Below, piece after piece: positions 1-64,000 of a DNA stretch of 64,000 bases (positions are counted from its first letter, which is position 1; every line of letters starts with the position of its first letter). Source of the stretch: Vulcanimicrobiota bacterium (lineage in GTDB: Bacteria; Vulcanimicrobiota; Vulcanimicrobiia; Eremiobacterales; Eremiobacteraceae); the NCBI GenBank assembly GCA_963812135.1, contig CAWETU010000005.1:302469-366468 (forward strand), in the 5' to 3' direction. The translations under genes and the position numbers were made by a program. Under the pieces are notes generated by a model. The model saw only the letters and a list, made by a program, of their open reading frames with translations, did no database searches and had not been told where the DNA came from.

Positions 1-166
1 CTCGACCGAGATCAATCTGCGCGCGCTCGTGCGGCGTCTGGCGGCTTTCGCGCCGCGCGCCACACAGGACGGCTTCTTTGCAGCGGTGCTCGGCGGTTCG
101 CCGCTGCCGCCGCCGGTGGATTCGCTGCTCGAGTTCATGAAGACCGTCGGCAAGGATCTGACGTGA
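1..166 (+). CDS. 3' end of hypothetical protein (partial), paralog of the next gene
   Basis: Frame 2 reads STEINLRALVRRLAAFAP...PLPPPVDSLLEFMKTVGKDLT*, matching the C-terminus of 163..717; its TGA overlaps the next GTG. Confidence 0.8.
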   Translation, partial: STEINLRALVRRLAAFAPRATQDGFFAAVLGGSPLPPPVDSLLEFMKTVGKDLT

Positions 167-717
167 ACGACACGAGCGAGCCGCGCGAAGGGCTCAGCGT
201 CGAGATGCCGCCGCATGCGCGGCTGGCAGGTTTGGAATTCCAAGAGAGCGCGGGTGCACTGCGCGTCGCCTTCACCGATGGCGGCGAGCGCACGATCGCG
301 GCGGATCAGATCATCGCGTTGTGCGGAGCGAGCATCCGGACCGAGATGACGTCGCTGGCGGTCGAACAGAACACCTTCACCAGCGCGGTCGTCTTCCCGT
401 TGGGCTCGGCGCGCGTCCGGCTTCATCCCGCGCCGCAGCTCTCGTCCGAGGGAGCGATGCTTATTCTGGCGCTGCGCACGGCGCCGCCGAGCGACCTGCT
501 GTATCTCGTGGCAGACTCGTTCAACTTCCGCAAAGCGCTCGGCGGGGACGCAGGCTACTCGACGGAGATGAATCTGCGGACCCTGGTGCGCCGCTTGGCG
601 GCGCTCGCGCCCGGCGCATCGTGCGACGATTTCGTCATGGCGATCATCCACCGCGTGCCGCTGCCGCCGCCGCTGGCTTCGCTTATGGAGTTCTTCAAAG
701 CGAACGCCGCCGTCTAG
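163..717 (+). CDS. hypothetical protein
   Basis: 184-aa ORF, GTGA-coupled to the upstream paralog. Confidence 0.75.
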   Translation: MNDTSEPREGLSVEMPPHARLAGLEFQESAGALRVAFTDGGERTIAADQIIALCGASIRTEMTSLAVEQNTFTSAVVFPLGSARVRLHPAPQLSSEGAMLILALRTAPPSDLLYLVADSFNFRKALGGDAGYSTEMNLRTLVRRLAALAPGASCDDFVMAIIHRVPLPPPLASLMEFFKANAAV

Positions 718-1796
718 GCGGTCGCCAGCGCGTACTCTCGCTTGTTGAAATACGTGTCGCGCACGACCGGCGTGTAGCCGATTTGGCGGATGGCGCGCTC
801 CAGCTCCGCGCGGTTCGCGGTATTGGTGCTGCCCGCAAGCGTAACGACCTTTTCTTCCAAGATCGTGCCGCCCATGTCGTCGCAGCCGAACATCAAGCCG
901 AGTTGCCCGAGCTTGAGTCCTGGAGTCAGCCATGATGATTGCAGATGCGGCACGTTGTCCAGATACAGCCGGCTGATGGCCAGCACGCGCAAGTACTCGA
1001 GTCCGGTCGCCTCTTTGCCCTTGAGCGGCGTTTTGAACGGCACGTAGTACCACGGGATGAACGCGGTGAAACCGTTCGTCTCGTCCTGCAGCCGCCGGAT
1101 GACGTCCAGATGCATGATGCGCTCGGCATCCGTCTCGACCGACCCGAACATCATCGTCGCGGTGGTCGGCATCCCCAGGCGCTGCGCGATCCGCATCACT
1201 TCGATCCACCGATCGTCATCGATCTTGCGCGCGGAGATGCGTTTGCGCACGCGGTCAACGAGAATCTCAGCGCCGGCGCCCGGCAGCGACTTCAGGCCGG
1301 CTTCGCGCAGGGTCACCAAGACCGCCTCGATCGACATGCCCTCTTGCTTGGCGATGCCACAGATCTCGCTGGTCGACAGCGAGTGGATGTCAACCCCCGG
1401 GAAGCGCTGGCCGACCGCCTGGAACAGATCCGTGTAGTAGCTGATGGGAAGGTCGGGGTTGACGCCGCCTTGGATCATGATCTGGGTCGCGCCCTGATCG
1501 GCGGCATAGCGGACGCGCTCGAGCACCTGCTCGTGCGTCATGGTGTAGCCTTCGGCGTGGCCTTCGGGGCGGAAGAACGCGCAGAACGTGCAGTGCACGT
1601 TGCAGATGTTCGTATAGTTGATGGTCGTGTCGATCACGTACGACACTTCGTCGCCCGGGTACAGCCGGCTACGGCGCTCGTGCGCTGCCGCGCCGAGATC
1701 GTGCAACGGCGCGTCGCGGTACAGCGCGATGCCCTCATCGAGCGTCAGGCGCCCGCCATTGGCGGCCCGTTCGAGCAATGCTGCGGTGTTAGACAT
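714..1796 (-). CDS. mqnC: cyclic dehypoxanthinyl futalosine synthase (radical SAM)
   Basis: INYTNICNVHCTFC (CxxxCxxC), SLPGAGAEIL, TATMMFG, GCDDMGGTILEE; clustered with mqnA and mqnE; start set at MSNTAALL. Confidence 0.88.
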   Translation of the reverse strand: MSNTAALLERAANGGRLTLDEGIALYRDAPLHDLGAAAHERRSRLYPGDEVSYVIDTTINYTNICNVHCTFCAFFRPEGHAEGYTMTHEQVLERVRYAADQGATQIMIQGGVNPDLPISYYTDLFQAVGQRFPGVDIHSLSTSEICGIAKQEGMSIEAVLVTLREAGLKSLPGAGAEILVDRVRKRISARKIDDDRWIEVMRIAQRLGMPTTATMMFGSVETDAERIMHLDVIRRLQDETNGFTAFIPWYYVPFKTPLKGKEATGLEYLRVLAISRLYLDNVPHLQSSWLTPGLKLGQLGLMFGCDDMGGTILEEKVVTLAGSTNTANRAELERAIRQIGYTPVVRDTYFNKREYALATA

Positions 1797-2664
1797 CGTA
1801 GACGAACTCCGTCGTCTCCCAGGTCTCCGGGATTCGGAGCGCGGGGTCGAGGACGCCGCAGGCTTGCGCCAGGGCGCAGAACTTGCCGAAGCCAAGCTGG
1901 GCGCGCTCGTCGTACGAGTAGTTGAGCGCCTCGTAGTACGCTTCGTAGAATCCAGGCGGCCTTGGGCGCTGAGTTTGCGCGAGCCGGATGACGTCAGCCT
2001 TGTGCCGGCGCCCGTATGTCAGCGAAGCCAGCAAGGCGCGTTGTATTTTGCCGCTGCCGGCATCCGCGCCGGCCTGCATCTCTCGCTCCATCGTATCTTT
2101 ACGCATCGCCCAAACGGCGTAGACCATGTCGGCTCCGGTGAAGCCGTGCCACAGCTCGCCGATATCGTGAGCGTGTTCCGGATGGGCAAGCGCGGCGTCG
2201 ATCGCCGCGTCGCCGATGAGCACGCACGGCGTGCCGGTGCGTCGAAACTCCGCGAGCGGGTCGGCGCTTGGTTCGAAAGCCGGAGTGAACCCGTAGCCGG
2301 TGCGGCAGATGACGTCGAACAGCGCTCGTCCCGTCGCCGAATCGGTGGTCACCGCGATGGGCGCGCCGGCAAGCTCTCGCGGATGCGTGCGGCTGATGCA
2401 CTGGATGCTCTTGGCTTCGCGCCGCGAGCCGATGCACACGCCGCTCAACTTGACCAGCTCGTCGACGTGCTGCGCGTAGAAGAACGATGACACAGGACTG
2501 ATGTCCAGCTCGCCCGCGAGCAGCGCGCGGTTCAGCGCGCTCGGGACGTCGGCGTGCAGCGTGCCCGGGAATTCCAGCGCACCGAGATCGAACGCGGCGT
2601 AGACCGGCAAATCGTTGGTGTAGCTGATGCGCCCGCAGCGCGGGAGCCGTGCCGTCGCGTCCAC
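1789..2664 (-). CDS. mqnA: chorismate dehydratase / MqnA-MqnD family protein
   Basis: GRISYTNDLP, VPSALNRALLAGELDISPVSS, LIGDAAI, DIGELW, VYAVWA. Confidence 0.85.
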   Translation of the reverse strand: MDATARLPRCGRISYTNDLPVYAAFDLGALEFPGTLHADVPSALNRALLAGELDISPVSSFFYAQHVDELVKLSGVCIGSRREAKSIQCISRTHPRELAGAPIAVTTDSATGRALFDVICRTGYGFTPAFEPSADPLAEFRRTGTPCVLIGDAAIDAALAHPEHAHDIGELWHGFTGADMVYAVWAMRKDTMEREMQAGADAGSGKIQRALLASLTYGRRHKADVIRLAQTQRPRPPGFYEAYYEALNYSYDERAQLGFGKFCALAQACGVLDPALRIPETWETTEFVYDV

Positions 2665-2668
2665 GGTT

Positions 2669-3754
2669 CTAGACCGGTTCCAGGACGCGATACAGCAGGT
2701 TGCGCCGCGTCGGTTCGAAGCCTGCTTCCTCGATGGCGCGCTTGAGATCGGAAAGCGGCGTCCCTTGATCGGTCTTGCTGCCGGCGTCGCGATAGATGCG
2801 CTGCTCGTTGTTGACGGGGCCGTCGATGTCGTCGGCGCCGAAGTTCAGTCCGAGCTGCGCCATCTTGATGCCATACGAGATCCAGTACGCCTTCACGTGA
2901 TCGATGTTGTCGAGCATGAGGCGTGAGACCGCGATCGTGCGCAGGTCGTCGACGCCGCCCGTCCAGCCGTATTCATGCAGCTCGTTTTCTTCCGGATGGA
3001 ACGCCAGCGGCACGAAACACTTGAAGCCGCCCGTCTCGGCCTGCAATTCTCGCAGTAAGGCTAGGTGCTCCACGCGCTCTTCGAGCGTCTCGACGTGCCC
3101 GTAGAGCATGGTGCAATTCGTCTTCATGCCAAGCCGATGCGCGACGCGGTGCACTTCGAGCCATTCTTCGGCCGTCGCCTTGCGCGGGCACACGAGGTCG
3201 CGCACGCGCTTCACGAGGATCTCGGCGCCGCCACCGTTGAGCGAGGTGACGCCGGCATCGCGCAGCTGGGTCAGACCCTCTTCATACGAGCAACGCGCGC
3301 GCTTGCACATGTAGTCGATCTCGGCGGCGGTGAACAGCGCGAGTTGCACGTGCGGGATGCGTTCGTGCATCGTCGCGATCACCGGCAGCCAGAACTCGAG
3401 GCTCGTCTGCTTTGGATCGTGGCCGCCGACGATGTGCAGCTCGTCGTAATCGGCCGGCTCGGCGCACGCCTTCTCGAGGATCTGCTCGGCCGTCCAGCGA
3501 TACGCGCGCGGATCTTTCTCCCACGCCGCGAACGAGCAAAACTTGCAATCCGCGTAGCAGACGTTGGTGGTGTTCAGGTAACGCTTGAAGACGTAGTACG
3601 CTCGCCGGCCGTTTTTCTCGGTGCGCACTTCATGCGCGAGTTTGCCGACTTGGTGAAACGGCGCATCGGTGAACAGATACAGCCCCTCGGCGCGGTCGAG
3701 CGGCTCGTGGGCGCGCACCTTCTCGGCGATCGACTGGAAGCGCGTGTCGGGCAT
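2669..3754 (-). CDS. mqnE: aminodeoxyfutalosine synthase (radical SAM)
   Basis: TNVCYADCKFCSF, ELHIVGG, GGGAEI, TMLYGHVE, LDNIDHVKAYW, FGADDIDG. Confidence 0.88.
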   Translation of the reverse strand: MPDTRFQSIAEKVRAHEPLDRAEGLYLFTDAPFHQVGKLAHEVRTEKNGRRAYYVFKRYLNTTNVCYADCKFCSFAAWEKDPRAYRWTAEQILEKACAEPADYDELHIVGGHDPKQTSLEFWLPVIATMHERIPHVQLALFTAAEIDYMCKRARCSYEEGLTQLRDAGVTSLNGGGAEILVKRVRDLVCPRKATAEEWLEVHRVAHRLGMKTNCTMLYGHVETLEERVEHLALLRELQAETGGFKCFVPLAFHPEENELHEYGWTGGVDDLRTIAVSRLMLDNIDHVKAYWISYGIKMAQLGLNFGADDIDGPVNNEQRIYRDAGSKTDQGTPLSDLKRAIEEAGFEPTRRNLLYRVLEPV

Positions 3755-3766
3755 CGTTCGAGGCGG

Positions 3767-3791
3767 TTCGGCGCGCCGCGAAGCGCTGCCT
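3767..3791 (-). promoter_or_regulatory. candidate sigma-H-like promoter (AGG-N18-CGAA), leaderless mqnE
   Basis: Minus strand AGGcagcgcttcgcggcgcgcCGAA, then 12 nt to ATG; no Shine-Dalgarno. Confidence 0.55.
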
Positions 3792-3807
3792 GTGCGGTGC
3801 GGCTGTG

Positions 3808-6057
3808 CTAGAGGAGCGTTTGCGTGCGGTCACGCGGTGCGAGAATTGTCGCAAGATTCTCCATGTCCGCATCGCCGACGAGAATCTTGCGCGGCTTGGT
3901 CCCTTCGGCAGGCCCGACCACGCGGAATTGCTCGAGGATCCTCATGAGCCGTACCGCGCGCGGATGGCCGATCTTGAGCTCTGCCTGCAACAGCGCGACC
4001 GACGCCATCTGGCGTTCAACGATGATCTGCGCGGCGTCGAACGCGAGCTCATCCGCTGGGCCGCCCGAATCGTCTTCGAGCTCGGCCGGCGAGATCGCGA
4101 TGCGATTGTCCGGATCGCCTTGCTCGCGCCAGAACTCGCACAGGCGCTCGATCTCGGGGCCCGTGACGAGCGCGCCCTGCACGCGCAGCGGCTTGGGCGC
4201 GTCGATCGGCAAGAAGAGCATATCGCCACGGCCGAGCAGGCGCTCTGCGCCGGCCATGTCGAGGATCGTGCGCGAGTCGACCTGCGACGACACCGCGAAC
4301 GCGATGCGCGACGGGATGTTCGCTTTGATCAATCCGGTGATCACGTCGACGGACGGGCGCTGCGTGGCGATGACGAGGTGGATGCCCGTCGCGCGCGCGA
4401 GCTGCGCGATGCGGCAGATGCTCGTCTCGACGCGCGTCGGCGCGACGAGCATGAGGTCGGCCAACTCGTCGATCGCGACGACGATGTACGGCAAGCGTTC
4501 GTTGGGATGCGCGATGTTGTATTCCTCGATCTTGCGCACGCCGACGTGCGCGAAACGCTCGTAGCGCGCATCCATCTCTTTGGTCAGCTCGTACAACGCG
4601 CCCGCCGCGAGCTTGGGATCGGTGATGCAGTCCGTGATGAGGTGCGGGATGCCGTTGTATTCCGCGAGCTCGACGCGTTTTGGATCGACGAGCAGCATCT
4701 GCACCTGATCCGGCGTGCAGGTGGAGAGCAGCGAAGCCAGGATGACGTTGAGGCACACGCTCTTGCCGGCGCCGGTCGCGCCCGCTACAAGCAGATGCGG
4801 CATGCGCGTGAGGTCCGCGACGATCGGACGACCCGTGATATCCTTGCCGAGACCGAAGTTGAGCGTTCCCTCTTCATTGTGCACGTAGTCGAGGATCTCG
4901 CGAATCGCGACGGTCGAGACGGCGCTGTTCGGCACCTCGATGCCGACGGCTGCCTTGCCGGGGATCGGCGCCTCGATGCGCACGCTGTGCGCCGCGAGCG
5001 CGAGCTGGATGTTGTCCGACAACGATTTGATCGCGCTGACCTTGACGCCGCGGCCCGGCGTCATCTCGTAGCGCGTCACGCTCGGTCCTCGTTCGATGTG
5101 CGTGACTTTACCTTCGATCCCGAACGATGCAAGCGTCTCCTCGAGCAGCATCGCAGCGCTGGCCTCGCTGTGGACGCGCTTTTCGGGTGGATTGAAAAGC
5201 GCGAAGTCAGGCAGGCGATAGCCGCCCTCGGTACGAGCGGCGGGCCGCGCAGGTTTCGCGCGCGGTGCCGGCGTCGTGCCGGATGCCGGCGCTGTCGCTG
5301 CGCCCGCACCCACAGCAAGATCGGGCTCGACGAGCGCGACCGGCTCGAGCTCCGTTGCCGGCGCGGTTTCGTCGACGCGCACCATCAGGTCCGCGTGCGT
5401 CGGGTTTTCTTGCGGGATCAGCGCCGGTTCGGCGCTGCGCTCGGGCGGTGCGAGCTGCGCGCGATACTGCGCGGCTTCATCTCTCTCTTCCTTAGACTTG
5501 CGCAAAGCCTCGCGCGTCGTGTCGGCCAAACCGCCGGCAGCGGTCGCCACCGACGAGCCGATCGATCCGAAGACGCGTTTGAGCGAGATCCCAGTGGGCG
5601 TGACGATGCATGCGACGACGACGAATCCGAGCACGATGTCGGCGCCCGCCACGCCGAACAGCGCGGTCATGGCATGGGCGATCGCGTTGCCGAGCGCGCC
5701 GCCGGTGCCGGCCATGCCGAAGAAACCAGCGAGCGCGAGGAACGCGCCTGCGGCGCACCCAGCAAATGCCGCCATGATCTTCGGCACGTGTATCTCGAGG
5801 AAGATGATCGACGCGATGACAGCGAGCGCAACGACGGCCAACCATGCGGCGCCGCCGAACCACGCGTGCATGGTCGCTTTGGCGAATGCGCCGAAGTAGC
5901 CGGCGGCGTCCGCGCTGATCAACGAAATCGCAAGCAGCCCCGCCACGACGAATAAGGCGACGCCCAAGATCTCGAAGTTGAGGGTCAGACCCGGAAGCGG
6001 GTCAACCCGCCGCGAGCGCGCCGCTTTGGTGCGCTTCACGATCGTGGTTCTGGCCAC
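3808..6057 (-). CDS. ftsK: DNA translocase FtsK/SpoIIIE
   Basis: N-terminal TM segments, RIEAPIPGK, PHLLVAGATGAGKS (Walker A), IDELADLM, ATQRPSVDVITG, C-terminal gamma domain. Confidence 0.95.
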   Translation of the reverse strand: MARTTIVKRTKAARSRRVDPLPGLTLNFEILGVALFVVAGLLAISLISADAAGYFGAFAKATMHAWFGGAAWLAVVALAVIASIIFLEIHVPKIMAAFAGCAAGAFLALAGFFGMAGTGGALGNAIAHAMTALFGVAGADIVLGFVVVACIVTPTGISLKRVFGSIGSSVATAAGGLADTTREALRKSKEERDEAAQYRAQLAPPERSAEPALIPQENPTHADLMVRVDETAPATELEPVALVEPDLAVGAGAATAPASGTTPAPRAKPARPAARTEGGYRLPDFALFNPPEKRVHSEASAAMLLEETLASFGIEGKVTHIERGPSVTRYEMTPGRGVKVSAIKSLSDNIQLALAAHSVRIEAPIPGKAAVGIEVPNSAVSTVAIREILDYVHNEEGTLNFGLGKDITGRPIVADLTRMPHLLVAGATGAGKSVCLNVILASLLSTCTPDQVQMLLVDPKRVELAEYNGIPHLITDCITDPKLAAGALYELTKEMDARYERFAHVGVRKIEEYNIAHPNERLPYIVVAIDELADLMLVAPTRVETSICRIAQLARATGIHLVIATQRPSVDVITGLIKANIPSRIAFAVSSQVDSRTILDMAGAERLLGRGDMLFLPIDAPKPLRVQGALVTGPEIERLCEFWREQGDPDNRIAISPAELEDDSGGPADELAFDAAQIIVERQMASVALLQAELKIGHPRAVRLMRILEQFRVVGPAEGTKPRKILVGDADMENLATILAPRDRTQTLL

Positions 6058-6132
6058 CGCACAGGCGTTCGAGCCACCCCGTCCGCCTTCCCCCGCGCGC
6101 CTACGCGCTCGTCGCGGCTGCGAAATAGACTT

Positions 6133-6158
6133 CGGCCGAATAAAATTCGGCCGCTACA
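6133..6158 (-). repeat. REP-like palindrome, family 1 copy
   Basis: + strand cggccgaataaaattcggccgctaca = GTAG plus hairpin on the minus strand. Confidence 0.85.
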
Positions 6159-6163
6159 TCGAG

Positions 6164-7063
6164 CTACTTCGACTTAGGGTCGAGGGCGTCGCGTAGTCCG
6201 TCGCCCAAGAGGTTGAAGCCCAACACCGTGAGCGAGATCGCAAGCCCGGGGAAAAGCAGTGCCCAAGGAGCGTTGAGCCAGTAGTCGCGCGCGTCGTTGA
6301 GCATCGAACCCCACTCCGGCGTCGGCGGCTGGATGCCAAGACCCAAGTACGACAAGCCCGCCGAATCCAACTCGGCCGTCCCCACGCCCAGCGTCGCCTG
6401 GACGACGAGCGGCACGACGATATTCGGCAGCACGTAGCGGATCAAGAGCATGCCGGTGTTGTTGCCGACGGCCCTCGCGGCCTCGACGTATTCCATCTCC
6501 TTGACCTGGAGCACTGACGCGCGCGCGATGCGCGCGTACACGGGAATGCCGACGATGCCGACCGCGAGGAATATCTTCACGACGTCGCTGACGCGCTGGT
6601 CGAGGATCGCGGAGATCGCGATGGCCAGCAAGATGCTGGGGAACGCGAGCATCACATCCATCGCGCCCATCAGGACAGTGTCGGTCATCTTGCCCCAAAA
6701 TCCGGCGATCAGGCCGATCAACGTGCCGATGGCGAGTCCGATGCCCACGCTGATGAAGCCGATCTCGACCGAGAGGCGAGCGCCATAGAGCAGTCGCGTG
6801 AAGATATCGCGGCCCAGCTTGTCCGTGCCCGCCGGATGGAGCAGCGACGGCGGCAAGGTCGTGGCTGCCAGGTTCTGCGCAAGCGGATCGCGATGCCCGG
6901 AAAGCAGCGCTGCGAAGATCGCGCAGAAGGCGAGCGTGATGATGATCGTCAGGCCGATGAGCGCCGACGGGCTCTTGCGGAACCGCCGCCACGAGTCTTC
7001 GATCACGCCTGTGTGCGGCGTGTCGATCAGCGCTTCGTCGACCGTGAGGATCGCTTGCGCCAA
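6164..7063 (-). CDS. peptide/nickel ABC transporter permease (DppC/OppC family)
   Basis: HPAGTDKLGRDIFTR, EYVEAARAVG (EAA loop), LSYLGLGIQPPTPEWG. Confidence 0.9.
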   Translation of the reverse strand: MAQAILTVDEALIDTPHTGVIEDSWRRFRKSPSALIGLTIIITLAFCAIFAALLSGHRDPLAQNLAATTLPPSLLHPAGTDKLGRDIFTRLLYGARLSVEIGFISVGIGLAIGTLIGLIAGFWGKMTDTVLMGAMDVMLAFPSILLAIAISAILDQRVSDVVKIFLAVGIVGIPVYARIARASVLQVKEMEYVEAARAVGNNTGMLLIRYVLPNIVVPLVVQATLGVGTAELDSAGLSYLGLGIQPPTPEWGSMLNDARDYWLNAPWALLFPGLAISLTVLGFNLLGDGLRDALDPKSK

Positions 7064-7069
7064 CGGCGC

Positions 7070-8797
7070 TTAGATCTCCATGACCACCGGCACGATCATC
7101 GGCCGGCGCTTCGTGCGATCGTAGATGAATTTTTGCAGCCCTTTGTGGACGTGTTCGCGGATGGCGGCCCATTCGGTCAGCCCTTCGGACGAGCTATGTT
7201 CCATGATCTGCATGGCGGCACGCCGGATCTCCTCGAGCACGCCGTCGCGTTCGCCCGCGGCGCCGAACGTGAAGCCACGCGAGGTGATATACGGTCCTGC
7301 CAGCACCTTGCCGTCGGAACTGTCGACCGCCACGGTCACGACGATCATGCCGTCGTTGGAGAGATGTTTGCGATCGCGCAAGACGACTTCGCCGACGTCG
7401 CCGACGCCGAGTCCGTCGACATAGACCGGGCCGCCGTAGACGCGCCCTACTTTTTGCGCGCCGGCAGGCGTGAACTGCACGACTTCGCCGTTCTCCACGA
7501 CGAAGATGCGCGACGCCTCGACACCCGTCTTCTGCGCGAGCCCGGCGTGCTGGACGAGCATCCGATACTCGCCATGCACCGGCATGAAGAACTTAGGCCT
7601 GGTGAGATTGAGCATCATGAGAAGCTCTTCTTGGCAGCCGTGGCCCGAGACGTGCGCCATCCGCTGCTTCCCGTAGATGACGTCGACGCCGAGCTTGAAG
7701 AGATTGTTGATCGTGCGGCCGATGCTGCGCTCGTTGCCCGGAATGGGCGTCGCCGACAAGATGACCGTATCGCCGGCGATCAGCTTCACGCGGCGATGAT
7801 CGCGCGCCGCCATGCGCACGAGCGCCGACGTCGGCTCGCCTTGGCTGCCGGTGGTGCAGATGACGAGCTTGTTGGGCGCATAGTCGTCGATTTCGTGCTC
7901 GCGGATCTGCTGGCCGGGTGCGAGCGTCAAGTAGCCGTGCTCGATCGCGATGTTGGAGACGTTGAGCATGCTGCGCCCGACGAAGCACACCTTGCGGTCG
8001 TAGCGGGCGGCCGCGTCGACGGTCTGCTGCAAGCGCGGCACGTTGGAGGCGAACATCGTCACGATGATGCGGCCGTCGCAGTGCGCGAAGATGTCGTTGA
8101 ACGCCTCGCCGACGACGCGCTCGGACGGCGTGTGGCCCGGCGTCTCGGCGTTGGTCGAATCCGAGCACAGCAAGAGCACGCCTTGCTCGCCATACTGCGC
8201 GAGCGTCGCGATGTCCGACGGCCGCCCATCGATCGGCGTCTGATCGAACTTGAAATCACCCGTGTGGACGACGACGCCGAGCGGCGTGCGCAGCGCGATC
8301 GAACACGAACCCGCAACGCTGTGCGTGATCGAGATGAAATCGGCGCTGAACGAGCCCAGCACGATCTTCTCGCCCGGCTCGATGACGTGCAGATCCGCGC
8401 GGTCGAGGAGCTTGTGCTCTTTGAGCTTGCCGCGAAGGAGCGCGATCGTGACGTCAGTGCCGAACACCGGCACGTTGAGCTGCGCGAGGAAATAAGCGAC
8501 GCCGCCGATGTGATCCTCGTGCGCGTGCGTCAGCAGCAATCCGCGCACTTTGGCGCGGCGCTCGATCAGATACGAGATATCGTTGATGACCAGATCGACG
8601 CCCAGCATCTCCTCTTCCGGGAACTGGACGCCGGCGTCGACGACGACGATGTCGTCGTTGGTCTCGTAGACCGACATGTTGCGGCCGATCTCGCCGCAAC
8701 CGCCGAGCGGGAACACCCGCAAATATGGCCCCGGAGGGGCGGGAGCCAACGCCTCTTCGCCATCGCGCGGCGAGACGGGAAAGTACTCGTGTTGCAT
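7070..8797 (-). CDS. rnj: ribonuclease J
   Basis: PLGGCGEIGRNM, THAHEDHIG, GDFKFDQTP, TGSQGEP, HVSGHG, PVHGEYRM. Confidence 0.95.
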   Translation of the reverse strand: MQHEYFPVSPRDGEEALAPAPPGPYLRVFPLGGCGEIGRNMSVYETNDDIVVVDAGVQFPEEEMLGVDLVINDISYLIERRAKVRGLLLTHAHEDHIGGVAYFLAQLNVPVFGTDVTIALLRGKLKEHKLLDRADLHVIEPGEKIVLGSFSADFISITHSVAGSCSIALRTPLGVVVHTGDFKFDQTPIDGRPSDIATLAQYGEQGVLLLCSDSTNAETPGHTPSERVVGEAFNDIFAHCDGRIIVTMFASNVPRLQQTVDAAARYDRKVCFVGRSMLNVSNIAIEHGYLTLAPGQQIREHEIDDYAPNKLVICTTGSQGEPTSALVRMAARDHRRVKLIAGDTVILSATPIPGNERSIGRTINNLFKLGVDVIYGKQRMAHVSGHGCQEELLMMLNLTRPKFFMPVHGEYRMLVQHAGLAQKTGVEASRIFVVENGEVVQFTPAGAQKVGRVYGGPVYVDGLGVGDVGEVVLRDRKHLSNDGMIVVTVAVDSSDGKVLAGPYITSRGFTFGAAGERDGVLEEIRRAAMQIMEHSSSEGLTEWAAIREHVHKGLQKFIYDRTKRRPMIVPVVMEI

Positions 8798-8870
8798 ATC
8801 TCGTCAACACTTAAGGCGCGAGGCGCATGGGGCCTGCCCTTACGCGCGTGTCGAGATGCCGCGCTGGAGA

Positions 8871-9404
8871 CTAATCCGCTAGCAAGATCGCAGACCAGGT
8901 CGCCGAGACCGGATGACCTCGGGACGGGCAAAGCATATCGATACTGCGCGACGCACCTGGTTCGAGCGCATCGAGCGCGGTGCTCGCGCGCAGTTCGTCG
9001 CCGCTTTGCGTATGCAGGTGCACGGTCAGCACCGGCGCGATGCGCGCCTTCGACGTGTTGCGCACGGTGGTGCGCACGATCGGACTGCCGAGAAAATCCA
9101 CCGTGACCGATGTCGGTCCGATCACGATGCCGCCGCCGATGTCCGAGACCGCATTGTCTTCGAATAGCGGCGACTCGGTGTGCGTCTTCGCGAGAAACTC
9201 GAACAACATCGCCTGGCGCCGCTCGAACATCTTGATGCGGGCGAGGCGGACAAGGCGGCGACGCAGGGCGCGCTCTTGCATGACGGACGGACCCACCGAG
9301 ACAGCGGCTGCCGGCGGGTGCGAAGGCTTCCTTCTATAGTCATTGCGTGGGTGCGCGCACAGCGCGCACGCGAGCGCGGCGGCGATGACGATCATGCCCG
9401 CCAT
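8871..9404 (-). CDS. hypothetical exported protein, possible C-terminal Ig-like (FxLYD-like) domain
   Basis: Hydrophobic N-terminus; VRTTVRNTS...LEPGASRSIDM pattern. Confidence 0.55.
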   Translation of the reverse strand: MAGMIVIAAALACALCAHPRNDYRRKPSHPPAAAVSVGPSVMQERALRRRLVRLARIKMFERRQAMLFEFLAKTHTESPLFEDNAVSDIGGGIVIGPTSVTVDFLGSPIVRTTVRNTSKARIAPVLTVHLHTQSGDELRASTALDALEPGASRSIDMLCPSRGHPVSATWSAILLAD

Positions 9405-9435
9405 ATCCCGCGCACATCGGGGGCCGTCAAGGACC

Positions 9436-9465
9436 TTGACAGTCGCGACAAACGCCCGCTATACT
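9436..9465 (+). promoter_or_regulatory. sigma70-type promoter of the GntR operon
   Basis: TTGACA (9436-9441), 18 nt, TATACT (9460-9465). Confidence 0.8.
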
Positions 9466-9496
9466 TGTCTCAAACCACTAGGACAATGAGACAAGT
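9463..9496. promoter_or_regulatory. inverted-repeat operator, probably for the YtrA-family GntR
   Basis: Perfect ACTTGTCTCA-N14-TGAGACAAGT overlapping the -10 and the likely start site. Confidence 0.7.
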
Positions 9497-9518
9497 TCCC
9501 ACGACGGATCGGACCTGA

Positions 9519-9911
9519 ATGAATTTCCACGTCGAAGGCACGAGCGGCATGCCGGTCTACCTTCAGCTGAAGGAACAGATCTTGCACGCGATCGCGCGCG
9601 GCAAACTGAAATCCGGGGATCAGCTGCCGACCGTGCGCGAAGTCGCGGTTGAGCTCACCATCAATCCCAATACGGTCAACCGGGCGTATGCCGAGCTCGA
9701 GCGCGAAGGCCTGCTGTCGAGCCGTCGCGGCCGCGGCACGTTCGTCTCCGAGACGAGCAAGCGCGCGGACGTCTCGTCGCAGGAAGCGCGCCTGGTGGAT
9801 ATCGCCCGGCGGGCGCTCGGCGAGGCGCGTTCCTACGGGTTCACGGCGCGGGATATGCTGAGCGCCGTCGCGCAGGTCGCGCGCCAGGACAGGCGCGAGG
9901 GCGGCAGATGA
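9519..9911 (+). CDS. GntR family regulator, YtrA subfamily
   Basis: PVYLQLKEQI, GDQLPTVREVA, INPNTVNRAYAELE, GRGTFV; short C-terminus. Confidence 0.92.
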   Translation: MNFHVEGTSGMPVYLQLKEQILHAIARGKLKSGDQLPTVREVAVELTINPNTVNRAYAELEREGLLSSRRGRGTFVSETSKRADVSSQEARLVDIARRALGEARSYGFTARDMLSAVAQVARQDRREGGR

Positions 9912-10111
9912 CGCAATCATCTATCACGGCGGCTATTCGCGGAGGCCCTCCGATGGAGGCTCGCTGGACCATGCGTAGGATTAGAACAGACACGACTACA
10001 GCGCTGCACGGCCCTCAACCGGCTCGGGCTAGCGGCGCTCATGCCAGGGGTGGTGCCGGAACGGGTGCAGCAAAGGCGGCGCGCAGCGCCGCCGCAGGAG
10101 GATCACTCTCG

Positions 10112-10822
10112 ATGAAACCCCGCATCCTCGGCTCGGCCTTCGCGATCGGCATCGCCTTGACCGCGACGACCAGCGCGCTCGCTGACACGGCCTTCGCCCC
10201 CGACGGCACGTACGAGTACGCGCTCAAGCAGGGCGCGACGACGCTCGCCACCAGTACCGTCACGATCAAGCGATCGGGCAGCGTGGTCTCGTTACGCGAA
10301 AGCCAAACGATCGCCGAGCCGGCGGTCGGCAACGTGCAACTCAACGCCGATGAGTCGGTCCTGGCTGACTCGTTCACGCCGCTGTCGTTCAGCGGAACGA
10401 CCGTATCCTCAGGTAAGAGCCAAGAAGTCAAGTTCTCGTACGCGAGCAACGCCGGCTATTTCACCGTCAACGGCGAGCGGCTGGTGGTGCCGGTCAGAAT
10501 GCTGCCGGGCACGCAGGCGATGATCATCCAGGACCAAACGCTCGTGCTGAGCTTCCTCACGCTACCCGCCGTGCTCCAAGCGACCCGAGCCGGCGCGCTG
10601 ACCGTCGCCGTGCCGACCGCGTCGCGCGTTCACGCGATCACGGTCGATTCGTCGCCGCAGACGAAGCCTTCCACCGTGCCGGCGGCAGACGTCGATGTCG
10701 GTATCGCCGCCGGTAGCGGATCGACCTCGTTCTCCGTCTGGTACGATCCGCACAGCGGTGTGGTCGATGAGATCGACGTGCCCGCGCAATCGCTCACCAT
10801 TTCGTTGACGAAACGCTCCTGA
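10112..10822 (+). CDS. secreted beta-rich hypothetical protein
   Basis: AGGAGGA SD before MKPRILG; signal peptide ending SALA. Confidence 0.75.
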   Translation: MKPRILGSAFAIGIALTATTSALADTAFAPDGTYEYALKQGATTLATSTVTIKRSGSVVSLRESQTIAEPAVGNVQLNADESVLADSFTPLSFSGTTVSSGKSQEVKFSYASNAGYFTVNGERLVVPVRMLPGTQAMIIQDQTLVLSFLTLPAVLQATRAGALTVAVPTASRVHAITVDSSPQTKPSTVPAADVDVGIAAGSGSTSFSVWYDPHSGVVDEIDVPAQSLTISLTKRS

Positions 10823-10833
10823 AAGGAGGGGTA

Positions 10834-11566
10834 ATGAGCAGCGCATCTGAGACCATCGCGCCGGCGCCGGCGGAACGGGTTAGTGGTCTCGCGACATACC
10901 TCAAAGTCCTCTACGCGCCAGGCGAGGCGTTCGCAACGCTCTCCCGCGTGCCGACGTGGGGTTGGGCGGCGGTCGCCGGCATCATCCTGACGCTGATCGG
11001 CGCGTTGATCCTCGACTGCCCGCCACGAGTCACTACCAGACCAGTAGCCAAGAACAGCAATTCTCGCAGATGCCCGCAGATCAGGCGGCCGCTGCGCGCG
11101 AGTTCATGGCGAAGTATCCATGGGTCAACTCGATCGGCCCACTGGTCGGCGCCTTCATCGCTCCTTGGATGATTTGGGTCATCGGCGCGATCGTTTACTT
11201 GATCGCAGCGGCGCTCGGAGGCGGGGAAGCCCGCTTCAAAGCGGCATGGGTTACTGCGGTCAATGCGTATGTCATTCCGGCGCTTGGCAGCATCGTAGGC
11301 GCGGTCATCGTCTCGCTGCGCGGCCCTGCCAACGCCAACTCGATGGCGGATCTGTACGCGCTTCCTTCGTTGAGCATGCTCGTGCACGGCTCTCCCAAGG
11401 TAACCATGTTCCTCTATTCATTCAACATCGTCAACATCTGGTGCTACATCGTTCTCGTCATCGCGCTCCAGCGCATGCTCAAGATGTCCGCGACCGCTGC
11501 GATCGTCAGCCGTCGTCATCGTGGCGCTCATCGGCGGCGGGGCTGCTGGCTCTCGTCGCGAAATGA
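10834..11566 (+). CDS. Yip1-domain membrane protein (YknW-like), frameshifted in this assembly
   Basis: VLYAPGEAFATL...WGW continues after a shift near 11015 into several TM helices (FLYSFNIVNIW); further shift(s) near 11510-11540; strong SD GGAGG. Confidence 0.7.
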
Positions 11567-12967
11567 TGGCACGCGCATTGGTCGTCGCCGCTCTCCTCAT
11601 AGTTGGCGTGGGCCGCTCCCGCGGTGGCCGACGTGCCGGGCGCCGTGCCGAACCCCGCGCCGACCTTGCCGCCGGTGATGACGCTCCAGCAAGCGGTGGA
11701 TTTCGGGCTGGCGCACAACACGACCGTGCTCAAAGCCGTTGCGTCGGCTGCCGAAGCAGGTGCGACGCTCGCTCGCGATCGCGCCATCACGTTGCCGACC
11801 GTGATCGGCCAGATCCAGAACCAGCTCGACAAGAGCAATAACGCCGCCGGGAATTACGCGCAGATCGGCCAAGCGCCGTCGCCGAACTTCTCGCAGAACA
11901 CCGCGGCGGTCGTCGGCACGTTCAACGGCGCGAACCTCACGAACATCTACCAAGCGCGCGCCGACAAGCAGGCCTACGACCAGGCCAATCAGCAGCTGTT
12001 CTTGACGCGCGAGCAATCGATCCAAGACACGGAGACGTCCTTCTACAAACTCGTCCAAACCCGCCAACTTACAGAGGTCGCGCGCGAGAACGTCAACTAT
12101 AACCGCGCGCTCATGCAGATCGCGGAGGTGAACTTCCACGCGGGTAAAGTCGCCGGCCTCGATGAGCTCAAAGCGCAGGTCGCGTACACGACGGCGCTCG
12201 AGCAGCTGTCGTCCGCAAGCGCCGACGAAGAAGATGCGCGCGAGAACCTCGCCCAGCTGATCAGCGCCCCGATGGGCCAGCAATTCGCACTGCCCGATGC
12301 GCCGCCAGAACCGCCGCTGCCGAATCTCGATCAAAAGATCCTCGATCAGGTCGCGCTGACGAACCGGCCGGAGATCACGATCGCACAGGCGCAGCTCTCA
12401 AGCGCGCTCATCTCGAATTACATGGTGGACGCTCCCAACCGTCCGAACGTGGCGCTCACCGGCCTGTGGGGTAACCAAGTCTCGCCGACCAACAACGCGC
12501 AGTTCTACAACCAGTGCGTCCACGAAGGCTTCCCGCCGTCGCAGTGCGGTCCGGGCGGCTCGCACTTCTACGAGATCTCGATCGTCTCGAATTGGACGCT
12601 ACCATTGCTCGACTGGGGCACCGTGCACGCCGGACACGCGAGCGCGTATCGCGCCATCGACTCGCAGATCGCGCAGTTGAGCAGCGCCAAGCAACAGGCG
12701 CTCATCGACGTCGATCAGGCGGTGCGCCGGCTGCTCGTCGACCGCGACAATCTTCGGCTCGCCACCAGCAATGTCGGCGTCGCGCGTCAAGCCGCGCTCA
12801 TCTCCGCGGTGCAGTACAAAGTCGGTCTTGCGACACAGACCGATGTGAGCGCCGCGCAGCAGGCGTATCTGACCGCGGCTCGCGACCTGCTCACCGCGCA
12901 GGTCGAATACGTCCTTGGCATCGTGAAGCTCAAGCTCGTCACCGGCACGTTGACAGGGGCCATATGA
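11563..12967 (+). CDS. TolC-family outer membrane efflux protein (one frameshift near 11600 in the signal peptide)
   Basis: MTLQQAVDFGLAHN, NRPEITIAQ, WTLPLLDWG, QYKVGLATQTDV. Confidence 0.85.
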
Positions 12968-14391
12968 AAAAGATTTGGAACAACCCGGTCTGGCGGATCG
13001 GCATCATCGCAGGCGCGTTGGTGTTGCTGATCGGCATCGGCGTCGCGGGTCACCGCGGGCCTGATGCGATCGAGACCAAGACGGTGGTCGTGAAGACGAC
13101 GACGCTGACTGTGAAGCTGCCCGAGAACGGCGTGCTTTCTCGGCCGCAGACGACGACGATCGCGGCTACCGCATCCGGCAATATCCTCGAGATCTTCGCA
13201 AAGGAAAGCGCTCGCGTGCGCAAGGGCGATCTCCTCATGAAGCTTGACGACCGCCAGATCGCGACGTCAGTCGCCACCGACCGCGCGACGGTCGCTGAAG
13301 CAGCGGCGACGCTGACGAGTGCGCAGGCGCGCTTGCAAGCCGACATCAACGCGAAAAGCGAAGGGCAGATCTCCGGCGGACTCGGCGCGTCCTCGATCGG
13401 CCTTTCTGGCGCATCGCAACTCGTCCAAGCCGAGCAGACGCTCACATCCTCGCGTTTGAACCTGCAAACCGCCAAAGAGACCTACCAAGCCGATCAGGAG
13501 CTGTACAAGATCAATGGGCTGCCGCGTCAGCAGCTCGATAAAGACAAGGCGGCGTATGACGAAGCCGTGGCCAACCAAGTGGCCGCGCAGCAGCAATACG
13601 ACCTGCTCAAGCAACAGCTGCGTGAGACCGGCGGCCAGCTCGACACGCAGATCACCGCCGACCGCTCCTCGGTCGCCAGCGCAGAGGCGCAACTCGCATC
13701 GGCGAACGCCTCGCTCTCGCTCCACACGAACGATCTCGCGAATACCGAAGTGCGCGCTCCGTTCGACGGCGTGATCCAGCAGATCGGTACCGCGTCCACC
13801 GGCGCGTCGACGCCGCTGGCGCCAGGCGATGCCGTCTCCCCAGGCGAGCTGCTGTTCACCATCGCGGCTGCGGGGCCGATGGTCGTGAAGGCGCAAGTCG
13901 ACGAACAGGACATCATCAACGTCAAGCCGGGCCAACGCGCGGTCATCACCGGGGAGGACTTCCCCGGGCGCTCGCTGCCCGGCACGGTCAGCAACGTCGC
14001 CGCGGTCGTCGTCCAGGTCAGCCAAGCCGGCAACAGCGCGAAGAACGTGGAGACGACTATCTCGCTTCAACGAGATTATCCGTTCTTGCGCGCCGGGATG
14101 TCATGCGATGTCGATATCATCACCGCCGAAGCCAAGAACGCTCTCGTCGTGCCGCTCGCCGCAGTGATCGACGACGGGGCCAAGCACTTCGTCTACGTCG
14201 TCAAGCAGAACAAAGCCACCAAGATCCAGGTCGACAAAGGGCTCGCAAGCGACACCGACGTCGTCATCACGCGCGGTCTCAAGAGCGGCGACGTCGTCGC
14301 GACGACGAACGTGAAGGATCTCAAGGACGGCGCGACCGTGAAAGCCGCGCCCGTGGCCTCTCCCGCGCCGAGCACCTCACCCGGCTCGTGA
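12964..14391 (+). CDS. efflux periplasmic adaptor (membrane fusion protein)
   Basis: N-terminal TM, VRKGDLLMKLD, coiled coil, VRAPFDGVI, VDEQDIINVKPGQ, GLKSGDVV. Confidence 0.9.
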   Translation: MKKIWNNPVWRIGIIAGALVLLIGIGVAGHRGPDAIETKTVVVKTTTLTVKLPENGVLSRPQTTTIAATASGNILEIFAKESARVRKGDLLMKLDDRQIATSVATDRATVAEAAATLTSAQARLQADINAKSEGQISGGLGASSIGLSGASQLVQAEQTLTSSRLNLQTAKETYQADQELYKINGLPRQQLDKDKAAYDEAVANQVAAQQQYDLLKQQLRETGGQLDTQITADRSSVASAEAQLASANASLSLHTNDLANTEVRAPFDGVIQQIGTASTGASTPLAPGDAVSPGELLFTIAAAGPMVVKAQVDEQDIINVKPGQRAVITGEDFPGRSLPGTVSNVAAVVVQVSQAGNSAKNVETTISLQRDYPFLRAGMSCDVDIITAEAKNALVVPLAAVIDDGAKHFVYVVKQNKATKIQVDKGLASDTDVVITRGLKSGDVVATTNVKDLKDGATVKAAPVASPAPSTSPGS

Positions 14392-15587
14392 AGCTCTGGG
14401 AGTTCTTAGGCGCAGCAGTCGAGACGCTGTGGGCGAACCGGATGCGCTCCATCCTCACGATGCTGGGGATCGTGATCGGCACGGCCGCAGTGATCGCGAT
14501 CTTCGCGATTGGGCAATCCGCCGCCGCAGGGATCCAAAGCCAGCTCGCGACCATCGGCAACCCGGGCATCATCATCTACCCGGACTTCCAGGTCGCGCGG
14601 GCAAATCGTGCCAGGCTGCAATGGAGCGACGTGCTCAGGCTGCGCTCGGAGTGCGCCTCATGCAGTCAGGTCTTTCCGCGGTTCGGCGCGATCTTCACGA
14701 CGCGATCCGGGCACAAACAGAACGCGTTCCTGCTCGTTTCGGGGACGGATTATGTCTCGGACTTCCGCCCGCTCGCCGAGGGCCGCCGTTTCGACGCCGA
14801 CGACGTCGATTCGGCGCGCTCCGTGGCCATCATCGAGTGGGAGACGAAGCGCGAACTGTTCGGTGACCGGTCTGCGATCGGGGAGGAGATCCACGTCGGC
14901 GGACATCGGTTCACCGTCGTGGGCGTTTTTACGAAGTTCGCGGTGCTCAACAGCGGTCCCGGGGGAGGCAGCACGTTCGTCGTCTACATCCCGTATACGA
15001 CGTATCACTTGCTGCCCGGATCGAGCGTCAGGAATCTTCAAGTCTATCCGGCGCCAGGCGCATCGGTGGCCACGACGACGGCCGAGGTGTATCGGTTGTT
15101 GCAGCAGCGGTACGGCCCGAAGGCCAAGTATGCGACGTTCGACTTCACAAAGCAGGTCGGCGCCTTCCTCACGGTGATCCAGGGAGTCGCGCTCGGGATC
15201 TCTGCGATCGGCGGCATCGCGCTCGTCGTCGGCGGCATCGGCGTCATGAACATCATGCTCGTCTCGGTCAATGAGCGCACACGCGAGATCGGGATCCGCA
15301 AAGCGATCGGCGCGAAGGCGTCCGATATCGTCATGCAGTTCCTCGTCGAGGCGGCCGCGATCACGCTCATCGGGGGTCTGATCGGGATCCTCATCGGCGC
15401 GGGCAGCGCCATCGCAGCCAATACGCTCTTCGTCACGAAGCTCACCGGAACCGTCGCCACGATACAGTGGTTGCCGATCATCGTCAGCGCGGCCGGCTTT
15501 TCGATACTGATCGGCTTGATATTCGGAACGTACCCTGCGATCCGCGCGTCGCGACTCTCACCCGTGGACTGCCTGCGCCATGAATAA
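14388..15587 (+). CDS. MacB/FtsX-like ABC permease 1
   Basis: RSILTMLGIVIG, GGIGVMNIMLVSVNERTREIGIRKAIGA, QFLVEA, DCLRHE; GTG start overlaps the upstream stop. Confidence 0.92.
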   Translation: MKLWEFLGAAVETLWANRMRSILTMLGIVIGTAAVIAIFAIGQSAAAGIQSQLATIGNPGIIIYPDFQVARANRARLQWSDVLRLRSECASCSQVFPRFGAIFTTRSGHKQNAFLLVSGTDYVSDFRPLAEGRRFDADDVDSARSVAIIEWETKRELFGDRSAIGEEIHVGGHRFTVVGVFTKFAVLNSGPGGGSTFVVYIPYTTYHLLPGSSVRNLQVYPAPGASVATTTAEVYRLLQQRYGPKAKYATFDFTKQVGAFLTVIQGVALGISAIGGIALVVGGIGVMNIMLVSVNERTREIGIRKAIGAKASDIVMQFLVEAAAITLIGGLIGILIGAGSAIAANTLFVTKLTGTVATIQWLPIIVSAAGFSILIGLIFGTYPAIRASRLSPVDCLRHE

Positions 15588-16785
15588 GCTCCTTGAATAC
15601 GTCGCGCAAGGGCTTCAAACGCTGTGGATCAACCGGCTCCGCTCGCTCCTCACCGCGCTCGGCATCATCATCGGGGTCGGTTCGGTCATCGCCATCCTGG
15701 CGACCGGCGATTCGCTGACGAAGTCGACCCAGACGATCCTGTCAGGATACTCGCTCGCCTGGTCGTTCGTCTCGGCGCGCCAGCAGCAGCCTGACCCTGC
15801 CAAGGCGGCCGTCCGCTTTGACGACGCGCGGCGGGTGGCGCGGCTCGTCAAGGATGCCGATGCCGTGCTGCCGATCATCGACGTCCAGATGACGGCGGAC
15901 GTCAATCATCACAAAATAGACGCCGAAGTCGTCAGCGCTGGACCAGGCGAAGGCTACGATACAACGCCGCTTGCGGATGGCACGCGGTTCACCGAAAACC
16001 AAGTCGCCGCACATCAACACGTCGCGATCATCTCAGACTCGCTGCGCAACAAGCTTTTCCCGAACGAATCGCCGATGGGCCGATCGATCCGGTTGGATGG
16101 AAGCTACTATCGGATCGTGGGCGTGCAGACGCCGCCGACGACCGGCGGGCTGCTCGGTTCGTTCGCCCAGTATCCCGACGTCACCATCCCGTACACGATC
16201 GCGCCCGATCTCGGATACACGTTCGTCGCGTTTCTTGCCGTGCACGCGCCGGATCCGGCGAGTGCCGGCAAGATCGGCAATGAGGCGGCGGCGGCGCTGC
16301 GCACCATCCACGGCGAGCGCACGCAATACGATGAAGAGGACATCCAAGGCGATAACCAGAGCATCCGCAACGTCTTCGGCGTGTTGACCGGTGTGGTCGG
16401 CGTGATCGCGGCGATCTCGCTGCTGGTCGGCGGCGTCGGCATCATGAACATCATGCTCGTCTCCGTCACCGAGCGCACGCGCGAGATCGGCATCCGCAAG
16501 GCGATCGGCGCGGCACGCACCGACATCATGTTGCAGTTCCTGATCGAGGCGGTGCTGCTGTGCCTCGCCGGAGGGCTGATCGGGTTGGCCATCGGCGTCA
16601 GCCTCGCCGAGTTGCTCATCCATACGCTCATCTCGAGCCTCACCGGTCCGACGGTCGCGTTCGATTGGTTGCCGGTCGCCGAGGTGGCGATCGGTTTCTC
16701 CGCCGGGATCGGCATCGTGTTCGGTACCTATCCCGCGATCAGAGCTTCGTTCTTGAACCCGATCGACTGCTTGCGTTATGAATAA
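15580..16785 (+). CDS. MacB/FtsX-like ABC permease 2
   Basis: RSLLTALGIIIG, GGVGIMNIMLVSVTERTREIGIRKAIGA, DCLRYE. Confidence 0.92.
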   Translation: MNKLLEYVAQGLQTLWINRLRSLLTALGIIIGVGSVIAILATGDSLTKSTQTILSGYSLAWSFVSARQQQPDPAKAAVRFDDARRVARLVKDADAVLPIIDVQMTADVNHHKIDAEVVSAGPGEGYDTTPLADGTRFTENQVAAHQHVAIISDSLRNKLFPNESPMGRSIRLDGSYYRIVGVQTPPTTGGLLGSFAQYPDVTIPYTIAPDLGYTFVAFLAVHAPDPASAGKIGNEAAAALRTIHGERTQYDEEDIQGDNQSIRNVFGVLTGVVGVIAAISLLVGGVGIMNIMLVSVTERTREIGIRKAIGAARTDIMLQFLIEAVLLCLAGGLIGLAIGVSLAELLIHTLISSLTGPTVAFDWLPVAEVAIGFSAGIGIVFGTYPAIRASFLNPIDCLRYE

Positions 16786-17503
16786 CGTCATCGAGATCGA
16801 GCAGCTGACCAAGACCTACATGATCGGCGACATCAAGGTTCCGGCGCTGCGCGGTATTTCGTTCACCGTGGCGCCCGGCGAATACGTGGCGATCATGGGA
16901 CCGTCTGGATCGGGCAAATCGACGCTGATGAACCTGATCGGTTGTTTGGACAAGCCGACCACCGGGCTGTATCGTCTCGACGGCGTCGATGTCGGAGCGC
17001 AGAACGACCAGCAGTTGGCCGCGATCCGGCTCAAGAAGCTCGGCTTCGTCTTTCAGGGGTTTAATCTGTTGCCGCGGACGTCTGCCGTGCGCAACGTCGC
17101 GCTGCCGCTCTTCTATTCGGGCGACCGCGACCGCGAAGCGAAGGCCAAGGCCGTGCTTGAGAAGGTCGGGCTTGGCGATCGCATCTACCACCGGCCCAAC
17201 GAACTATCAGGCGGCCAACAGCAGCGCGTGGCCATCGCGCGAGCTTTGGTAAACGACCCAGCTCTTGTGCTTGCGGACGAGCCGACCGGTAACCTCGACT
17301 CAGCGACCGCGGACAGTATCATGGGACTATTTCAACAGCTCAACGGCGAAGGCCACACGATCATCATGGTGACCCACGACGAAGATATCGCGAAATACTC
17401 GAAGCGCATCATCCGGCTGCGCGACGGGTTGGTAATCGAAGACGCGCCGGTCGCTGACCAGACGATCGCCGGCCGAATAAATTCGGCCGCTACATCAGGT
17501 TAG
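16778..17503 (+). CDS. ABC transporter ATP-binding protein (MacB/LolD type)
   Basis: [38 protein letters not shown]. Confidence 0.95.
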
Positions 17504-17533
17504 ACGGTCGAATAAATTCGACCGCTACATCAG
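17470..17533 (-). repeat. two tandem REP family 1 copies
   Basis: cggccgaataaattcggccgctacatcag (17470-17498) and cggtcgaataaattcgaccgctacatcag (17505-17533). Confidence 0.9.
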
Positions 17534-18144
17534 TAGGCGATGACAAGCGCTTGATGGATGTAATCCTTGCGCGGCAGCTCGCGCACGATGAAGTCGGCGA
17601 GATCGGCCCGCGACACGCGCCAGCCGCCTTGCGGCGCGCCGGCGGTCGATAGCCGGTAGCCGCCGGTCCGCGGTCCGTCGCGCAGGATCGGCGGGCGCAC
17701 GATCGTCCAGTCCAGCCCGCTTTTGAATATCTCCATCTCCTGACGTTCTTTGTCGTCGAAGACGCGCTGCAAGAACAGAGGACGCACGATCTTCTCGAAG
17801 AGGAAGCCGCCTTCGATGTCGCTCGCGCTCGTGACGACGATGAGGCGGCCGACGCCTTGGCTTTTCATCGCGGCGATGATGCGCACGATCGATTGGGAGC
17901 AGATCGAGTCGTCGGCGCGTGGAGCGGGTCCGAGCGTGGAAACGACCGCGTCTTGGCCGGCGATAGCCTCTTCGACCGAGCGCTCGTCGAGCACGTCACC
18001 GACGACGACGCGCAACTTGGGATGCTCGATCCCATCGGGAAAGCGCTCGCGAACGAACGCGGTGACCGCATGGCCCTTTTCGAGCGCCTGCTCGACGACG
18101 AGGCGCCCAGTCCGCCCGGACGCGCCGAAAACGACGACTTTCAT
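17530..18144 (-). CDS. NAD(P)H-binding flavin reductase / atypical SDR
   Basis: VVFGASGRTG, VVGDVLD, SGLDWTIVRPP, VSRADLADF. Confidence 0.9.
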   Translation of the reverse strand: MKVVVFGASGRTGRLVVEQALEKGHAVTAFVRERFPDGIEHPKLRVVVGDVLDERSVEEAIAGQDAVVSTLGPAPRADDSICSQSIVRIIAAMKSQGVGRLIVVTSASDIEGGFLFEKIVRPLFLQRVFDDKERQEMEIFKSGLDWTIVRPPILRDGPRTGGYRLSTAGAPQGGWRVSRADLADFIVRELPRKDYIHQALVIAY

Positions 18145-18185
18145 ACGTGTTCCGTGCGACGTGCGCGGCTGTCAGGCGGCTCTCC

Positions 18186-18220
18186 TTGACGGTTTAGCAC
18201 TCGGACTGGTATAGTGCTAA
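18186..18220 (+). promoter_or_regulatory. CIRCE element (HrcA operator) overlapping a sigma70 promoter
   Basis: TTAGCACTC-N9-TAGTGCTAA at 18194-18220 (1 mismatch to consensus); TTGACG 18186-18191 and TGnTATAGT 18207-18215; upstream of htrA-dnaK. Confidence 0.88.
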
Positions 18221-18336
18221 GGCATCGAAAAAGCCTCGATTTGGGCCACGTTATGGGACGCTTGGGTATCCCCAGACTCGTCCCAGGAACATCAGTCACC
18301 ATCAGAAGGTAGTCAGCATGGGCGGTCCCATGCACC

Positions 18337-18358
18337 GGCGGCGAACGCCGCCTTTTTT
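18337..18358 (+). terminator. intrinsic terminator inside the htrA-dnaK leader
   Basis: GGCGGC-GAAC-GCCGCC followed by TTTTTT. Confidence 0.7.
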
Positions 18359-18407
18359 CGCATGACAACCTTGGTGCAGGTTTAGCTTTAGGAGAAAAGA
18401 CGATCCC

Positions 18408-19589
18408 ATGAGTTCCCCAACACGCAATACTTTGCTCGTCGGCGCGGTCGGCGTGCTCGTCGGCGCTGCGCTCGTCACCAACTGGCAGAGCCTCCGCGCG
18501 ACGCACAACCCCGTCGCCGTGGCGCCGGCTGCGAGCGCCGCATACGCGGCCGCGCTGCATTCGGATGACCTCGAGCAGCGCATCATCGAAGCGGTCAAGC
18601 GCGCCGAGCCCTCGGTCGTGCTCATCCGCTCCACGCTGCACGGCCAGCAGATCGATCCATTCAGCCAGTTCTTCGGCCAGTCCGGACCCGGCGGCGCGCA
18701 GGGCGAGCCCTTCATCGCGCACGCGTCCGGCAGCGGCTTCATCTTTAGAAAAGACGGCGACACCGCGTACGTCGCGACGAACGCGCACGTCGTGTACAGC
18801 GCCGATAAGATCGAAGTGCTCTTGGCCAACGGCCGCAAGGTCCAAGCCGAGAAGGTCGGCTCTGACATCCGTACCGACCTTGCCGTCCTGCGCATCACCG
18901 GCAGCAACCTGCCGCCGGCTCTGCCGCTGGGCGATTCCAACGCGCTCCAGCAAGGCCAGTTCGTGCTGGCGATCGGCGAGCCTGAGTCCTTCCAGAACTC
19001 GGTGAGCCTGGGCATCGTGTCCGCGTTACACCGCTCCGACATCACGGCGGGCGGCGACGGCACGTTCAACATCCCATCGATCAAGTACAGTGATCTCTTG
19101 CAGACCACGGCGCCGATCAATCCCGGCAACTCGGGCGGTCCGCTCGTCACCATCGCCGGGCAGGTCGTCGGCATCGCCGCGGTCGTCGATCCGCGCGCGC
19201 AGAACATCGGTTTCGCGATCCCGATCAATGCGGCGCAGCCGATCATCGCGCAGCTCGAGACCCACAAGACGATCAGCCACCCGTACATCGGCGTCGCTAT
19301 GACGTCGCTATCCGACCGCATCGCCAACTATCTCGGCTACGACGGCAAAGAGGGGATCGTGGTGACCCAGGTCGTGCCGGGCAGCCCCGCCGACAAGGTG
19401 GGCTTGCAGCAAGGCGACGTGATCGTCGAGATCAACCATACCAAGGTCAAGGAGCCTGCGGACGTGGCGAACACCGTCTCCAAGCTCAAGACCGGGGATA
19501 AGGTCACGCTGCTGGTGTGGCGCAAGGGAGCACTTACGCCCTACGACGTCACGCTGGCGGACATGCCCGAACAGCTGCCCCAGGGATGA
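18408..19589 (+). CDS. htrA: HtrA/DegP serine protease with PDZ domain
   Basis: SGSGFI, ATNAHVV, DLAVL, INPGNSGGPL, PDZ segment GSPADKVGLQQGDVI. Confidence 0.92.
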   Translation: MSSPTRNTLLVGAVGVLVGAALVTNWQSLRATHNPVAVAPAASAAYAAALHSDDLEQRIIEAVKRAEPSVVLIRSTLHGQQIDPFSQFFGQSGPGGAQGEPFIAHASGSGFIFRKDGDTAYVATNAHVVYSADKIEVLLANGRKVQAEKVGSDIRTDLAVLRITGSNLPPALPLGDSNALQQGQFVLAIGEPESFQNSVSLGIVSALHRSDITAGGDGTFNIPSIKYSDLLQTTAPINPGNSGGPLVTIAGQVVGIAAVVDPRAQNIGFAIPINAAQPIIAQLETHKTISHPYIGVAMTSLSDRIANYLGYDGKEGIVVTQVVPGSPADKVGLQQGDVIVEINHTKVKEPADVANTVSKLKTGDKVTLLVWRKGALTPYDVTLADMPEQLPQG

Positions 19590-19659
19590 TCGGGAAGGCT
19601 GCTTAGCCCGGCATAGTCCGGGTACGATAGACCCACACAACCAGTCCCAGAAGCAAAAA

Positions 19660-19694
19660 GGCGACGCGCTCGCGAAGTGAGCGCGTCCCCTACA
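19660..19694 (-). repeat. GTAG-type palindrome, family 2
   Basis: Minus strand GTAGGGGACGCGCTC-ACTTCGC-GAGCGCGTC; related to 57017-57044. Confidence 0.55.
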
Positions 19695-19710
19695 TTTCAG
19701 AGGAGTCGTT

Positions 19711-21591
<1,881 letters not shown>

Positions 21592-21601
21592 GGCGCCGGC
21601 G

Positions 21602-22180
21602 ATGCCCGAAGTCAACCCGACCGACGAGTTCGACTCGCTCTCGAGCGGCGCGCTGCCGGGCGTCGACGCGGCCGAAGACGATGCGCGCTCGAACGGCGAG
21701 CGGCGCGCCCAGACGTCGTTATCCGACCAGCTGGAGGAATCGCGCGCGCAGACCCAAGAGCAGAAAAACCTCTACATGCGCGCGCTCGCCGACTACGACA
21801 ACTACCGCAAGCGGGTCGAACGCGACATCCAGGACCTCTCCGAACGCGGCCGGCGGGATCTGCTCAAGCGGATCCTGCCCGTGCTCGACAACCTCGCGCG
21901 CGCAGAGGAGTACCGCAAGGCCGGCGCCCCGGTCGAGAAGATCATAGACGGCGTGATGCAGACCTCCAAGCAACTGCTCGCCGCGCTCGAAGCGGAGAAG
22001 GTCCGTCCGATCGAGGTCGTCGGCAAGCCGTTCGACCCTTCGATCGCCGAGGCCGTGGCGACGCAGCCGGCGGCCGATGGCGTCGAGGACAATACGGTCG
22101 TGGCCGAAGCGGCGAAAGGCTACTACATGGGCGATGACGTGTTGCGGCCGGCACAGGTCGTCGTGGCCAAGAAGATGTAG
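21602..22180 (+). CDS. grpE: nucleotide exchange factor GrpE
   Basis: RALADYDNYRKR, LPVLDNL, GKPFDP, GYYMGDDVLRPAQVVV. Confidence 0.95.
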   Translation: MPEVNPTDEFDSLSSGALPGVDAAEDDARSNGERRAQTSLSDQLEESRAQTQEQKNLYMRALADYDNYRKRVERDIQDLSERGRRDLLKRILPVLDNLARAEEYRKAGAPVEKIIDGVMQTSKQLLAALEAEKVRPIEVVGKPFDPSIAEAVATQPAADGVEDNTVVAEAAKGYYMGDDVLRPAQVVVAKKM

Positions 22181-22233
22181 AACCCGAGCGACGCTCGGGT
22201 GGCTAGCCCGGGCGAATGCTCGGGCTTTCTTTT
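22177..22233 (+). terminator. two hairpins between grpE and dnaJ, the second terminator-like
   Basis: ACCCGAGC-GAC-GCTCGGGT, then AGCCCGGGC-GAAT-GCTCGGGCT-TTCTTTT. Confidence 0.6.
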
Positions 22234-23280
22234 ATGCCGCTGCAATACAAAGACTACTACCAGATCCTCGGCGTTCCGAAGACCGCCTCCGCTAAGGAGA
22301 TCAAAGCGGCCTATCGGAAGCTGGCTCGCAAGTGGCATCCCGACGTCAACCCCACCAAGAAGAACGAATCCGAGGAGAAATTCAAAGAGATCTCCGAGGC
22401 CAACGAGGTTCTGAGCGACCCCGAGAAGCGAAAGCGCTACGACACGCTCGGCCCTAACTGGCAGCAGCAGGCGCAAGAATACACGCAGCGCGGCGGCGGG
22501 TTCTCGCCGGGCGGCGGGGGTTTCTCGCCCGGCGGCGACGGCGTGCACTACGAGTTCCACGATTTCGGCGGCAACGGCGAAGGCACGGACTTCTCCGACT
22601 TCTTCAACACCTTCTTCAGCGATTTCCGCGCGCGCGGCCCGACGTCGACGTCGCGTTCCGCAACGCGTCGCGGCATCCGGGGCAACGACGCAGAGTATGG
22701 CATCGAGCTCACGCTGCGCGACGCGTACGCGGGCGGCACGCGCCAGCTCACCGTGCAAACGCAAGCACGGTGCCCGCGTTGCGGCGGTACTGGGACCGTC
22801 AACGGCAAACTGTGCCACGAGTGCCGCGGCACCGGGGCGATCGACGTCACGAAGAAGCTCGACGTCACCATTCCGCGCGGTGTCAAAGATGGGCAGCGCA
22901 TCAGGCTCGTTGGGCAGGGCGGGCTCGGATTCGGCGGCGGCCCGAACGGCGATCTCTACTTGGTCGTGCATCTCGCGCACGACCCGATCTTCGAACGCAG
23001 CGGCGATGACCTCCGAGAAGAACATCCGGTGAGCGTCTATACGCTGGTGCTCGGCGGCGAGACCACCGTGCCCACGATGACCGGCAAGATCGACATGCGC
23101 ATCCCGCCGCTCTCGCAGAACGGCCGCGTGCTGCGTGTGCCAGGCAAGGGTATGCCGAAGCTGCGCGGCGGCGGTTACGGCGACCTTTATGTGAAAGTCC
23201 TGGCAGAAATGCCGACCCAACCGACTGACGAAGAGCGCGAGCTGTGGCAACGGCTCGCAGAAGTGGCGAAGGCACGCTGA
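22234..23280 (+). CDS. dnaJ: DnaJ/CbpA-type co-chaperone with a shortened zinc finger
   Basis: [12 protein letters not shown] motif, G/F region, only two CxxCxGxG repeats ([16 protein letters not shown]), DnaJ C-terminal domain. Confidence 0.85.
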
Positions 23281-23549
23281 TGGAGACCGACGTCGGGACC
23301 GAGCTCTACGCGATCACGGCAGTGGTGGCCCAGTTCGAAGTGGCGCCGGAGACGCTGATCCGCTACGAGCGTGCCGGTTTGGTGCGCCCAGTGCTGGTCA
23401 ACGAAGTCCGCTTCTATTCGACCGCCGACGTCGACCGGCTCAACACGATCCGCCGCATGACCGACATCATGGGGATCAACCTCGCGGGCGTCGATGTCGT
23501 GCTCAGGTTATTAGAAGAGATTCGCCTTCTGCAACGCCAGCTCGAGTAA
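23280..23549 (+). CDS. MerR-type HspR/CbpM-like protein
   Basis: ETLIRYERAGLV, FYSTADVDRL, MGINLAGVDVVLRL; coupled to dnaJ by TGATG. Confidence 0.85.
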   Translation: METDVGTELYAITAVVAQFEVAPETLIRYERAGLVRPVLVNEVRFYSTADVDRLNTIRRMTDIMGINLAGVDVVLRLLEEIRLLQRQLE

Positions 23550-23556
23550 ATCCGGG

Positions 23557-24198
23557 CTAGCAGTCGCTGCCTATCTGGATCGCGACGACTTGGCCGGACC
23601 GTATGACGAAATACTTCAGCTCGCTGCAATATTTCTCCGACCTGCGATAGACATACACCTTATCGGACGTATCGGCCCCGAAGTGCGCAAAACCTGGCCC
23701 GTAGACACGTATCACGTCCGCCTCCGGGGATCCGAGGCGTATGCCGGTGTGCGTTCGCAAATCGCCGAGCGCGTGGAAATGGATCGGCGCAAGCGGCCAC
23801 GCCTCGAATAGCGCCTCTTCCCGTTCCATGCAACAATGATGAACGTAGTGGACGGCTCCGCTGAGTGGATCGCCTTCGACCCACGAATGCCCGTAGGCGG
23901 TGTCGAACTTGGTGCCTTCCTCAAGCGTTCGTTCCCCGGGCCTGCCGAAACGCGATTCCGGACACGGCGTGTCCGCGGATAATGCGTCCTGGATGCAATC
24001 CCGGATGTCGGATGCCACCGAGTACGCGGCGCCGCTCTCTCCGAGATCCGGACCGTGAAGCAGATCGCGCGTGGCGCTGGCGACAGACGTGTTCACCCAC
24101 AGCTCCACACCGAACCACAGCCAAACGAAACGCAAGGCCAGCCCTACGACGAGGACGATCGCAACAACAACTAATAGCGAACCGACATTGCGCGGCAT
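23557..24198 (-). CDS. membrane-anchored hypothetical protein
   Basis: N-terminal TM helix; C-terminal LRTHTGIRLGSPEADVIRVYG. Confidence 0.65.
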   Translation of the reverse strand: MPRNVGSLLVVVAIVLVVGLALRFVWLWFGVELWVNTSVASATRDLLHGPDLGESGAAYSVASDIRDCIQDALSADTPCPESRFGRPGERTLEEGTKFDTAYGHSWVEGDPLSGAVHYVHHCCMEREEALFEAWPLAPIHFHALGDLRTHTGIRLGSPEADVIRVYGPGFAHFGADTSDKVYVYRRSEKYCSELKYFVIRSGQVVAIQIGSDC

Positions 24199-24211
24199 AA
24201 GCGTTCGGACC

Positions 24212-25645
24212 TCACTGCGTGGGTTGCGCGTGCCAGAGCGTGATGCCCTGGCCGCCGAACCCTATGTAGTCATACGTCCGCGGCGACGTCCAGAGCGCGA
24301 TGCCGGGCCGATTGCTGATGAAATAGCCGACGAGCGCATCGGGCGTGTGCGCAAGCGTTTTCGTGTAGCGCCTTCCGTGAACGTCGACGATCTGGATCAC
24401 CGGCGTCTTTCCAACCATCCGCAATGTGGCCTCGCGCATGGTGCTCTTTTTGAAATGGACGACGAGCGGATATTTGCGATCGCTCCAAAAGTACCAGAAA
24501 CGGATAAGATTGCACGCCGCGTGCCCATAGTCGAGACGAAGGATTCCCGGGTCGAGGCGTGTGCCGATGAGTTCGGCATCCCCGATCGGCAGGTCGGAGA
24601 ACGGGATGCCGGTCAAGTCACCGATGTCTGCGGCTGCGTTTGCGCAGCTGCGCAATCGCCACGAGAGCCAGTTCACCGCCTCGTTGAAATTGCCGACCGG
24701 GATGACGTGCATGCCGAACGTGCCGCGCACCTCATCGTAATTCTGCCACGGCACGAGAAAGATCGTCGCCCCTTGACGCTTGGCAGCGATGATCTTCTGC
24801 CGCGCGCCGACGATCGGCCCCACATTGCCCTCGTCGTCGATGACGCCGGTACCCGCCACATTCTCGCCGTGCGTGAGATCGGCATGGGTCAGCGTGCGGT
24901 AGATCTGCAGCGCGAACATCAGACCGCTCGAACCGCCGCTCTGATACCACGGCAGTGAATATGTGACGACAATCGGCACGTTGCCGATCTTGTCGAACTG
25001 CGAGAGCGTGACGCCGAAGCGCGGTTTACCGCCGATCGGCTCGGTTGTGCAGCGCAGCGTCTTGGCGGCGGCGCCGCGTTGGACGCGCACGGCGAACGCG
25101 GAACCGACCGGCTTCGATTCTGCCGCCTGCGCGAGCGTGCGCACGCTGTCGATCGGAGCGCCGTCGACGTTGACAAGCTCGTCGCGCAGCGCGAAGCATT
25201 GGGGCGCCTTGCGTTTGCGATACAATCCGCCGATCGAGATGATGCGTTTGAATTCGACCGGCAGTCCCGCAGCGCGCGCGGCGACGACCTCTGCGCTATG
25301 CTTGCCCTCTTCTTGCGATGCATAGCTCGCGCGGATGACGTCGAAATCGCTCATGTTCGGCGGCGCCATCTCCGTGCGAGGCACGATCTCCACGCCCGGC
25401 AGCAGCTTGGCGGCGAGCAGAGTCGCGGGTCGGCCCGGCAGCGGGATGATCGTCGTGTCGAACAGCGAGCCACCGGGAGGCGGGCTGGCGCCGCTCACGT
25501 GGACGACGTGGTTCAAGTCCTCGGCCGCCCATGGGCCGATGACGTAGTATGGCAACGGCCAAAAGCCCAAGATGGCGACCACGAGCGCGATCGGCACGGC
25601 GCGCACGAGAAAGCGCTGCAGTTTCTTGCGACGTTCGTCGTCCAC
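24212..25645 (-). CDS. YlbL-like PDZ / Lon-type S16 protease with C-terminal extension
   Basis: LPYYVIGP, PDZ-like segment, SGGSSGLMFALQI (Ser), VAGTGVID, VGARQKIIAA (Lys). Confidence 0.8.
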   Translation of the reverse strand: MDDERRKKLQRFLVRAVPIALVVAILGFWPLPYYVIGPWAAEDLNHVVHVSGASPPPGGSLFDTTIIPLPGRPATLLAAKLLPGVEIVPRTEMAPPNMSDFDVIRASYASQEEGKHSAEVVAARAAGLPVEFKRIISIGGLYRKRKAPQCFALRDELVNVDGAPIDSVRTLAQAAESKPVGSAFAVRVQRGAAAKTLRCTTEPIGGKPRFGVTLSQFDKIGNVPIVVTYSLPWYQSGGSSGLMFALQIYRTLTHADLTHGENVAGTGVIDDEGNVGPIVGARQKIIAAKRQGATIFLVPWQNYDEVRGTFGMHVIPVGNFNEAVNWLSWRLRSCANAAADIGDLTGIPFSDLPIGDAELIGTRLDPGILRLDYGHAACNLIRFWYFWSDRKYPLVVHFKKSTMREATLRMVGKTPVIQIVDVHGRRYTKTLAHTPDALVGYFISNRPGIALWTSPRTYDYIGFGGQGITLWHAQPTQ

Positions 25646-25782
25646 AGTGCGGCGTTTTGCACGGCGCGGAAGCCGACCCCTTGGGGGACGGCAAGAAGTC
25701 TCCGGCGTCGACGCGAAAGCAGTCGGACGAGCCCGCGCACGAGAGCGCGGGACCACAACGGCCTTCTGGAGGCGCAAATCCG

Positions 25783-26937
25783 ATGCTCGCACCCGAACGC
25801 AGCGCTGAGATGCTCGAAGCCGAGCAGATGATCCTCGACACGGTGCGCAAGCTCGTCAAAGAGAAAGTCGAGCCGCGTGCCGCTGAGATCGATGCGAAAA
25901 GCGAATATCCCAAAGATCTGCGCGATCTGTTCGCAAAAAACGACCTGCTCGGCATCGCGTTGCCTGAAGAATACGGCGGTTTGGGCAGTTTCCTCACCTA
26001 TGTGAAGGTTGTCGAAGAGATCTCCAAGGCTTGCGCCTCGTCGGGCTTGATCATCGCCGTCCAAGAACTGGGCGCGCTGCCGATCATGATCGCCGGCACC
26101 GAGGCCCAGAAAAGGAAATATCTTCCGAAACTGGCGACCGGCGAGCTGATGACGTCGTACGCGCTCACCGAGCCGACGAGCGGATCAGACGCGGCGAACA
26201 TGCACTCCACCGCGGTGCGCGACGGCGATCACTACGTGCTCAACGGGACCAAGGTGTTCATCACCAACGTCGCAGTCGCCGATCTCTGCATCGTCTTCGC
26301 GATGACCAATATGGAGCTCGGACCGAAGGGCGCCTCGGCGTTCATCTGTCACACGGACGATCCCGGGTTCAAACTCGGCAAGGTCGAACACAAGATGGGG
26401 ATCCGCGGGTCACCGACCAATGAAGTGATCTTGAACAACTGCCGCATCCCGGCCGATCGCCTGCTGGGCGAAGAGGGTCAAGGATTCGGGATCGCGATGA
26501 AAACGCTCGACAAGTCCCGCCCCGGCGTCGCCGCGCAAGCGCTCGGCATCGCTCAGGGCGCGCTTGACTACGCCGCCAAGTATCTGAAGGAACGCGTCGC
26601 GTTCGGCAAGCCGCTGTCCAAGCAGCAAGGCCTGCAGTGGATGGTCGCCGACATGGAGCTCGAGACGCAAGCAGCACGCCTGCTGCTGTATGAAGCCGCA
26701 CGCAAGTGCGACGAAGGCGCGCCGGACGTCACCCATTGGGGTGCGTTGTGCAAGCTCAAATGCGGCGACGTGGCGATGAGCGTCAGCACCGACGCGGTCC
26801 AGCTGCTCGGCGGGTACGGGTACATGACCGAGTATCCGGTCGAGCGCATGATGCGCGACGCGAAGATCACGCAGATCTACGAAGGCACGCAGCAGATCCA
26901 GCGGATCGTGATCTCGCGAGCGCTATTGGGCAAGTAG
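25783..26937 (+). CDS. acyl-CoA dehydrogenase
   Basis: ALTEPTSGSDA, LNGTKVFITN, KMGIRGSPT, QLLGGYGY, ERMMRDAKITQIYEGT. Confidence 0.93.
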   Translation: MLAPERSAEMLEAEQMILDTVRKLVKEKVEPRAAEIDAKSEYPKDLRDLFAKNDLLGIALPEEYGGLGSFLTYVKVVEEISKACASSGLIIAVQELGALPIMIAGTEAQKRKYLPKLATGELMTSYALTEPTSGSDAANMHSTAVRDGDHYVLNGTKVFITNVAVADLCIVFAMTNMELGPKGASAFICHTDDPGFKLGKVEHKMGIRGSPTNEVILNNCRIPADRLLGEEGQGFGIAMKTLDKSRPGVAAQALGIAQGALDYAAKYLKERVAFGKPLSKQQGLQWMVADMELETQAARLLLYEAARKCDEGAPDVTHWGALCKLKCGDVAMSVSTDAVQLLGGYGYMTEYPVERMMRDAKITQIYEGTQQIQRIVISRALLGK

Positions 26938-26976
26938 TAACTCACTTCTTTCAGCAAAGGTATAGGGTCAAACCGA

Positions 26977-29296
26977 ATGGCGATCGCCCATAATTTAGGT
27001 TTTCCTCGCATCGGCCACAAACGCGAGCTCAAAAAGGCGCTCGAGGGATATTGGTCTGGGCAGTCCGACGAGACGGCGCTGCTCGAAACCGCTTGGCTGG
27101 TGCGCAAGCGCGATTGGGAGCTCCAGAAAAAGGCCGGCCTCGACCTGATACCGACCGGTGATTTTTCCCTATACGACCACATGCTGGACACGGCCGTGAT
27201 GCTCGGCGCTGTGCCGGAGCGCTACGGGCGGCGTGGCGGCAACGTCGACCTGAAGACGTACTTCGCGATGGCGCGCGGCGATGATGCGCACCCGGCGATG
27301 GAAATGACCAAGTGGTTTGACACCAACTACCACTACATCGTGCCGGAATTCACGCCGCAGACGCGCTTCGCGCTCTCGAGCACGAAGCTCATCGACGAGA
27401 CCAAGGAAGCAGTCGGATTGGGCATTCCGGCCAAGCCGGTGATCGTCGGCCCATACACGTTTTGGCGTTTGGGCAAATGGCGGCCGGAGAACGGTCGAAT
27501 AAATTCGACCGCTACGGGGGCGGCTGCGCATCTCGCGCCGCTCGAGCTGATCGAGCGCATGATCCCGGTCTATGCCGAGCTGCTCGCGCGGTTTGAAGCG
27601 ACTCGGGATCCAGTGGGTCCAAATCGACGAACCGGCGCTGGTGCTCGACCACAAGCCGGAATGGATCACCGCGCTGGAGCACGCCTACGCCACATTGGTG
27701 GCCGAAGGCGCTCCCAACATCATGCTGACGACATATTTCGGCGGGGTAAACGATATCGCGGCGCAGCTCAAGGAGCTGCCGGTGGCCGGCCTACACCTCG
27801 ATCTCGTGCGCGCACCTGAACAACTGGACGCGTTCGCGCGCTCGTATCCAAAGGATAAGGCGCTGTCGCTCGGCGTCATCGACGGACGCAACGTGTGGCG
27901 CGCCGATCTCGATGCGGCGCTTAAGACCATCGAACCCTTCGAGCCGATTGGCGACCGGTTGTGGATCGCGCCGTCGTGCAGCCTGCTGCACAGCCCGATC
28001 GATCTCGAGCAAGAGACCAAGCTCGATCCCGAGCTGCGATCGTGGATGTCGTTCGCCGTCCAGAAACTCGATGAGGTCGTCGCTCTCCAGAAGGCGCTCG
28101 GACCGCAAGCCGTTTCCGTGCAGCCCTTGATCGTGCAGGCCCGGGCAGCACAGCTGAGCCGGCGGACGTCGGTGCGCATCCACGACCCGGCGGTCGAACG
28201 ACGTGAAGCGGCTCTGCAAGACAGCGACGCCCGCCGCTCCGCGCCGTTCGCCGAACGCAGCGGGCAGCAACGGGCGCGATTGGGGCTCCCGCCGTTCCCG
28301 ACGACCACCATCGGCAGCTTCCCGCAGACGAGCTCGATCCGCGAGGCGCGCGCGAAGTTCAAGAAAGGCGACATCGACGCCGCCGAGTACGAGCGCCGCA
28401 TCAAAACGGAGATCGAGCATGCGGTCCGCGAGCAAGAGAAGATCGGCCTGGACGTCTTAGTCCACGGCGAAGCCGAGCGCAACGACATGGTCGAGTATTT
28501 CGGGGAGCAGCTGCGCGGCTTCGCGTTCACGCAGAACGGTTGGGTGCAGAGCTACGGATCGCGCTGCGTCAAGCCGCCCATCATCTTCGGAGATGTGTCG
28601 CGTCCGACGCCGATGACGGTGGATTGGATCACGTACGCACAATCGTTGACTTCCAGACCGATGAAAGGCATGTTGACCGGCCCGGTGACGATTCTGCAGT
28701 GGTCGTTCGTGCGCGACGACCAGCCGCGCTCGGACACGGCGTTGCAGATCGCGCTCGCCATCCGCGACGAGGTCGTCGACCTCGAGCGCGCCGGCGTCAA
28801 GATCATTCAGATCGACGAGCCGGCCATCCGCGAGGGGCTGCCGCTCAAGCGCGCGCAATGGGGCGACTACCTCAAATGGGCGGTGAAAGCGTTCCGCGTC
28901 GCGTCTTCAGGCGTGCGCCCCGAGACCCAGATCCACACCCACATGTGCTACTCCGAGTTCAACGACATCATCGAGTCGATCGCCGCGATGGACGCCGACG
29001 TGATCACGATCGAGTCCTCGCGTTCGGACATGGAGATTCTCGAAGCCTTCGCGAGCTTCAAGTATCCGAACGAGATCGGCCCGGGCGTGTATGATATCCA
29101 TTCGCCGCGCGTGCCGAGCGAGGACGAGATGACCGCGTTGCTCGAGAAAGCGGCGACGGTCGTGCCCCCCGATCAGCTCTGGGTCAACCCGGACTGCGGA
29201 CTCAAGACGCGTCGCTGGGAAGAGGTCGTGCCTGCGCTCACCCACATGGTGGCGGCCGCACGGCGGCTGCGCTTAAAAGTGGCGGCGAAAGTCTAA
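26977..29296 (+). CDS. metE: cobalamin-independent methionine synthase (one frameshift near 27600)
   Basis: [54 protein letters not shown]; split over two frames. Confidence 0.93.
27492..27515 (-). repeat. REP family 1 copy in frame inside metE
   Basis: cggtcgaataaattcgaccgctac, translated as GRINSTAT. Confidence 0.9.
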
Positions 29297-29339
29297 GGTC
29301 GCGAATGATCAGATGCCGACCGGAGCGCATCGGTTGGGC

Positions 29340-29606
29340 CTAAGCGTGTGCCAACAAGTGGGGGGCGAGGTGTACTCCACTCAGATCGAGACCCCGAGTT
29401 TCCGCGATCTTCAAGAAGACCGCGAAATCCTCAACGTCTCCCGATAGCAGCTCTACGCCCACGACCTTCCCGTCGCCATCGACGTCTATATTGACGTTAC
29501 CCGCCGCAAAGGCTTCAGTCGTCGCCACAGGCGAATCCGAAAATAGGAAATACATGGGATCGCCAACGACACCGTTCCACTCGATTGCCTTAAGCGTCTG
29601 TTTCAT
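29340..29606 (-). CDS. DUF2283-like protein (putative antitoxin)
   Basis: DPMYFLFSDSPVATT...VNIDVDGDGKVVGVELL; overlaps the upstream DUF4258-like gene. Confidence 0.75.
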   Translation of the reverse strand: MKQTLKAIEWNGVVGDPMYFLFSDSPVATTEAFAAGNVNIDVDGDGKVVGVELLSGDVEDFAVFLKIAETRGLDLSGVHLAPHLLAHA

Positions 29607-29832
29607 GGGTAACCTCATTTGCGGTAACCGTCCGCACGAAGTAAATATCCATTGGCTTGTGCCAGAACGTAACCCGTATCCTGCGTGATCCAATAATCTT
29701 GTACCTATTGCGACAGCCTTCCCGACCTGGAAGTTCAACCTCTGGAGAGCTCAGGGTTGCTAGAACTTCAGCGTGCGACACGTCGCGCTGACGCATGCGC
29801 TTTCGAGCGTGCGAGTGATATGTAACTTCCAT
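29590..29832 (-). CDS. DUF4258-like protein (putative RelE-fold toxin)
   Basis: HSHARKRMRQRDVSHAEVLATL...RIRVTF...VRTV; 80 aa; visibly lower GC. Confidence 0.78.
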   Translation of the reverse strand: MEVTYHSHARKRMRQRDVSHAEVLATLSSPEVELPGREGCRNRYKIIGSRRIRVTFWHKPMDIYFVRTVTANEVTHETDA

Positions 29833-29895
29833 GCGAGGAAATAGTATGTCTCGGATGTGTGCTGATGTTTTTCAGATTGCAGACGTCTTGCGATG

Positions 29896-29976
29896 CTAGC
29901 GGGCTCGGTCAATCCCGTCTAACGATGACGGGTTTTCGAGCGCCAAAAGGTCGCCCAAGTTCTCCGTCTGCAGATA
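29896..29976 (-). pseudogene. diverged duplicate of the acyl-CoA synthetase 3' end
   Basis: YLQTENLGDLLALENPSSLDGIDRAR* versus YLKMENLGDLSALENPSSLEAIDAAR* at 30688-30768 (20 of 26 aa identical). Confidence 0.9.
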
Positions 29977-29995
29977 GTCGCCGCCGACATGCTTC

Positions 29996-30088
29996 GAGAA
30001 GGCTGCGACGGTCGTGCCGGCCGTCGATGTAGTCGCCGCGGCGAAGCGCATGCGCGCGAAGGTCGCGGTCAGCGCTCAGATGGCTTGA
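29996..30088 (+). pseudogene. diverged, internally deleted duplicate of the metE 3' end
   Basis: [30 protein letters not shown] versus metE EKAATVVP[22 aa][20 protein letters not shown]. Confidence 0.82.
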
Positions 30089-30135
30089 ATTTGCCTTGTC
30101 AGACGCTATGTCACTGGTGATATACTACATGTGCG

Positions 30136-30663
30136 ATGGCTGAAATCGTTGTGCCTCAGTCCAAACCGGCAACCGAATGGATCCGTGGCCGCGCCGTCCA
30201 GAAAGTGAGCCCCCAGCGCGAGCATGCTCTTGCGCAAGGCGTCTTCTTCAGCGAATTGCATCGGTGGGCGAAGCGATTCAGGTCGGGTCGCGTCGGCACG
30301 GAGTGGGAATTCCGGCTAGCACCGCCCGGCGCTGTGCGGCGGCCACTCGTCCCCGATGTCGCCTACTTAGCGTACTCGCGCATCCCGCGCGAGTCGCCGG
30401 GCGAGGCCGACATCCCCCGAGTCGCTCCCACCGCCGTCGTGGAAGTGCTCTCTCCTGATGACACAAGGTCCGACGTTGAGGAAAAGGTGCGAGTCTATCT
30501 CGCTGCGGGGAGCGAAGTCGTATTTCTTGTCGAGACGAAACTGAAAACCGTTACCGCGCGCCACCGCGGTGGTGAGCGTGCATTCAATGAGACTGATGAA
30601 GTCAGCGATCCGGCGTTGCCCGGATTTGTCATGCCGGCGGCGGCGTTGTTCCAGGAACCCTAG
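30136..30663 (+). CDS. Uma2 (DUF820) family putative endonuclease
   Basis: EWIRGRAVQKVSP..EH, LVPDVAY, PTAVVEVLSPDD, KVRVYLAAG, LPGF; TGnTATACT at 30118-30126 just upstream. Confidence 0.88.
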   Translation: MAEIVVPQSKPATEWIRGRAVQKVSPQREHALAQGVFFSELHRWAKRFRSGRVGTEWEFRLAPPGAVRRPLVPDVAYLAYSRIPRESPGEADIPRVAPTAVVEVLSPDDTRSDVEEKVRVYLAAGSEVVFLVETKLKTVTARHRGGERAFNETDEVSDPALPGFVMPAAALFQEP

Positions 30664-30687
30664 TCACGCCTGCTGCTACCGCGTTAG

Positions 30688-32624
30688 CTAGCGGGCGGCG
30701 TCGATTGCCTCGAGCGAGGACGGGTTTTCGAGCGCCGAGAGGTCGCCAAGATTCTCCATCTTCAGATAGCGGGCGCGCGCGACGCGGCGCATCATCTTGC
30801 CGTTGCGCGTGTGGGGCAGGTCGTCGACGAACTTCACGGCTTTCGGCGCGAGCGCTTTGCCAAGATCTGTGATGACCTTGCCGTTCAGTTCGGCGCGCAG
30901 CGTTTCGTTTGCCTGCGACGCCGTTGCGCAAGACCACGAGGCACACTACCGTCTCGCCCTTCATCTCGTCCGGCACGGAGACGGCCGCGACTTCGCGCAC
31001 GCCCGGATGTGCCACGATCGCGCTTTCGTACTCAGCAGGCCCCACGCGCTTGCCGGCCACGTTGATCGTATCGTCGGAACGTCCGTGGATATACCAATAG
31101 CCCGCATCGTCGATGCTCGCCCAGTCGCCGTGCACCCACATATCGGGGAAGCGCGACCAATAGGTCTTGAGATACCGCTCCTCGTCGTGCCAGAAGCCCT
31201 GCGTCATGCCGGGCCATGGTTGACGGATGACCAGTTCGCCGACTTGGCCGCGCACGGATTGGCCGCCTCATCGACGACGTCGACATCCATGCCGAACACG
31301 GGGCCATGGAACGCGCACGGCACAAGCTCGCGCACCGGATAGCAACCGAGGATGCCGCCGCTGATCTCCGTGCCGCCCGAATAGTTGATGATGGGGACGC
31401 GGTCGCCGCCGACGTGTTTCGAAAACCACCGATACGGATCGGGATTCCACGCCTCGCCAGACGAGCCCAAGATGCGGAGGCTTGAAAGATCGTGCTTGTG
31501 CGGCCACTCGTCGCCGTGCGCCATCAGCGAACGGATGGCGGTGGGCGCGATGCCCAAGTGCGTCACGCGGTGGCGCGCCACCACTTCCCACAGGCGGTCC
31601 GGCCCTGGATAATCGGGCGTGCCTTCGAACAACACGCAGCTCGCGCCGAGGCCGAGCGCGCCGAGCACCAGGAACGGGCCCATCATCCAACCCATGTCGG
31701 AAAACCACAGCATGCGATCGCCCGGCTTGACGTCAAAGCAAAGGTGCTGGTCGATCTGCACTTTCACGGGAAAGCCGGCGTGTCCGTGAACGGCGCCTTT
31801 GGGTTGCCCGTCGAGCCCGACGTGTACAGCAGCAGATACGGCTCGTCCGAAGCGGTGCGCTCGGCGGCGAGGAACGGCTCCTCGTGCGCGACCGCGCTGA
31901 ACCAGTCGACGTCGCGACCCTCGACCCAGTCGATCTTCGCGTGGGTGCGCGCATAGACCAGCACGTGACGCACGCTGGGCACCTGCTCGAGCGCCGCGTC
32001 GGCCACCGCCTTCATGTCGACGGGCTTGCCACGACGAAACACGCCGTCGGCGGTGAGCAAGACTTTCGCTCCCGCATCCGCTAAGCGCGTCGCGAGCGCG
32101 GGCGCACCGTAGCCGGAAAACGCAGGTACGGCGATGGCGCCGATCCGGCCGATCGCCAACAGCGCGACCGCCGTCTCGGGCAGCATCGGCATGAAGATCC
32201 CGACCGTGTCGCCGCGTTGCACCCCCATGCGGCGCAACGCACCGGCGAGCCGGCACACGTCGGCAAGCAGCTCGTCGAATGTCAGACGGCGCACCGCGCC
32301 ATCCTCGCCTTCCCAGATGAGGGCGACATCGGCACCGCGGCCCGCCTGCACCCAACGATCGAGGCAGTTGAACGACGCGTTGTAGCGTCCGTCCACGAAC
32401 CAGCGCGCGAACGGCAGCCCGCGCGAGAGATCGAGCGTCTGCGTGTACGGCTCGAACCAGCTCAGCCCGAGCTGCGAGACGAGCTCGTGATAGAAACGCG
32501 CGATGTCGGCGCGCGCGTACGCCCACAGCTCCTCGAGCGTGGCGCAACCCACACGCTTCATGAAGCGCGTGAGGTTGGCGTCGTTCACGTATTGGGGAGT
32601 GGGGCGCCAGACGACGTCGTTCAC
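30688..32624 (-). CDS. acetyl-/acyl-CoA synthetase (AMP-binding), about 3 frameshifts (near 31800, 31257, 30910)
   Basis: ALIWEGEDG, YTSGSTG, DMGWMMGP, NYSGGTEI, WVHGDWA, GRSDDTINVAGKR, LPHTRNGKMMRR spread over four consecutive frame segments. Confidence 0.88.
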
Positions 32625-32694
32625 GGTCGAATGAATTCGACCGCTACGGACGCCTTCCCGGTCGGGGAACGGTCGAGTAAACTCGACCGCTACA
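32624..32694 (-). repeat. two REP family 1 copies
   Basis: cggtcgaatgaattcgaccgctac (32624-32647) and cggtcgagtaaactcgaccgctaca (32670-32694). Confidence 0.9.
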
Positions 32695-34074
32695 TTATTG
32701 GGAGGGCTTGGCCCCGTTTGCCGCGATCTGGTCGCGGATGAACGAGAGCGCGCGTTGCAGCTGTGCGTCGTTCAGGACGTTGCCGATGTCGATGGGCTTG
32801 ACGTCGGCGACCTCGATGTCGGGCTTGATGCCGATCGTGTTGATGTCTTTGCCGGACGGCGTGAGGTAGCGGGCCGTCGTGATCTTGATCGCGCTGCCGT
32901 CGGGCAACGGATAGATCGTCTGCACTTCGCCTTTGCCGTACGTCTTCGTGCCGATGAGCACCCCGGCGCCATCGTCTTGCACCGCGCCTGCGGTGATCTC
33001 CGAAGCGCTTGCGGTGTAGCCGTTGACGAGCACGGCGAGCGGACGCGATTCGACCGCGGTCGATTCAGCGTTGATGGTCGTGAACGGCTTTTGCCGCCCG
33101 TCGATCGAGACGATCGGGCCATCCGCGATGAACTTGGACGCGACATCGACGGCCGCGTTGAGGTAGCCACCGCCGTTGTAGCGCAGATCGAGCACGTAGC
33201 CCTTCACGCCGCGCTTTTGAAAATCGTCAAGCGCGCGCGTCAGCTCTTCGCCCGTGGTCGAGCCGAAGACGAGCAGCCGGACGTAGCCGACATTGTCATC
33301 GAGCACGCGTGCGAGCACGCTGGGTTCGTGGATGAACTGGCGCACGATCGACAGCGTGAGGTTCGCGGTCTCGCCTTTGCGTTGCACGACGAGTTCGACC
33401 GGGGTGCCGGCAGTGCCGCGGATCAGTTTGCTGTCGTCGCCGACCGAAAGGCCGGCTGTCGGTTTGCCGTCGATCGTCAGCACGATGTCGCCGGGCTGCA
33501 GACCGGCTTTGTCCGCCGGGCCGCCCGAGATCACTTGCGTGACGAGCAACGACTTGCTGACGGGATCGGTGTCGATCACGATGCCAATGCCGGGGAAGCC
33601 GCCGCCTTCCAAATTCTGATTGAGCGATTTGTATTCATCGGGCGTCATGAAGACGGTCCAATGATCGTGCAGCGAATCGAGGATGCCTGAGATCGCGCCA
33701 TACGCGATTTCGCGCTCGCTCACGCTCTTGCCGAAATCCCGATCGGCGGTCGTGAGCTCCTGGTTGAGCTGCGAGATGTCGGCGCTCTTGCTCCCGAGGG
33801 TGTGCAACGACGGCAGCTTGCTCGGATCGCCGCCCTTGCTCTTGACCGTCTTCTTGATGCCTGCGACCGCGCCGTCGAGCAGCGCCTGATCGTCGACCGA
33901 TTTGTAGAACTCCGCACCCGCGCGCAAGAAGCTGTAATCAAGCATCGAGCGGTTCAGGTCGTCGCCGCTCGGCGCGGCCTGCACCGCGCGGGCTCCCATG
34001 CCCAGGAGCAGTGCGCCGGCGAGCGCGCCGGCTGTGAGGATCTGCATGCGTCGCATCGGTGTCGGAGACATCAT
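32695..34074 (-). CDS. C-terminal processing protease (S41, CtpA-like), copy 2
   Basis: GIGIVI PDZ, DLRYNGGG, TASASEI, KTYGKG, TTARYLTPSG. Confidence 0.92.
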   Translation of the reverse strand: MMSPTPMRRMQILTAGALAGALLLGMGARAVQAAPSGDDLNRSMLDYSFLRAGAEFYKSVDDQALLDGAVAGIKKTVKSKGGDPSKLPSLHTLGSKSADISQLNQELTTADRDFGKSVSEREIAYGAISGILDSLHDHWTVFMTPDEYKSLNQNLEGGGFPGIGIVIDTDPVSKSLLVTQVISGGPADKAGLQPGDIVLTIDGKPTAGLSVGDDSKLIRGTAGTPVELVVQRKGETANLTLSIVRQFIHEPSVLARVLDDNVGYVRLLVFGSTTGEELTRALDDFQKRGVKGYVLDLRYNGGGYLNAAVDVASKFIADGPIVSIDGRQKPFTTINAESTAVESRPLAVLVNGYTASASEITAGAVQDDGAGVLIGTKTYGKGEVQTIYPLPDGSAIKITTARYLTPSGKDINTIGIKPDIEVADVKPIDIGNVLNDAQLQRALSFIRDQIAANGAKPSQ

Positions 34075-34083
34075 CTTCTTATC

Positions 34084-35517
34084 CTACGAATTCTTCGCGC
34101 TCAACGCGATCTGTTTGTGGACGTAATCGAGCGCTGCTTTGAGCTGGGTATCTTTGGCGTCAAGGCCAACGGTTTTCGGATCCATGGGCACGACGATATT
34201 GGGGTCGATGCCCTTCTTGTTGATGTCGCGCCCGTTCGGCGTGACGTAGCGCGCTGTCGTGATCTTCACCGCGCTCGAGCCCGGCAGGTCGTAGATCGTC
34301 TGCACGACGCCTTTGCCGTACGTGCGCACGCCGAGCAGCACGCCGACGCGAGCATCTTGAATGGCGCCCGCGGTGATCTCCGACGCGCTCGCGGTGTACT
34401 GGTTGACGAGCACGACGAGCGGGTGCGGTGGCACGGCGTCCTGATAGGCGTCTTCGGTCTCCACTTGGCCCGCGCGATTGATCGTCGACACGATGGGGCC
34501 GTCGGCGATGAACTTCGACGAGACCTGGACCGCGGCATCGAGCAGGCCGCCGCCGTTGTTGCGCAGATCGAACACGATCGCTTTGGCGCCCTGTTTGAAC
34601 AGGCCGTTGAGGGCGGCCGTGACCTCTTGTTCGGAGGTGTCGCCGAAATCGTAGAGCTGGATATAGCCGACGTCCTTGCCGATCATGCGATACGAGACCG
34701 ACGGCACGTGGATCTGCTCGCGCACCACGAGGTAGGTCTTGTCGGGCGTGCCTTTGCGCGCGACGAGCAGCTTGACGGGCGTGCCGACCTTGCCGCGGAT
34801 GAGATTCATGACCGAGTCGAGATCCATCGGGCGCGCGAGGTGGCCGTCGACGCTGACGATCGTGTCGAACGGCTTGAGGCCGGCTTTGTATGCTGGCGTG
34901 CCCTCGATCGGGTTGAGCACCTCGACGTCTTTGGTCTTCGGATCCTTCCCGATGTAGATGCCGATGCCGCCGAAGTCGCCGCCACGGATCAATTCGTTGA
35001 GGCTTTGGATCTCGCGCGGGCTCAGGAACACCGTATACGGGTCGTTGAGCGACGCGAGCATGCCTGAGACAGCGGCGAAGGTCAGGTCGTCAGCGTTTGC
35101 AGCGCCGTACTTGTCCATCGCGTCGGTGAGCATCTTGTTGGCCGCGGCTTCGTCATCGCTGAGAATGCCGTCGGTCGCGGGCACGGGGATCGTGCCGCTG
35201 AGGTGCTTCTTCTCGAGGAACTTGAGCAGCCCGGTGCGCTCGCCTTTGAGCAGATCCTCATCGTTGACCGGTTTGTAGAAATGATCGCGGACCTTCTCGA
35301 ACGAGGTGTCGAAGATGGTGAGGTCTTGGCTGCGGTCGCCACTCGGAGCGACGCCGACGGTGATGTCGCTGCGGACGTCGCCGATATGGAAGGCCAGCAC
35401 GCGGGGATCGATCGCGTTGGCCGAAGGCTTGATGTGGGCGCGTTCAAGCGCGAGCGTGAGGCCGGCTGCGGCGATGACTGCCGCGAGAACGGCGATGACG
35501 CGACGATTGGCTGGCAC
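34084..35517 (-). CDS. C-terminal processing protease (S41, CtpA-like), copy 1
   Basis: DPYTVF, GGIGIYI, DLRNNGGG, TASASEI, RTYGKG, TTARYVTPNG; start codon uncertain. Confidence 0.92.
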   Translation of the reverse strand: MPANRRVIAVLAAVIAAAGLTLALERAHIKPSANAIDPRVLAFHIGDVRSDITVGVAPSGDRSQDLTIFDTSFEKVRDHFYKPVNDEDLLKGERTGLLKFLEKKHLSGTIPVPATDGILSDDEAAANKMLTDAMDKYGAANADDLTFAAVSGMLASLNDPYTVFLSPREIQSLNELIRGGDFGGIGIYIGKDPKTKDVEVLNPIEGTPAYKAGLKPFDTIVSVDGHLARPMDLDSVMNLIRGKVGTPVKLLVARKGTPDKTYLVVREQIHVPSVSYRMIGKDVGYIQLYDFGDTSEQEVTAALNGLFKQGAKAIVFDLRNNGGGLLDAAVQVSSKFIADGPIVSTINRAGQVETEDAYQDAVPPHPLVVLVNQYTASASEITAGAIQDARVGVLLGVRTYGKGVVQTIYDLPGSSAVKITTARYVTPNGRDINKKGIDPNIVVPMDPKTVGLDAKDTQLKAALDYVHKQIALSAKNS

Positions 35518-35648
35518 GGAGGTCAGAGGGTCCTTTCGAATGGGTTTTTGCGGGACACGCCCGCCGTGCAATACTGAGAGAGTCTCATATCCTATATAAG
35601 ACGTTTATACCTCCAATTAGTTGCATAGAACCCGATGAGAATTGCCGT

Positions 35649-35716
35649 TGTAGCGGTCGAGTTTACTCCGCCGGTCGAATAAATTCGACCGCTACGTTGC
35701 AGATTCGACCGCTACA
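35649..35716. repeat. composite REP family 1 cluster (inverted partial, full and half copy)
   Basis: tgtagcggtcgagtttactc (35649-35668), cggtcgaataaattcgaccgctac (35672-35695), attcgaccgctaca (35703-35716). Confidence 0.88.
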
Positions 35717-36974
35717 GGCGGCTCAGGGGATTGACGGGCACGCCGTTGACGCGGATCTCGAAGTGCAGGTGGGGGCCGGTGGCGTAGCCCGTGGCGCCCA
35801 CGCGCGCGATCGCTTGTCCTCGCTGCACGTTGATGCCCTGCGACACCAAGATCGACGAACAGTGCGCGTACAGGGTCGAGAGACCGCCGCCGTGGTCGAT
35901 GATGACGGTGTTGCCGTAGCCGCCGTACCACCCCACGAACAGCACGACGCCGTCATCTGAGGCGACGATCGGCGCGCCGTATGGCGCCGCGATATCGATA
36001 CCGGTGTGCATCCGGTAACCGCCCAAGATCGGATGCCAGCGCATGCCGAAGCCGGAGACGACCGGGCCCTGTGCCGGCCAGATGAACTTGCCTGAACCCA
36101 TCGGCTCGTTCGGCGGCGCTTGGCCGGCAGCGATGGCCGCGGCGCGGCGCGCTTGTTGGGCGGCGAGGCGAGCGCGCATCGCAGCGGCGGCTTCTTCCCG
36201 CTGGCGTTCGACGATAAGCGCTTGCAACTCCGCCTCTTGCGCGGCGGTGAGGTCTTCGAGCTGTTGCACGTGCTGCTGGATGACGCTCTGTTGCAGCGTC
36301 GCGGCGTAGAGCAGTTCGCGGCGCCGGTCCGCCAGATCCGAGAGCTGGCCGCGATCGCGTTCGCGATCCGAACGTTGCGCATCGAGGTCGGCCTGCGTCG
36401 TTTCGAGGTCGGCGACCAGCGCCTGATAGCGATGTTGTTCGGTGTTCACGCGCGCGATGAGCTCGGTGTCGGAGCGCACGATGAACGTCAAGAAGTCAAG
36501 CCGCTCCACGAAATCCTCGAACGACGTCGAGTTGAGCAACACATCGAGGTAGGACGTCGAGCCTTGTTCGTAGATGTCGACGAGGCGCTTGTCGAGCGCC
36601 TCGGTGTGGCGCTTGAGGCTGGCTTGGATATCGGCCAATTGGACGCGCCGCACAGACAGGCGGCGTTCGGTGATGTCGATCGCCGCGGACAGATCGCCGA
36701 TCTCGCCCGATACTCTCGAAATCGCGCCGTTGGTCTCGTGCAGCTGCTCCGAGATGTTCTGCACTTTGAAGCGCGCTTGGTGAAGCTGGCCGCGCGCCTG
36801 CAGCAACTGCTGTTTGATGTGCTCGATCTTCTGCTGGCTCTGCTTGATCTTGATCGTGATCGGCAGCGGCGTCGGCGTCGGGTGCGCCGTCCGCGCCCAT
36901 GCCGGTGCGCCGAGCGCGCACGCCAGCGTGCAGGCCGCGATGGAGATCGCCGCCCACCCCAAGATCCGATGCAT
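35712..36974 (-). CDS. coiled-coil M23 peptidase (EnvC/CwlO-like FtsEX partner)
   Basis: Signal peptide, long coiled coil, HTGIDIA, GYGNTVIIDH, TGPHLHFEIR. Confidence 0.9.
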   Translation of the reverse strand: MHRILGWAAISIAACTLACALGAPAWARTAHPTPTPLPITIKIKQSQQKIEHIKQQLLQARGQLHQARFKVQNISEQLHETNGAISRVSGEIGDLSAAIDITERRLSVRRVQLADIQASLKRHTEALDKRLVDIYEQGSTSYLDVLLNSTSFEDFVERLDFLTFIVRSDTELIARVNTEQHRYQALVADLETTQADLDAQRSDRERDRGQLSDLADRRRELLYAATLQQSVIQQHVQQLEDLTAAQEAELQALIVERQREEAAAAMRARLAAQQARRAAAIAAGQAPPNEPMGSGKFIWPAQGPVVSGFGMRWHPILGGYRMHTGIDIAAPYGAPIVASDDGVVLFVGWYGGYGNTVIIDHGGGLSTLYAHCSSILVSQGINVQRGQAIARVGATGYATGPHLHFEIRVNGVPVNPLSRL

Positions 36975-37858
36975 CAAGCCGGCCGTAGGTAGCGGCTCAC
37001 GGAGAGCCAGCTCGCCAGCATCCCGACGAACGCACCCACGAGCACGAGCTCCAGCGCGAGACGGCCTACATTGACGGCGGCCAAATCGAGCGGCAGGAAG
37101 GGCAGATTGAACGTCAGCTTCGGCGCCAGCGTCCGATACGCGGGCCATAGGACGAGCAGCCCGACGAACGAGCCCGCCAGCCCCGTGAGCAAGCCCTCGA
37201 ACACGAAGGGCCAGCGGATGGTCCAATTCGTGGCGCCGACCAGCTGCATGATCGTGATCTCGCGCTGGCGCGCGAACACCGTGAGCCGGATCGTGTTATA
37301 GATGATGAGCGCCGTCGCGACCAGCAGAAGCACGATGACGCCGAGCCCGATCAAGCCGAGCACGCGGCGCACGACGAGCAGCTTCTCGGTCACCTTGCTG
37401 CCGTAGTTGACGAATGCGACCGCGGGCTTGGTCTGCAGCTCGCCCGCCAGGGGCGGCACATCGGTCGGATCGATCGTGTGCACCACGAACGAATTCGGTA
37501 AGGGGTTGACGTTGATGAGCCCGAGGTTGACCTGTCCGGCCAGGCGCTTGCGCAACGTGTCGAGCGCTTCTTGCTTGCTCACGAAGCGCACGTTGTCGAC
37601 GCGCGGGTCGGCGCGCAGCTGGCGCATCATGGTATCGATGTCCGCCGGGCCTGCCTCGTCCTTGAGATAGACGGCGATGTCGACTTTGTTGACGACGTTG
37701 CTCAGCAGCTGATTGAACGAGGTGCGCGCGAACAGGAAGACGCCGAGCACGACGATCGAGATCGCGACGGTGCCGATGGCGGTGAGCGCCATGGCGGCGT
37801 TGCGGGTGAAATTCTGGGCGACTTCGCCCCAAAAGAACTGCGTTCTACCCCAGTCCAA
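36974..37858 (-). CDS. ftsX: cell division permease FtsX
   Basis: FVSKQEAL, NPLPNSF, IYNTIRLTVFARQREITIMQLVGAT, PFVFEG; start may be 37858 or 37885. Confidence 0.92.
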   Translation of the reverse strand: MDWGRTQFFWGEVAQNFTRNAAMALTAIGTVAISIVVLGVFLFARTSFNQLLSNVVNKVDIAVYLKDEAGPADIDTMMRQLRADPRVDNVRFVSKQEALDTLRKRLAGQVNLGLINVNPLPNSFVVHTIDPTDVPPLAGELQTKPAVAFVNYGSKVTEKLLVVRRVLGLIGLGVIVLLLVATALIIYNTIRLTVFARQREITIMQLVGATNWTIRWPFVFEGLLTGLAGSFVGLLVLWPAYRTLAPKLTFNLPFLPLDLAAVNVGRLALELVLVGAFVGMLASWLSVSRYLRPA

Positions 37859-38534
37859 CGTGGTAGCGGCCTCGTTCTTCGTCATGCGCGATGCGGCCGT
37901 GGACCAGCCGCACGACGCGGCGGCGCATCCGGTCGACGCTCGCCTGGTTGTGCGTCGCCACGATGACGGTCGTGCCCTTGGAATTGATGCGCGCGAGCAG
38001 CGCCATGATCTCGCTCGACGTCTCCGGGTCGAGATTGCCGGTGGGCTCGTCGCATAAGAGGATGAGCGGGTTGTTGACGAGCGAACGCGCGATCGCGGTG
38101 CGTTGCTGTTCGCCGCCCGAAAGCTCGTGCGGGAACATCTTGCTCTTGTGCGCGATGCCGACGAGTTCGAGCGCGCGTGGCACGCGGCGCATGACGTCGC
38201 GCGAGCTCGCGCCGGTCACCTGCAGCGCGTACGCCACGTTCTCCCACACGGTCTTGCCGCGCAGCAGCTTGAAGTCTTGGAACACGACGCCGACCTTGCG
38301 CCGCAAATGCGGGACCTGGCGGTCCGGCAGCGACGACAGGCGCCAGTCGTCGATCACGACGTCCCCGGACGTGGGTTTGACCTCGCGGTAGATGCATTTG
38401 AGGATGCTGGATTTGCCCTGGCCGGTGCTGCCGACGAGGAACAGGAACTCACCGCGGGCGGCCGACAGGTTGATCTCCGACAGCGCGTGGACGCCGTTCG
38501 GGTAGACGAGGCTGACGTCCTCAAAAACAATCAT
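37845..38534 (-). CDS. ftsE: cell division ATP-binding protein FtsE
   Basis: [41 protein letters not shown]; next to ftsX. Confidence 0.93.
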   Translation of the reverse strand: MIVFEDVSLVYPNGVHALSEINLSAARGEFLFLVGSTGQGKSSILKCIYREVKPTSGDVVIDDWRLSSLPDRQVPHLRRKVGVVFQDFKLLRGKTVWENVAYALQVTGASSRDVMRRVPRALELVGIAHKSKMFPHELSGGEQQRTAIARSLVNNPLILLCDEPTGNLDPETSSEIMALLARINSKGTTVIVATHNQASVDRMRRRVVRLVHGRIAHDEERGRYHVGLG

Positions 38535-38585
38535 GCCCAGCCGTGTTCTGTCTGGGCGTGCGAGTACTGCATGCTCTGGTGTCGG

Positions 38586-38640
38586 TTCGCCGCGGCCGCG
38601 AGACGGCCCTATCGGCGGGAAAGAGCGTGCGCCGTCCGAA
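38586..38640. promoter_or_regulatory. back-to-back candidate sigma-H-like promoters (ftsE and acyl-CoA dehydrogenase)
   Basis: Minus strand AGG-N18-CGAA at 38610-38586; plus strand CGGGAAAG...CGAA at 38616-38640, 12 nt before ATG 38653. Confidence 0.5.
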
Positions 38641-38652
38641 CCGTATCGCGCT

Positions 38653-39801
38653 ATGAATTTCGATCTGACGCCGGATCAGCTGGACGTCCAGAAATTGTGC
38701 CGCGAATTCGCCGACGCGGAAGTCGCTCCGCACGCCGAAGCATGGGATGCAAAGGCGGAATTTCCGCTCGACTGCGTGCGCAAGATGGCGCAGCTCGGCT
38801 TGCTCGGTCTGCCGATTCCTGAGAAATACGGGGGAGCCGGCGCCGACACGGTGTCGTATGCGCTCGCGGTGATGGAGATCGGCCGTGCCGACGCCTCGGT
38901 CGGCATCACGATGGCCGCGCACGTCTCGCTCGGCACCGCGCCGTTCCTCATGTTCGGCAGCGAAGCGCAAAAGCAGCGTTACATCCCGCCGTTGGCGCGC
39001 GGCGAGCAGCTGTGGGCGTTCGGCTTGACCGAGCCGCAGGCCGGTTCGGACGCCGGCGCCACCGCGACCACGGCACGTTTGGACAACGGCCAGTGGGTCA
39101 TGAACGGCACGAAGGCGTTCATCACGAACTCCGGCACACCGATCACCGGCGGCGTGACCATCACGGCGGTGACCGGTAAGACCGCTGACGGAAAAGCGGA
39201 GATCAGCAACATCATCGTGCCGCAGGACGCGCCCGGCTTCTCGCGCGCGCAGCCGTATAAGAAGATGGGTTGGCGCGCGTCCGACACGCGCGAACTGTCG
39301 TTCGCGGATGCCCGCGTGCCTGAGGAAAATCTTCTCGGGCAACGCGGCCGCGGCTTCCATCAATTCCTCGACGTGCTCGACGGTGGGCGTATCAGCGTCG
39401 GCGCGCTGTCGGTGGGTCTGGCGCAAGCCTGCTACGACGCGAGCGCGAAATACGCGAAAGAGCGCATGCAGTTCGGCTCCCCGATCGCGAAATTCCAAGC
39501 GGTGCAGTTCCAGCTCGTCGATATGGCGGTCGAGATCGAACTGGCGCGCACGGCCGTGCTCAAGGCGGCGTGGCTGAAGGACCAGGGACGCGATTTCGCC
39601 ATGGCGGCGGCCATGGCCAAGCTGTATTCAGGCGAGGTGTCGCGCCGCTGCGCGAACGCCGGCGTGCAGATCCACGGCGGCTACGGCTTCATGGAAGAGT
39701 ACGCGGTGTCGCGCTATTGGCGCGACTGCAAGATCAACGAGATCGGCGAAGGCACGAACGAAGTCCAGCGCATGGTGATCGGCCGGCTGCTCGGCTTCTA
39801 G
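38653..39801 (+). CDS. acyl-CoA dehydrogenase
   Basis: MNFDLTPDQ, FGLTEPQAGSDA, NGTKAFITN, QIHGGYGF, EIGEGTNEVQR. Confidence 0.93.
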   Translation: MNFDLTPDQLDVQKLCREFADAEVAPHAEAWDAKAEFPLDCVRKMAQLGLLGLPIPEKYGGAGADTVSYALAVMEIGRADASVGITMAAHVSLGTAPFLMFGSEAQKQRYIPPLARGEQLWAFGLTEPQAGSDAGATATTARLDNGQWVMNGTKAFITNSGTPITGGVTITAVTGKTADGKAEISNIIVPQDAPGFSRAQPYKKMGWRASDTRELSFADARVPEENLLGQRGRGFHQFLDVLDGGRISVGALSVGLAQACYDASAKYAKERMQFGSPIAKFQAVQFQLVDMAVEIELARTAVLKAAWLKDQGRDFAMAAAMAKLYSGEVSRRCANAGVQIHGGYGFMEEYAVSRYWRDCKINEIGEGTNEVQRMVIGRLLGF

Positions 39802-40865
39802 CGCGTCGTGTCGACCGTGATCCCGAAGCCGCTCAGCGGCGTCGCGACGTCGAAGATGACGCGCCGGTTCGGCCACACCGACTGGTTGCCTGACGCGGTC
39901 GTCGCGTTCGGAAACACGAACACGCCGCCGTCATAGACGAACAGTATGTCGCGCACGATATCGTACGCAAGCCCCTTCGGCTGGGTGAAGCCGGTCAATG
40001 TCTGCGAGTGCGTCGTCGAGCCGTTGAACGTGCTCGCGTTCTTCATGATGTTGATCTGCGCGGGCGAGATCTCGGTCACGAATAGGATGTCGAGCGCGGT
40101 GTTGTAAGCCAAGCCGGTGCCGTTGCCCAAACCAAGCCCGCTGATGGCGCTGCTCTGGCCCATCGCGATCGTCGTGCCGCCTGACAACGCCGCCGCGGCA
40201 ACGCCAAAGCCGGGGAACTTCGCCACGACCGTGCCGTTATCGGCCACGAACAAGATGTCGCGCACGCCGTCGTACAGCATCTCTTGCGGGCGCGGTGTAC
40301 CGGGCGCCGTTGGGTCGGTGATGTTGAGGGTCACGAAGCCGGCCGGAACCGAGCTGGCGATCATGGATGGCGCATTCGCGTAGATGTCGACGGTATTGCT
40401 GGTGTTGTGGGCCACGACCAGCAGGTGATGCACGGGATCGTAGACCGCCGCGCCTTCAAGGTTGTTCGTGCTGGCGCTTGCGACGACGAACGTGGGCAGC
40501 ATGTTGTTGCGCGTCGTCGCCATCGTCCAGATATCGATCGTGTTATTGGTGGCGTTGGGCACCGTCTGGTTCGGATACCACAACGTATCGGTGAGCGGAT
40601 CGTAAACCACATCGGGATTGGCCGTGTCGCTTGTCGGGAGGATCTCGGACGCGACCAGTCCGCCGTTTGCGGCCGACGCGCCCTTATACGAGCGGACTGT
40701 CCGCGATGTGGCGTCTTGCACCCAAAGCGTGTCCGGCGCGATGCTGCCGCTCACGACCGGCGTGGGAGTGGGCGTCGTCGACGTGCCGGCGGTGGAGCAC
40801 CCGGCGCCCAGCGCCATCATCAGCGCCGCACCGACGAGCACAGCATAACCAACACGCACATTCAT
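39798..40865 (-). CDS. lipoprotein with probable beta-propeller repeats
   Basis: Lipobox-like GAGC, PTPTP linker, repeated (L/V)xYDxxxDxLFV blades. Confidence 0.75.
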   Translation of the reverse strand: MNVRVGYAVLVGAALMMALGAGCSTAGTSTTPTPTPVVSGSIAPDTLWVQDATSRTVRSYKGASAANGGLVASEILPTSDTANPDVVYDPLTDTLWYPNQTVPNATNNTIDIWTMATTRNNMLPTFVVASASTNNLEGAAVYDPVHHLLVVAHNTSNTVDIYANAPSMIASSVPAGFVTLNITDPTAPGTPRPQEMLYDGVRDILFVADNGTVVAKFPGFGVAAAALSGGTTIAMGQSSAISGLGLGNGTGLAYNTALDILFVTEISPAQINIMKNASTFNGSTTHSQTLTGFTQPKGLAYDIVRDILFVYDGGVFVFPNATTASGNQSVWPNRRVIFDVATPLSGFGITVDTTR

Positions 40866-40987
40866 GAAGCGGAAGATCCTCTCAAAATGGGGAGGGCGGA
40901 AAACACACGCGCCGGCTCAGCGTCGGCCGGCGGCGCACCCCGCACAGATAGGCCGGGCTTCGCGCCCCGCACGGCCGCGCCCTTCGG

Positions 40988-41027
40988 AAAAAGAAGAGGC
41001 CGCCGGCGTTCGTGCCGGCGGTCTCTT
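40988..41027 (-). terminator. intrinsic terminator after the TonB receptor gene
   Basis: AAGAGACCGCCGGC-ACGAAC-GCCGGCGGCCTCTT-CTTTTT. Confidence 0.8.
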
Positions 41028-41052
41028 GTTCGTAGGGTCTCGATCCGGTCCG

Positions 41053-44000
41053 TTACATCTTGAACTGGACGTTGAACGAGGCGCTGAAGGGAGTCGTGAA
41101 GCCTTCAAGGCCGTTCGTCGACGAGTATCCGAAGTACGGGTATTTGACGTTCGCCGAGATCGGCGTACCCGGATTGTAGAAGTTACCCACTGGCGGGTAG
41201 TTGCCGGCTATGACACCGTACCCGCAAATGTGGTTGTCGTTCGTGGTCCACGGCTCTTTCGAACCGCCGAAGCACGTGTTGACGATGTTCGCCAGATTCA
41301 GCTGATAAGTCACGCGCGGCGTGGCTTCATAGCCGATCTGCATGTGGGCTTGGAACTGGCTCGGCTCGATGAACGCGCCGATGTTGTCGAACTTGCCCGT
41401 GTATGTATCGGGAATCACGAGCGAGCCAGTGCACGACGTCGCGTCGGCAGCCAAGCCGGTTCCACCGTTGGGATAGCGCGGGTCGCCTGCGGCCAACGGC
41501 CCCAGTGCCGCGCAGGTGCTCGGATCGAACCCGTAGTTCACCTCAGGCGAGCCATACGGCGCACCTGTGTGGAACTGGAACGACGGGACGAACGACCACT
41601 TGTCGTGCTTGAATTGTAAGATCAGCGCTGCGAAGTTCGGTATGACATAGCCCTGAGACGAGAGCTGGACTCCCGCCGGGACGATGTCGTACGGCGTATA
41701 CGACCCATTCGTATCGAACAGGTTCTGTATCGGCATGTTGAAGTACGGATTCGCCACACCACTGATCTCCGTCGCGACCGCATTGACATTGCCATACGGT
41801 CCGCACGGACTCGTGGGGCTATTGTTGGGCGTCGCCGTGGCGCATGCCGACGTGAACGAGTTGAACTTCTGGATATCAGCGTTGTCCGAACTCAGCACGG
41901 TGAGCCCGTTCGTCAGGGCCTTGTACTTGATCCGGCTGTAGGTGTAGGTGTACGAGAGCTGACCTGACCAGCCGTTGTTGTTGAAGTTGCCCATGCTCAG
42001 CAGGAACTCGACGCCAGTATTCGTCTCCTGGCCGGCGTTGACGCCGGACACGAACGCGGTCTTGGGGTCGATGAAGAACTGCTGCACCTGGTCAGACGTC
42101 TGCCGCAGGAACGGCGTCAACTTGAACGACGTCTGCGTGCCGTTGAAATGGTGCTCCAACGACAGGTCGTAGTTGTACGAGATCGAGGGATTCTCGACGT
42201 GGGCCGGCGTCGTGAAGCCGAACTTGTAGAACAGCGGACCCATCAGCACGTTGGGCAGGTTTTGCTCCAACGTGTTGTACTGCTCGAACGCCGCGTTGGC
42301 GGGCTGCGAGTAGCGGCCTGCCGAGAAGCGGATCACGTCGTCGACACCCATGGTGTAGGTGCCGCCGATGCGCGGTTCGAGCTCGTTGAAGGTCACCTGA
42401 CCGCCGTTCGCGGTCGAGTTGGTCAGCGTCGCTTGCGTGAACGAGCCGGCCGCGAAGCCCGGCGCCGATACGTTGGCGCATGGCTGGCCGGCCTGTTGCG
42501 TGGATGCTGCCGAGCGTGCTGGTCGTCATGTCAAACGGCGTGCCGCCGTTGAACAGCGGATTCACGCAATGCGCCTGGTTCCATGCGTTGAACCAGAAGT
42601 CACGCGTGCCGCCGCCCGTCGGCGTGTAGATGAACCCGTAGACGTCGTCGCGGATGCCGATGTTGAGGTTGAGCCGATCATTCGGCTTCCACGTGTCCTG
42701 CAACGAGGCTGCCCAGAATCGCGGCGTCACCGTGTTGAACGTCGCCCACGGGCCGTTCTCGGCCATGAGCCACGCGCACGGATCGGTGCCTGTCGATCCG
42801 CAGGTCGCGCCGGGGCTTGTGATTCCACCGGTCTGGATCTGTTGCCGAAGGTGAGGATGCTCGGGCGAGCGGCGGCTCCGTTGCTGGGCTCGCACGACTT
42901 CAGCCACGCCAGGGGCACCCATGTTGTAGCACAGACCGTTCGTCGGAGCGTTGGCGTCGACGAGGAACGCCGCGCGCGCGTGTCGTCGCAACCAAGCGCG
43001 GCGCCGCGGGCCTGGAACATCTGCGTGTTGTTGTCACGCACCGTGCTGGCGGTCGAGTACGAACCCTCGACGTTGAGCAAGTGCTTGGGCGAGAGCTGGT
43101 TGACGTATTGCGCGGATGCGCCGCGCGTGTGCGTCCACAGCTCGTAGTCCGACGGGCAGCACGCGACGAAGTTCGCCTGCGATGAGTTCGGGCCGTACAG
43201 ATACCAGCTCGAGTAGAAGATGTATCCGTACAGTCGCAGGTACGACGACGTGCCGATGTTGTGCTGCCATTGCAGCTTGTAGATGTTGTTCGAATTGGTC
43301 GACGTGTCTTCTTGGTTCAGCGGAATCGGGCCACCGAGCCCGATCGGGCCGGCACTCGGATACGCGTAGTTCGCGACGTTTCCGGCTTGCGTCGGGTCCG
43401 CTGCCGTGAAGACCTGACCCAGCGCGCCTGCGTGTACTGCCGAGCCGAGGTCAGGAACGTGTTACCAACGCAGCCATCCCGCAGCGCGACGCGTTGCGGC
43501 ATCGATTGCGTAGAACGACGGGCCGCCCCAGTCGTTTTGCGAGCTATACGCGAACGAGTACAGCTGGAAGACATCGTACAGGAACTGGATGTCGTCCTTG
43601 CCGGTGTCGTTCTTGTGCGGGATGCCGAAGTGGAAGTTGAACACGTTCTCGCGATCTTCGATGCGTGAGAACGCGCCCATCTGGAACGGGCCCATAAGAT
43701 AGCCGGCCCGGGCCCGCCTGCCGTGCCGGTCAGCGGGTTCGGCGGCGTTCGGCATAGCAGGAGCGAGTAGCCGTTAGTGGGCGATCGCGCATGCCCCGCC
43801 GGCGCGGTTAGGATGTCGAACGCCGAGCCGTAGGTCTGCGCGACGCTCGCGCCGTTGCTGTTGTCGATGTAGCGCGGGTCTTGGTTGACCAACCCGACGC
43901 CGACGTAGTATGAGAAGTTGCGGTTGGGCGTCGCCCCGCCGAACTCGATGTTGGCCTTGTTGTACAGAGCCGGTCCGCCGATGCCGAGATTGATCGTGCC

Positions 44001-44768
44001 GAATCCCGGATAGGTGCCGCTCTTGATGACCTGGTTGATGTAGCCCGCAAGGCCTTGCGATTCAGCCGAGGCAGGCGCTGCGCCGGTGTACAGCTGCAGC
44101 TCTTGCTGGCCGAGCGCCGAGAGATTCGTGGTCGGGTAGTTGTCGAACGACCGGTTCACCGGTACGCCGTCGAACTCGTAGCCGACCTGATCGTAGTCAC
44201 CACCGCGGATGTATACGTCTTGGAACCAACCGGCTTGTCCGGGTGGGACGTATGCACCGGGCAACGCCGCGATCGCGGAGTAGCCCTGGTTCGCGCCGCC
44301 GCCGCCACCGAGGACGGCCGAGCGCGCCTGCGCGCTCTCGTTGACCGAGTAGACGTTGGCCGTCGTACCGGGCTTCACGAGATCGGTTGACGCACGCGTC
44401 AGCACGGTTCCGATGGTTTTCACCGGCGGATTCGCGATCAGCGCGACGTTTTGCACTTGGTCCGCCAGCACGGTGACGCCGCGCTGCGACACGGGCTCGA
44501 TGACGTTTTCTTTGGAAGCCGTCACCGTGTACGTGTCAGGGACCAAGGAGACAAACCCGAAATGACCACCATTGTCGGTCGTTGTGCTTGAGGTCTGACT
44601 GGCGGACGTCGCAGTCACCTTCGCTTGCGCGACGGGGGCGTGCGTGGTCGCCAACTCAACAGTGCCATTCAACGATCCGGTGACGCCTGCCAGTGCCCAT
44701 GTTCCCTGGACCAGCAACACCGCGACCGCTAAGAAGGCAATTCTCAGCAAACCTTTCATGGTTTTCAA
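41053..44768 (-). CDS. TonB-dependent receptor-like outer membrane protein with N-terminal carboxypeptidase-regulatory-like domain; many frameshifts at about 42400-43800
   Basis: Signal peptide, TTTDNGGHFGFVSLVPDTYTVT, YIRGG..GYEFDGVPVN plug, LQDTWKPNDRLNLNIGIR, EPRIGGTY, C-terminal FNVQFKM. Confidence 0.8.
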
Positions 44769-44983
44769 GGTTCCTTCTTGAGAAGCGAGTGATGCAGTTC
44801 CGCACATCCATTTAGCCGCGTGAGCGTCCATTTGTGCGCGCGAATACTGCAAAGCCGACGCACACCACGGATGGTGCACGTCAACATGTCCCGCGGTTTC
44901 TTTCTTCACCCGGCTTTAACCTTGCGGCCCGCCGGGTCCGGCAGGCCGCAAAATGGGCGTTTCTAGGCTTGTATTTTCATCTT

Positions 44984-45868
44984 TCAAACGCGCGCGGGAA
45001 GGCGCAGCGCGCGGCTCACCAACGCCGGAATATCTGCGGGGCTTTCAGCCACCGGAACGTTCACGGCTTCGAACGCTGCGATCTTCGCCTGCGCCGTTCC
45101 GCCGCCGCCGCTGACGATCGCGCCGGCATGCCCCATGCGTTTGCCTTCAGGTGCCGAGCGGCCGCCGATGAACGCGATGACCGGCTTTGTGACAGTCTTA
45201 TGCCGGATCAAGTCGGCCGCGTCTTCTTCATCCGTGCCGCCGATCTCGCCGACCAAGACGACCGCGTCGGTGCCTTCGTCCTTTTCGAACGCTTGCAGAC
45301 AGTCGACGAAGACGGTGCCGATGATGGGATCGCCGCCGATGCCGACGCACGTGCTCTGGCCGATGCCGGCGCGCGTCATCTGATCGACGATCTCGTACGT
45401 CAACGTGCCGCTGCGCGAGATCAAACCGACCCGCCCATGACTGAACACGTGACCGGGCATGATGCCGGCGAGCGCTTCGCCCGGCGTGATGACCCCCGGG
45501 CAATTCGGTCCGATCACCCGAGTCGTGTCGGGGATGACGGACATGACCCGCAACATATCATGCACCGGAATGCCCTCGGTGATGCAGATGATGAGACCGA
45601 TGCCCGCATCGGCCGCTTCGAGAATCGCGTCGGCAGCGAACGGCGGCGGCACGAAGATGACCGACGTATCAGCGCCGGTCTTCGCGCGCGCATCGCTGCA
45701 CGTGTCGAACACGGAAAACTGCTCGACCGTTTGACCGCCTTTGCCGGGCGTCACGCCGCCCGCGACCTTCGTGCCGTAGGCGCGCATGCGGTTGGCATGA
45801 TACAGTCCTTCGCGTCCGGTGATGCCCTGGACGATGACCGTCGAGTTCTTGTTCAGATAGATCGACAT
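44984..45868 (-). CDS. sucD: succinyl-CoA synthetase alpha subunit
   Basis: [42 protein letters not shown]. Confidence 0.96.
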
Positions 45869-45870
45869 CG

Positions 45871-47007
45871 TCAGTTCCTCGCCAGCGCGACGGCTTGCTT
45901 CGCGCCTTCGTTCATCGTCTCGACCGACTTCATGCCGTTGGCTTGCAGCACCGCGCGGCCTTCCTTCTCGTTCGTGCCGGTCAGACGGATCACGAGCTTG
46001 TCTTTGCTCCACGAACCGCCGCCGAGGGCTTCGACCAGACCCTTCGCCACTTCATCGCCGCGCGTGATGCCGCCGAAGATGTTGATGAACAGCGACTTCA
46101 CTTTCGGATCGGACGTCACGATGTTGACGGCTTCGCGCACGATGTCGGCCTTCGCGCCGCCGCCGACATCGAGGAAGTTCGCAGGTTCGCCGCCCGCGGC
46201 TTTGACCGCATCGAGCGTGCCCATCACCAAGCCCGCGCCGTTGCCGATGATGCCGACGTCGCCGTCGAGGTGCACGTACGCCAAGCCCGTCTTGCGAGCG
46301 CGTTCTTCGAGCGGATCGCTCGGCAGATCGGTTTTCCACGCTTCGAGCTCTTTGTGACGGAAGAGGCCGTTGTCGTCGATGTCCACCTTTGCGTCCGACG
46401 CGATCAAACGGCCATCTTTGGTGATCGCGAGCGGATTGATCTCAAGCAGCATCGCGCCGACGTCGAAGAACAGCGTGTAGAGCTTGCCCAAAATGTCGAC
46501 GAACTGCGACGTGATCTCTTTTGGAATGCTTGCTTCGGCCGCGACGCGCCGGCCGACGAACGGCCAGTAGCCCATGGCCGGATCGATGCGATACTTCGCG
46601 ATCGCGTCCGGATGCGTCTTCGCCACTTCTTCGATATCCATGCCGCCCATCGCCGATGCGATGATGATCGGCCGCTTGCTCTGCCGGTCGACGGTGATCG
46701 AGAGGTACAGCTCCTTTGCGATATCGACGCGCTGCTCGATCCAGATGCGCTTGGCGATCTCGCCTTTGATGTTCATCCCGAGGATCGCCTTGGCGGGCTC
46801 GACCACGTCGCGCTCGTCGTTGGCGAACTTGATGCCGCCCGCTTTGCCGCGGCCGCCGATCAGCACTTGCGCCTTGACGACGCTCGGCGCGGGGTTGGCG
46901 CGCATGATCGCGACCGCCTCGTCGACGCTCTGCGCGACTTTGCCGGCTGGCACCGGTATGCCGGCGGCTGCGAAGAGTTCCTTACCTTGATACTCGAGTA
47001 ATCTCAT
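45871..47007 (-). CDS. sucC: succinyl-CoA synthetase beta subunit
   Basis: [54 protein letters not shown]. Confidence 0.96.
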
Positions 47008-47019
47008 CGCTCCTCAATC

Positions 47020-47813
47020 TTATGCTTCGGGCACGACGCCGCGCACCGCCCAGGCACGCGCGCCGAATGAAAATGCCTCGTCGGGCTTCGAGCCGAGCAC
47101 GCGCTCGCGCAAACGTTGGCGCAGAACTTCTCGGCGTTCCGGCGTCAGGCTCGCGACATAACGGCCGCCAGGTCCTTGGCCGCCCAGAAACGGCGACCAG
47201 TAATCGTCGAACGACGCGAAATCGGTTGAGATCCAAAGCTCCTCGGCACGCACCTCTTGAAGCCCACCGGTCACGAACAGCTCGTGCATCGACTCTTTGG
47301 CGAAGGTCGGCTGGTTCTCTCCATCGGCTGTGGGATCTATCTCATCAACTACCGACCAGAACGTGCGCAGCATTTTCATGCCGCCGAAGTGGTCCCACAC
47401 CGCCGTCGCCACGACGCCACCGGGGCGGGTCACGCGACGCATCTCGCCGAGCCCTTTCGCCGGGTCCGGGATGAAGTTGAACACGAGCAGCGCAAGGCTG
47501 CGGTCAAAAGACTTATCCGGATACGGCAACGCTTGCGCATCGCCGACCGAAAAACTGATGCGCCCGGCATTTGGCCGGCTGCGCGCATACTCGACGAACG
47601 CGCCCGATGGATCGATGCCGGTGATCTCGGCGCTCGGTGCGGCGGTGGCGAGCGCCAAGGAGAGCGACCCGGTGCCGCAACCGACGTCGAGGAGACGCTC
47701 GCCGTCGCGCGCACCCGCGAAGGTGAGGAAGCCGGGCGCGAGGCGCGCGCTCCAGCGGCCGATGTACCGTTCGTACGCTTCGGGGACGGAGAACGTGCTC
47801 GAAAGGCTCTCCT

Positions 47814-47817
<4 letters not shown>
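47020..47817 (-). CDS. class I SAM-dependent methyltransferase
   Basis: LLDVGCGTG, GDAQALPY, EMRRVTRPGG. Confidence 0.88.
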
Positions 47818-49060
<1,243 letters not shown>

Positions 49061-49064
<4 letters not shown>

Positions 49065-49906
49065 TTGTCGTACTCGTAGAATCCGCGGCCGGACTTCTTG
49101 CCGAGATAGCCCGCCGCGACCATCTTCTTCAGCAGCGGGCACGGGCGGTACTTCGGATCGGAGAATCCGTCGTAGAGCACTTGCATGATCGCCAGGCACG
49201 TGTCGAGCCCGATGAAATCGGCAAGCTCGAGCGGCCCCATCGGATGGTTCATGCCGAGCTTCATGACGGTGTCGATCGCTTCAGGGCTGGCGACGCCTTC
49301 CATGTGAGCATAGATGGCTTCGTTGATCATCGGCATCAGCACGCGGTTGCTCACGAAGCCGGGAAAGTCGTTGACTTCGACGGGCGTCTTGCCGAGCTCC
49401 TCAGCGAGCCGTTTGGTGAAGCCGTACGTCTGATCCGACGTGGCGATGCCGCGAATGACCTCGACGAGCTTCATGACGGGCACGGGATTCATGAAGTGCA
49501 TGCCGATCACGCGGTCGGGGCGGCCGGTTGCGGCGCCGAGTTTAGTGATCGAGATGGATGACGTGTTGCTCGCGAGGATCGCCTGCGGTGGCGTGACCGC
49601 GTCGAGGCGTTTGAATAATCCGAGCTTGAGCGCCTCGTCTTCAGAGGCGGCTTCGATGGCGATGCTCACGTCGACGGGCGCGTTCAACCCGGGGTGGAAC
49701 TCGATGCGCGCCAACAACGCATCGGCGTCGGCGCGTTGCAGCTTGCCCTTCTCGACCATGCGAGCGAGGTTCTTCTCGATGGCCGTGCGGCCGCGCCGGT
49801 ATGCGGCTTCGTCAACGTCGTGCAGCAGCACGCGGTGGCCCGCGGCCGCACAGACGTGCGCGATCCCGGATCCCATCTGACCGGCACCGACGACCAGAAT
49901 CGTCAT
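49061..49906 (-). CDS. hbd: 3-hydroxybutyryl-CoA dehydrogenase
   Basis: [47 protein letters not shown]. Confidence 0.92.
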
Positions 49907-49922
49907 TCGTCGCATATACGCC

Positions 49923-49951
49923 AAAAAAGAAGGCCGCCATTTCTGGCGGCC
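49923..49951 (-). terminator. intrinsic terminator just upstream of hbd
   Basis: GGCCGCCA-GAAA-TGGCGGCC-TTCTTTTTT. Confidence 0.8.
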
Positions 49952-50145
49952 GTTTGCGATTCACTCGATGCGGCGCAATCTATACCAACCTACTGCTTCG
50001 TACCCATGGAGGCCGGACTTTCCGGGAACCTGCGCTCTCCGGAGTCTCCGCAGACCCGGCCTCGGGGCCTCGCGCATCGAGCGAGCACCGCTCTCCGAGA
50101 ATAGCACCCGCTCTGCCGGGAGGACAAGCCTACGCGTGTTCGGGA
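49923..50145 (-). ncRNA. candidate structured RNA of unknown family
   Basis: Nested helices (49961-49972 with 50073-50084; 50009-50016 with 50056-50063; 50030-50034 with 50049-50053), repeated GGAGAGCG-like motifs, terminal terminator; no convincing ORF. Confidence 0.5.
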
Positions 50146-50177
50146 CTACGATATCACTTGTCCCGCATCGCGGGAAT

Positions 50178-50837
50178 TTATAAGATGATCACATACCCCC
50201 GCAAAACGGTCAATTTGAGGATAACCACGACCACCATGAGGACGAACCAGCCGATAGTCACGATCTCCGCGTTGAGGATGACCTTCTTATTGTAGGTGCC
50301 CTGCTGTTTGCTCGCGATCATCGGCCCTTTCCATGGGATGAAGCGGGGCACGAGCGTCGTGTACTCCGTGTAACGCATGCCGAACGCGTGCGCAAGGTGT
50401 TCTTCTTCTAGTGGGATGATCGCCGCGTAGACCGCGATGATGACGGCGAGCACGAAGACGAGCAACCAGAACGATTGGCCGAGCGGCACGCCGCCGGAAA
50501 GCGCCACCGTGAAGCCGATCGCGATCATCGCATTGCCGACGTACAGCGGATTGCGCATGAGGGCATAAGGCCCGGCGGTGACAAGCGCGGGTGCGGTGAC
50601 GACATCGGCGCGCGTCGTCGCGCCCGAGTAGCCCACGGCCCAGACGCGAAGCAGTTCGCCTAAGAATGCGATGGTGATGCCGACGGCGGCGCTGAACTCG
50701 CTGGGCTGCCCGAAGATGATCAGCGCGAGCGCGATGGGGAGCATCAGCAATCCGCGATAGCGGAAGACCGTCACGCGCCAGTCTTGGCCGCGCGCGGGGG
50801 TACGGGGTGGGGGTCCGGCCGGTTTCGGTTTATCCAT
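50178..50837 (-). CDS. isoprenylcysteine carboxylmethyltransferase / PEMT family membrane protein
   Basis: GELLRVWAVGY, LVTAGPYALMRNPLYVG, EEEHLAHAFG..Y..Y..LVPRFIP. Confidence 0.85.
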   Translation of the reverse strand: MDKPKPAGPPPRTPARGQDWRVTVFRYRGLLMLPIALALIIFGQPSEFSAAVGITIAFLGELLRVWAVGYSGATTRADVVTAPALVTAGPYALMRNPLYVGNAMIAIGFTVALSGGVPLGQSFWLLVFVLAVIIAVYAAIIPLEEEHLAHAFGMRYTEYTTLVPRFIPWKGPMIASKQQGTYNKKVILNAEIVTIGWFVLMVVVVILKLTVLRGYVIIL

Positions 50838-51789
50838 CTTCCTTTAGACAGTACTCATAGAGGTCGCGAAGCGTGCGCAGCAGCGGGATGGACGGCTGCC
50901 AGCCGGTATCGCGCGCCAGCTTGCCCGGGTCGCCGACGATGATCGGCGTGTCCACCGGCCGCATGCGCTCCGGATCCTGGCGCAACTCGACCGGCTGGCC
51001 TACCAGTTGGGTGAGCTCCTCGACGATCTCGCGCATGCTGACCGCCCGGCCGCTGCATACGTTGTAGACCGATCCGCTAGCGCCTTTGGCTCCCAGCAAC
51101 CGATATGCCGCAACGACATCGCGGACATCGAGAAAATCTCTCTGGGCGGACAGATTGCCGTGTCGCAGCACGGGAGCCTGCTTGCCGCGCGTGATATCGG
51201 CGCACTGTTTTGCGAATCCCGCGGCTGCAAAGGCGGTGCTCTGGCCTGGGCCAGTGTGGTTGAACGAGCGCGTGGCGACCACCCGGAGCCAGCCTGTCTG
51301 CGCGTATTGCATGGCGAGCACCTCGGCGGCCGCCTTGCTGCCCGCGTACGGATTGTTCGGCTGGATAGGCGCGCTCTCGTTCAGGGGCAACGCGCTCGGA
51401 TCCACCGCGCCGTAGATCTCCGCTGAGCCGACCGCCACGACGAGCGCGTCAGGCGCGTGCGCGCGGCACGCCTCGAGCACGTTGGCCGTGCCGATCACGT
51501 TCGTTTCGATCGTGCCCGCCGGGTCGCGCAGCGACTGGGCCACCGAAGCTTGCGCGGCGAGGTGATACACGACGTCGGGCATGGCTTCTTTGACGACTGC
51601 GTGGAGCGTATCGGGTTCGAGCAGCTCCGCGCTCGACCAACGGACTTGGGTGGCCTGGTCGGTCGGCAGCGTCGTGAGACGCGTGTGATCGCCCCGCGTC
51701 ATGCCACTGACATCGTCGCCGTGCTCGAGCAGTTCGCGGACAAGCCACTGCCCGACGAATCCATCGGCGCCCGTGACGAGCGAGCGCAC
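50830..51789 (-). CDS. NAD-dependent sugar reductase/epimerase (GDP-4-keto-6-deoxymannose reductase-like)
   Basis: LVTGADGFVG, HLAAQASV, PYAGSK, RSFNHTGPGQ, RDFLDVRDVV; downstream of gmd. Confidence 0.85.
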   Translation of the reverse strand: MRSLVTGADGFVGQWLVRELLEHGDDVSGMTRGDHTRLTTLPTDQATQVRWSSAELLEPDTLHAVVKEAMPDVVYHLAAQASVAQSLRDPAGTIETNVIGTANVLEACRAHAPDALVVAVGSAEIYGAVDPSALPLNESAPIQPNNPYAGSKAAAEVLAMQYAQTGWLRVVATRSFNHTGPGQSTAFAAAGFAKQCADITRGKQAPVLRHGNLSAQRDFLDVRDVVAAYRLLGAKGASGSVYNVCSGRAVSMREIVEELTQLVGQPVELRQDPERMRPVDTPIIVGDPGKLARDTGWQPSIPLLRTLRDLYEYCLKEDG

Positions 51790-51791
51790 GA

Positions 51792-52766
<975 letters not shown>

Positions 52767-52896
52767 CGCCCGCCTTTTCTGTCGGTCTGCAGTCCCGGCC
52801 TGTTGCGGCCCGAGTTTTCGAGCAAGACTTCTTGAGGCTGCCGACCGTCTTCTTGCGCAAAAAGAACTTACGAACCGCGCGCGAATGCGCTCTAGA

Positions 52897-53310
52897 ATGG
52901 CTGTAGGATACCCTTGCCCGGTCTGCGGTCTCGAAGATGCTTTTCCCGAGCCCGGGTCTTATTCAGAATGCCGCCGATGCGGATGGTATGACGATCCATA
53001 TCAGGGCGAAGATCTCGACTTAGACGAGGGCGACAACGGCCCCATGACATTGAGAGAAGCCCGCGCCGCTTGGTCACAAGGACGAAACGTGAGCGAATGG
53101 CGGATGGAACAATTTTTTGGCACCCTTTGCTTTTGCGACGGTTGCAACTCGGGAACGCACGAGCACCCTCTCTCGGCCAGACATCCAGGCGGAGGCATGA
53201 TGGATTGCATGAGCAAGGGGGATGCTTCAACCTGGCCTCAGGGCTTTAACAGCGTGGGCCGCACAACGCGCAAGTGTCCGGCTTGTCGCAATATGGAGTC
53301 GCCCAAGTAG
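52897..53310 (+). CDS. cysteine-rich CPCC-family-like protein with an extra Cys-rich C-terminus
   Basis: YPCPVCG...[12 protein letters not shown]...[12 protein letters not shown]. Confidence 0.7.
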
Positions 53311-53314
53311 AGTT

Positions 53315-53332
53315 TCGCTCGGGTGCTACATC
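53315..53332 (-). repeat. GTAG-type repeat, family 3 half copy
   Basis: GATGTAGCACCCGAGCGA, 17/18 identical to GATGTAGAACCCGAGCGA at 22174-22191. Confidence 0.5.
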
Positions 53333-54219
53333 TCTAAAGGTTCGGCGGGGAGGCGTTCGTTCGCGTACGCCACGACCCCGATGCCGGCCAGCGCGATGAT
53401 CCCGCCCAGCGCCGTCGTCAGCGGAATCACTTGATGCAAGAATATCAACGCGAACCCCGCGGCCATCAAGGGCTGGGCCAAAAAAGACACGGCCACGACT
53501 GCGGCCGGCATGTAGCCGAGCGACTGCGAGACCAGCGTGTGCCCGAGAACGGTCGCGACCACCGCGAGACCGACCGCGAGCAGCAAGTCGTGGGCGGAAA
53601 TGGTGAAGCCCGTGCCGCCGAACAGCGCCGCAGCGCACACGAACGCCGCGCACGACGCGTACACGCCGAGCGCGTAACGCGGCGCATCGATGCGCTGGCG
53701 CACGCTGCGGCCGCACAACAAGTAGCCGGTTTCGGCGAGCGCCGCCAGCAGCGCAAGTCCGTCGCCGATCAGCGCCCGGCCGGAGAGCTGCACGTCTTGG
53801 CGCGCCACGATCGCGATGCCGAGTATGCCGATCGCGATGCCGCCCAGGATGAGCGGCGTCGGCCGCTCGCGGAAGATCAGCCAGGCGAGCAGCGCGACGA
53901 AGATCGGGTGCGTGCTCACGAACAGCGCCGCGCTGGCGACCGTCGTGAACTTGAGGCTCATCGCCCAGACGACGAGATCGAACGCGAACAAGAAGCCCGC
54001 GCCCGCGGTAAGCCACAGGTCGTTGCGCGTGAATGGCGCGCGCGTCTGCGCCGCGCGCCCAGCGCGCGCCACGAGCGCCACCGGCACCATCAACGCCGCG
54101 GCGAAGAGCATGCGATAGGCCACCATCGTGACCACCGGCGCGTGCGCCAGGCTGTAAAAAATGCCGGCCATCGAAAGGCCGGCGATGCCCAGCGCGAGGA
54201 GCGCGTAGCGCGAGCTCAA
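53326..54219 (-). CDS. EamA/DMT family transporter
   Basis: About 10 TM helices, SLKFTTVASAALFVSTHPIF, GDGLAL, TVLGHTL; TTG start overlaps the upstream TGA. Confidence 0.88.
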   Translation of the reverse strand: MSSRYALLALGIAGLSMAGIFYSLAHAPVVTMVAYRMLFAAALMVPVALVARAGRAAQTRAPFTRNDLWLTAGAGFLFAFDLVVWAMSLKFTTVASAALFVSTHPIFVALLAWLIFRERPTPLILGGIAIGILGIAIVARQDVQLSGRALIGDGLALLAALAETGYLLCGRSVRQRIDAPRYALGVYASCAAFVCAAALFGGTGFTISAHDLLLAVGLAVVATVLGHTLVSQSLGYMPAAVVAVSFLAQPLMAAGFALIFLHQVIPLTTALGGIIALAGIGVVAYANERLPAEPLEM

Positions 54220-54743
54220 CGGGCGGGAACGTTCCCCAACGCGCGCTCTTTCTCGCGCAATTCTTTGCGATGGCGGTAGCGCAGCTCGGCTTGGCGATAG
54301 CGCAGCTTCTCCTCTTCGCTCTCCGGTTTGATCGGAGGGACCTCGGTCGGCCGGCATTGGTCGTCGAGCGCGACGAAGATCAAGAGCGCCGAACCGGCCT
54401 GACGAACTTCGCCCGAGCGCAGACTTTCGGCCTCGATCCGCACGCCGACTTCCATGGACGTCCGATGCGTGTAGTTGACCGCCGCCTTGAGCACCACCAT
54501 GTCGCCGACGTGCACGGGGCCGAAGAAGTCGAGCCGCTCGACGGCGACGGTGACGCAGATGTGGCGGGAGTGGCGGATCGCCGCCGCGGCCGCGGCTTGG
54601 TCGACCAGCTTCATGATGGCGCCGCCATGGACGTTGCCCATCGGGTTGGCGTCCGCGGGCTCCATCAGCGTCGCCAACGTGGAGGCGGACTCCGCGACCG
54701 GTTTGGGAGCCAGCGCCGTCAGACTTTTGTCGCCCTCGCTCAT
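54216..54743 (-). CDS. acyl-CoA thioesterase (hotdog fold, YciA-like)
   Basis: DANPMGNVHGGAIMKLVD, TSMEVGV, FVALD. Confidence 0.92.
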   Translation of the reverse strand: MSEGDKSLTALAPKPVAESASTLATLMEPADANPMGNVHGGAIMKLVDQAAAAAAIRHSRHICVTVAVERLDFFGPVHVGDMVVLKAAVNYTHRTSMEVGVRIEAESLRSGEVRQAGSALLIFVALDDQCRPTEVPPIKPESEEEKLRYRQAELRYRHRKELREKERALGNVPAR

Positions 54744-54770
54744 GGCTCGCGGGGTTCGCCAGGGCTGTCC

Positions 54771-54797
54771 CGAAACTTTCCAGCCGAGTCGGGGGTA
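54771..54797 (+). promoter_or_regulatory. candidate ECF autoregulatory promoter
   Basis: CGAAAC-N17-GGTA upstream of the ECF sigma gene; resembles the SigW-type TGAAAC...CGTA. Confidence 0.4.
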
Positions 54798-54835
54798 GAG
54801 TACTGCAATCGGGAGGTTCGACAATCAACGCTGGG

Positions 54836-55459
54836 GTGCCGGATGAGCAGCTGGTCGCGCTTATCCTCCAGGGAGATTCGGGCGCATTCGCGCCGCTCGT
54901 CGAGCGGCACAAGCGGGGCATCGTCAACTTCCTGTACGGCACCGTGCGATCGGCGGAAGATGCGAACGACCTTGCCCAGGAGACCTTCATCCGCGCGTAC
55001 TCGCACCTCGGAACCTTCAACCCGCAGTTGGCGAAGTTCTCGACCTGGCTCTACCAAATCGCCCGCAACGCGGCGCGCACGCATCTCGGAAAGGAACGCC
55101 GCCGACCGCAACATGAGGAGCTCTACGAAGATGAGACCCTGGAGCAACGACTCCCGGACACCCGCCGCGAGGCGTCGCCCGACGCGATGATCCTTGCCGA
55201 GGAAGAACAGCAGACCGTGCGCGTGGCACTGTTGGCAGTGCCTGAGAAGATGCGCACCGCGCTCTCGCTGCGTTACTATCGTCACATGGAATACCAAGAG
55301 ATCGCCGAGACGATGGGCGTCACGCTCGGCAACGTGAAGACGCTCATCCACCGCGGCAAGGCCTCGCTCGCGCGAGCGCTGGGGCATTCGCGTCGCGCGA
55401 GCGCGGCCAACGGACATTCGACAGAGGAGGTAGGCGGACGTGAAGTGCTCTGCCTGTGA
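54836..55459 (+). CDS. ECF RNA polymerase sigma factor (SigW/RpoE-like)
   Basis: DANDLAQETFIRAY, FSTWLYQIARN, YQEIAETMGVTLGNVKTLIHR. Confidence 0.93.
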   Translation: MPDEQLVALILQGDSGAFAPLVERHKRGIVNFLYGTVRSAEDANDLAQETFIRAYSHLGTFNPQLAKFSTWLYQIARNAARTHLGKERRRPQHEELYEDETLEQRLPDTRREASPDAMILAEEEQQTVRVALLAVPEKMRTALSLRYYRHMEYQEIAETMGVTLGNVKTLIHRGKASLARALGHSRRASAANGHSTEEVGGREVLCL

Positions 55460-55973
55460 AGCGCGCCTGCAGGCGTATCTCGACGGCGACGTGTCGCCGG
55501 GCGATGCGCAAGCGATGGAAACACATCTAAAGGAGTGCGCCGCGTGTCAAACGCTGTCTGAAGGCCTGCGCGCTGTGGAAGTGCGTCTTGCGGGTCTGAG
55601 CGGCATCGAACCGCGACCTGACTTCACCGTTTCGGTCATGTCAGCCGTCGCCACACTGCCTGTGCCCAAACCCGCGCGCATCGGCGCCCGCTGGTTCTTC
55701 GCCTACATCGCCGCGGCATGGGCGCTGCTGATCTGGCTGACCGCCGCGCGCGTCATCAATTGGCAGCATGCCTTCGCAACGGTCGCCACCGAAATCGGCA
55801 AGGTCGCCGCAGCCGGCTCGGCGCTCGCCGACGTCGGCATGCACTTGCATCTGTCGACGTTCGCCGCCGGTGCGTTCGGCATCGAGATGGTCGTCATCGC
55901 GGTCGGCGCGCTCGCGTTGCGCCGTTATCTCCCCCGCCTGTCGGGTTGGATCGCAGGAGCTCAAACAATATGA
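55440..55973 (+). CDS. zinc-finger (zf-HC2) anti-sigma factor
   Basis: C...LQAYLDG, HLKECAAC (HxxxCxxC), TM segments. Confidence 0.88.
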   Translation: MKCSACEARLQAYLDGDVSPGDAQAMETHLKECAACQTLSEGLRAVEVRLAGLSGIEPRPDFTVSVMSAVATLPVPKPARIGARWFFAYIAAAWALLIWLTAARVINWQHAFATVATEIGKVAAAGSALADVGMHLHLSTFAAGAFGIEMVVIAVGALALRRYLPRLSGWIAGAQTI

Positions 55974-57010
55974 AACGTCAGCACGGTCGAATGAATTCGA
56001 CCGCTACGATCCTTGCGGTGGCGGCCGCGCTGATGCTGCTGGCAACCGGCGGCGCCTCTGCCGGCGGAGCCCAGGTCCACCGTTCGCATGGCGACATCGT
56101 CGAGTTCGGCGACAGCGTCAACATCCCGGCGGAGCAAGAAGTACAGGGCGACGTGATCGTGTTCGGCGGCGACGTCGCTGTGCACGGCAAGGTCGACGGC
56201 AGCGCAATCGTGTTCGGCGGCGACTTGCACATCTATCCGGAAGGCTCCGTGGCGCGCGACACGGTCGCGTTCGGCGGCAGCATCATCAACGATTCCGCGA
56301 CCACACCTCCCAAGAAACGCCACAACGCCGTCGTGCCTCCGGTCGTGCCGCCCATGGAGACGCCCGAGCCGATCATGCCCAGTTCGCCCGAGATGCCGGA
56401 GACGCCGATGGCGCCGGAGCCGTCGCACGACTGGAGCTTCCGAGCGGTGTGGGCCTCGCTGCTCGTGCCAGACTTCATCTTGACGTTCCTGGCGTTCTTC
56501 CTCTTCCCGCTGCGCACGCGCAACGTCGAAGAGCATCTCGTCGCGCAGCCGCTGCTCGCGATCCTGCTCGGGTTCATCGCGCCGATCTTCTTGTGCTTCG
56601 TGCTCGTCGTGCTCGCGGTGCTCGTGGTGACGATTCCGTTGCTGCCGGTCGCGTTGATCGCGTTCGTTATCGCCTACTTGATCGGCAAAGCCGCGATCGC
56701 GGCGTTCTTGGGCCGGCGCTTGCTCGAAGCCGCCAAAGTGGCGGAACCGCAACCGCTCGCGTCGGTGCTCGTCGGCTTGTTCGTGATACTCATCGTGACC
56801 GGCCTGACGCCCGCGTGGTTCGCGATCTCGATGTACGGGATCGTCGGCGCGCTTGCGATCGGCGCTGCGCTGCTGTCCTTCATGCGCACCCGGCCGGGGC
56901 TGCTCGGCGCGCAGGCGACAGCACCTGCGTATGGCAGCATGCTCAACGTCGGACCGATCACGCCGCCCGCCGGACCGCCGGCGTCGGGACCTCCTGCCGT
57001 TCCGCAGTAG
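55970..57010 (+). CDS. membrane protein with beta-helix (bactofilin/polymer-forming-like) repeats
   Basis: Signal peptide, repeated GDVIVFGG / GSAIVFGG / DTVAFGG, Pro-rich linker, multiple TM helices. Confidence 0.8.
   Translation: MKRQHGRMNSTATILAVAAALMLLATGGASAGGAQVHRSHGDIVEFGDSVNIPAEQEVQGDVIVFGGDVAVHGKVDGSAIVFGGDLHIYPEGSVARDTVAFGGSIINDSATTPPKKRHNAVVPPVVPPMETPEPIMPSSPEMPETPMAPEPSHDWSFRAVWASLLVPDFILTFLAFFLFPLRTRNVEEHLVAQPLLAILLGFIAPIFLCFVLVVLAVLVVTIPLLPVALIAFVIAYLIGKAAIAAFLGRRLLEAAKVAEPQPLASVLVGLFVILIVTGLTPAWFAISMYGIVGALAIGAALLSFMRTRPGLLGAQATAPAYGSMLNVGPITPPAGPPASGPPAVPQ
55984..56007 (-). repeat. REP family 1 copy in frame in a signal-peptide N-region
   Basis: cggtcgaatgaattcgaccgctac, translated as GRMNSTAT. 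Confidence 0.9.
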
Positions 57011-57016
57011 AGACGA

Positions 57017-57044
57017 AGGGCGCGTTCAAACGAGCGCGCCCTAC
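57017..57044 (-). repeat. GTAG-type palindrome, family 2
   Basis: Minus strand GTAGGGCGCGCTCG-TT-TGAACGCGCCCT; its TAG is the stop codon of 57041..57421. Confidence 0.6.
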
Positions 57045-57421
57045 CTGGGCTTGACGAACATCCCCGCGACTTTGTCGGATTGGTCGAGCACGAACGTGAA
57101 CGTGAGCGCGCCGTTCGCGCATTCGGCGTCGTATTGGTAGGCGGTGTAGATGCCCTGCTCGGTCGACCCAAGATAGATGAACGCCTTTACTGCGCCAAAA
57201 GACGCGAGCGACGACGCTAACTGCGTCGCCTTCTCCGGTGGCAACCCGGCGTTCATGTCTGCGGTGAGCTGCGTGCGATCGATATCTGCTTTTTGCAGCC
57301 GGACAAACCACTCTTTGGCGCGTAGCGTGACCGCCGCATCGCCGCCCGGCGCCGGCGTCGCGACATCGGCGACGACGGCATGGCCGGTTGCCAAGAGCAG
57401 GCTGAGCATCAGCACGATCAT
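57041..57421 (-). CDS. small secreted hypothetical protein
   Basis: Signal peptide; C-terminal LTFTFVLDQSDKVAGMFVKP; SD GAGGGAG. Confidence 0.75.
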   Translation of the reverse strand: MIVLMLSLLLATGHAVVADVATPAPGGDAAVTLRAKEWFVRLQKADIDRTQLTADMNAGLPPEKATQLASSLASFGAVKAFIYLGSTEQGIYTAYQYDAECANGALTFTFVLDQSDKVAGMFVKPR

Positions 57422-57440
57422 CGGACGTCTCCCTCAGGCA

Positions 57441-58620
57441 TCAGTTATCTAGGCTGTTCAGCAGCACGCCATAGGCGAGTTCGAATCGGCCCTCGTCGAG
57501 CGGCTTGCTGTCATTCCATGTCGCTGACACGCAGTACGTCTTGCCGCGCCTCGTCGTCACCTGCGTCGTCAGATTGAGCACGCCCGGTTCAGACCCGCCC
57601 TTGTAGGCGACGCGCGCCCAGCGGCTTGGATCGGCGACGCCAGGATTGATGCTCATCAGCGGCAGCGATGCCACTTGCGCCATCAGCCCGCACAGATCGC
57701 GGACGCTGAAAAACCATTCGATGTCTTGCGAGATCACGCCACCGCTGAAGATCGAGACGTTGGGCAACGGCTTGGCGTCGAGCGTCGTCAGCAGCGCCCG
57801 GCGCGCCGCCGCATTGCCCTTGCGCCATGCAGCGAGCATTTGCGCATTGGCCGGATCTTTGAGGATGAACGCTTCGCGCGTCGTCAAGAACGGCTCATTG
57901 CGCGGCCCCTCGGCTTCGACGGCGGTTCGGCCGACGGTGCGCAACGCAAGATCTGCGGCGGTGTTGTCGCTCTGCGAGATCATGAGCGCTGCGACGGAAT
58001 ACAGAGTGAGCGGCGCGCCGTCAGGCCAGGTCTGAAGGATACCCGAGGGCAGGCTCTTCCATTGCTCGTGCACCTGCGCGAGCTGGGTCCACGACATCTC
58101 ATGCGCATCGGCGCGTTTCTTGATCGCCGCGAGCACCGCGAGCTTGAACGCGGAACCGACCGCGAGCGGCTCGTCCGCGTTGACGGATTGCATCACCGCG
58201 CCGCCCGACTCGATGACGAGGCTGACGTGACCAGGCAGACCCTTGAAGGTGTTGAGCGCGGCAGCGGGATCCGCGTGCACGGGCACCGGCGCGAGAAATC
58301 TCAGCGTCAGGATGCGGCCGCTTGCATCGAGCGCGATGTACGTCGGCACCGTGCCGCCGGCGAAGACGGTCACATAGTGGTCGCCTTCGATGCGCACGTC
58401 CTGGTACGCGCCGAGCTGTGCCTTGAACTGATCGACGACGGCTTGGACCTGGCTTGCCGGCGCTTGCTGCAGCAATGACTCGGCGAACCAGTCCGGATCG
58501 ACCCTGTCGGCTGTGAACAGGCGCGCGATCGCGCTTTGCGGCGTGATCGTGTCGGCGGCGGACGGCGATCCGGCAAGCGCGAGCAGGCAGAGGAGCGCGA
58601 CCGAGATCGCGCTCCCCCAA
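57441..58620 (-). CDS. serine hydrolase (class A beta-lactamase-like) with N-terminal domain
   Basis: GSAFK (SxxK), SDN, YKGGSE. The frame stays open upstream of 58475 through a signal peptide; TTG 58620 becomes in frame if the G5 run has one extra G. Confidence 0.8.
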
Positions 58621-58623
58621 CGC

Positions 58624-60744
58624 TTAGCGAGTGATGCCGAGGTCTTTGTAGAACGCGTCGTAGTTCACTTCACGTCCGAGGAAGTTGCGCAGCAACTGGT
58701 CGGGTTCCAGACTGCCGCCGGGCTGCAAGATATCTTGGCGATATTTTGCGCCGACGACGGGATTTTCGAGCCCGCCTTTCTGGAACACGGTGAACATGTC
58801 TTGCGCGTACACCTTGGACCACAGATAGCCGTAGTAGCCTGCGTCGTAGCCGCCCATCAGGTGGCCGAAGCTCGCTTCAGGTATCGTGCCCGCCACTGCC
58901 GGCGTCGTCGTCAGCTTCTTCTTCAGGTCGAACCACGTCTGCGTCACGTTCACGTTGCCGCCCGAGCTGTGGATCGTCATGTCATAGCTGGCGTAGAACG
59001 CCTGGCCGGTCCAAACGGCGCCGTCGTCCACGTGTTTGAGCGCGATCATCTTCTTGATGAGATCGTCCGGCAACGGCTTGCCGGTGTTGACGTTGCTCGA
59101 CACTTCCTTGAGGATCGAAGGCTGCCACATCCAGTTCTCGAGCATCTGCGAGGGAGCTTCGACGAAGTCGCCGCGCACGTTGGTGCCGTAATACGTCTCG
59201 TACGGAGCGATCGATAGCGTGCTGTGCATCAGGTGGCCGAACTCGTGGAAGAAGGTCACCACGTCGTCGTGGCTGAGCAGCGCCGGCTTGCCCGGCGCGC
59301 CGACCGGCCAGTTGCCGATGATCGATGAGATCGGCATCTGATACGAGCCGTCGGGTAGCACGCGCCCGCTGCGCAGCGAGAAGTTCGCGAAGTGCTCGTA
59401 CTTGCCGGGCCGCGGATACAGGTCCAGGAAGAACCAGCCTATCGGTTTGCCCGTCGCGTTGTCGCTGATCGAGTATTCGAGCACGCCGGGTGCCCACGCG
59501 TCTGCCGGCGTGATGGGATGGAACGTCACGCTGAGCAGTTTCTGGTAGATGCCGAGCACTGCCGGAATCACTTTGTCCACCGGGAAGTATTCGCGCACCA
59601 GGGTCTCGTCGACCGCGTACTTGGTCTTCACCAACAGATTCTCGTAATACGCGTAGTCCCACGGTTGCCAAGGACTCGAGTCGCCGGACTGCGCTTTGAG
59701 CGCCTTGAGCTCCGCCAATTCGGTGCGCGCCTTCGGCAGCAGCTTCGAGTCGACGTTGGCCAAGAAGTCGATGACGCGCTGCGGCGTCTTCGCCATCTTC
59801 GCGTCGAGCTGATACGCGGCCCAGGTGTTGAAACCGAGCAGATGCGCGAGCTGATCGCGGATCGCGACCGCTTGCGTGAGGCGTTTGACGTTGGCGTCGC
59901 CGCCGCGATGGTAATATGCGATGTAGAAGCGTTGGCGCGCTGCGCTCGAGCGCTCGTTCTGCATGAATTGCGAGTACGTGCTCTCGTTCACGGGCACACG
60001 ATAGCCGTCGCCGGCGGGCTTGAGCGCTTTCACGAACGCAGCAGGCAGCGAAGCCGCTTCGGACTTGCTGATGTCGATGGTCGTCGCATCCTCGCCGAGC
60101 TGTCGCTGGAAGGCGATCTGCAGATCGTTGAGCTCGTTGAACAGCTTGCTGGTCTTGGCGCGCGTCACGGGATCGAGTCCTGCACCGGCACGCCGGCCGG
60201 CCTCCATGTACAGCTCGGCGAGCTTGCGGTCTTTGGCGTTGATCGCCGTCGCGGCGCCGAGTTGCGCCATTGCGTACACGACCGGGTCTGCGCCCAGCTC
60301 CACTCCGAATTGCGACTGTTTCTCGTCGCAGGCCGTCGATGCGTCACGGACGTTCTTGTCCACCGCGATCTGCGAGAGCACGCCTTGCGCGACGAGCGCG
60401 TCGTTCATCACCGCGACCGCGGTCTCGACGCCCTTGATGCCGTCAGCGAAGGTCGCTTGCCCGATGGGCGTGGTCTCGATCTGCTTGATGGTGTCTTTCG
60501 CCTGCTTGATCGCCGCGTCGCAGGTCGCGTTGATCTGATCGGGCGTCAGATTCCAAGTGATGCCGGTATCCGCAGGAAGCAACGGACCGCTTGGCGCGGC
60601 CGGCATGGCGGGAGCTTGGGTGGGCGCCGGGCTCGCCACGGGAGATGCGGGCGCCGAGCCGGCGGCCCAAGCGGCCAGAGGGAGTGCGCCGGATAAGAGC
60701 GCGGCGCCTAAGGCGGCCGCGATGACGCGGTGACGGATGTTCAC
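58624..60744 (-). CDS. secreted M3 family oligopeptidase (thimet-like)
   Basis: LDLYPRPGKY, FFHEFGHLMH (HExxH), DFVEAPSQMLENW, GYDAGYYGYLWS. Confidence 0.93.
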   Translation of the reverse strand: MNIRHRVIAAALGAALLSGALPLAAWAAGSAPASPVASPAPTQAPAMPAAPSGPLLPADTGITWNLTPDQINATCDAAIKQAKDTIKQIETTPIGQATFADGIKGVETAVAVMNDALVAQGVLSQIAVDKNVRDASTACDEKQSQFGVELGADPVVYAMAQLGAATAINAKDRKLAELYMEAGRRAGAGLDPVTRAKTSKLFNELNDLQIAFQRQLGEDATTIDISKSEAASLPAAFVKALKPAGDGYRVPVNESTYSQFMQNERSSAARQRFYIAYYHRGGDANVKRLTQAVAIRDQLAHLLGFNTWAAYQLDAKMAKTPQRVIDFLANVDSKLLPKARTELAELKALKAQSGDSSPWQPWDYAYYENLLVKTKYAVDETLVREYFPVDKVIPAVLGIYQKLLSVTFHPITPADAWAPGVLEYSISDNATGKPIGWFFLDLYPRPGKYEHFANFSLRSGRVLPDGSYQMPISSIIGNWPVGAPGKPALLSHDDVVTFFHEFGHLMHSTLSIAPYETYYGTNVRGDFVEAPSQMLENWMWQPSILKEVSSNVNTGKPLPDDLIKKMIALKHVDDGAVWTGQAFYASYDMTIHSSGGNVNVTQTWFDLKKKLTTTPAVAGTIPEASFGHLMGGYDAGYYGYLWSKVYAQDMFTVFQKGGLENPVVGAKYRQDILQPGGSLEPDQLLRNFLGREVNYDAFYKDLGITR

Positions 60745-60766
60745 AATGTATTCCTTTTTCTACGCC

Positions 60767-60791
60767 GTGGTGAATGAATTCAACCGCTACA
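60767..60791 (-). repeat. degenerate REP family 1 copy
   Basis: gtggtgaatgaattcaaccgctaca. Confidence 0.7.
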
Positions 60792-60811
60792 TATATACGT
60801 GGGGAGCGGTC

Positions 60812-61546
60812 TCAAAGATACAAGTGCTCGGGGTCCAATACGTCGCGCAACAGGTGCAGTTCCTCGCCGCTGGGCGGCGCCACCGGCTCGAGAGTGCCAC
60901 AAATCCGCAGCGGCCAACCGACTTTTCCCTTGACGTCCTGCGGGTCGACCCCGGGATAGACCGCCGCAAGCTCGAGCTCCCCGTCGTCGGGCGACGGCCG
61001 TAAGATGCCGAGGTCCGTGACGATGCGGACGGGACCGCCGCCGGGCAGACCGAGCTGTTTGCGTGTGCCGTACTTGCCGGCATGACCGGGCGACGTGTAG
61101 AAATCGACTTCGGCCGGGAACGATCGCGCGGACAACGGCGCGACCACGATCACCCGATCGGCGTGCACCGCGATCTCGCATGCGCCGCCGCTGCCGGGCA
61201 GACGCACTTTGGGTTTGTCGTACGAGCCGATGACCGTTGAATTGATATTCGCGTAACGATCGACTTGCGCGCCGCCTAAGAAGCCGACGTCGATGCGCCG
61301 GCCTTGCAAGTAGAATTGGAACACGTCGGCCATCGATGCGACGCCGAGCGAATCGGTGACCAGCGCCGGATCGCCGATGGAGACCGGCAGCCGTTCGGGC
61401 ACCGCGCCGACGGCGCCTGATTCATAAAGCAGCACGAGATTCGGCGCGTGCGTGGCGCGCGCCAGGTTGCACGCGAGATTCGGCAGCCCGATGCCGACGA
61501 ACACGACGTCGCCATCGGCGAGCTCGTGCGCGGCGCACACCGCCAT
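60812..61546 (-). CDS. CoA-transferase beta subunit (glutaconate/3-oxoadipate type)
   Basis: VFVGIGLP, LLYESG, FLGGAQVDRYANIN, RLPGSGG; true start may be about 10 codons further upstream. Confidence 0.88.
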   Translation of the reverse strand: MAVCAAHELADGDVVFVGIGLPNLACNLARATHAPNLVLLYESGAVGAVPERLPVSIGDPALVTDSLGVASMADVFQFYLQGRRIDVGFLGGAQVDRYANINSTVIGSYDKPKVRLPGSGGACEIAVHADRVIVVAPLSARSFPAEVDFYTSPGHAGKYGTRKQLGLPGGGPVRIVTDLGILRPSPDDGELELAAVYPGVDPQDVKGKVGWPLRICGTLEPVAPPSGEELHLLRDVLDPEHLYL

Positions 61547-61574
61547 GAGCTCGCGATTGCTGTAGGCCGGCGTC

Positions 61575-62504
61575 TCAGAAGCCGTAATTGACCCCTTCGC
61601 TGATGCGTGGTTTCGCGGACAGGCGCGCGACGACGTCCTCGCCGAGCTTGTCGATGTATTCCGCGCGGCTGCCCACGCCGTACACCCACTCGTTGAGCCA
61701 GGCCTCGAGGCCCTGCGCTTCGCGCGAGACGTCCTCCCACGCGACGTAGAAATCGTTGTCGCGATCGTAGTAGCCTTGCGCGTAGGACGGATGCGCGCCC
61801 CATGGTTCGCACACGACCGCATCGACGATGAAGCCCGGGATGATCGTGCGGTTCGGATCGGCGCGGATGACGGACTGCGGCACGATCTCTTCGACGACGA
61901 CGATCACGCGCGATGCCGCGAACGCCGCTTCTTTTTGCACGCCGTACAGGCCCCAGATCTGCGTCGTGCCCGACGAGTCGGCGCGCTGCGCGTGGATGAT
62001 CGCGACGTCGGGATTGAGCGCCGGCACGGTCGCCAGCTGTTCGCCGGTATACGGGCACTCAACGGTGCGGATCAGCGGGTTGACCGCGGGCAGATCGCTG
62101 CCGCGATAGTCGCGCAGCGGCCAGAACGGGAGTTTTGCGGCGCCGGCCGACAGGCGCGCGACGAGTCCGAAGTGCGAGTATTCTTCAAGCGCGAGCGGCT
62201 GCGGCTCGGAGCGTTCGACCGCGCGGCGCAAACCGTGCAGCGAGCCGACGCCGGGATTGCCGGCCCACGAGAAGATGAGTTTCTTCGCGCAGCCCGCCGC
62301 GATGAGCTGGTCGTAGATGAGGTCAGGGGTGAGGCGCGCGAGCGTGAGGTCGCGCCGTTGTTGGCGGATGATCTCGTGCGCCGCCGCGAAGCAGATGAGA
62401 TGCGTGAAACCCTCGATGACGACGACGTCGCCGTCACGCACGAATTGGCGGATCGCCTCGTGCATGTCCATGACTTTGGGGGTATCCGAGCCGCGCTCGT
62501 GCAC
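61575..62504 (-). CDS. CoA-transferase alpha subunit
   Basis: EGFTHLICFAAAHEIIRQ, FSWAGNPGVG, CPYTG, IIHAQRAD, GAHPSY. Confidence 0.9.
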   Translation of the reverse strand: MHERGSDTPKVMDMHEAIRQFVRDGDVVVIEGFTHLICFAAAHEIIRQQRRDLTLARLTPDLIYDQLIAAGCAKKLIFSWAGNPGVGSLHGLRRAVERSEPQPLALEEYSHFGLVARLSAGAAKLPFWPLRDYRGSDLPAVNPLIRTVECPYTGEQLATVPALNPDVAIIHAQRADSSGTTQIWGLYGVQKEAAFAASRVIVVVEEIVPQSVIRADPNRTIIPGFIVDAVVCEPWGAHPSYAQGYYDRDNDFYVAWEDVSREAQGLEAWLNEWVYGVGSRAEYIDKLGEDVVARLSAKPRISEGVNYGF

Positions 62505-62512
62505 GGTGCGGC

Positions 62513-63856
62513 TCAAGCCGGAACGCGCAGCTCCGATAACGCTTCGTCGAAAATACGCAGACCCGTGTTGACGTCTTCTTCGTCGATCACCAGCGGCGGC
62601 GCGATGCGGATCGTGCTCTGGCCGCAGCCGAGCAGCAGCAGGCCGCGCTTGAACGCCGCGAGCTCGAGCTGGTGGACGAAGTGATGGTAGATCTCTTTGG
62701 TCGCGCGGTTCTTGACGAACTCGATGCCGAGCATCAGGCCCACGCCGCGCACGTCGCCCATGACCTCGTGCTTGGTCGCGAGTTTGCGGAAGCCGGCGAG
62801 CAGCAGCGATCCCATGCGCGCCGCGTTTTGCATGAGGCCGTGCTCGACGAGATCGAGCGTCGCCAGCGCCGCCGCGCAGCACACCGGGTTGCCTCCAAAG
62901 GTGCTGCCGTGGCTGCCGTGATCCCAGGTCATCACCGATTCGCGCGCGACGATCGCGCCGATCGGCATGCCTGAGCCGAGGCCTTTCGCGAGACAGATGA
63001 CGTCGGGCGCGACGTCGAGCAATTCGGCGGCGAACATCCGGCCGGTGCGGCCGATGCCCGTCTGCACTTCATCGTAGATCAGCACGGCGCCGTGCTCGTC
63101 GCAAAAATCGCGCCAGTATTGCAAGAATGCGCGCGGCGGGATCACGTAGCCGCCTTCGCCGAGGATCGGTTCCATAATGACCGCAGCGATTTCGTCTTGG
63201 CCGACGCGCTCGCGGAACAGGCGCTCCGCCGGCGCTTGCCAGCAATCGCACGAGTCCGCGCATTCCTCTGCCGGACGGTTGAGCAAGCAGCGATATGAGT
63301 TGGCGTATGGCAGATGGTAGACGCCGGGGAGCAGCGGGCCGAAGTGGCGCCGGTATTTCACTTTGCTCGAGCCGAGCGCGATCGCGCCGGTGGTGCGGCC
63401 GTGGAACGAACCTTCGAAGGCGATGATATTGTTGCGCTTCGTGTGTGCGCGCGCGAGCTTGATCGCGCCTTCAACCGCTTCTGCGCCGGAATTGGTGAGG
63501 AACGTGCGCTTGGCGCCGGGTCCCGGCGCGAGCTTGGCAAGCCGTTCGCACAGATCGGAGAACTGCGGATAATAGAAGTCCGTCGAGCAGATGTGCAAGA
63601 ACTTGCGGGCCGTCTCTTCGATCGCAGCGACCACTTCGGGATGCGCGTGGCCGGTCGACGCCACGGCGATGCCCGCCATGAAGTCGAGATACTTGTTGCC
63701 GTCGACGTCTTCGACCATGGAGCCCACGCCGCGTTCGACGACGAGCGGGTACTCCTTGATATAGGAAGGCGACGAGTAGAGCTTATCCTTCGCGATGACC
63801 GCTTGAGCTTTGGGGCCCGGCGGCGTCACGACGATCTTCGGGTAGGTCTTTGGCAT
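62513..63856 (-). CDS. class III PLP aminotransferase (GabT/ArgD family)
   Basis: DVDGNKYLDF, NSGAEAVE, FHGRT, DEVQTGIGRTG, LAKGLGSG, STFGGNP. Confidence 0.92.
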   Translation of the reverse strand: MPKTYPKIVVTPPGPKAQAVIAKDKLYSSPSYIKEYPLVVERGVGSMVEDVDGNKYLDFMAGIAVASTGHAHPEVVAAIEETARKFLHICSTDFYYPQFSDLCERLAKLAPGPGAKRTFLTNSGAEAVEGAIKLARAHTKRNNIIAFEGSFHGRTTGAIALGSSKVKYRRHFGPLLPGVYHLPYANSYRCLLNRPAEECADSCDCWQAPAERLFRERVGQDEIAAVIMEPILGEGGYVIPPRAFLQYWRDFCDEHGAVLIYDEVQTGIGRTGRMFAAELLDVAPDVICLAKGLGSGMPIGAIVARESVMTWDHGSHGSTFGGNPVCCAAALATLDLVEHGLMQNAARMGSLLLAGFRKLATKHEVMGDVRGVGLMLGIEFVKNRATKEIYHHFVHQLELAAFKRGLLLLGCGQSTIRIAPPLVIDEEDVNTGLRIFDEALSELRVPA

Positions 63857-63939
63857 GTAGTTCTCCGCGGCGAACAGACAGAATGAAGCCCGCACTGAGC
63901 AGGCTTCATATCTTCGTTTCTTAGACCCGGAGACCTCTG

Positions 63940-63958
63940 CACCGAATATTATTCGGTG
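63940..63958. promoter_or_regulatory. palindrome, candidate operator of the aminotransferase operon
   Basis: CACCGAAT-ATT-ATTCGGTG in an AT-rich stretch about 85 nt upstream of the start codon. Confidence 0.4.
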
Positions 63959-64000
63959 AGAGTAATCACGACATTGAGTTCAAAGCATCCGCGTGCGCGA

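Follow-up and report, generated by a model that had tools for sequence, protein, structure and literature searches.

Back-to-back relics of both flanking gene ends between two cargo modules in the metE-acs gap of a Vulcanimicrobiota genome

The metE-acs gap and its cargo

How did second, diverged copies of two gene ends come to lie back to back inside the very gap that separates the two genes? The question is raised by the metE-acs locus of a Vulcanimicrobiota bacterium (G000), represented by a 2.79-Mb metagenome-type assembly of six contigs. The locus was analysed within a window of 64,000 nt, and all elements described in a first-pass annotation of this DNA were recovered in their places, the genes by Pfam and the relics by BLAST matches (Table 1). 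The flanking genes are syntenic housekeeping genes in convergent orientation. The gap between them, 1,391 bp long, houses a DUF4258/DUF2283 gene pair and a Uma2 gene, and a relic block of 194 bp (29895-30088) lies between these two modules.

Both flanking genes are frameshifted in the assembly. metE has one +1 frameshift near position 27592, which in comparison with four relatives is a single extra base at a short homopolymer. The acs-like gene has three frameshifts, near 31804, 31256 and 30911, and the intact acs protein of a relative (G005) matched it by tblastn in four frames with 81-90% identity. Frameshifts at short homopolymers, as in metE and acs, were also present in at least two further genes of the window.

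Table 1. Features of the metE-acs locus (window coordinates)
Feature	Position	Strand	Evidence
metE, cobalamin-independent methionine synthase, left flank	26977..29296	+	Pfam Meth_synt_1 and Meth_synt_2 on two overlapping ORFs
DUF2283 gene, 88 aa, presumed antitoxin, cargo module 1	29340..29606	-	Pfam PF10049, 31 bits (cut-off 23)
DUF4258 gene, 80 aa, presumed RelE/ParE-superfamily toxin, cargo module 1	29590..29832	-	Pfam PF14076, 28.5 bits (cut-off 25)
acs 3' end relic, 26 codons and stop	29895..29977	-	66/83 nt to 30687-30769
acs interior relic, 24 nt, FSKHVGGD	29977..30000	-	21/24 nt to 31402-31425; 8/8 aa
Novel joint, 7 nt (TCGAGAA)	29994..30000		Overlap of the BLAST matches of the acs interior and metE pieces, read directly
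metE relic piece, EKAATVVP	29994..30018	+	23/25 nt to 29142-29166
metE tail relic	30010..30088	+	82% over 71 nt to the real metE tail of G004, E 4e-12
Uma2-family PD-(D/E)XK nuclease gene, 175 aa, cargo module 2	30136..30663	+	Pfam PF05685, 72.9 bits (cut-off 27)
acs-like acyl-CoA synthetase gene, right flank	30688..32624	-	Pfam ACAS_N, AMP-binding and AMP-binding_C over four ORF pieces

The first module has the appearance of a type II toxin-antitoxin (TA) pair, a presumption from sequence features: the genes are small, DUF4258 overlaps the start of DUF2283 by 17 nt, and one of the two belongs to a toxin family. DUF2283 orthologues were found at the corresponding slot position in G001, G004 and G006, and the pair is kept in G001 and G006. 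DUF4258 is listed among the BECR-fold toxins in PMC11980606, a source that describes the DUF4258 toxins as little known. A literature search found no paper naming both DUF4258 and DUF2283. The second module matches the profile of the Uma2 family (COG4636) over its full length, across residues 8-167 of 175. The protein also corresponds to the PADLOC candidate PDC-S03 (E 1e-9), and according to PMC2701414 the nuclease function of Uma2 is a predicted one.

No integrase, transposase or tRNA had been noticed nearby in the first pass, and this was confirmed. Pfam scanning of 12 + 11 = 23 neighbouring proteins (19.7-40.9 kb) gave no integrase or transposase family, and no tRNA was found in the window.

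Anatomy of the relic block

The relic of the acs 3' end is the most conspicuous part of the block. Its match to the adjacent gene had an E value of 1.4e-15 in the window and 3.8e-14 in the whole genome, frame and stop are intact as first described, and 20 of the 26 amino acids are identical; the adjacent acs was the sole match of the relic peptide in the whole genome. The relic is collinear with the real acs end of the two relatives that carry only the TA module, G001 and G006. In both, collinearity with G000 extends from metE across the TA pair as far as the real acs stop, which the region upstream of the TA pair directly adjoins; in G000 the relic stop occupies this position. A spacer of 19 nt had been described next to the acs relic. 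Together with its flanks this spacer proved to be a second acs piece of 24 nt from the interior of the gene, fused in frame to the tail relic, with about 632 nt of acs absent between the two.

The metE relic likewise consists of two pieces. For the EKAATVVP piece, the match to metE had E values of 1e-4 (window) and 0.003 (genome). The absence of 22 codons from the copy, noted before, could be placed exactly: working metE contains the 9-nt repeat GGTCGTGCC at 29158-29166 and again at 29224-29232, the relic has a single copy at 30010-30018, and the missing codons are the 66 nt between the two repeats. The relic pieces are joined at this single copy, with loss of the 66 nt. The original stop of metE is read through in the relic, which ends at a TGA at 30086-30088.

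The relic matches lie in register and are far beyond chance (E 1.4e-15, 1e-4 and 0.015 in the window). The order is metE end, cargo, acs end, followed by metE end, cargo, acs end. This upholds the earlier view of a repeated unit, arranged head to tail, whose two versions carry different cargo; a single novel junction connects them. At this junction, acs and metE sequence overlap in a few bases of microhomology and are otherwise non-homologous, as is characteristic of an illegitimate joint.

An artefact of assembly would offer another explanation, in which a long-read assembler threaded coexisting TA-only and Uma2-only strain alleles in series. The metagenome-type assembly with its homopolymer frameshifts would be compatible with this, and short-read contigs show near-identical strain variants at the locus, none of which covers the junction. 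Read depth was 0 at 29878-30054 in runs X1 and X2 and no read or independent contig spans this interval, so the junction rests on one assembly. A mis-threaded bubble would, however, repeat long and near-identical flanks. The inner copies measure only 83 + 24 and 25 + 79 nt, they are internally deleted, and their tails are about 79-80% (acs) and 58% (metE) identical to the outer ones. Moreover, the copies are joined within coding sequence, at a microhomology, rather than in sequence that is shared. An artefact is therefore regarded as highly improbable.

The slot in relatives and the history of the two units

Comparison of the metE-acs slot across 22 genomes, including G000, confirmed that its cargo varies. 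Seven slots were empty (1-56 bp), two carried only the TA pair, four only Uma2, and seven housed other genes, which extends the cargo beyond the toxin-antitoxin and nuclease cassettes first proposed. TA and Uma2 occurred together in G000, with relics, and in G004, without relics. Empty, TA-only and Uma2-only alleles had been predicted, and the first two classes were found as such; the Uma2-only slots (G043, G044, G046 and G047) belong to other genera, and their Uma2 gene is inverted. In this bacterial family the gap between metE and acs is best read as a hotspot, a variable site without an integrase.

The arrangement in G000 is probably the result of two alleles of this hotspot being joined head to tail by one illegitimate joint and then trimmed. 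Unit 1 would comprise a metE end, the TA pair and an acs end, and unit 2 a metE end, Uma2 and an acs end, with the inner acs and metE ends left as dead relics. This needs one novel joint, which lies within the 7-nt microhomology and connects the acs interior at about codon 405 to the 3' part of metE, some 50 codons short of its stop. By the most likely route, homology-facilitated illegitimate recombination (HFIR), a relative's DNA bearing the other allele would have been anchored through homology at one end and joined illegitimately at the other. A fragment circularised at the joint and then integrated by a single crossover would give the same product. Shortening of the relics, by 66 nt between the 9-nt direct repeats in metE and by about 632 nt in acs, could have taken place in the same event or afterwards. 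A close relative bearing another allele may have served as the partner, or else the unit may have been duplicated in situ. G004, with both modules, a truncated DUF4258 gene and about 190 nt of unplaced sequence, is not explained by the stacking model.

The tails of the relics carry the signature of working genes. The acs relic differs from the gene at 20 sites, distributed 4/4/12 over the three codon positions (12/20 at third positions, binomial p 0.013; pN/pS 0.26). The differences are mostly synonymous, which argues that the copies were functional genes while they diverged, rather than a duplicate decaying where it arose. The metE relic tail is closer to the working tail of G004 (40/45) than to that of G000 itself (26/45; Fisher p 0.0016), and G004 is the other genome with Uma2 in the orientation seen in G000. 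Of the proposed swapping of both C-termini, there is evidence for the metE tail only.

The pieces adjacent to the joint tell another story. They are identical to the working genes of G000 at 44 of 49 positions, compared to 90 of 126 for the tails (Fisher p 0.0097), so that calling the added allele foreign was too strong; only the tails have diverged. The nearest sequences to these pieces are G000's own genes (23/25 and 21/24), with 25/30 or 19/24 for the next-best relatives. FSKHVGGD was found identical only in G000's own acs among the acs genes of 21 relatives aligned at the site, a 22nd relative (G022) having no sequence there. This pattern of sequence similarity would fit a conspecific donor and, equally, a duplication in place.

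In the latter case, a tandem duplication from the metE 3' region through the old cargo to the acs interior would have arisen in this lineage when strands slipped or exchanged illegitimately at the 7-nt microhomology, and a later double homologous recombination with another allele would have replaced the cargo of one unit and the adjacent gene tails. Besides the G000-like pieces at the joint, the four-piece patchwork with its 7- and 9-nt overlaps could be accommodated, as one template-switching event. The units do not, however, behave as tandem copies, since their cargo is unrelated and their tails have diverged as described above. Two rare steps are required, and identical cargo copies with a direct repeat of about 0.9 kb should collapse rapidly by homologous recombination. 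The margins favouring G000 at the joint are also small (21 vs 19 of 24; 23/25 vs 25/30). An origin in place is considered rather unlikely. Against the main reading of two joined alleles, a sliding-window comparison of working metE and acs gave no recombination breakpoint and no donor signal or tract. All members of the genus are only about 75-81% identical to G000, too distant for dating the event or telling its direction.

A small site-specific integrative element of about 0.7 kb (relic pieces and Uma2) that entered the acs 3' end, bringing a replacement acs end, was also considered; the acs-end copies would then be attachment sites. They do form direct repeats around Uma2, with an identical 18-nt core in the 83-nt match, and Uma2 is present in the equivalent slot in three genera. 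The core, however, is the LENP-coding part of acs, conserved in all relatives. No integrase or recombinase was found in the unit or within about 9 kb, and neither the metE end nor the piece of acs interior would be expected in an element that targets acs. The inverted Uma2 genes of the four Uma2-only slots lack an acs-end repeat, and the Uma2 tree mirrors the genera, which fits descent with loss and not hopping. An integrative element is regarded as highly improbable.

A more speculative, and quite improbable, extension of stacking assigns an active role to the cargo. Slot alleles may be long-lived cassettes that travel across species in one linkage block together with the terminal 15-25 codons of the genes on either side. 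The resident Uma2 nuclease may then promote their exchange, much as in homing, through cleavage of alleles that are foreign or lack Uma2, and the relic block would mark a break that was mended by microhomology-mediated template switching. Several observations are compatible with this, without being proof. Uma2 forms a slot-specific clade (G000 with G004, G043, G044, G046 and G047), spread over the three genera in both orientations; the relic metE tail matches the tail of the other Uma2-bearing genome in the genus; and local repeats lie near two of the seven other Uma2 copies of G000 (C5:164566-165084 and C1:2121654-2122181), while a fragmentary copy (C1:2305355-2305767) has a HicB-like gene next to it that is duplicated and frameshifted.

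For stacking as a general route of cassette accumulation, as proposed, there was no sign. Relics were detected in one of the 15 non-empty slots, that of G000, and in none of the other 14, and a self-scan of G000 gave no second case among the 18 of 114 repeat pairs inspected. The first interpretation is supported in part, and the slot relics constitute one clear instance of a process that is already known rather than a mechanism of general reach.

Comparison with known systems

Comparative genomics has revealed many turnover hotspots free of mobility genes, and the usual explanation is a pair of clean crossovers, one in each flanking core gene, that go without trace. The metE-acs locus keeps the trace of an imprecise event in the form of a datable joint, microhomologies and the displaced ends of both flanking genes. 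It offers a concrete natural example of hotspot alleles that were stacked rather than swapped, and indicates that the C-terminal tail of a core enzyme (metE) can be exchanged along with neighbouring cargo. Back-to-back diverged ends of convergent genes within intergenic cargo, so far seen once in 22 slots and one genome examined, provide a search image with which the share of illegitimate addition in hotspot growth could be gauged.

Prophage-type integration with replacement of the target 3' end is known, e.g. e14 in icd of E. coli. There too, a diverged duplicate 3' end lies beyond the inserted DNA and the gene stays intact, but the metE-acs locus has no integrase and its unit also carries the end of the opposite flanking gene.

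HFIR has been reported from the natural transformation of Acinetobacter, Pseudomonas stutzeri and Streptococcus pneumoniae (as cited in PMC5361080 and PMC2884548). The likeness to these accounts would lie in a presumed homology anchor in a conserved flank, closure of the other side at a microhomology of a few bases, and gain of DNA without a recombinase gene. The difference is that the process would here be read from a fossil and not observed, and that the illegitimate end would have duplicated resident sequence rather than deleting it, leaving relics of both convergent genes.

C-terminal displacement and orphan arrays are described for Rhs, CDI and T6SS effector-immunity loci, with HFIR as the proposed route (PMC5361080). 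As presented there, a new module brings its own conserved gene part and displaces the old 3' part, and the displaced ends are left behind, by the same route as proposed here. Those loci, however, encode polymorphic toxins, and older immunity genes retain their use there through the displacement, whereas the metE-acs locus holds the displaced ends of two housekeeping genes, back to back between unrelated cargo and apparently functionless.

For integrase-free gene-turnover hotspots between core genes, clean and scarless double homologous exchange has been proposed (PMC5635113). The metE-acs gap resembles the hotspots described in that source in being persistently variable between conserved syntenic core genes, without mobility genes and with many alternative cargos. 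It differs in that the exchange was probably imprecise, with two alleles stacked and scars left.

Cargo genes and relic block between metE and acs

The window forms the final 64 kb of contig C5 in the genome under study (G000; 2.79 Mb in 6 contigs, 64% G+C). In it, metE and a convergent gene for an acs-like acyl-CoA synthetase (acs) are separated by a gap, here called the slot, of 1,391 bp with three cargo genes: a DUF4258/DUF2283 pair (presumed toxin/antitoxin, TA) and a predicted Uma2-family nuclease gene. The surrounding genes are of the housekeeping type and include dnaK-grpE-dnaJ, a Lon-like protease, two acyl-CoA dehydrogenases, two S41 peptidases, an M23 peptidase and ftsEX. The first-pass annotation had noted no integrase, transposase or tRNA nearby, and this was borne out: a scan of 23 proteins from 19.7 to 40.9 kb showed no integrase or transposase family, and the window has no tRNA gene. 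The public sequencing runs that contained parts of the locus were labelled as soil metagenomes.

Coordinates of the genes, relics and repeats in G000 (bare numbers, window positions; C1 and C5, contig positions)
Feature	Position	Strand	Remarks
metE	26977-29296	+	left flank, convergent with acs
DUF2283 gene	29340-29606	-	cargo, partner of DUF4258
DUF4258 gene	29590-29832	-	cargo; 17-nt overlap with DUF2283 gene
Relic block	29895-30088		194 bp, between TA pair and Uma2
acs end relic	29895-29977		matches 30687-30769; 66/83, E 1.4e-15 (window)
acs interior relic	29977-30000		matches 31402-31425; 21/24, E 0.015 (window)
metE relic	29994-30018		matches 29142-29166; 23/25, E 1e-4 (window)
Uma2-family nuclease gene (predicted)	30136-30663	+	cargo
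acs-like gene	30688-32624	-	right flank
106-nt direct repeat	C1:1336619-1336724; C1:1337781-1337886		89% identity
70-nt direct repeat	C1:106206-106275; C1:107100-107169		89% identity, flanks 269-aa ORF
Other Uma2 copies with local repeats	C5:164566-165084; C1:2121654-2122181		repeats less than about 1 kb away
Fragmentary Uma2	C1:2305355-2305767		
Repeat regions near other Uma2 copies	C1:2300480-2310184; C5:165320-165572; C1:2122300-2123685		

NCBIfam assigned no family to any of the three cargo proteins. Uma2 matched the PADLOC defence candidate PDC-S03 (E 1e-9), and passages of two earlier papers treat Uma2/COG4636 as a probable solo toxin whose function is unknown and which is predicted to be a PD-(D/E)XK endonuclease (PMC2701414; PMC1274311). 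DUF4258 is placed among the RelE/ParE-superfamily BECR toxins, of which 'little is known', in a passage of PMC11980606. No publication naming both DUF4258 and DUF2283 was found in a literature search.

A BLAST search of 29840-30135 against the window gave three in-register matches besides self, all in the relic block. These confirmed and refined the first-pass observation that copies of the acs and metE ends lie between the two cargo modules. The acs relic retained an E value of 3.8e-14 against the whole genome, where the sole match of the relic peptide was the adjacent acs. The interior piece of acs codes for FSKHVGGD and continues, without a change of frame, into the copy of the 26 final codons plus stop; what had been taken for a 19-nt spacer is therefore acs interior sequence. 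This piece and the metE relic overlap by 7 nt (TCGAGAA) at the joint, from which the metE relic runs on into a copy of the metE tail, as far as 30088. The real metE has a 9-nt repeat in two copies; the 22 codons absent from the relic correspond exactly to the 66 nt separating them, and the relic retains one copy. On the minus strand an ORF of 51 codons (29896-30051) spans the block; it crosses the metE relic in antisense and, continuing in the acs reading frame, finishes at the stop of the acs relic. It is probably accidental. A scan of 29250-30750 gave 0 promoter-like sites and 3 terminator-like sites (1.4 expected), and retention of the relics as promoters was thus unsupported.

Compared with four to five relatives with intact genes, metE contains one frameshift (27592) and acs three (30911, 31256 and 31804); all four are indels of one base in short homopolymers. 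Elsewhere in the window, at least two more genes are split relative to the relative G005, one near 11014 and one corresponding to a 1,244-aa homologue at about 41056-44768. The frameshifts are therefore likely to be assembly indel errors. One low-depth contig of sequencing run X1 covers position 27592 without a corrective deletion, and two strain-variant contigs of the same run have an extra base near 31803 and 31809.

Contents of the slot among relatives

One DNA search covered 40 relatives and another 32 family genomes. Of the 24 family genomes in the first search, 17 carried metE and acs side by side and convergent on a single contig, as did four further genomes, giving 22 slots with G000. 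Acs was found and metE was not in the DNA search of six genomes of two other genera, and in the unpublished genome G010 metE alone was found, near a contig end.

Contents of the 22 metE-acs slots
Content	Genomes	Gap
Empty (two of the seven, G013 and G016, from unpublished genomes)	G002, G005, G012, G013, G014, G016, G021	1-56 bp
TA only	G001, G006	606, 560 bp
TA and Uma2	G000	1,391 bp
TA (truncated DUF4258) and Uma2, without relics	G004	1,180 bp
Uma2 only, opposite orientation	G043, G044, G046, G047	568-662 bp
Other content	G003, G007, G011, G015, G019, G020, G022	278-3,828 bp
 NHL/beta-propeller protein	G003	
 Unnamed 219-aa protein	G007, G022	
 Four genes: carotenoid-synthesis-like, cyclase, VIT1, TPR	G011	
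 RibD_C protein	G019	
 Unnamed ORFs	G020	
 No long ORF	G015	278 bp

Given these varied contents, the site is a family-wide hotspot with cargo that extends beyond selfish cassettes. Two of the alleles foreseen by the first-pass annotation, empty (7/22) and TA-only (2/22), were present as such, and the third, Uma2-only (4/22), was present in inverted form. The G020 cargo was considered as an IS200/RAYT-type gene, a guess that was rejected for lack of a Pfam match. A metagenome search with the Uma2 protein gave five loci, all with at most 51% identity and none informative on the slot.

In G004 (locus L034, 1425-1625) the DUF4258 gene lacks its 5' part, and about 190 nt take the place of the relics of G000; this stretch, between the truncated gene and Uma2, was unmatched in G000, G001, G002 and G006. 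Duplicated hairpin-like units lie between the inverted Uma2 and the acs stop in G046 (L065, about 1900-2030) and G047 (L066, about 1925-2050), with the acs stop codon and some 5-8 following bases repeated beside the hairpin copy. Either miniature stacking of acs ends or duplication of a terminator could account for them.

Origin of the relics and order of events

In the TA-only genomes G001 and G006 the DNA preceding the DUF4258 start directly adjoins the real acs stop, which aligns at the same position as the relic stop of G000, and one match of 79% identity spans metE, the TA pair and the relic. This collinearity identifies the acs relic as the gene end of a TA-type allele. The metE relic tail aligned best to the working tail of G004 (82% over 71 nt, E 4e-12), the best local score among 18 genomes; in the ungapped core, 40/45 positions agreed with G004 and 26/45 with the gene of G000 itself (Fisher p 0.0016). 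G004 is also the only other member of the genus with Uma2 in the orientation seen in G000.

The acs relic departs from the working gene at 4, 4 and 12 sites in codon positions 1, 2 and 3 (pN/pS 0.26, binomial p 0.013), and the metE relic tail departs from that of G004 at 0, 1 and 4. The third-position excess indicates that most of the divergence predates the relic state, with both copies then in working genes; it came about in different alleles or lineages, and not by decay of a duplicate in place.

The anatomy calls for a single new joint, linking the interior of acs to the 3' region of metE and placing two units of metE end, cargo and acs end head to tail. It could have formed by homology-facilitated illegitimate recombination (HFIR), or by circularization of a fragment at the joint followed by single-crossover integration; either route would take a single rare event plus a donor carrying a different allele. 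Addition of an allele in one such event is, in our judgement, somewhat more probable than not. The two internal losses in the relics would perhaps be later deletions, or template switches within the same event; 9-nt repeats bound the 66-nt loss, and no clear microhomology was seen at the loss of about 632 nt.

The relic pieces next to the joint are nearest to the genes of G000 itself (23/25 and 21/24; next best relatives 19/24). FSKHVGGD was identical only in G000 among the acs of 21 relatives aligned there (G022 has no sequence at the site), and pooled identity to the working genes was 44/49 for the pieces near the joint and 90/126 for the tails (p 0.0097), with small margins of G000-likeness for the individual pieces. 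Duplication in place, followed by allele replacement in one unit, would be the simplest account of this G000-like character of both pieces, but it needs two events and an unstable intermediate, and we consider it unlikely.

On structural grounds an assembly artefact or a chimera of strains is very improbable: the two inner gene ends are short copies with internal deletions, their tails have only 79% and 58% identity, and they meet within coding sequence. The best run, X1, contained 0.33 of the sampled words, and runs X1-X4 are kept as short Logan contigs of about 150-750 nt; no contig of X1, X2 or X4 covered 29878-30054, where X3 had a depth of 0.64. Insertion of a site-specific element is likewise highly unlikely: no recombinase was seen among the 23 proteins scanned, the unit bears a metE end, and the acs-end repeat is absent from the Uma2-only slots.

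In trees built from the neighbouring S41 genes and from the bodies of metE and acs, (G005,G006) and (G004,(G002,G003)) formed groups, and G000 and G001 occupied separate deep branches; all genus members are only about 75-81% identical to G000. The cargo was discordant with the gene tree, as in TA-only G006, the sister of empty G005. The slot Uma2 proteins formed one clade mirroring the genera, (G043,G044), (G046,G047) and (G000,G004), with 65-74% identity between genomes (87% for G046/G047). This clade was apart from the non-slot copies of relatives and from the five further full-length copies in G000 that were placed in the tree, out of seven other matches there, one of them fragmentary. Long residence in the slot, with recurrent loss and a single inversion, would account for this pattern. 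The family searches matched the TA part at DNA level in no genome outside the genus. Taken together, these findings point to Uma2 as the earlier occupant, with a TA unit that would have arrived later and brought a new metE tail. The tail types can also be read in reverse, with the Uma2 unit imported from a G004-like lineage: the 'RLR'-type tail of the working metE of G000 is common to G001, G005 and G006, and the 'RMR' type of the relic to G002-G004 and other genera. No donor tract or breakpoint that would decide between these readings was found in the working metE and acs, where sliding-window identity to six genus members was flat (about 0.75-0.88).

Frequency of stacked ends and relation to known systems

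Relics were detected in one of the 15 non-empty slots. Tails of 60 aa from 18 genomes were searched against 11 slot interiors and ends of 300 aa from 22 genomes against 15 interiors, and no clear match was found outside G000 in either search. In the G007 slot (L037, interior about 697-753) the metE tails of G003 and G005 showed weak similarity (50-52% over 18-19 aa, E 0.028) to sequence immediately preceding the acs stop, and two further weak matches involved the metE interior (E 0.003-0.004), which may be a decayed relic or chance. Matches in G011 and G004 were discounted, as they arose solely from the frameshift-noisy translation of G044.

Self-comparison of the whole G000 genome (window size 12 kb; minimum repeat 50 nt and 50 bits) gave 114 local repeat pairs, mostly tandem paralogues. 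Among 18 short pairs inspected, four of them at sequence level, there was no second back-to-back relic of gene ends. The integrase-free accumulation of cassettes proposed in the first-pass annotation was not upheld as a routine process by these counts, and the stacked allele looks like a rare preserved accident.

Other repeats were recorded in the same comparison. The 106-nt repeat represents a duplicated gene start beside a small insert: some 1 kb upstream of a glycosyltransferase-like ORF, a second copy of its 5' end is joined to the end of the ORF before it. The 70-nt repeat resembles the 3' part of a tRNA and looks like the usual signature of a site-specific island. Near the C5 copy of Uma2 the repeat is a 121-nt tandem repeat (95% identical), and the fragmentary Uma2 adjoins a duplicated, partly frameshifted HicB-like antitoxin gene.

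The original observation at the locus was thus confirmed and refined, and its interpretation was upheld only in part. In a limited keyword-based search, no published account was found of a hotspot in which remnants of two convergent housekeeping genes lie back to back. The locus is probably a case of illegitimate allele addition, or displacement, a known process found here at an integrase-free hotspot, and its value is chiefly that of a clean natural example and a search image. For dimorphic small segments, a passage of PMC2884548 invokes 'illegitimate recombination assisted by homology'. For T6SS effector-immunity arrays, passages of PMC5361080 set out the logic of displacement proposed here for the metE-acs locus, cite it for orphan 3' regions of Rhs and CDI as well, and give HFIR as the likely route.

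Follow-up and report, generated by a model that had tools for sequence, protein, structure and literature searches.

Terminator-type riboswitches, for which SAM-I, FMN and TPP in Firmicutes serve here as references, share a common layout. A promoter-proximal domain is closed by a P1 helix made up from its 5' and 3' ends, unpaired nucleotides of the junction are conserved, a terminator directly follows P1, and the genes downstream belong to one metabolic theme. The same layout is found in an RNA element that precedes an acyl-CoA operon in a Vulcanimicrobiota genome and that was analyzed here within a stretch of 64,000 nt (the window, to which positions refer unless a contig is named). Unlike the references, the element matches no Rfam family, has no antiterminator of comparable stability and is confined to one bacterial family. 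The PyrR, TRAP and LicT/RAT attenuators are also alike, in that they use a leader terminator whose use depends on a factor at a conserved RNA site. The sites of these attenuators are short and overlap an antiterminator, whereas the domain described here is about 140 nt long and a linked regulator gene was not found.

By genomic context, the nearest described RNAs are the orphan sucC and sucA-II motifs of Proteobacteria (RF01759 and RF01758), candidate cis-regulatory RNAs of succinyl-CoA metabolism genes with no known ligand, both of which are listed in a table of PMC2864571. The operon investigated here likewise ends with sucC and sucD. However, those motifs belong to gamma-Proteobacteria/Pseudomonadales, the first gene here is thiolase or hbd rather than sucC, and there is no Rfam match at this locus. 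According to a 2022 review, CoA and its acyl derivatives have no validated riboswitch class, which the review counts as a conspicuous blind spot (PMC10043782). A full-text literature search returned no paper combining "Eremiobacterota" with "riboswitch" and, in the portions of the papers it exposed, none that relevantly links riboswitches with these genes.

The element is a real structured RNA outside every described Rfam family, and it is present as a single copy in its 2.79-Mb genome. It lies on the minus strand, where the sequence around the helices is as the earlier note described it, and its architecture is P1-P2-(P2b)-P3-junction-P4-P3'-(variable hairpins)-P2'-P1'-terminator (Table 1). 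On balance, we lean toward reading it as a new RNA family of one bacterial family, which forms the 5' leader of an acyl-CoA operon and acts in cis as an attenuator. In the window, hbd is followed in the operon by genes for an acyl-CoA dehydrogenase and a SAM methyltransferase and by sucC and sucD. The methyltransferase is a class I SAM-dependent enzyme (Methyltransf_11; 47020-47817, minus strand) encoded between the acyl-CoA dehydrogenase and sucC. Upstream of the element, the same strand carries genes for a GDP-mannose 4,6-dehydratase, an NAD-dependent epimerase/dehydratase and a PEMT/ICMT-like membrane methyltransferase (50178-52766).

Table 1. Positions of the leader features and of the first downstream gene in the window.
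Feature	Positions	Strand	Sequence or pairing	Remarks
hbd (3-hydroxyacyl-CoA dehydrogenase)	49061..49906	-		Pfam 3HCDH_N, 3HCDH; first gene of the operon
RNA proper (likely extent)	49923..50092	-		From predicted start (50092-50090) to end of terminator U-tract
Intrinsic terminator	49923..49951	-	GGCCGCCA-GAAA-UGGCGGCC (49951-49932), then UUCUUUUUU	
P1, 5' strand	50087..50091	-	GCGGU, pairs with AUCGC (49960-49956)	
P2, 5' strand	50073..50084	-	UCGCUCGAUGCG, pairs with CGCAUCGAGUGA (49972-49961)	12-bp closing helix of the earlier note
P3, 5' strand	50056..50063	-	GAGGCCGG, pairs with CCGGCCUC (50016-50009)	8-bp helix of the earlier note
P3-P4 junction	50044..50055	-	GUCUGCGGAGAC	Invariant columns
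P4 hairpin	50021..50043	-	UCCGG/CCGGA (50043-50039 with 50025-50021)	Covariation
P4 inner stem	50037-50034 with 50029-50026	-	GAGC/GUUC, GCAG loop	
Extended -10 (predicted)	50098..50106	-	TGC-TATTCT (TGnTAnnnT)	T, G, T, A and last T invariant
-35 box (predicted)	50122..50127	-	TTGTCC	TTG invariant; TTGNNN in all copies
Upstream region of fixed length	50128..50180	-		Invariant columns in a 23-sequence alignment

Of the 32 genomes of one Eremiobacterota/Vulcanimicrobiota family, 31 carry the element; a covariance model detected it in 29, and in two it was recognized by eye in divergent form (among the genomes used, G010, G013 and G016 are flagged as unpublished). Within the genus, BLAST recovered it from all six other genomes at 79-84% identity; when 300 nt of flanking coding sequence were included at either end, identity at these loci was only 72-78%. 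A covariance model built from eight copies (R1) gave strong, whole-model matches in 27 of the 29 genomes, with E-values of 1e-10 to 1e-87 and one copy cut at its 5' side by a contig end. The weak matches, in G008 and G023, represent a reduced 204-nt form at the same place. Neither R1 nor a core model of 56 positions (R2) detected the element in the two genomes of genus g8, whose divergent copy, located before thiolase, was identified by eye. In genome G018, which is 81% complete, there is no orthologous hbd contig and the element was not found.

Outside the family, R1 applied to 151 genomes of the class gave weak matches only (E 0.002-0.009, in 6 of 116 sister-family genomes), and R2 applied to 151 genomes of the phylum gave none in the 142 lying outside the family. 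In two sister-family genomes, a comparable leader before thl-hbd was not found. A pattern scan of metagenome contigs found 84 loci, 80 of which were scored with R1, and yielded 20 further copies. An exact 18-mer scan of 185,579 species genomes returned 40 loci; four carry the element, and all four belong to relatives.

Several measures show that the element folds as RNA. The minus-strand fold reaches -117.8 kcal/mol (z = -3.5; one of 200 shuffles does equally well), and the plus-strand fold is unremarkable (z = -1.8; 10 of 200 shuffles do equally well). In a model-fitted alignment of 30 copies, 86.7% of the cells pair, compared with 37-47% when the 3' partners are slid by one to three columns. 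Changes on both sides of the pair occur at 56 of 70 pairs, and none of 500 shuffles reaches the observed values. Since such an alignment is biased toward its model, two unbiased checks were made, one on a plain MAFFT alignment and one on alignment-free duplexes. In the MAFFT alignment of 24 copies, 92.1% of the cells of the core (P3, junction and P4) are paired versus 20-65% after sliding, and two-sided changes affect 6 of 18 pairs, among them GGCCGG/CCGGCC to GGUCGG/CCGACU, CCGG/CCGG to CAGG/CCUG and CCGG/CCGG to CCCC/GGGG. In the alignment-free comparison, a long duplex joins the segment that follows the -10 box to the one that precedes the terminator in 23/23 copies (-14.7 to -33.8 kcal/mol, median z = -2.4). 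Single duplex z values are modest and the RNA is GC-rich; in 8 of the 23 copies the duplex beats all 200 shuffles. More telling is that the duplex sequences are unrelated between genera (GCUCGAUGCG/CGCAUCGAGC, ACCCCGUCCG/CGGACGGGGU, CCCGCCGG/CCGGCGGG and UGACCUCGA/UCGAGGUCA). The structured RNA proposed in the earlier note has covarying homologues, with 29 genomes identified by model and covariation in two alignments, and a conserved structured domain with covariation is one of the features of riboswitches.

As a whole, pairing in P1 to P4 is maintained between genera whose sequences there are entirely different. In the model-fitted alignment, all six pairs of P1 (helix 4) change on both sides and 91% of its cells are paired; other genera have GCGGA/UCCGC, GGCAA/UUGC or UGCA/UGCA at this position. 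All ten pairs of P2 (helices 5 and 6) change on both sides, and the P2 sequence is wholly different in other genera, where the last three of the duplexes given above take its place. P2 contains one G-U pair and for this reason works only on the minus strand, as the earlier note had stated of its 12-bp closing helix; the 8-bp inner helix of the same note is P3. In the MAFFT alignment, which is not structure-fitted, 86% of the cells of P3 (helix 1) are paired and three pairs change on both sides, for example to GGUCGG/CCGACU. P4 (helix 3) has 96% of its cells paired in that alignment and three pairs that change on both sides (CAGG/CCUG in g4, CCCC/GGGG in g6). A CUGCG/CGCAG stem proposed in the earlier note did not hold up: it is drawable in this genus and is not kept elsewhere, where CGCC stands instead, and the conserved fold pairs UCCGG with CCGGA. 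Most genera outside this one have an extra hairpin, CUCGC/GCGAG, with a loop of variable length.

The inner 10 nt of the P3-P4 junction, UCUGCGGAGA, show no variation among the copies seen, the reduced and divergent ones included (L076, L077 and the g8 copies). The junction can be drawn as a hairpin of 3-4 bp with a GCGG loop, whose three pairs never vary, so that covariation is uninformative there. We propose the junction as a candidate site of effector recognition. The reduced elements (L076 and L077, from G023 and G008; locus positions 1501-1704) keep P2, UCUGCGGAGA and the terminator, have lost the TATCCTGC (-10) box together with P4, and still precede thiolase-hbd. The divergent g8 copies (L099 and L100, from G013 and G020; reverse-complemented) lie about 120-300 nt before thiolase. 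Their core reads CUCUGCGGAGAC or UUCUGCGGAGAU, P1-P2 is a longer, interrupted helix, and the terminator is present.

In agreement with the view of the earlier note that no known RNA family is represented, Rfam 15 gave no match at the gathering threshold in the whole 64-kb window. A permissive scan gave only seven matches, all with E of at least 1.3 and at most 15.7 bits (the best had 15.7 against a threshold of 93). We give almost no credence to the element being a divergent housekeeping RNA (6S or SRP) or, as the earlier note had suggested, a CsrA-sequestering sponge. Its size and single copy would suit such a role, and it shares with 6S RNA an own promoter and paired 5' and 3' ends, and with the CsrB/RsmZ sponges several GGA motifs in the copy of this genome. 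However, the genome has its own 6S RNA (RF00013; C1:381233-381414, 84.6 bits) and SRP RNA (C1:1601609-1601865, 71.8 bits) elsewhere, both above the Rfam cut-off. At the element, 6S gave no match, and neither RF00169 nor RF01854 matched in the permissive scan. Furthermore, the fold is branched, whereas 6S RNA is a rod with a central bubble, and the element is tied to one operon. As for the sponge, a search of this 98.4%-complete genome for csrA (PF02599) gave no match; among 14 control genomes, the gene was recovered from three (E. coli, B. subtilis and T. maritima). The three GG(C)AGAGCG repeats and four CGGA(G/A)A motifs listed in the earlier note are present, but the repeats are not conserved outside the genus, nor are three of the four motifs. 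The only conserved GGA is the one in UCUGCGGAGA; the others vary or sit in stems, mostly inside helices.

The earlier note had placed an RNA of about 220 nt in the interval 49923-50150, a size that now appears too large. A conserved promoter-like motif puts the likely start at about 50092 and the length of the RNA at about 170 nt, the remaining 5' part of the interval (50150 to about 50093) being more probably promoter DNA than RNA. More specifically, TTGNNN-17/18-TGnTAnnnT is present in 44/44 full-length copies (26/26 from genomes, 18/18 from metagenomes), with a spacer of 18 nt in 42 copies and 17 nt in two, and a free spacer sequence. In the same genome, tRNA and 6S promoters read TTGAAG-17-TGCTATAAT (tRNA-Asn), TTGAAT-17-TGCTACCGT (6S) and TTGACA-18-TATAAT. 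The -35 box of the leader resembles TTGAAG, TTGAAT and TTGACA, and its extended -10 has the same form as TGCTATAAT and TGCTACCGT. P1 starts 7-8 nt past the -10 box in all genera, and indels are common inside the RNA and almost absent from the 53 nt upstream of the -35 box. Due to the conserved motif and spacing, the likeness to tRNA and 6S promoters, the distance to P1 and the contrast in indels, we read 50127-50098 as a promoter with a predicted start at about 50092. Its sequence pattern is that of a sigma-70 promoter with an extended -10. A simple promoter scanner had passed over the extended -10, which matched 8 of 12 consensus positions at a threshold of 9.

Two groups of copies call for caution about this start. 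The reduced copies of two species (G008 and G023) have no -10 box, due to an 8-nt deletion, and no P4, and the two g8 copies have a weak -10. An alternative promoter, TTGACC-17-GATCAT (50213-50185), was rejected, as it lies inside the upstream coding region and its -10 is lost in a sister species. In the 6S gene (G000 C1:381163-381232), the promoter-like site TTGAAT-17-TGCTACCGT ends 30 nt before the Rfam match, which suggests that the 5' end of 6S RNA is processed in G000.

The conserved block starts 85 nt before P1, at the stop codon of the upstream gene, and extends to 50180, beyond the interval of the earlier note. Its first part begins at the TAA stop (50180-50178) of the PEMT/ICMT-like gene and holds an AAnAAT box, the inverted repeat TCCCGC (50175-50170)/GCGGGA (50166-50161), GGGAC and CGAACA (50142-50137). 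In 44/44 copies, AAnAAT, the inverted repeat (as TCCC-N7-GGGA), GGGAC and CGAACA stand at constant distances. In the same 44 copies the -35 box starts at element position 53 or 54, so that the 53 nt upstream of it are nearly without indels. We consider 50180-50128 to be probably transcription-factor sites phased with the promoter; that the RNA extends this far 5' is less likely. A long hairpin can be drawn in this region as well, with arms that vary from genus to genus. Pairwise duplexes exist in the upstream 85 nt of many genera, and RNAalifold found only a short UCCC/GGGA hairpin in common. An RNA domain is disfavored here because DNA sites would better account for the fixed length and the promoter pattern, and the 85 nt before P1 are probably promoter and operator DNA. 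In most other genera, GGGACA boxes are found another 40-50 nt upstream of the conserved block.

The fixed spacing and conserved boxes of these 85 nt are also what would be expected if the whole locus were a conserved DNA regulatory region of operators and promoter, followed by an ordinary terminator. This possibility appears very improbable. Past the -10 box, complementarity persists despite sequence change, there are many indels, and the G-U pairs form only on the minus strand. These features are signs of RNA structure and not of protein-binding DNA, and for this reason a DNA-only reading is disfavored.

Contigs from RNA libraries cover 49985-50182 with two mismatches, spanning the element and both its junctions; ends, strand and level are not readable from contigs, nor do uncovered parts carry information. 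Contig cover also extends 5' of the predicted start and bridges the upstream gene and the element, which may reflect earlier transcript starts, read-through from the upstream gene or DNA in the libraries. A terminator between the PEMT/ICMT-like gene and the element was not found in the window scan. Two contigs end at 49985, inside a variable stretch, and a processing site there was rejected. A leader peptide was rejected as well: a frame of 37 codons (AUG..UGA) is readable in this genome and is broken by 1-nt indels within the genus. The same indels, together with the single copy, argue against a coding or mobile element.

The earlier note left two roles for the RNA, a cis-regulatory leader of an acyl-CoA operon or a standalone sRNA, between which the constancy of the downstream genes bears. 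In all 27 genome copies with downstream sequence, the RNA directly precedes, on its own strand, either hbd (21 copies) or thiolase and then hbd (6 copies), within a constant thiolase/hbd/acyl-CoA dehydrogenase operon. The gene next to it is hbd in 20/20 metagenome copies and thiolase in both g8 copies. The hbd ATG (49906-49904), which is 16 nt past the U-tract here, as the earlier note had it, is aligned in all homologues; a TTG start inside the U-tract, taken from the ORF list, was rejected, since homologues align from the ATG at 49906. Where hbd directly follows the RNA, 16-70 nt separate the U-tract from the start codon, and 16-43 nt in most copies. There is no room for a second promoter in most copies, and the operon is therefore read through the terminator.

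In genera g3, g4 and g8 (loci L056-L058, L061, L076 and L077, and the g8 copies), thiolase separates the RNA from hbd; it is absent from the locus in the other genera. The sister family has thl-hbd without the RNA in the two genomes looked at, so that thiolase at the locus is probably ancestral. Apparently, thiolase was lost from the head of the operon and the leader was retained directly before the new first gene. The upstream neighbor is usually the PEMT/ICMT-like membrane methyltransferase; it is different in L065, an extra ORF is present in L071, and it lies about 250 nt further off in L100. Because gene order is broadly conserved in the family, constancy of context carries less weight here than it would in a comparison of phyla. 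It nevertheless favors a cis-acting leader over a free-standing sRNA. Like riboswitches, the element forms a 5' leader in cis, with a predicted start site, before functionally coherent genes.

A free-standing, trans-acting sRNA upstream of the operon, which would then be expressed by leakage through the terminator, seems to us unlikely, although it has to be taken seriously. The element comes with a promoter-like motif of its own and ends in a very strong terminator, an antiterminator was not found, and its paired 5' end and 3' hairpin with a U-tail are like those of stable sRNAs. Furthermore, the invariant single-stranded 10 nt could serve as a seed. In the g8 copies, about 100 nt lie between the terminator and thiolase, leaving space for a separate promoter. 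On the other hand, hbd begins 16-43 nt past the U-tract in most copies, which makes the RNA unavoidably the leader of the operon, and the RNA stands directly before the new first gene where thiolase is absent. The complement of the invariant 10-mer occurs three more times in the genome, versus about five estimated by chance (5.6 million positions over 4^10), and none of the three sites is at an obviously related gene. At one site (G000 C1:173725, minus strand), a hairpin CCAUU-UCUCCGCAGA-AUGG presents the exact complement in its loop, just before GGAGGUGAG and an ATG (product starting MAKK...); such 10-mers occur at about the chance level.

In the cis-acting leader that we favor, the terminator consists of eight pairs, seven of them G-C, with a loop of 4 nt and a following UUCUUUUUU, and was found in all copies. 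The stem is nearly invariant over all genera (helix 12: 100% paired). In this genome, GGCCGCC..GGCGGCC followed by a T-run occurs at this site alone, and the 28 perfect-hairpin terminators of the genome have many different stems, none used more than twice. That the terminator stem was kept while P1 and P2 diverged suggests a constraint beyond hairpin formation, such as an alternative pairing. A competitive antiterminator was not found: forbidding the 3' arm of the terminator costs 8.4-18.6 kcal/mol in 23/23 copies. Strands resembling GGCGG that are complementary to the 5' arm of the terminator are present at the 5' end of the RNA and in the 5' strand of P3. In 14 of 23 copies this P3 strand offers the arm its best partner, which in the rest lies elsewhere. 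Since P3 is a stable GC helix, a model in which the aptamer unfolds and an antiterminator forms does not fit. As terminator-free pairings are 8-19 kcal/mol weaker, and less stable everywhere, and P3 is stable, no convincing antiterminator can be named. Any switching would have to be kinetic or factor-dependent.

From this arrangement we infer termination by default and modulated read-through. Transcription would initiate at about 50092, from a sigma-70-type promoter with an extended -10. The first nucleotides pair about 130 nt downstream (P1 and P2) and close a domain made up of P3, the invariant junction UCUGCGGAGA and P4, and a strong intrinsic terminator follows 4-9 nt past P1. By default, polymerase would stop at the terminator and leave a transcript of about 170 nt, and expression of the operon would depend entirely on polymerases that continue beyond it. 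The passing fraction would be set by a putative effector recognized at the invariant junction, which could be a metabolite, making the element a riboswitch, or a protein.

The latter would involve attenuation of the PyrR, TRAP or LicT type or a modification of RNA polymerase (processive antitermination). An invariant stretch of 10 nt in an otherwise covarying RNA fits a sequence-specific protein site, and a factor-dependent mechanism would agree with the RNA-only antiterminator not being found. However, a gene for an RNA-binding regulator was not found in or beside the operon, and known protein-binding attenuator sites are smaller and less branched than this RNA. We consider a protein effector improbable.

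With regard to a metabolite, the element is an orphan riboswitch candidate, and proof of riboswitch status is not claimed. A specific and decidedly speculative proposal, which we rate as quite doubtful, is that the domain serves as an aptamer whose ligand is coenzyme A, an acyl-CoA thioester (acetoacetyl-, 3-hydroxybutyryl-, butyryl- or succinyl-CoA) or NADH, and that use of the terminator is decided kinetically rather than through a stable antiterminator. If true, this would be the first riboswitch class for a CoA compound.

The anatomy of promoter, leader and terminator is clear and can be tested in vitro with ordinary reagents. The orphan RNA is well supported and is placed exactly where a sensor of CoA would be useful, before genes for thiolase, hbd, acyl-CoA dehydrogenase and succinyl-CoA synthetase. 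Even with a protein effector, it would be, as far as our full-text searches reach, the first structured regulatory RNA described for this uncultured soil phylum.
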